IMG/VR virus record: IMGVR_UViG_2698536508_000019
DNA: 4,331 nt
Direction: 5' to 3' (one strand)
Source of the DNA: a virus
Taxonomy: Duplodnaviria; Heunggongvirae; Uroviricota; Caudoviricetes
Part shown: one piece after another, positions 1 through 4,331 of the stretch
Position numbering within the stretch: position 1 is the first letter of the stretch
Layout: each line of letters starts with the position of its first letter
Notes under the pieces: generated by a model
Database searches by the model: none
Seen by the model: only the letters and a program-made list of their open reading frames with translations
What the model was told of the DNA's origin: nothing
Translations under genes and position numbers: made by a program

Positions 1-119
1 CAATACGGTTCTGACGAGTCGCTTACTTTTAACGTACCTTTTTTTATTCCTTTCAGCGCAATTAACTGCTCTTCGGATACCCATTTGCCGGGAGAGACAA
101 TCATGATTACTTCGCTCAT
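1..119 (-). CDS. 5' portion of a small ORF running off the window start (MSEVIMIVSPGKWVSEEQLIALKGIKKGTLKVSDSSEPY...); possibly excisionase-like (Xis/DUF1233-type) protein
   Basis: Hand translation of the minus strand from ATG at 119-117 (a second in-frame ATG lies at 104-102); the frame stays open to position 1. It lies 72 bp downstream of the exonuclease stop, in the same orientation, where lambdoid phages carry xis. The SD is weak (AAGAGA about 14 nt upstream). The excisionase-like call rests on recalled resemblance of the W-x-S-x-x-L-x-A-x-x-G-x-K-x-G-T-L pattern to putative excisionases; not verified. Confidence 0.4.
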   Translation of the reverse strand, partial: MSEVIMIVSPGKWVSEEQLIALKGIKKGTLKVSDSSEPY

Positions 120-148
120 CGATTTCTTTATCTCTTACATCAGACGAG

Positions 149-180
149 CGCCGGTTGCAGAATACCAGTCACAACCGGCG
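149..180 (-). other. GC-rich hairpin (9-bp stem cgccggttg / caaccggcg, 14-nt loop) in the 72-bp spacer between the exonuclease stop and the xis-like start
   Basis: Perfect inverted repeat 149-157 / 172-180 read directly from the sequence. No U-tract follows on either strand, so it is not a canonical intrinsic terminator; could be an mRNA processing or stability element. Confidence 0.4.
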
Positions 181-191
181 ACAGTTGAACA

Positions 192-2663
192 TTAAGAATC
201 AGCCTGACTCGGGATCAGTTTTTGCCAGATAACTGAAACGTATTTTGCCTGGTAACGGGCGTCATCAAGTGCATTATGGCGCTCACCTTCGAATGGAATA
301 GCCGTTCTGGCATCGAAGTCTATGGCTTTCCCCAGCTCAACGATTGTGCGTACATCGCGATCGTTGTAGTAACGCCACGGGCAGGGGATCCCCTGCCGTT
401 CGTATGAACGGCGCAAAATCGTGTTGTCGAAGTTGGCTCCATTTCCCCAGACCTGAACAAAAAATTCACCGGAGTTTTCGTCGATAAATTCCCGCAATTG
501 TAACAGTGCATCATCTAACGGGATTTCATCGGTCATAATGGCAGATTGCGCTTCGCGTGATTGCTTAAGCCACCATTTAATGGTGTCCCGATCAATGACT
601 CCGCCAGCAGTTTCCAGATCGATAGTCTTACTAAATTCCGGTCCCATATCTCCGGTTTGCGGATCGAAAAATATTGCACCTATTGAGATGATCGGGGCAT
701 CAGGATTTTTTCCCATGGTTTCAAGGTCGATCATTAGATGGTCACACGTCCTGCTGGTGGATGTGATTTCGTGATGACCGTTCACCTTAATTGGGTGATC
801 TGCCGTCTCGCCAGTTTCATTATCGCTATTGTGATGCTGATTGCCGCCAGTGTTCTCCTTGTGTGGATGTTCAGCGCCTTCCATTTCCTCCGGATCATCT
901 TCCTGAACTTCAACCTGATACTCTTCATCGAATGTTTCTTGGTATGTTGCGTCGCCCATCACCGCGCCACAATCAGGGCAGTTGCCGCCGCCGGTCTGAC
1001 CGCAGGCGGTGCAGGCTTTTTCCACTTCCTGTTGCGCCACTGGTTCAGGCTGTTTCGTTTCTGGCTCGTTTTGTAACGCATTTGGACTGTTTTGTTCCGC
1101 TTTTTGGTAGTTCCGTTCCGATTCATGCTGGTTCTGGTTCACAGAATCGCGGGTCTGGATCCCCTTAACCCATTTCGGATCATTCGGGTCACTAATCCCT
1201 TCAACAAATTCACCACGTGATGCAGCAAGCAACTTATCGGCGTCAGGCTGGCTGATATTGGCTGCCTGCATAATTTTGTTTACTTCGTCAGCGGTAACTT
1301 TTATCGGCTCTGGTTGTTCTGAATCTTCAGCGGTATCTACATTTTGCGGTAAGCCCGTGTATGTGCCATTTTTTCGGGCAAAATATTCTTCTTTTGTGAT
1401 TTCAGTGGCGCCAGCAGCCAGTGCCTTATCCAGACCAGAAAGTTTGTTTGCGCGACCGTATTTTTCTCCGTCCTTATCTGCGAAGAGGAAATAGAACGGC
1501 CCCTCACGCTCTACAGATGGTTCAGCTTCCGGCGCGGTTTCATTTTTTGGGATATCAGATACCTCAGTTTCCACTGCATCAGTTTGTGTTTCTGATGACT
1601 GGAGAACATCAACAGTGCCCAGGTCTGTTTCTTCATTCTCAAACACGCCCTTTGTCGTCAGGTATTCGCAGATATATTTGTTCAGTGCTACGGGATCTTT
1701 GTGAATGTCGATCGGACGCTCACGGACAAGGCCAAAAATAGTTTGGCGGTCGTAGCGAAGGGCATCAGGCTGTTTGCGCATTGATGCCGAGATACGCTTC
1801 CAGTCTTCGCGGTCGTTGTCGATAACTTCTTTTTTTGCCCAGCGATGGATGCTGCCGTCAATGTTTCCGGCATCCACATCACCAGGCCAGAGAGCGTAGG
1901 CCAGTTCGTCATCCAGTGTTTTCCATGTCTGCTTGTATTCGCGATGAATGGCAGCAATGACCGGGCTGATTTTTCCTGTTGAATTTTCAGTGTACTGTTG
2001 ATTGGCTCTGGCGCGGGCGAGATCAACAACAGACGTGTATTTTCCGGTTTCCTTGCGTTCACCTTCGCGACGTTTTTTCCAGATGCGCATCTCTGCCTGA
2101 ATTTCGGGCCATTTAGCACCAGGAATACATTTATGCTTAACCCACCCAATGGCGTGCAACTTAAGCTCCGGATACATGGCGTTAACTTCTGGCATTTTCA
2201 TCAACGCTTCAACGATATGTCCGTCGAATGTTGCCATGTCTTCCTGCAACAATTCCTGTGCGCTAATAACCATATCAACGGTGATGTTTTCACATGTGTC
2301 GAACTTAACCATGACAGCGTTCTGTACTTCAGGGGCCAGCTTGTCAAAAGTGACGTTCATCGGATCGGATTCAGTCTCAACCGGGACAAAAGAAGCAGAC
2401 TCCTCATCCCAGCGGTTTTCCTGCATATATTCAGCATCCCATGAATCGAGGGCAGGGCGGGGTATGCCAGGTTTATCCTCGCAGACAATAAATTTATAAG
2501 CGCAGTCCTGAGCAGCCGGATAATGTTCCAGGAACTGCCAGTGAAATTTTGCTCGAGCACGGCGTTCGTCGCCAGCTTCAATGGCTGTGGCTACAGCCAC
2601 AGAGCCTTCTTCCCTTGTTGCCAGTTCGTCAGGAATAGCGGCGCAAATAAAGACTTTACTCAT
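192..2663 (-). CDS. Exonuclease VIII-like mosaic protein: RecE-like middle segment, CxxC-x7-CxxC zinc-ribbon motif, C-terminal DEDDh (DnaQ-like) 3'-5' exonuclease domain
   Basis: Single 823-codon ORF (ATG 2663-2661, TAA 194-192). GAGG Shine-Dalgarno motif (plus-strand cctc at 2674-2677) sits 10 nt upstream of the ATG. Segment DKLLAASRGEFVEGISDPNDPKWVKGIQTRD (aa 476-506, nt 1146-1238) matches, from memory, a segment of E. coli Rac RecE. CTAC...CPDC at aa 551-565 (nt 969-1013). C-terminal domain (aa about 640-815, nt about 219-746) carries the three DEDDh motifs: LMIDLETMG (D646 at 726-728, E648 at 720-722), GANFDNTIL (D746), HNALDDA (H796 at 276-278, D801 at 261-263). Confidence 0.92.
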   Translation of the reverse strand: MSKVFICAAIPDELATREEGSVAVATAIEAGDERRARAKFHWQFLEHYPAAQDCAYKFIVCEDKPGIPRPALDSWDAEYMQENRWDEESASFVPVETESDPMNVTFDKLAPEVQNAVMVKFDTCENITVDMVISAQELLQEDMATFDGHIVEALMKMPEVNAMYPELKLHAIGWVKHKCIPGAKWPEIQAEMRIWKKRREGERKETGKYTSVVDLARARANQQYTENSTGKISPVIAAIHREYKQTWKTLDDELAYALWPGDVDAGNIDGSIHRWAKKEVIDNDREDWKRISASMRKQPDALRYDRQTIFGLVRERPIDIHKDPVALNKYICEYLTTKGVFENEETDLGTVDVLQSSETQTDAVETEVSDIPKNETAPEAEPSVEREGPFYFLFADKDGEKYGRANKLSGLDKALAAGATEITKEEYFARKNGTYTGLPQNVDTAEDSEQPEPIKVTADEVNKIMQAANISQPDADKLLAASRGEFVEGISDPNDPKWVKGIQTRDSVNQNQHESERNYQKAEQNSPNALQNEPETKQPEPVAQQEVEKACTACGQTGGGNCPDCGAVMGDATYQETFDEEYQVEVQEDDPEEMEGAEHPHKENTGGNQHHNSDNETGETADHPIKVNGHHEITSTSRTCDHLMIDLETMGKNPDAPIISIGAIFFDPQTGDMGPEFSKTIDLETAGGVIDRDTIKWWLKQSREAQSAIMTDEIPLDDALLQLREFIDENSGEFFVQVWGNGANFDNTILRRSYERQGIPCPWRYYNDRDVRTIVELGKAIDFDARTAIPFEGERHNALDDARYQAKYVSVIWQKLIPSQADS

Positions 2664-2756
2664 TTTGTTTTAACCTCATGACAGATTTAAGGATGAACAA
2701 ATCCCTGCCATTGCTGGCATATAAGAATGAAACCGGATATTTATTACGGAACTGTT

Positions 2757-2948
2757 TTAAAGACCTGCCGGGATTTCGATATTATCCTGGTGAATAACTT
2801 TATCGACCGGGTAACAGTTACCGGGAATTTTCTGTTCGGTTGCTGCAGTCATACACTCCTGCATTGTCCTGTGAACACTGACTGCAATATCAACTGGCAC
2901 TCCGGAAACAAGAAAAACTGTCAGAACAAGCGCAAATGCTGAATTCAT
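2757..2948 (-). CDS. Small hypothetical protein (63 aa) with a hydrophobic N-terminal segment; possible single-pass membrane or exported protein
   Basis: ATG at 2948-2946 overlaps the TGA (2947-2945) of the upstream gene as an ATGA coupling motif. An AAGGA SD-like sequence sits 9 nt upstream, inside the upstream gene's 3' end. Product MNSAFALVLTVFLVSGVPVDIAVSVHRTMQECMTAATEQKIPGNCYPVDKVIHQDNIEIPAGL has about 25 hydrophobic N-terminal residues and two Cys. The six-frame track extends this ORF to ATG 3002, but that would overlap the upstream gene by 58 nt in another frame. Confidence 0.55.
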   Translation of the reverse strand: MNSAFALVLTVFLVSGVPVDIAVSVHRTMQECMTAATEQKIPGNCYPVDKVIHQDNIEIPAGL

Positions 2949-3133
2949 TGTGCACATCCTTTTGGCATCAGACGTAAACGAGCCAGCATTGAAACAATGC
3001 ATATTTTATTTAATAGCTCCCGTTCTTGTTTTCTCTTGTTAATGGCATCTTCAGTAAATACAGGGTTACTGATAGTGACACCAATTTCAAAACAACCTTC
3101 AGACGTATTAACGTTTGGTAATAACGTTTTCAT
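2945..3133 (-). CDS. Small hypothetical protein (62 aa); Kil-like (KilR-type host-killing protein) by position only
   Basis: ATG at 3133-3131 is preceded by a strong SD (GAGGA, plus-strand tcctc at 3141-3145, 7-nt spacer). Product MKTLLPNVNTSEGCFEIGVTISNPVFTEDAINKRKQERELLNKICIVSMLARLRLMPKGCAQ; TGA at 2947-2945. Position and ATGA coupling to the next small gene mirror the kilR-ydaE arrangement upstream of recE in Rac. No sequence-level identification was possible. Confidence 0.6.
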   Translation of the reverse strand: MKTLLPNVNTSEGCFEIGVTISNPVFTEDAINKRKQERELLNKICIVSMLARLRLMPKGCAQ

Positions 3134-3150
3134 TATCGCGTCCTCAACAA

Positions 3151-3298
3151 TGAATTTTGTGATGCAGTGCCTGGTGCCTCCAGGTGACGTTAACCAGTTA
3201 ACAATTAACGTCGGATACAGAGAATCCACCCATAACACTGTTTTTGGTTTTAACTGTTCCGCGTGCGCTTAGCCGTATTCACCGCATCACAAAATTCA
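3151..3298. repeat. Pair of 19-bp inverted repeats (18/19 match; 15-bp perfect core tgaattttgtgatgc / gcatcacaaaattca) bracketing a 110-bp segment
   Basis: Left arm 3151-3169 (tgaattttgtgatgcagtg) and right arm 3280-3298 (caccgcatcacaaaattca) are reverse complements with one a/g mismatch. The left arm ends 18 nt upstream of the Kil-like ATG and abuts its SD. Confidence 0.8.
3186..3212. promoter_or_regulatory. Operator-like palindromic cluster gacGTTAACcaGTTAACaaTTAACgtc (8-bp inverted outer arms, three TTAAC repeats)
   Basis: Read directly: gacgttaa (3186-3193) is the reverse complement of ttaacgtc (3205-3212); GTTAAC palindromes at 3189-3194 and 3197-3202. It lies 55-80 bp upstream of the leftward Kil-like gene, inside the segment bracketed by the 19-bp inverted repeats. 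A CCTGG-n5-CCAGG mini-hairpin (3170-3184) is adjacent. Confidence 0.4.
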
Positions 3299-3385
3299 CT
3301 TTAAAAAGGGCGGCAGAGCAGTCACGGAGTAAAACTGATACCGCCAAACGTCACCAGAAAATTGATAACAGAGGGCGTTGCAGCG

Positions 3386-3556
3386 GGGTTGTCACTTAAG
3401 CGTATGGTCAACCTGACAACCCGGTGTCCTCAACGGGGAAGGAATAACCCCGCCATACTTACCGCCGCGCCATTTTGCGGGTTGCCACAACCGGAAGCGC
3501 ACGGTCGAATTAAATTTAACGACACCGTACAGTGAGACGAACTTCGCCGTGCGCTT
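3386..3556. other. Cluster of nested inverted repeats in an ORF-poor, relatively GC-rich stretch; possible structured RNA or attenuator-like element or multi-site regulatory DNA
   Basis: Inverted repeats read from the sequence: gggttgtca/tgacaaccc (3386-3394 / 3414-3422); cgggg/ccccg (3434-3438 / 3448-3452); aagcgcacgg/ccgtgcgctt (3495-3504 / 3547-3556, 10 bp perfect). An inner hairpin around the 10-bp palindrome TTAAATTTAA (3510-3519) has a stem (3501-3507) that overlaps the left arm of the 10-bp repeat, so the two pairings are mutually exclusive. No ORF with an RBS or protein-like composition was found here. Confidence 0.35.
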
Positions 3557-3598
3557 TCGTGTTGTGTGCCTGCTTTTAACCACGTCAGGCGAGGTGGT

Positions 3599-3627
3599 AT
3601 CCTTAAAATCACCACAGTTTTAAGGAT
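3599..3627. promoter_or_regulatory. 10-bp perfect inverted repeat atccttaaaa-n9-ttttaaggat whose right arm contains the Shine-Dalgarno sequence of the downstream membrane-protein gene
   Basis: 3599-3608 and 3618-3627 are exact reverse complements; AAGGA (3622-3626) lies 11 nt upstream of ATG 3638. Could be an operator or an SD-sequestering RNA hairpin. Confidence 0.45.
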
Positions 3628-3637
3628 TCATTAAGCA

Positions 3638-3958
3638 ATGTCGCAACCACCAATAAATCCGCTTAAGAACATGAAAATTGATTACTGGTATAAAGCGCTT
3701 ACAGTTGTTGGCGCTGCGTTGTTTGTCTTTAATGGAACGTCTTTTTTTGACAGATATCCCGTTGTTCCATTGGGTTTTTTGTCCTCCGGCATCTTTTTTA
3801 TTGGTTTGGGGGAGTGGATTAATCACCCTCTCATAGTGAGATTTATTGGTCCTGGAGTTTGGACTCGTGGATATAATCGTTCTTCGTGCGCACTCGGTAT
3901 CATCTTCGACATACTTGGTTGTTTCCTGATTGTTACAGGAGTCGTCAAGTTCTTCTGA
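3638..3958 (+). CDS. Small integral membrane protein (106 aa, about 3 predicted TM helices); candidate SieB-like superinfection-exclusion protein by position
   Basis: ATG 3638 with AAGGA SD; TGA at 3956-3958. Product has three hydrophobic helices (TVVGAALFVF, LGFLSSGIFFIGLG, ALGIIFDILGCFLIVTGVV) with charged residues between them. The overlapping minus-strand ORFs are K/N/R/T-rich, as expected for the antisense of a membrane-protein gene. It is divergent from the Kil-like operon across a roughly 500-bp gap, as sieB is in Rac. Confidence 0.6.
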   Translation: MSQPPINPLKNMKIDYWYKALTVVGAALFVFNGTSFFDRYPVVPLGFLSSGIFFIGLGEWINHPLIVRFIGPGVWTRGYNRSSCALGIIFDILGCFLIVTGVVKFF

Positions 3959-4058
3959 TGTAAAACCGCAAATGGGGCACGTAACGGGAATTTTGAAAAG
4001 CGTTTCTCCGGGTTCCAGAACAAAATTTTCTGCGGTCTGATTTTGCTTCTCATATTTG

Positions 4059-4331
4059 TGAGGTAGCCTGAGTTTAACGGACACTCCTTCCTGAAATAGA
4101 ATGGCATCAGAAGGAGCTAATAATGAGCAGAAAAACCCAACGTTACTCTAAAGAGTTCAAAGCCGAAGCTGTCAGAACGGTTCTTGAAAATCAACTTTCG
4201 ATCAGTGAAGGCGCTTCCCGATTATCTCTTCCTGAAGGCACTTTAGGACAATGGGTTACCGCCGCCAGAAAAGGGCTCGGTACTCCTGGTTCCCGCACGG
4301 TGGCTGAACTGGAATCTGAAATTCTGCAACT
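4059..4331 (+). mobile_element. Left end of an IS3-family insertion sequence (possibly IS600-like), extending beyond the window
   Basis: A TGAGG... terminus typical of IS3-family ends (5'-TG) begins at about 4059, 64 bp upstream of an orfA-type gene with a strong SD (AAGGAG 4111-4116). The OrfA N-terminus is an IS3-family HTH protein. The exact boundary is uncertain by a few bp, and the IS600 assignment is from memory. Confidence 0.75.
4123..4331 (+). CDS. IS3-family transposase OrfA (HTH DNA-binding subunit), N-terminal part, continues past window end
   Basis: ATG 4123 preceded by AAGGAG with a 6-nt spacer. Translation MSRKTQRYSKEFKAEAVRTVLENQLSISEGASRLSLPEGTLGQWVTAARKGLGTPGSRTVAELESEILQL has the characteristic (Y/F)SxEFKxxAV opening and HTH of IS3-family OrfA proteins; the open frame runs to the window end. 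Confidence 0.85.
   Translation, partial: MSRKTQRYSKEFKAEAVRTVLENQLSISEGASRLSLPEGTLGQWVTAARKGLGTPGSRTVAELESEILQ

What the first reader, a model, noticed from the sequence alone, without database searches (positions are those of the whole stretch)
192..2663. Exonuclease VIII-like gene is a mosaic with a DEDDh 3'-5' exonuclease C-terminus, not a RecE-type nuclease
The 823-aa product shares a recognisable middle segment with Rac RecE (aa 476-506), but its C-terminal 180 aa carry the three DEDDh/DnaQ-like motifs (D646-x-E648, D746, H796-x4-D801). True RecE has a PD-(D/E)XK 5'-3' nuclease core there. A protein that would be annotated by homology as exodeoxyribonuclease VIII is therefore predicted to have the opposite polarity, so its role in recombination or anti-host activity is unclear.
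Basis: partly seen in the sequence, partly recalled or inferred. Interest (0 to 1): 0.5.

Follow-up and report, generated by a model that had tools for sequence, protein, structure and literature searches.

The report
Prophage RecE-like gene with 3'-5' exonuclease
This common E. coli prophage gene (an intact ydfE) joins the uncharacterised front part of RecE to a DexA-like 3'-5' exonuclease instead of RecE's 5'-3' nuclease; databases already record this, but its function is untested.

Summary
Window 192-2663 (minus strand) is an intact 823-aa ORF. Its C-terminus (aa 642-813) is a Pfam PF16473 "Rv2179c-like" DEDDh domain (E = 2.4e-67). All five catalytic residues are present, and the predicted fold is closest to T4 DexA. 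There is no PD-(D/E)XK domain. It ends abruptly just before RecE's nuclease domain, so only RecE's "unknown function" part is shared. The gene is the intact form of the K-12 Qin pseudogene ydfE, the last gene of the DicA-repressed dicB operon, directly upstream of xis-int.

Related loci show a modular system. Two scaffold types (PF06630 RecE-N or YdfE_N) each occur with either nuclease. PD-(D/E)XK versions are followed by recT (3/3 contexts). DEDDh versions never are (7/7). The DEDDh domain DNA is in 75% of complete E. coli genomes, against 32% for the RecE nuclease domain.

The most likely activity is a Mg2+-dependent 3'-5' exonuclease acting on DNA without an annealing partner. Its biological role is untested. 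RefSeq and Pfam already annotate it correctly, so novelty is low.

The parts
192..2663 (-). Intact ydfE-type gene, 823 aa (stop codon at 192-194). By 100% DNA identity it is the RefSeq CDS WP_000048369.1 'exonuclease' of E. coli O26:H11 11368.
1896..2663 (-). N-terminal YdfE_N-type region, aa 1-256. It is 99% identical to the K-12 Qin ydfE pseudogene product and is not RecE-like. The structure is only weakly predicted and has no known fold.
783..1880 (-). Region homologous to the non-catalytic part of RecE. Window aa 262-627 align with K-12 RecE aa 278-592.
797..1244 (-). High-identity block shared with recE (78-82% DNA identity, 74% protein identity, aa 474-622). Its 3' edge at about window 797 is the swap junction, '...ETGETA|D'.
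966..1013 (-). CxxC-x8-CxxC zinc-ribbon-like motif (CTACGQTGGGNCPDCG, aa 551-566), also present in RecE as CNACGQTGGDNCPDCG.
   Evidence: weak NCBIfam zinc-ribbon hit
741..965 (-). Acidic, probably flexible linker, aa 567-641 (20 Asp/Glu against 3 Lys/Arg in 75 residues). The junction lies inside it.
   Evidence: first 12 residues of the C-terminal model have pLDDT below 50
225..740 (-). DEDDh (DnaQ-fold) 3'-5' exonuclease domain, Pfam PF16473, aa 642-813. Catalytic codons are D646 (726-728), E648 (720-722), D746 (426-428), H796 (276-278) and D801 (261-263).
2757..2948 (-). ydfD (lysis protein, DUF1482), the gene immediately upstream in the operon.
2945..3133 (-). dicB (cell-division inhibitor), in the same operon.
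3308..3359 (-). DicF sRNA, in the same operon.
27..119 (-). Truncated excisionase (xis) remnant directly downstream of the exonuclease. No recT lies between them.

Best explanation
The gene is an intact ydfE. It is the last gene of the PL-like dicB operon of a Qin/Rac-type lambdoid prophage and occupies the slot that recE-recT (or lambda exo-bet) occupy in related phages.

The protein is modular. A ~560-aa non-catalytic scaffold comes first: a YdfE_N region, then a region homologous to the 'unknown function' part of RecE that includes a zinc-ribbon-like motif. A ~75-aa acidic linker follows. The C-terminus is a DEDDh domain of the DexA/EcD/Rv2179c family (PF16473).

Shown here: the domain identity, the intact catalytic pentad, the predicted DnaQ fold, the exact swap junction relative to RecE, and the absence of recT.

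Inferred: the domain removes nucleotides from 3' ends by two-metal (Mg2+) hydrolysis, which is the opposite polarity to RecE. It most probably acts on DNA, because its closest characterised relatives, T4 DexA and E. coli EcD, are DNA exonucleases. It works without a single-strand annealing partner, so it does not carry out RecET-type recombination. It is made when the prophage is derepressed. The scaffold probably tethers or targets the nuclease.

The most likely role is 3'-end trimming or degradation of DNA during early lytic development, as host or competitor DNA scavenging or end processing. That role is not established.
For: - Pfam PF16473 covers aa 642-813 with E = 2.4e-67.
- D646, E648, D746, H796 and D801 align with the DexA catalytic residues and are invariant.
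- The AF2 model has pLDDT 83.9 and pTM 0.81. Foldseek's top hit is T4 DexA 8kel (E = 1e-12, TM 0.72), followed by RNase T, Orn and REXO2.
- Sequence and profile searches of the PDB hit only DexA (E = 1.5e-6 and 2.5e-15).
- DexA is itself a PF16473 member (79.9 bits).
- A 189-aa E. coli protein that matches the EcD primers and the paper's A78 is 38% identical to the window domain (E = 2e-37) and is also PF16473.
- EcD and DexA are reported to be 3'-5' DNA exonucleases (PMC12153337).
- RecE homology stops at RecE aa ~592, just before the 3H4R nuclease domain at 605-866.
- The RecE N-terminal domain is described as of unknown function (PMC11611040).
- P0121 and P0131 have the same scaffold with a PDDEXK domain, and in the one locus examined (P0121, L005) the gene is followed by recT. 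P0241 and P0245 have the RecE scaffold with DEDDh and no recT.
- No recT is present in 7 of 7 DEDDh contexts.
- The complete phage HannyBb has no recognisable SSAP.
- Operon membership and DicA repression come from PMC10448788.
- The gene is intact in functional phages and very widespread.
Against: - No enzymology exists for this protein.
- The founding member of the Pfam family is reported to be an exoribonuclease, and RefSeq often names the protein '3'-5' exoribonuclease', so RNA remains a possible substrate. The structural neighbours RNase T, Orn and REXO2 are RNases that can also cut DNA.
- The scaffold's function is unknown, and its model is poor (pLDDT 66, pTM 0.34) with no fold match.
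- The K-12 northern blots did not detect transcripts reaching ydfE, although that copy is IS2-truncated.
- Absence of recT was checked in ten loci, not genome-wide.
- The proposed biological role rests on analogy and gene position only.
Confidence: 0.6

Rival explanations
1. It is a true RecE / exodeoxyribonuclease VIII: a 5'-3' dsDNA exonuclease that makes 3' tails for RecT.
For: Several GenBank phage records annotate it this way. The central region is homologous to RecE. It occupies the same genomic slot as recE.
Against: It has no PF12684/PD-(D/E)XK domain, whereas RecE has one. The NCBIfam equivalog scores 281 bits against a cutoff of 1269. The C-terminal fold is DnaQ-like, not RecE-like. 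No recT lies downstream.
Confidence: 0.01
2. It is a 3'-5' exoribonuclease, like M. tuberculosis Rv2179c. It would trim or degrade RNA during prophage induction, for example host or phage transcripts, or products of dicF operon processing.
For: The Pfam family is named for an exoribonuclease, and RefSeq uses the name '3'-5' exoribonuclease'. The structural neighbours include RNase T, oligoribonuclease and REXO2.
Against: The closest solved and characterised relative is the DNA exonuclease DexA, by sequence, profile and fold. DexA itself belongs to PF16473, so the family name does not fix the substrate. EcD, at 38% identity, is reported to act on DNA. The gene sits in the DNA-recombination slot and is fused to a RecE scaffold.
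Confidence: 0.2
3. It is an HREX/EcD-type defence nuclease. The prophage would use it to destroy the 5hmC-modified DNA of superinfecting T-even phages while sparing unmodified host DNA.
For: It shares a family with EcD at 38% identity, and plasmid-borne EcD is reported to digest T4 DNA and protect against T4. It is prophage-borne and present in 75% of E. coli genomes. Its operon neighbour DicB already has an anti-phage effect (the title and abstract of PMC6832061, and the discussion of PMC10448788).
Against: The window protein does not show the paper's two alignable sequence signatures for EcD-type specificity. It keeps Asp (D718) at the DexA D90 tetramer position, where EcD has Ala. It has Tyr (Y766) where DexA and EcD have the 5hmC-stacking Trp. 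The operon is repressed by DicA in lysogens, and no separate promoter signal stands out. EcD has no scaffold and is itself an early gene of a P2-like prophage. The PADLOC search gives only a generic DEDDh hit. The EcD claim rests on a single overexpression study.
Confidence: 0.15
4. It is a decaying, non-functional remnant in a cryptic, IS-riddled prophage.
For: The window prophage carries IS insertions on both sides of the region: IS600 at ~4046-4331, and an IS66-family element beside the truncated xis. K-12's copy is a pseudogene.
Against: The 823-aa ORF is intact and the catalytic residues are invariant. The same gene at 93.5-99.7% DNA identity is present in the phages HannyBb, PhiR42_1, Tritos and mEp460_ev081. 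The exact protein occurs on 542 contigs, and its cluster has 23,183 members.
Confidence: 0.03

Closest known systems
T4 DexA (exonuclease A; PDB 8KEL/8KEN)
   Same: It has the same Pfam family (PF16473), the same DEDDh catalytic pentad and the same predicted fold (TM 0.72). It is the best hit by sequence, profile and fold in the PDB.
   Different: Identity is only ~25%. DexA is a 227-aa stand-alone protein with extra loops, whereas the window domain is the C-terminus of an 823-aa protein. DexA W152 corresponds to Y766 in the window protein. DexA belongs to a virulent phage with modified DNA, and this gene belongs to a temperate lambdoid prophage.
EcD, the E. coli DexA homologue of the proposed HREX defence (PMC12153337)
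   Same: It is a PF16473 DEDDh domain. The EcD-like sequence recovered here is 38% identical (E = 2e-37). It is also carried on a prophage in E. coli.
   Different: EcD is a 189-aa stand-alone gene in a P2-like prophage. It has Ala at the DexA-D90 position and Trp at the W152 position, where the window protein has Asp and Tyr. The identity of my EcD candidate rests on the primer match and on A78. The accession HAK9828821.1 could not be confirmed.
RecE (exonuclease VIII) of the Rac prophage, with RecT
   Same: The central region is homologous (aa 262-627 against RecE 278-592), including the GEFVEGISDPNDPKW motif, the zinc-ribbon-like motif and the acidic linker. The position in the early-left operon upstream of xis-int is the same.
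   Different: The window protein has neither the PF06630 N-terminal domain nor the PD-(D/E)XK nuclease domain (3H4R), and there are no recT, ralR or rcbA genes downstream. The predicted polarity is 3'-5' rather than 5'-3'.
YdfE of the K-12 Qin prophage (pseudogene b1577)
   Same: It is 99% identical over aa 1-256 and sits in the same dicB-ydfD-ydfE-int position. Pfam names the scaffold domains YdfE_N and YdfE_C.
   Different: The K-12 copy is truncated by IS2 after aa 256 and therefore lacks the RecE-like region and the nuclease domain.
Rv2179c of M. tuberculosis (founder of PF16473)
   Same: It belongs to the same Pfam family.
   Different: I could not compare it directly. The defining paper is not held, and neither the sequence and profile searches at E <= 0.001 nor the 50 best fold matches listed returned any chain named Rv2179c or M. 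tuberculosis. Its reported substrate is RNA (from my own knowledge of Abendroth et al. 2014).

Membership tests
DEDDh / DnaQ-like 3'-5' exonucleases, subfamily PF16473 (DexA/EcD/Rv2179c-like) | Profile match above the curated threshold over the whole domain | tested here: met
   PF16473 scores 226.5 bits against a cutoff of 27, covering aa 642-813 and model positions 2-177 of 177.
DEDDh / DnaQ-like 3'-5' exonucleases, subfamily PF16473 (DexA/EcD/Rv2179c-like) | Exo I motif D-x-E, Exo II Asp, and Exo III H-x4-D | tested here: met
   D646/E648, D746 and H796/D801 align with DexA D7/E9, D119 and H186/D191 and are invariant.
DEDDh / DnaQ-like 3'-5' exonucleases, subfamily PF16473 (DexA/EcD/Rv2179c-like) | RNase H-like DnaQ fold | tested here: met
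   The AF2 model has pLDDT 83.9. Foldseek matches DexA at E = 1e-12, followed by RNase T, Orn and REXO2. This is a prediction, not an experimental structure.
DEDDh / DnaQ-like 3'-5' exonucleases, subfamily PF16473 (DexA/EcD/Rv2179c-like) | Mg2+-dependent 3'-5' exonuclease activity | not testable with these tools
   This needs a biochemical assay.
RecE / exodeoxyribonuclease VIII | C-terminal PD-(D/E)XK nuclease domain (PF12684; PDB 3H4R) | tested here: not met
   The window protein has no PF12684 hit, whereas the positive controls RecE and P0131 do. The C-terminal fold is DnaQ-like.
RecE / exodeoxyribonuclease VIII | NCBIfam equivalog NF007259 above its cutoff | tested here: not met
   It scores 281 bits against a cutoff of 1269 and matches only aa 246-623.
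RecE / exodeoxyribonuclease VIII | PF06630 N-terminal domain | tested here: not met
   It is absent from the window protein and present in RecE and P0241.
RecE / exodeoxyribonuclease VIII | Adjacent recT annealing-protein gene | tested here: not met
   The gene is followed directly by xis-int. Rac and L005 have recT in that position.
HREX / EcD-type 5hmC-specific defence exonuclease | Loss of the DexA D90 tetramer Asp (Ala in EcD) | tested here: not met
   D718 aligns with DexA D90, while EcD-like has A78 at that position.
HREX / EcD-type 5hmC-specific defence exonuclease | Trp equivalent to DexA W152, and an acidic residue equivalent to D169 | tested here: inconclusive
   Y766 aligns with W152. 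It is aromatic but not Trp. The D169 loop could not be aligned reliably.
HREX / EcD-type 5hmC-specific defence exonuclease | Selective digestion of 5hmC DNA and protection against T4 | not testable with these tools
   This needs an experiment.
YdfE family (Pfam YdfE_N PF27430 + YdfE_C PF27432) | Sequence identity to YdfE and the same operon position | tested here: met
   The window protein is 99% identical to K-12 YdfE over aa 1-256 and lies in the same dicB-ydfD-ydfE-int order. PF27430 and PF27432 are precomputed on homologues 90-100% identical over aa 1-510. These two models are not in the local Pfam copy, so they were not run on the window protein itself.

The most novel reading that the evidence does not exclude
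The RecE/YdfE-type N-terminal scaffold could be a general delivery platform that brings interchangeable nucleases to one cellular or viral target. On this reading the DEDDh version, present in three quarters of E. coli genomes, would be a widespread and unrecognised weapon of inter-phage conflict. It could be an HREX-like exonuclease against phages with modified DNA. Alternatively it could be a counter-defence enzyme that removes 3'-ended ssDNA or cDNA products of host immune systems. In either case it would not be a recombination enzyme.
Probability: 0.15. Interest if true: 0.65.

Novelty: already known. Interest (0 to 1): 0.3.

Why it matters
The practical point concerns annotation. Genes labelled 'exodeoxyribonuclease VIII' in many phage and prophage records are not RecE-type enzymes, and they should not be counted as RecET recombination systems or mined as recombineering tools. 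In E. coli this DEDDh form is more than twice as common as true RecE.

The biological point is modest. The same uncharacterised RecE scaffold carries nucleases of opposite polarity, and only the 5'-3' form travels with RecT. This gives a natural swap experiment for asking what the long-unexplained N-terminal ~560 aa of RecE do. The link to DexA and EcD also gives concrete substrates to test.

Tried and rejected
- **Scaffold structure.** Structure prediction of aa 1-350 gave a weak model (pLDDT 66, pTM 0.34). Foldseek against the PDB found nothing (best E = 1.3), so no fold could be assigned.
- **Finding EcD.** The reverse-primer 20-mer hit only an unrelated portal-gene region, a chance match. 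The forward-primer 17-mer did find a 189-aa candidate, but the accession HAK9828821.1 could not be confirmed among the cluster members listed.
- **Rv2179c paper.** The defining paper is not held in the library, and the PDB searches did not return an Rv2179c chain. No direct comparison with the family founder was possible.
- **Literature searches.** The first RecE search was swamped by 'recent' and 'receptor' matches, and two searches failed on syntax. Searches for ydfE, DUF5051, PF16473 and Rv2179c-like found no functional study of this protein.
- **Promoters and terminators.** The scan found no more sites than shuffled sequence gives (3 against 5.9 promoter-like sites; 5 against 5.8 terminator-like sites). 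There is therefore no evidence for a private promoter or for a terminator isolating the gene.
- **PADLOC.** The search gave only a generic Cas-associated DEDDh hit (E = 1.8e-5), with no membership of a defence system.
- **E. coli 'stand-alone' domain genes.** I considered whether the 183-aa E. coli domain genes (P0096) are independent genes. In L006 the gene follows contiguous 456-aa and 157-aa ORFs in the same slot, so it is probably a split or frameshifted long gene.
Full report
**Observation.** The window holds an 823-aa ATG-initiated ORF at 192-2663 on the minus strand. Pfam-A places PF16473, '3'-5' exoribonuclease Rv2179c-like domain', on aa 642-813. The match covers model positions 2-177 of 177, with E = 2.4e-67 and 226.5 bits against a gathering score of 27. 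A weak RNase_T hit covers the same stretch.

**Test of the refutation criterion.** It does not.
- The window protein has no PF12684 hit, while the positive controls do: Rac-SA53 RecE (PF06630 plus PF12684) and P0131 (PF12684).
- K-12 RecE aa 605-866 is the solved nuclease 3H4R.
- An AlphaFold2 model of aa 625-823, built on a 28-sequence alignment, has mean pLDDT 83.9 and pTM 0.81.
- Foldseek against the PDB returns T4 DexA (8kel/8ken, E = 1e-12, TM 0.72). RNase T, a DnaQ domain, REXO2 and oligoribonuclease follow, all with DnaQ folds.
- Sequence and profile searches of the PDB find only DexA, at E = 1.5e-6 and 2.5e-15.
- In a MAFFT alignment with DexA, an EcD-like protein and seven family members, the five DEDDh residues are invariant.

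**Extent of the RecE similarity.**
- The NCBIfam exodeoxyribonuclease VIII equivalog matches aa 246-623 against model positions 271-600 of 877. It scores 281 bits against a cutoff of 1269, so the protein is not an ExoVIII equivalog.
- BLASTP to K-12 RecE aligns aa 262-627 with RecE 278-592 (39.6% identity, E = 3e-62).
- At the DNA level, 78-82% identity runs over gene nucleotides 1420-1867 and then stops dead.
[quoted passage not shown] Everything the window protein shares with RecE therefore lies in the uncharacterised part and the linker.
- The first 256 aa are not RecE-like. They are 99% identical to the K-12 Qin pseudogene product YdfE, which IS2 truncates at that point.
- Newer Pfam models, precomputed on homologues 90-100% identical over aa 1-510, call the scaffold YdfE_N (PF27430) and YdfE_C (PF27432).

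**Genomic context.** The window is 100% identical over positions 1-4060 to E. coli O26:H11 11368, where the CDS is WP_000048369.1, 'exonuclease'. The gene order is repressor, ydfA/B, DicF (window 3308-3359), dicB, ydfD, this gene, xis, int. This is the dicB operon. It is transcribed from a PL-like promoter and repressed by DicA, and only DicF, DicB and YdfD have been characterised in it (PMC10448788). In Rac the equivalent order is recE, recT, ralR, rcbA, xis, int. Here nothing lies between the exonuclease and xis.

**A modular swap system.** The related loci show interchangeable parts.
- P0121 and P0131 are 98-100% identical to the window protein over aa 1-510 but end in the RecE-type PF12684 domain. 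In the one locus examined (P0121, L005) the gene is followed by RecT, Lar/RalR, DUF1187, xis and int.
- DNA of phage HannyBb, which carries the DEDDh form, is 98.9% identical to L005 up to gene nucleotide 1867. After that the two share nothing until the integrase gene.
- P0241 is the converse case. It has the K-12 RecE scaffold, including PF06630, joined at the same '...TGETAD' junction to a DEDDh domain 98% identical to the window's. It sits in a Rac-like prophage (SieB, KilR, YdaE) and is followed directly by xis-int, with no recT.
- Nine of ten long PF16473 proteins taken from different 50%-identity clusters combine PF06630 with PF16473. P0245 lies between ydfD and int, again with no recT.
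- In Klebsiella grimontii the scaffold (423 aa, PF06630) and the nuclease (239 aa) are adjacent separate genes in the same slot.
- All four scaffold-by-nuclease combinations therefore exist. recT followed the gene in 3 of 3 PD-(D/E)XK contexts and in 0 of 7 DEDDh contexts.
- The complete 45-kb phage HannyBb has no annotated or PHROG-recognisable annealing protein.

**Prevalence.** DNA of the DEDDh domain (window 195-740) is found in 4,069 of 5,426 complete E. coli genomes, at 8,111 places and up to seven per genome. DNA of the RecE nuclease domain is found in 1,736 genomes. The exact window protein occurs on 542 contigs, and its 90% cluster has 23,183 member sequences, named 'exonuclease' or '3'-5' exoribonuclease'. 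PF16473 relatives number 12,138 cluster representatives at E <= 0.001, mostly stand-alone proteins of 180-200 aa.

**Closest characterised relatives.** A 2025 paper (PMC12153337) solved the T4 DexA structure. It reports that an E. coli homologue, EcD, digests 5hmC-containing T4 DNA but not unmodified dsDNA, and that it protects cells from T4 when carried on a plasmid.
- Using the EcD forward primer from the paper's supplement, I recovered a 189-aa E. coli protein that starts MIDTET and has Ala at position 78, as the paper describes.
- That protein is a PF16473 member (E = 1.7e-49) and is 38% identical to the window domain (E = 2e-37).
- It lies in the early region of a P2-like prophage, next to a Dam methylase.
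- DexA itself passes the PF16473 threshold, so the family's 'exoribonuclease' label does not decide the substrate.
- The window protein differs from EcD at two positions the paper ties to specificity. D718 aligns with DexA D90, which is Ala in EcD. Y766 aligns with DexA W152, which is Trp in EcD. The 5hmC-only behaviour therefore cannot be transferred to the window protein.

**Mechanism.** The following points are shown: a complete DEDDh active site in a confidently predicted DnaQ fold, joined by a 75-residue acidic linker (20 Asp/Glu against 3 Lys/Arg) to a RecE/YdfE-type scaffold.

The following points are inferred from established knowledge of DEDDh enzymes. The domain carries out two-metal hydrolysis from 3' ends, which is the opposite polarity to RecE. 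DNA is the more likely substrate because DexA and EcD are the nearest characterised relatives. The lack of an annealing partner implies that it does not perform RecET-type single-strand-annealing recombination.

Expression on prophage derepression follows from its place in the operon. The biological role is a guess, with trimming or degradation of DNA 3' ends during early lytic growth as my best estimate. I give about 0.9 to the domain identity and polarity, about 0.6 to DNA as the substrate, and about 0.3 to any specific role.

**Novelty.** However, RefSeq/PGAP and Pfam already encode it, and the protein is among the commonest prophage proteins in E. coli. What may be new is modest. It comprises the explicit two-by-two shuffling at a fixed junction, the strict separation from recT, the finding that the DEDDh form outnumbers true RecE, and the link to DexA and EcD. 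Some GenBank phage records still mislabel the gene as exodeoxyribonuclease VIII.

Noticed in passing
window 3308-3359 (-): A full-length DicF antisense sRNA (Rfam RF00039, 76.7 bits) lies upstream of dicB in the same operon.
   Followed up: partly
window ~4046-4331 and 3620-4084 (-): The right end of the window is an IS600 end. It truncates a phrog_35040 gene of unknown function, leaving 154 of 205 aa.
   Followed up: partly
window 1-119: The excisionase downstream of the exonuclease is a truncated remnant at 27-119. Positions 1-26 are absent from phage HannyBb, whose match starts at position 27. In O26:H11 an IS66-family element (ISCro1) lies beside the xis remnant, so positions 1-26 are probably its end. 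The prophage is IS-riddled, yet the exonuclease ORF is intact.
   Followed up: partly
window 966-1013 (-), aa 551-566: A CxxC-x8-CxxC zinc-ribbon-like motif (CTACGQTGGGNCPDCG), together with the neighbouring motif GEFVEGISDPNDPKW, is conserved between this protein and RecE, and the GE[FY]VEGISDPND motif also appears in Klebsiella homologues. Neither motif has a known function.
   Followed up: no
L039:6401-6991 (-), also L018, L023, L033, L034, L036: The EcD-like exonuclease of the proposed HREX defence lies in the early region of a P2-like prophage, with int, a Cox-like gene, DUF4761, EcD-like, Dam methylase, DUF4406 and GpA in order. The word 'prophage' does not occur in the paper's text.
   Followed up: partly
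L006:737-3127: The 183-aa 'stand-alone' E. coli Rv2179c-like protein (P0096) follows contiguous 456-aa and 157-aa ORFs between ydfD and xis. This looks like a split or frameshifted long ydfE-type gene and not an independent small gene.
   Followed up: no
P0250, P0254, P0255: By eye, some long PF06630 + DEDDh proteins contain two or three copies of a module resembling 'LPFRQRxxAQFI...YHV...LEMDxDNxYVQNLLLAAEN'. This suggests internal duplication within the scaffold.
   Followed up: no
L011:5672-7720 (Klebsiella grimontii): The scaffold (423 aa, PF06630) and the DEDDh nuclease (239 aa) are separate adjacent genes in the same ydfD-to-xis slot. The fusion is therefore not obligatory.
   Followed up: partly
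E. coli genome collection: DNA of the DEDDh domain is in 4,069 of 5,426 complete E. coli genomes, with up to 7 copies per genome. DNA of the RecE PD-(D/E)XK domain is in 1,736. The DEDDh form is therefore the commoner 'RecE-like' gene.
   Followed up: yes

Follow-up and report, generated by a model that had tools for sequence, protein, structure and literature searches.

What does a 19-nt inverted repeat do in front of a small phage gene, and does it act as DNA or as RNA? The question is raised by a virus record of the class Caudoviricetes (IMG/VR IMGVR_UViG_2698536508_000019), from which a stretch of 4,331 nucleotides, here called the window, was analyzed. A first-pass annotation made from the sequence had recorded two arms, at 3151-3169 and 3280-3298, and had offered four explanations for them: a long-range RNA stem of the kind processed by RNase III, paired distal operators, a small invertible promoter switch, or a 148-bp MITE-like insertion. 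A repeat search recovered the pair at exactly these coordinates. Each arm is 19 nt long, the arms are complementary at 18/19 positions (95%) across a spacer of 110 nt, and the sole mismatch, at arm position 16 (A vs G), leaves 15 perfect base pairs. None of 300 shuffled windows (first-order Markov) contained a 19-nt inverted repeat with one mismatch or fewer, and by calculation about 0.002 would be expected per window; the repeat is therefore not a product of chance, as the annotation had judged.

The window belongs to a Qin-type lambdoid prophage of E. coli, of which it forms the early-left region, and from 2900 to 3700 it matches the chromosome of strain E2865 with 100% identity. The genes and signals around the repeat are:

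3308-3360, minus strand: DicF sRNA, 53 nt (Rfam RF00039, 76.7 bits against a gathering score of 48)
3303-3307, minus strand: U-run of the DicF terminator
3145-3141, minus strand: Shine-Dalgarno sequence (SD) GAGGA of dicB, with the AUG at 3133-3131
2945-3133, minus strand: dicB, 62-aa cell-division inhibitor (NCBIfam NF049927, 132.8 bits against a cutoff of 100; RefSeq annotation)
2757-2948, minus strand: ydfD (DUF1482 match)
192-2663, minus strand: exonuclease, 823 aa

The DicF interval aligns base for base with the K-12 annotation b1574. The order DicF, dicB, ydfD on one strand, with which the RefSeq annotation agrees, identifies the dicBF operon, and the repeat fills the intercistronic spacer between DicF and dicB. 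It had been described as lying directly upstream of the leftward operon and ending 13 nt before the SD; it is instead internal to the operon, and the dicB SD starts 5 nt past the left arm and 3 nt past the extended helix described below. In K-12, transcripts span ydfABC-dicF-dicB-ydfD (PMC10448788). The K-12 Qin dicF-dicB spacer is the ortholog of the spacer in the window, with the same arms, DicF and DicB, 97.7% identity over the repeat-bounded unit, and an alignment free of gaps across DicF and the 5' arm. The similarity to K-12 stops upstream of about 3577, where the window lacks ydfC and has a plus-strand ORF of 106 aa and an IS3-family element. The ORF (3638-3958), which looks membrane-associated, lies upstream of DicF on the opposite strand, occupies the place of sieB in Rac and of ydfC in K-12, and has no Pfam, NCBIfam or PHROG match. 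The left end of the IS3-family element and the start of its orfA (about 4040-4331, plus strand; HTH_Tnp_1, 66.8 bits) break the prophage to the right of the DicF region.

The repeat folds better as the RNA of the operon than as its complement. The minus-strand RNA of 3304-3145 has a minimum free energy of -60.2 kcal/mol (z = -6.5 against dinucleotide shuffles), whereas the plus strand reaches only -52.9 kcal/mol. The arm mismatch becomes a G3283.U3166 wobble in the minus-strand RNA and is a C.A mismatch on the other strand. Two further pairs beyond the 19-nt arms, G3299.U3150 and A3300-U3149, bring the closing helix to 21 bp, from A3300-U3149 to G3280-C3169. This helix closes a multi-hairpin RNA unit of about 150 nt that fills the DicF-dicB spacer, with the following parts:

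3280-3300, minus strand: 5' strand of the closing helix, including the right arm (3280-3298)
3149-3169, minus strand: 3' strand of the closing helix, including the left arm (3151-3169)
3170-3279, minus strand: core of the unit (RNAalifold consensus and fold)
3276-3279, minus strand: junction GAAU
3262-3275, minus strand: P2, a small GC hairpin, weakened in the window by a G-to-A change
3213-3260, minus strand: P3, a variable arm
3186-3212, minus strand: P4, a 10-bp hairpin with loop GUUAACU
3170-3184, minus strand: P5, the hairpin CCUGG-AGGCA-CCAGG

The change that weakens P2 is a difference from K-12, and at position 3284 the window has C (a C-G pair) where K-12 has U (a U.G pair). There are no small ORFs of note inside the unit, the AUG at 3287-3285 being directly followed by a stop. 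When a longer piece, 3365-3120, is folded, the 5' region of DicF (GUGACGUUU, 3344-3352) pairs on the minus strand with AAACGUUAU (3121-3129), which spans the third base of dicB codon 2 through codon 5; this duplex of 9 bp, two of them G.U pairs, may be due to chance.

The unit is widespread. Of 5,426 complete E. coli genomes, 4,642 carry it, frequently in several copies, and it also occurs in Klebsiella, Citrobacter and E. albertii. Besides the dicB leader, it is found about 20 nt upstream of kil or kilR in Rac-type and Stx phages, and upstream of terB in the P1-like phages P7 and D6 and in phage-like plasmids. A scan of contigs with CACCNGGAGGCACNNGGC gave 120 loci, mostly chance matches in GC-rich genomes, of which about 15 enterobacterial ones were usable. 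Copies of the E. coli unit were also encountered in phages of unrelated hosts, Aeromonas phage AP1 (MT713136.1, 249966-250136; 98% identity) and an Actinobacillus phage (PP818812.1; 85%), and these may be contamination or assembly chimeras.

A MAFFT alignment of 11 copies, analyzed with RNAalifold, recovers the closing helix and three hairpins, with compensatory double changes in 12 of 43 pairs. The covariance model R1, built from this alignment, scores 166.9 bits on the minus strand of the window against 33.5 bits on the plus strand. A larger, model-guided family alignment comprises 110 matches (100 distinct), including bona fide copies of STnc100, the RNA family discussed below. In the 100 distinct sequences, 95.2% of cells hold standard pairs, against 38-46% when the partners are slid by 1-3 columns, and double changes occur in 35 of the 43 pairs, a count that is somewhat inflated by the fitting of the alignment to the model. 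In the same alignment the closing helix has double changes at 19/20 pairs and P4 compensatory changes at 10/10, and G.U pairs are common in the closing helix. Duplex prediction on the termini of copies, which needs no alignment, gives regular stems of 20-23 bp in distant copies from Citrobacter and IMG/VR, whose outer 12 bp or so are wholly different (GCAGGCUUUAAGGUGCGGUG in Citrobacter, CAACAGACCUUGCAAUGCAGUG in the IMG/VR locus L170). Because the length of the stem is kept while its sequence is swapped, the conserved entity is a two-turn double-stranded RNA helix and not a sequence. The compensatory arm changes that the annotation had proposed to seek in relatives are thus present, both as covariation in the alignments and as replaced outer arms. 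The loops and junctions of the core are almost invariant between contexts.

These patterns bear on the two explanations that have the repeat act as DNA. For an invertible promoter switch or a looping pair of operators, the geometry of the inverted repeat is the sole support. A chimeric query representing the inversion was covered to at least 80% at 0 of 13,804 places in 4,356 E. coli genomes, and all matches to it stop at 70%, as the normal orientation predicts; with this result, and with no recombinase encoded in the window, the invertible switch was rejected. No repressor gene is found in the window either, and a promoter and terminator scan of 3100-4130 detected nothing above background. 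Relatives exchange the arm sequence wholesale while keeping its complementarity and length, the opposite of what is expected of a protein-binding site, and the arms covary with G.U pairs, which speaks against paired distal operators as well. We therefore regard a DNA-level element of either kind as scarcely credible.

The other DNA explanation, a mobile 148-bp MITE-like insertion with terminal inverted repeats, would account for the inverted termini and for the occurrence of related units at several unrelated phage positions, sometimes in arrays. However, no flanking direct repeat that could be a target-site duplication was found, the flanks prolonging the inverted repeat instead, and the unit is co-oriented with its neighbor gene in every copy checked. 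The covariation of the arms, G.U pairs included, indicates selection at the RNA level. A search for loci based on DicB returned 80 nearly identical loci, which serve as a check of presence and absence and do not increase diversity. Wherever sequence upstream of dicB was available (79/79 loci), at least the 3' part of the unit is present, and none of these loci shows a precise empty site. We consider a MITE-like origin highly improbable. Neither inversion (13,804 places) nor precise presence or absence of the 148-bp unit (79 dicB loci), both of which the annotation had suggested looking for, was found.

The variants that do occur at dicB are large deletions, one end of which falls within the unit. 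Together with the negative searches for a flanking direct repeat and for a precise empty site (79 dicB loci), they led us to reject membership of the MITE class. In about 13 of the 79 dicB loci, nothing but the 3' part of the unit is left, and it begins at the identical nucleotide (TATCCGRCGTTAATTG...). The shared deletion endpoint corresponds to window position 3217/3218 approximately, between ...GU and AUCCGACGUUAAUUG in the minus-strand RNA (loci L253, L256, L258, L263, L281, L283, L315, L319 and L325). The 3' remnants are joined to at least seven unrelated upstream sequences, which are truncated replication-region genes, and the immunity region, ydfABC, DicF and the 5' arm have been lost. 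These deletions are independent events that share an endpoint in the unit. Rfam and BLAST searches of the low-scoring dicB-locus variants found no alternative 5' half.

The explanation that the annotation had listed first, an RNA stem with RNase III-type processing, fits the covariation, the strand asymmetry, the conserved helix length and the published end of a 72-nt DicF. RNase III binds a duplex of about 22 bp and cuts both strands, leaving 2-nt 3' overhangs, with a G-C pair usual between the cuts (PMC6212723). The 21-bp helix has the two-turn length (about 20-22 bp) of a stem for RNase III double cleavage. According to the passages in which PMC5069750 and PMC9438474 cite Faubladier 1990, K-12 produces an RNase III-dependent DicF of 72 nt, a length that is second-hand and gel-derived and possibly a few nt off; Faubladier et al. 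1990, as represented in citing work, described two DicF 3' ends. Counted from the 5' end of DicF, 72 nt lead to 3289 (3360 - 71), at pair 12 of the 21 pairs of the helix. A cut after the inferred U3289 leaves U3289-A3160 and G3290-C3159 between the cuts, so that the usual G-C pair is present if that position is correct. The dicA-dicF-dicB intergenic regions are listed as RNase III substrates in a review (PMC2777011). An rnc-dependent position at K-12 1649470, with 26 reads in the rnc mutant and 0 in the wild type (PMC5371410 Table S1), lies within the K-12 unit (1649440-1649594) and is flagged by its authors as a known site; the table lists low-count, low-resolution coverage peaks that were forced to be at least 400 bp apart.

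DicF may have a second such stem on its other side. K-12 also contains an RNase III-dependent DicF precursor of 190 nt (PMC10448788), whose 5' end calculates to about 3492-3497, within the 3' strand of one further feature:

3486-3569, minus strand: long hairpin upstream of DicF, an inverted repeat (-38.3 kcal/mol, z = -4.8)

Given this position of the precursor end, it seems that an RNase III stem lies on either side of DicF. A study of dicBF processing from 2023 takes up the site upstream of DicF and no other RNase III site, which counts against a cut in the spacer.

From this evidence we conclude that the repeat forms the closing RNA helix of a conserved spacer unit and that this helix is probably cut by RNase III to split DicF from dicB. 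The helix forms only in transcripts that pass the DicF terminator toward dicB. For the exact cut positions, the cut in the 3' strand, the release and function of the core RNA and the effect on dicB expression, we infer the following. Being sized for an RNase III dimer (about 22 bp), the helix would be cut near its middle, in the 5' strand at about U3289/G3288, yielding the 72-nt isoform of DicF, and in the 3' strand at about C3159/A3158, as expected from the stagger of a 2-nt 3' overhang. The second cut would release a core RNA of about 130 nt (3288-3159) and leave the dicB mRNA with a leader of 25 nt and an exposed SD. Processing would in this way uncouple the sRNA from the downstream mRNA for the division inhibitor. 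A point against this reading comes from decayed prophages, in which dicB is intact while the 5' arm is deleted, so that the helix is not required for the retention of dicB.

Could the stem control dicB translation directly, with no cleavage, like the leaders that gate other toxic genes? It might do so by hindering the ribosome just upstream of the SD or through a weak pairing of the CUUU of the terminator with the GAGG of the SD. The helix stops 3 nt before the SD, most long-stem copies are followed after 6-28 nt by the start codon of a small and often toxic gene, and duplex predictions include a 4-bp extension onto GAGG. Against this, both the dicB SD and the AUG lie outside the conserved helix, and the extension onto GAGG contains two G.U pairs, competes with the terminator stem, is not part of the centroid structure and has no covariation support. 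We think direct translational control improbable.

The family to which the unit belongs raises a different possibility. STnc100 (RF02076) is a Gammaproteobacterial prophage sRNA in Rfam, and its model matches the window at 3101-3310 with 34.6 bits (E = 5e-5), below the gathering score of 47; the K-12 Qin and Rac copies likewise stay below it (34.4 and 28.0 bits). The window aligns to the full RF02076 model, and the arms sit on its outer helix. STnc100 and its relative PasD share with the window a closing helix, a GC hairpin, a variable arm, a long hairpin and a CCNGG-AGGCA-CCNGG hairpin. A consensus structure in common with STnc100 is supported by the model-fitted joint alignment described above (95.2% of cells paired, 35/43 pairs compensatory), and the 11 copies aligned by MAFFT alone give a concordant result. 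In the opposite direction, R1 also finds STnc100: its weaker matches (40-70 bits, with E-values of about 1e-9 to 1e-13) are genuine members of that family, which score 52-132 bits in Rfam.

The copies in the leaders of dicB, kil and terB never attain the Rfam threshold, and they form a divergent subfamily of STnc100. They usually follow a CCGCCC-UUUUU terminator, most of them are followed by an SD and a small ORF no more than about 30 nt past the unit, and their stem is usually uninterrupted over about 21 bp, being shorter in the P1-like and Klebsiella copies. The closing helix of the window is regular over 21 bp, whereas that of canonical STnc100 is interrupted, with runs of 6-10 bp. The unit in the window has an sRNA terminator before it and an ORF within about 20 nt after it, in contrast to canonical STnc100, which usually has no adjacent ORF and is mostly located in arrays near tRNAs or downstream of stx2. 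This suggests that the Rfam threshold misses a whole subfamily found in most E. coli genomes.

Two observations on canonical-type and related copies may be recorded here. Tandem arrays of the STnc100 type, with 3-5 copies spaced by about 250 nt, adjoin tRNA genes and are co-oriented with them in viral contigs and one P1-like plasmid (L144, 2265-3380; L161, 342-1038; L184, 1702-2340; L242, 4349-5513; L002, 1828-4989). In a class of units scoring about 74 bits (L213, 1695-1760, and L041), a terminator-like hairpin, GGCGGUACCAGC...GCUGGUACCGUCCUUUUU, stands after the unit and not before it, and this hairpin may be another sRNA in reversed order relative to the DicF-unit arrangement.

With this kinship, the helix could mainly be the structural closing stem of an autonomous RNA of the STnc100 type, whose function would reside in the conserved core. 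The core loops GUUAACU and AGGCA and the junctions GAAU and ACAGUUAAA would then carry the function, the core might act in trans as an Hfq-associated sRNA or serve to bind a protein, and cleavage by RNase III would be merely a release step or incidental. The near invariance of the core loops and junctions in all contexts favors such a role, as do the tandem arrays by tRNAs in which canonical STnc100, with the same architecture, lies away from ORFs, and the description of both STnc100 and PasD as sRNAs. The sequence conservation of the core exceeds what a simple RNase III stem needs, and the primary role of the helix may be another one. However, the stem of the dicB/kil subfamily is long, regular and conserved in length at 20-23 bp, compared with the 6-10-bp runs of STnc100, which argues for selection on the double-stranded RNA itself. 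We consider it unlikely that the helix is mainly the closure of an autonomous RNA, a reading that is in any case compatible with RNase III processing.

Processing by RNase III remains the explanation that we prefer, and the feature is real, functional and in essence already known as an RNase III processing stem, because it is the ortholog of a characterized K-12 locus and because the first hypothesis of the annotation matches the published biochemistry. Three points appear to be new, or not explicit in the literature: that the RNase III stem closes a divergent unit of the STnc100 type, that kilR and further small early-left genes have the same unit as their leader, and that the length of the stem is conserved at about two helical turns. 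The published processing to a 72-nt DicF can now be placed in a defined, conserved 21-bp helix, and the spacer is linked to the abundant STnc100 family, for which excision by RNase III through the closing stem provides a testable handle.

Both DicF and DicB are made by prophages; they stop the host cell from dividing, change metabolism and susceptibility to phages, and influence virulence in EHEC. The splitting of their co-transcribed precursor would set the ratio of sRNA to toxin. More speculatively, the STnc100-like unit might be more than one RNase III site, namely a widespread phage "punctuation" module, a conserved RNA of complex fold excised through its stem, that separates sRNAs, tRNAs and small toxic genes within long phage transcripts, an idea that we advance tentatively and with some doubt. 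If it were correct, the invariant core would have a function of its own, for example through a partner protein or a role in trans, and, in the subfamily described here, the module would have been co-opted specifically for kil-type leaders (those of dicB, kilR and genes for peptides of 36-40 aa).

A close counterpart outside the Qin locus is the KilS-kilR leader of the Rac prophage, where, as in Qin, a DicF-like sRNA with its terminator is followed by the unit and then by the gene of an FtsZ-targeting inhibitor. The sRNA is KilS (b4833) (PMC8175672), the 3' part of which is a weak, sub-threshold match to DicF (39 bits), and the Rac unit, at K-12 1418248-1418404, scores 154.9 bits. The likeness of KilS to DicF and the common layout indicate that Qin and Rac share a module of sRNA, unit and division inhibitor. 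Rac differs in that the downstream gene is kilR and not dicB, and in that its helix has a 1-nt bulge and a U.G pair. The position 1418510 reported in PMC5371410 lies just upstream of KilS, outside the Rac unit, and is not counted as support. At this locus (L252, K-12 Rac, 749-1003, minus strand) the KilS annotation ends exactly at the start of the unit.

More distant counterparts are found among phage RNase III sites. The T7 R sites, the lambda N leader and sib are double-stranded RNA elements, formed over a long range or as hairpins, in early polycistronic phage transcripts that are cut by host RNase III. Their cuts separate or modulate cistrons, and the likeness to the dicF-dicB stem is one of analogy; to our knowledge, these sites have no sequence or structural homology to the dicF-dicB unit. 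Unlike them, the dicF-dicB stem is not a simple hairpin with an internal loop but encloses a large, conserved core of several hairpins.

Follow-up and report, generated by a model that had tools for sequence, protein, structure and literature searches.

The stretch at positions 3299-3598 of the DNA analysed here very probably represents the small RNA DicF together with its untranslated precursor, transcribed from the minus strand as part of the dicBF operon of a Qin-like lambdoid prophage (Escherichia coli/Shigella). The DNA, hereafter the window, is a Caudoviricetes record of 4,331 nucleotides (IMGVR_UViG_2698536508_000019), to which all positions refer unless another record is named. The stretch spans DicF plus about 240 nt of untranslated RNA located 5' of DicF in the operon. 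In the proposed scheme, the open reading frames (ORFs) inside it would not be genes.

An original prediction, made from the letters without database searches, had taken this region for a structured non-coding RNA or an attenuator, plausibly a plus-strand regulatory RNA or the leader of a neighbouring membrane-protein gene. The identity was settled by the Rfam scan, homologue comparison and RNA folding which that prediction had suggested. Its general proposal stands in that the region is a structured non-coding RNA with competing structures, whereas the strand, the target gene and the mechanism turned out to be different. DicF and its precursor have been known since 1989-1990 and were revisited in 2023; the identification has little discovery value, and its practical use lies in annotation. 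The features of the locus are collected in Table 1.

Table 1. Features of the dicBF locus and its surroundings in the window (the slash within a sequence marks a cut).
Feature	Position	Strand	Basis or remark
Exonuclease gene, 823 aa	192-2663	-	
ydfD	2757-2948	-	
dicB, cell-division inhibitor, next gene of the DicF transcript	2945-3133	-	ORF list; RefSeq annotation in O26:H11 (identical locus)
DicF 3' flank, complementary to 3467-3509	3258-3299	-	34 bp in six segments; RNAduplex
DicF Rho-independent terminator (stem 3309-3345 with loop; U tract UUUUU, 3303-3307)	3303-3345	-	Fold, relatives, PMC5069750, PMC9438474
DicF small RNA (53 nt)	3308-3360	-	Rfam RF00039; sequence identical to K-12 dicF
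Predicted hairpin P4, overlapping DicF nt 5-12	3349-3356 and 3363-3370	-	RNAalifold
RNase E cut making the DicF 5' end, AUCAAU/UUUCUGG	3360-3361	-	From the K-12 dicF 5' end; nearly invariant surrounding columns
Leader of the 190-nt intermediate	3361-3492	-	RNAalifold consensus, pair counts
Predicted hairpin P3	3388-3399 and 3408-3420	-	RNAalifold
Predicted hairpin P2	3434-3438 and 3448-3452	-	RNAalifold
Hairpin P1, putative RNase III substrate	3486-3566	-	22-bp lower stem, 3486-3509 and 3543-3566
Putative RNase III cut, making the 5' end of the 190-nt species	3492-3493	-	Published +813/+814, mapped via the predicted dicBp start
Mosaic boundary; homology to K-12 and most dicF loci stops, upstream DNA prophage-specific	3577-3578	.	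Homologue comparison
IS600 (IS3 family)	~4050-4331		orfA product starts at 4123

Identification of DicF

The Rfam scan covered the whole window at a permissive threshold (E up to 10). On the minus strand, positions 3359-3308 matched the DicF family (RF00039) with 76.7 bits versus a gathering score of 48 (E 2.4e-16), and the match extended over the full model (positions 1-52 of 52) without truncation. The dicF gene annotated in K-12 (positions 2883-2935 of the K-12 locus, L002) corresponds to window positions 3360-3308, all 53 nt being identical in the alignment (A2). The presence of DicF and the dicBF precursor on the minus strand contradicts the plus-strand RNA envisaged in the original prediction.

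No riboswitch, attenuator or other cis-regulatory family was found in the whole window at E up to 10, and besides DicF the scan returned only noise and a sub-threshold match to STnc100, a gammaproteobacterial sRNA candidate. The latter match was full-length (3101-3310, minus strand; 34.6 bits against a gathering score of 47, E 5e-5) and covers the spacer between dicF and dicB together with the first part of dicB; in Salmonella prophages, STnc100 may be the counterpart of this spacer.

Prophage context and neighbouring genes

The setting is the one expected of DicF, which is found upstream of dicB in the early operon, transcribed leftward, of lambdoid (pro)phages: all large ORFs to the left of the stretch (exonuclease, ydfD and dicB) lie on the minus strand. 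Over positions 1-4060 the window matched a prophage of E. coli O26:H11 11368 with 100% identity, and RefSeq names dicB, ydfD and exonuclease there; positions 1897-3577 were 98% identical to the Qin cryptic prophage of E. coli K-12. The K-12 equivalent of the hairpin-rich stretch is the 340-nt ydfC-dicF spacer of the dicBF operon, which carries no annotated gene. In the intact phages HannyBb and Tritos, the repressor is followed by early genes, the DicF stretch and then dicB, ydfD and exonuclease, all leftward. In most relatives of the locus, homology begins only at position 3577 and runs downward; in some it begins at 3604, and a few are homologous throughout. The structured block thus moves together with dicF and dicB, and not with the upstream DNA.

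Across 3200-3700, RefSeq places no feature in any of the 30 E. coli genomes that match best, each of them 100% identical, DicF being unannotated there, unlike in the K-12 record, which does carry a dicF ncRNA feature. Near-identical dicF loci of the E. coli type also occur in metagenome bins that bear the labels Veillonella parvula, Collinsella sp. and 'Proteobacteria bacterium', the last from soil (L007, L008 and L009), and the record of Aeromonas phage AP1 (hit H52) holds a 247-bp stretch of 98.8% identity; mis-binning or contamination is the probable origin of these occurrences.

Upstream of the stretch, on the opposite strand, lies a 106-aa ORF (3638-3958, plus strand) with three hydrophobic segments, which RefSeq leaves unannotated in the identical E. 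coli genomes. Homologues that match it over the full length, are about 100-110 aa long and share 36-58% identity occur in Yersinia, Herminiimonas, Reinekea and many metagenomes, and it is probably a real gene for a small membrane protein because homologues of such length and identity are found in distant proteobacteria. Antisense to it, the 205-aa ORF at 3620-4084 (minus strand; phrog_35040) is annotated in phage records, but its relatives are all close and variable in length, and it is likely to be a shadow ORF. Positions 3599-3627, which closely precede the 106-aa ORF and are not part of the block found in K-12, form a perfect 10-bp inverted repeat (ATCCTTAAAA-N9-TTTTAAGGAT), whose right arm holds AAGGA, a possible ribosome-binding site of the 106-aa gene, while TAAAAT at 3604-3609 resembles a -10 element; the repeat could be an operator or a translational hairpin.

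The IS600 element is inserted in the early operon from approximately 4050-4060, some 450 nt upstream of the DicF precursor, and truncates the 205-aa minus-strand ORF. None of the complete E. coli genomes searched for the IS600 junction has it. As judged from the sequence, the insertion would separate the locus from the expected dicBp/PL promoter and may interrupt transcription from the prophage promoter.

Inverted repeats, folding and strand

The sequence features described in the original prediction were all found, with two details to be corrected. The stretch is richer in GC than its surroundings (0.545-0.55 in 3301-3600 versus 0.375-0.46 on either side), and it is ORF-poor, its three internal ORFs (3362-3535 on the plus strand, 3392-3583 and 3430-3615 on the minus strand) being Arg-rich and mutually overlapping. 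Inverted repeats are dense, a repeat finder returning 15 pairs in 3200-3700. Repeats were found at 3383-3397/3439-3453 and 3386-3394/3414-3422, and an inner palindrome at 3501-3515/3514-3528 is weak (73%). The perfect 10-bp pair which that prediction had named (3495-3504/3547-3556) is present within a 13-nt repeat (3492-3504/3547-3559, 92%), but the hairpin is larger than described, the pair being the core of the 22-bp stem of P1. The presumed U-rich tail after the hairpin (3555-3576) does not hold as such, as the stem continues to 3566 and most of the T's fall within its lower part.

Folding was compared with 200 dinucleotide shuffles. On either strand the 300 nt folded better than shuffled sequences: the minus strand gave z -3.48, with 0/200 shuffles as good, and the plus strand z -3.27, with 1/200. 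The large hairpin P1 alone did so too (z -4.36 minus, -5.37 plus; 0/200 as good). Since both strands outperform their shuffles, this single sequence cannot tell which strand is relevant: for the hairpin the plus strand even folds slightly better, and it is the context and the relatives that favour the minus strand.

Relatives were collected by a DicF-core pattern scan, which yielded 8 genome loci and 120 viral contigs. These gave 97 different versions of 412 nt, whose identity to the window was 87-100%; one of the 8 genome loci (L005), a chance match in a Peptostreptococcaceae MAG, was removed. Base pairs of both the local structure and the long-range duplex discussed below were counted in 86 distinct relatives. 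With the same pairs read on either strand, 98.5% of cells were standard pairs on the minus strand versus 85.3% on the plus strand (1.5% versus 14.7% unpaired), and on the minus-strand reading G-U occurred at 27 pair positions versus A-C at 11, although the helices had been taken from folding of the minus strand, a choice that in itself favours this strand. Many pairs are G-U on the minus strand and would therefore be C-A mismatches on the plus strand. P1 offers the fairest strand test, because it is almost all Watson-Crick in the window; there, 96.6% of cells were paired on the minus strand versus 92.0% on the plus strand, with G-U versus A-C at 8 versus 4 positions and in 93 versus 6 cells.

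In the suggested covariation analysis, the pairs hold on the minus strand, but no informative compensatory (two-sided) changes were found for any helix, local or long-range, among the 86 relatives (at least 87% identical). Shuffles matched the observed values in 33/500 cases for cells paired and in 40/500 for the covariation score. The relatives being so similar, covariation neither supports nor refutes the helices; only 3543-3509, the top pair of P1, was scored as two-sided, and in half of the relatives it does not pair. Beyond the Rfam-modelled terminator, the helices are predictions based on thermodynamics and one-sided changes. The lower stem of P1 was kept in 36/36 distinct hairpin variants, and about 20 nt on the 5' side of its apical region (3510-3542; alignment A1, columns ~57-100) are replaced by at least seven unrelated sequences.

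Two further observations concern this hairpin. The segment UGUCGUUAAAUUU, on the 3' side of the apical region, is conserved among prophages along with the stem beneath. In one of the loci from metagenome bins (L008, 1178-1512; A2 columns 21-27), a 7-nt tandem duplication (GCGCACG) lengthens the 5' arm of P1, and the predicted hairpin survives.

Processing of the precursor

In K-12, DicF is processed from a polycistronic transcript starting at dicBp (Ragunathan et al., 2023, PMC10448788, confirming Faubladier et al., 1990), and no internal promoter was found (PMC10448788). A 190-nt species is RNase III-dependent, with its 5' end between +813 and +814 (PMC10448788), and the 53-nt DicF is RNase E-dependent (PMC10448788; Faubladier et al., 1990, as cited there). 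Termination at the DicF terminator has been described, as has a 72-nt form of DicF whose 3' end is made by RNase III in read-through transcripts (PMC5069750, PMC9438474). Table S1 of PMC5371410 lists an RNase III-dependent site at 1649470 ('dicF-dicB, known'). Antisense pairing of DicF with ftsZ and other mRNAs and its dependence on Hfq are experimental findings in K-12 (PMC5069750).

These reports were transferred to the window. The fold of 3303-3360 has a free energy of -15.9 kcal/mol (z -2.3), and 99.8% of terminator cells are paired in the 86 relatives. P1 is predicted to be a duplex with few breaks, some two helical turns long (at least 20 bp), as is expected of an RNase III substrate, interrupted by two 1-nt mismatches and one bulge and closed by an apical region of about 33 nt (-35.6 kcal/mol). 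The K-12 dicBp promoter was located by eye as TTGACC-17-TAATCT (L002 1903-1931), with a predicted transcription start near 1938; a simple promoter scan of K-12 for dicBp found nothing. Counted from this predicted start, +813/+814 falls at L002 2750/2751, equivalent to window 3493/3492 in the 3' arm of P1, and the distance from 3492 to 3303, the last U of the terminator, is exactly 190 nt. An alternative placement, from 3478 to 3289, likewise gives 190 nt. We infer that the published 190-nt intermediate starts inside P1, a placement that depends on the promoter prediction and on a numbering counted from the transcription start. Site 1649470 maps to window position 3272 and the expected 3' end of the 72-nt form to 3289, both in the DicF 3' flank.

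Alternative explanations

The main rival concerns where RNase III acts. Instead of P1, the enzyme could act on a long-range duplex between 3467-3509 and 3258-3299, excising DicF and its leader from read-through transcripts in a manner similar to rRNA; P1 would then be a competing structure formed when transcription stops at the DicF terminator. Such a duplex is predicted with 34 bp and -37.1 kcal/mol (RNAduplex), and 96.2% of its cells are paired in the 86 relatives, with G-U at 8/20 pairs. The putative 5' cut at 3493/3492 lies directly opposite 3271-3272, where 3272 is the RNase III-dependent site 1649470, and the 3' end of the 72-nt form (3289) falls within an 8-bp segment (3472-3479/3288-3295); moreover, the 5' arm of P1 and the DicF 3' flank are near-duplicates (repeat D1). 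Against this, once the terminator has formed, the read-through RNA is more stable in the P1 fold by about 9 kcal/mol (-115.3 versus -106.3), P1 forms first during transcription, and a 190-nt species ending at the terminator cannot include the 3' flank. The duplex shows no covariation, 10 relatives have a mismatch at 3270 and 4 at 3269, and the precision of coordinate 1649470 (26 reads versus 0; PMC5371410) is a weak point. Action on the long-range duplex in place of P1 is hence judged unlikely. P1 is retained as the probable primary RNase III site, owing to its greater stability, its earlier formation and a 190-nt species without the 3' flank, with the duplex as a predicted minority rival or second step. 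We also consider, tentatively and with more doubt than belief, that 3486-3509 might serve as a pivot, closing P1 in terminated transcripts and pairing with 3258-3299 in read-through ones to form the 34-bp duplex enclosing DicF. If so, termination versus read-through would decide the RNase III cut site and the DicF isoform (53/190 nt or 72 nt), coupling an rRNA-like excision to the terminator decision.

Three further explanations were considered. That the stretch is a plus-strand leader, attenuator or regulatory RNA of the 106-aa membrane-protein gene is very improbable: although that gene is probably real, the stretch lies directly upstream of it and in this one sequence plus-strand folding of the hairpins is just as good, the structured block stops at the mosaic boundary (3577), and most loci, including K-12, carry it without the 106-aa gene. 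The block shared among loci (3264-3577) is instead preceded by ydfC in K-12 and most of the 97 variants, which speaks against the originally proposed leader, as does the excess of unpaired cells on the plus strand noted above. A terminator scan (loop limit 3-8 nt), which missed the DicF terminator, found none on either strand in 3100-4100, which leaves the plus-strand attenuator of the original prediction without its terminator; no promoter-like site precedes the hairpins (the nearest plus-strand match is at 3198-3225), and 3308-3360 are accounted for by DicF on the opposite strand. Equally improbable is a DNA-level regulatory region, likewise raised originally, with the inverted repeats as protein-binding operators. 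The repeats are dense and the locus belongs to the early regulatory region of a prophage, but the arms are 10-24 nt long and 33-42 nt apart (33 nt in the large hairpin), unlike operator half-sites, the variation among relatives keeps G-U pairs, which matter for RNA and are irrelevant to DNA symmetry, and the known operators of the dicBF system are at dicBp, adjoining the repressor gene (PMC10448788). A small phage protein is more improbable still. The candidates are the 63-aa ORF at 3392-3583 (minus strand), which matches phrog_8854 (E 5e-28) and is the only ORF in the stretch with a family match, and the 61-aa ORF at 3430-3615, called as a CDS in the HannyBb record (PP925841), which annotates CDSs even over 3322-3411. 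However, the frame of the 63-aa ORF has no ATG, GTG or TTG in 61/97 variants, a run of 4 or 5 C (a 1-nt indel) shifts its C-terminal frame in about half of the variants and others are cut short; none of the five ORFs in or beside the stretch has a Pfam match, RefSeq annotates no CDS here in K-12 or the 30 identical E. coli genomes, and one HannyBb CDS overlaps DicF, pointing to automatic over-calling. The family phrog_8854 appears to have been built from over-calls on the non-coding DicF leader.

The two HannyBb CDSs in question, CDS0036 and CDS0037 (L131 2723-2812 and 2831-3016), are recorded as 'hypothetical proteins' over the DicF leader, one of them directly over DicF.

Proposed mechanism

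With the stretch taken as the DicF precursor and P1 as its primary RNase III substrate, the following course can be proposed. The leftward early transcript would enter from higher coordinates, having started at the PL-like promoter dicBp, which is repressed by DicA/CI; both this start and the repression have been shown in K-12 and related phages. The transcript would fold into the predicted 22-bp hairpin P1, whose 3' arm RNase III would cut at about 3493/3492, as the published mapping suggests. Transcription would either halt at the DicF terminator or read through into dicB, both outcomes being established in the literature. The terminated and RNase III-cut product would be the 190-nt intermediate, from which an RNase E cut at 3361/3360 would free the 53-nt DicF, which in K-12 and EHEC was shown to be an Hfq-dependent antisense regulator of ftsZ, manX, xylR and pykA, as well as of pchA in EHEC. 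Read-through transcripts would be cut again by RNase III in the 3' flank, giving the 72-nt form.

Comparison with known systems

The closest known system is dicBF of the Qin prophage of K-12 (Bouche and Bouche in 1989, Faubladier et al. in 1990, Balasubramanian et al. in 2016 and Ragunathan et al. in 2023). The two share an identical DicF, with leader, P1 stem and 3' flank about 92% identical, the same terminator and RNase E site context, and dicB, ydfD and exonuclease/ydfE downstream in the same orientation. Unlike Qin, the window has no ydfC above 3577 but unrelated DNA carrying the opposite-strand 106-aa ORF, followed by IS600; the apical part of P1 is a different sequence variant, and the exonuclease gene is intact (823 aa), whereas it is truncated in K-12.

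P1 also resembles the RNase III processing stems that free functional RNAs from longer transcripts, such as those of 16S/23S rRNA precursors and of the lambda N-leader and sib. It is an imperfect duplex of some 22 bp, located where a phage early transcript is untranslated, and its predicted cleavage creates one end of a stable intermediate, which is afterwards trimmed by another nuclease. It differs from these stems in that the favoured substrate, a local hairpin, lies upstream of the product and does not enclose it, the enclosing long-range alternative being a prediction. Like the Hfq-dependent sRNAs SroC, CpxQ and SdhX, which RNase E makes from within operons or from 3' UTRs (PMC9438474), DicF shares the terminator of an upstream mRNA segment and obtains its 5' end from RNase E. 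Unlike these sRNAs, it is additionally processed by RNase III and has a structured leader of some 130 nt, and it lies mid-operon, where its terminator must be read through for dicB to be expressed.

Follow-up and report, generated by a model that had tools for sequence, protein, structure and literature searches.

A small membrane-protein gene and its codon-opposite operon frame in an IS600-interrupted dicBF-type prophage locus

In the analyzed stretch of prophage DNA (the window; 4,331 nt, IMG/VR record IMGVR_UViG_2698536508_000019), the open reading frame at 3638-3958 of the plus strand most probably constitutes a complete membrane-protein gene, and the frame that stays open past its TGA stop is the mirror of a reading frame of the minus-strand operon, which was itself cut by IS600; a probability of about 0.85 was assigned to this reading. 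Judged by comparison with homologous loci, the gene is complete and its 106-aa form is the native one. An earlier sequence-only reading had interpreted the same stretch as a SieB-like, truncated remnant of a longer membrane protein. The coordinates on which it relied were all confirmed, namely the 106-aa ORF, the 35 more open codons that follow it and the TAG (4064-4066) inside the IS end, as was the place and orientation of the gene, which parallel those of sieB in the Rac prophage.

A dicBF-type operon split by IS600

The window contains the early-left region of a lambdoid prophage, read on the minus strand, with a RecE-like exonuclease gene (192-2663), ydfD/DUF1482 (2757-2948; Pfam DUF1482, 4.4e-25), dicB (2945-3133, minus strand; Pfam DicB, 9.6e-40, and RefSeq annotation) and the DicF sRNA gene (3308-3359, minus strand; Rfam RF00039, 76.7 bits, E=2.4e-16). 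DicF RNA, DicB and YdfD are encoded in order on one strand, the arrangement that defines a Qin-type dicBF operon. A match to STnc100 in the Rfam results (3101-3310) scored under the gathering cut-off and was taken as dicF-dicB spacer. The order of the operon in the Qin prophage is ydfA-ydfB-ydfC-dicF-dicB-ydfD (PMC5069750). Based on blastn, K-12 Qin is 98% identical to the window over 1897-3577, with the same value for dicF, dicB and ydfD, and is divergent beyond. Homology with K-12 Qin ends at 3577, and the following positions (3578-4057) form a module of ~0.5 kb in place of the K-12 ydfC segment, substituting for the 3' end of ydfB and for ydfC; no ydfC was found between ydfB and dicF, and YdfC had no match in the module. 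This module was detected in 806 of 5426 complete E. coli genomes (~15%), mostly at ≥99% identity, and RefSeq usually carries no annotation over it.

When the window was aligned to the uninterrupted locus of E. coli O26:H11 11368, as the sequence-only reading had proposed, positions 1-4060 were 100% identical. In that genome the operon goes on with a ydfB fragment, ydfA (DUF1391) and a DicA-like repressor, so that ydfA and the repressor are present in intact relatives of the present locus as they are in Qin. The prophage segment is of dic/Qin type, not Rac. Besides carrying the module in place of the ydfB 3' end and ydfC, it departs from the Qin operon in an in-frame fusion between ydfB and the module's minus-strand ORF, and in the splitting of the operon by IS600 in the window.

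The last 274 nt of the window (4058-4331, plus strand; orfA start at 4123) match annotated copies of IS600 (IS3 family) at 100% identity and represent the left end of the element, with both the terminal sequence and orfA matching. Since the match to the intact locus extends to 4060 and that to IS600 begins at 4058, the junction lies at 4058-4060; this exact junction was not found in the complete E. coli genomes of the collection. The sequence-only reading had the IS hit the membrane-protein gene. Instead, the element cut the minus-strand ORF, between ...NDAE and HKYEK..., and hence the dicBF operon, leaving the plus-strand gene untouched and separating ydfA and the operon promoter from dicF-dicB.

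The 106-aa gene and its family

The gene (ATG at 3638, TGA at 3956-3958, plus strand) encodes a three-helix inner-membrane protein of an unnamed family, and was classed as intact on the basis of its ORF, homologues, codon-position identity, polymorphism and an AlphaFold2 model. A word-indexed search yielded 60 relatives, the full-length ones being 100-111 aa long with 34-88% identity; these occurred at 88, 84, 58 and 51%, down to 34%, in E. coli, Escherichia sp., Yersinia enterocolitica, Herminiimonas, Reinekea and many metagenomes. They can be aligned over their entire length, and their C-termini fall within ~3 residues of the same position, which contradicts a truncated remnant on the terms that the sequence-only reading had itself set. 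The motifs DYWYKA (residues 15-20) and GLGEWINHPL (56-65) were reported as invariant, with the family pattern G-x-GEW-x-NHP; the residues invariant in the alignment were Y16, W17, Y18, K19, A20, G56, G58, E59, W60, N62, H63 and P64. A profile search against 1.84 billion representatives returned 487 clusters (defined at 50% identity) at E<=1e-3, 214 of which passed 1e-10. Of the 487, nearly all were single-domain, with the match reaching the last residues (3.1e-36 for the E. coli cluster), and the few longer members formed a distant subfamily with Thr/Pro-rich tails or extra domains unlike the read-through peptide. The window protein thus has all the features by which the family was recognized: the invariant motifs, a length of ~100-111 aa, the common C-terminus and three helices. 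The family is uncharacterised and thinly spread over Proteobacteria and other phyla.

The proposal of a stump, left when a longer protein suffered a nonsense change at 3956 and then the IS insertion, draws on the 35 codons open beyond the TGA, on the hydrophobic stretch encoded there and on the C-terminal extensions of a few distant members, but it is scarcely credible: relatives both close and distant (including those at 88, 84, 58 and 51%) share the stop position, the uninterrupted locus has the identical TGA, the rare extensions are unrelated to the read-through peptide, and the hydrophobic stretch, although indeed encoded, is not a lost C-terminus, its look being that expected from the complement of Lys/Glu/Gln/Asn codons (in the minus frame, this stretch encodes KYEKQNQTAEN).

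The three-helix architecture suggested by the sequence-only reading was backed by AlphaFold2, which gave a mean pLDDT of 85.7 with an alignment of 29 sequences and placed helices at residues 17-32, 42-62 and 85-105, with a beta-hairpin at 65-79. From the charge distribution we infer an N-in, C-out topology in which the conserved EWINHP loop would be cytoplasmic.

Regarding the coding strand, identity by codon position in the plus frame followed the order second > first > third in every pairwise comparison, and the antisense frame of distant family members contained 3-17 stops. Among 105 E. coli-type loci, variants within the overlap with the minus-strand ORF comprised 17 synonymous and 12 non-synonymous changes in the plus frame; the same variants scored in the minus frame gave 5 synonymous and 24 non-synonymous changes, two of them nonsense. 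The plus strand is the primary coding strand.

A block kept among enteric lineages (3565-3627 in a four-lineage alignment, with a conserved extent of 45-60 nt) lies 5' of the gene. It contains a first hairpin (GCCTG at 3568-3572, CAGGC at 3586-3590), a candidate extended -10 picked out by conservation alone (TGgTATCCT, 3595-3603) and a second hairpin (ATCCTTAAAA at 3599-3608, TTTTAAGGAT at 3618-3627) that spans both the SD of the plus-strand gene (AAGGA, 3622-3626) and the stop of the minus-strand ORF. Changes in the hairpin arms preserved pairing across the four lineages. The SD spacing is long (11 nt), a simple sigma-70 scan showed no strong promoter for the gene, and a generic promoter/terminator scan found no site. 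The block may be the promoter/operator of the gene, or else an RNA element of the operon transcript.

The operon-strand frame opposite the gene

Beyond the TGA, the plus frame continues through 35 further codons (CKTANGARNGNFEKRFSGFQNKIFCGLILLLIFVR) to the TAG at 4064-4066. The chance of an open run of this length is (61/64)^35 = 0.19, in agreement with the value of ~0.2 given by the sequence-only reading. Where the locus is uninterrupted, 96 codons past the TGA are open in this frame, far beyond chance, because the frame is the codon-opposite mirror of a minus-strand coding frame, and not through read-through. The window retains the 3' part of this ORF of the dicBF operon (3620-4057, minus strand), with its TAA stop complementary to 3620-3622. 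In intact loci the minus-strand frame is open for 205 codons, 191 of them counted from the ydfB ATG, and its triplets face those of the plus-strand gene exactly. It encodes the first 34 residues of YdfB, then ...MCSHNDAEHKYEKQNQTAENFVLEPGETLFKIPVTCPICGFT, and then runs antisense across the whole membrane-protein gene to end 5 codons beyond the ATG of the latter. In some records it is annotated as hypothetical protein WP_000344958.1.

The part of the minus-strand ORF outside the overlap (3959-4057) encodes a type-1 'CPxCG' peptide, ...HKYEKQNQTAENFVLEPGETLFKIPVTCPICGFT, and, seen on the plus strand, corresponds to the 35 open codons mentioned above. Just 3' of the stop of the plus-strand gene, the conserved peptide of the minus frame has the pattern (S-D-G-x-Y)...P-G...[FIY]-x-x-P-x-x-C-P-x-C-G. 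The position of the CPxCG motif was identical in at least 10 lineages, including E. coli, Yersinia, other enteric prophages, uncultured gammaproteobacteria and Roseateles, and its codons varied at the third position of the minus frame (e.g. CCC/CCT/CCA, TGC/TGT, GGT/GGG). Identities at the first, second and third positions of that frame were 0.66/0.76/0.35 in environmental and 0.64/0.66/0.42 in enteric sequences. Synonymous to non-synonymous changes within a close trio were 7:9, 11:9 and 7:10, against a neutral expectation of ~1:3 that assumes about one-quarter synonymous sites; the resulting crude ratio of ~0.3-0.5, obtained by dividing the counts by an assumed 25%/75% site split and not a formal dN/dS, points to purifying selection on this stretch in the trio. 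In Pantoea and several metagenomic phages, this place is taken by a second, unrelated type of N-terminus (...FPGSV-x-ID.....V-x-L-x-GW), with position identities of 0.51/0.59/0.31, also a coding signature. In these minus-strand ORFs, Met starts were preceded by SD-like sequences, often with in-frame stops upstream. The minus-strand ORF is open, has a start codon with an SD and bears a coding signature outside the overlap; on these comparative grounds, its head is to be regarded as real coding sequence. It is fused in frame to ydfB at the present locus and to ydfC in another lineage. YdfC was also considered as a relative of the ORF and rejected for lack of similarity, being merely fused downstream in that lineage. 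In Pfam searches, the minus-strand ORFs and N-terminal peptides had sub-threshold, zinc-ribbon-like matches only (Zn_ribbon_Com, 0.024).

Whether the tail of this ORF is held open by selection across the membrane-protein gene, so that the two form a translated antisense overlapping pair, is a separate matter, adding a layer to the explanation by an intact gene and not strictly competing with it. We give it about an even chance. In addition to the coding head, its two types of N-terminus, its starts and its in-frame fusions, this reading is favored by the distribution of stops: the minus frame across the plus-strand gene had zero stops in 10 of 11 type-1 lineages, and the three of the exception (L168) all fell in the last 17 codons. 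The enteric genes used no TTA, CTA or TCA among their 8-12 Leu and 3-6 Ser codons. The null probability of finding no minus-frame stops was 0.009-0.035 per enteric gene and 0.05-0.12 for mid-GC genes, values that are not independent, the lineages being phylogenetically related. All of the 11 motif-less family members at 39-45% GC had 3-12 minus-frame stops, and the codon-opposite antisense frame of Rac sieB, used as a control, had 7, as against none for the 106-aa gene. However, ~40% of the mid-GC members with no recognised N-terminal motif were stop-free as well, and purifying selection on the minus frame was not seen in the overlap (synonymous to non-synonymous changes of 9:30, 10:31 and 7:28 in the trio, or ~1:3-4 overall for the trio and E. 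coli, the latter with its two nonsense alleles). Furthermore, AlphaFold2 produced no confident fold for the minus-strand product (pLDDT 32 throughout, from a shallow alignment). The tail of the ORF is thus most likely kept open rather than kept constant.

A possible reason for an open tail would be that ribosomes follow the early transcript through the antisense insert, sparing dicF/dicB, or the cII/replication genes in other phages, from Rho polarity; alternatively, the CPxCG peptide with a disordered tail may have a role of its own. Against such a need, the same operon of K-12 Qin tolerates a long untranslated stretch (PMC5069750). A broader proposal is that in enteric, gamma- and betaproteobacterial elements a lysogeny-side membrane gene and an early-operon ORF share DNA codon for codon, with the operon frame selected to be stop-free and at least two unrelated N-termini placed on the same tail, as a deep, conserved regulatory pair combining coupled passage and moron silencing. 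This is put forward tentatively, as a minority possibility.

The codon-opposite frame is the one most prone to chance shadow ORFs. In the opposite sense, the plus-strand ORF could be the mere shadow and the 191/205-aa minus-strand ORF the sole gene, the latter being longer, on the operon strand, more populous as a cluster (P0061, 1798 members vs. 141 for the plus-strand protein) and annotated by PGAP in some genomes as well as in the record of phage HannyBb. This is very improbable given that, in the overlap, the minus frame shows more conservation at its third position than at its first, conservation of the plus-strand protein extends to taxa whose minus frame is full of stops, minus-frame polymorphism is neutral-like or worse, and the plus-strand product folds confidently while the minus-strand product does not.

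The locus was also compared with the antisense overlaps described in E. coli O157:H7 and Pseudomonas aeruginosa (pop/ompA, ano, laoB, asa; PMC7103648, PMC5960689, PMC5810103, PMC8850804). As in those cases, a recognised gene is faced by a long antisense ORF, and only one of the two is retained by annotation pipelines. The present evidence differs in being comparative, not experimental, and in comprising a conserved, non-overlapping coding head, two alternative N-termini and recurrence across bacterial classes, with an overlap part that shows stop depletion and no amino-acid constraint.

Position, genomic contexts and proposed role

The likeness to SieB proposed by the sequence-only reading was retained for position and not for sequence. 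No Pfam match to SieB (PF14163) was obtained for the 106-aa protein at E<=1, while the positive control, Rac SieB, matched it at 1.5e-31, and BLASTP between the two proteins gave E=12. Searches for SieB and other exclusion families likewise returned nothing beyond noise: the protein belonged to no named family in Pfam, PHROGs, NCBIfam or PADLOC (0 families in PHROGs/PADLOC), the best values among 29 family members scanned were E=0.0017 (PHROGs) and 0.0031 (PADLOC), with no match common to more than four members, and fold searches gave generic helical-bundle matches only. In addition, Rac SieB is longer (162 aa). In terms of gene order, Rac has racR-ydaG-ydaF(DUF1391)-[sieB, opposite strand]-kilS-kilR-ydaE-racC-recE, and the present locus dicA-like-ydfA(DUF1391)-ydfB'-[106-aa gene, opposite strand]-dicF-dicB-ydfD-exonuclease. 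In both, a small inner-membrane gene lies antisense within the early-left operon of a lambdoid prophage, reversed between the DUF1391 gene (ydaF or ydfA) and a pair formed by an sRNA and an FtsZ inhibitor (kilS-kilR in Rac, dicF-dicB here). As with SieB of Rac, P22 and lambda, the protein is presumably expressed in the lysogen.

The genomic contexts of the family were diverse. Across 28 loci there was no conserved neighbour gene, the sole recurring 'neighbour' being the antisense ORF itself. In temperate phages the gene was always antisense to the early lytic operon, located within the dicBF-type left operon (present locus), at the head of the left operon beside an S24/HTH (cI/DicA-like) repressor (Yersinia and metagenomic lambdoid prophages), between cro and the cII/replication genes and co-directional with cI, or downstream of cI. 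In Pantoea (L027), an adjoining ORF was homologous to repressor-position ORFs according to ORF clustering, and in Roseateles the gene lay between an 870-aa ORF and a possible regulator, neither of them Pfam-confirmed. Non-phage contexts included cassette-like arrays of small genes, ParD/ParE-type neighbours, nearby transposases and chromosomal islands. A scan of IMG/VR added no diversity, yielding near-identical E. coli copies only. Such a spread is what mobile accessory genes typically show. Since many members of the family are located outside recognisable prophages, an anti-phage role is a guess from position.

With that reservation, phage exclusion or abortive infection appears the most likely job of the 106-aa protein, with a somewhat less than even probability. 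The membrane protein would be produced in the lysogen during repression of the early operon, and would act at the inner membrane against incoming phages; upon induction, the gene would be switched off by early transcription and translation passing over it from the convergent direction. Exclusion morons of prophages that act in lysogenic conversion are typically membrane proteins (PMC10883804), and the gene resembles lambda rexAB and P22 sieA in being accessory, dispensable for lytic growth and located within or next to the immunity region (PMC10883804). It differs from these morons in having no known homology to them, and in belonging to a family also found outside prophages.

A role other than anti-phage defense, either as a toxin checked by the convergent transcript (type-I-like) or as a small accessory subunit in the membrane that serves housekeeping or stress functions, is considered unlikely, although it deserves mention: the gene is fully overlapped by a convergent transcript, and several of the non-phage contexts are those with ParD/ParE-type genes and cassette-like arrays. 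On the other hand, type I toxins are typically smaller than a 106-aa, three-helix protein, the lack of a conserved partner gene and the generic fold matches speak against a toxin or subunit, and recurrence in the immunity regions of unrelated temperate phages suits lysogenic-conversion genes better.

For this genome, the insertion of IS600 means that the toxic dicF-dicB genes are disconnected from their own promoter. More generally, a conserved gene carried by about 15% of complete E. coli genomes is missed by the standard pipeline, and any annotation at its location is of the opposite strand. Occupying the position of sieB, it is a ready candidate for a new prophage exclusion or abortive-infection function, and the locus provides an unusually clean comparative case for asking whether selection maintains long bacterial antisense ORFs, and why.

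Annotation and variation of the membrane-protein gene

The 106-aa membrane-protein gene (3638-3958, plus strand) lacked RefSeq/PGAP annotation in nearly all of the 806 E. coli genomes that carried it, and where a feature was called at this place it was either a 'ydfB pseudogene' or the 191-aa ORF of the opposite strand. In the protein collection, the cluster of the opposite-strand ORF comprised 1798 members vs. 141 in that of the membrane protein.

Within the family, codon 66 (3833-3835), directly following the invariant NHPL, encoded Ile in the window and in the allele of the uninterrupted O26 locus; the family consensus at this residue was Gln/Arg/Lys, and Lys was present in 89 of 105 related loci. 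A distant subfamily (protein clusters P0154, P0159, P0170, P0179, P0192 and P0209) carried GEWKNHK in place of GEWINHP, and its members had Thr/Pro-rich C-terminal tails, sometimes with an additional domain (150-230 aa). Such extensions fit a C-terminus located outside the cytoplasm.

The module in other genomes and phages

In another E. coli lineage (P0067/P0068/P0070; locus L181), the module carrying this gene was located upstream of an intact ydfC and encoded a protein of approximately 58% identity. There the opposite-strand ORF continued in frame into ydfC, resulting in calls of 245-271 aa; in the lineage of the window it was joined in frame to the ydfB start, not to ydfC. Three copies of a family member, with identical query matches, were found on one chromosome of an Arcobacter sp. 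MAG (L036-L038), suggesting that it is borne by a repeated mobile element. In three metagenomic temperate phages (L155, L158 and L165) the module was placed between cro and the cII/replication genes, co-oriented with cI, and therefore occupied the position of the stretch that in lambda is covered by the PRE transcript antisense to cro.

Conserved block, DicF and the split operon

A non-coding block (3565-3627) was more conserved in four enteric lineages than the coding sequence itself. It included the motif TGgTATCCT and two hairpins, whose arm substitutions preserved pairing across these lineages; a single plus-strand mismatch, C·A, would form G·U if the minus strand were read. Since the boundary of K-12 homology (3577/3578) fell inside the block, this may also be a point of module exchange.

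On the minus strand, a full-length DicF sRNA gene was detected at 3308-3359 (Rfam, 76.7 bits), together with a sub-threshold STnc100-like match in the dicF-dicB spacer (3101-3310; 34.6 bits vs. a gathering score of 47). The dicBF operon was interrupted by IS600 at 4058. None of the complete E. coli genomes searched had this junction, a hint of a source that is Shigella-like and rich in IS600. While dicF, dicB and ydfD remained together on one side, the far side of the element would hold ydfA, the start of ydfB and the promoter under DicA control, and the toxic genes are therefore severed from their promoter.
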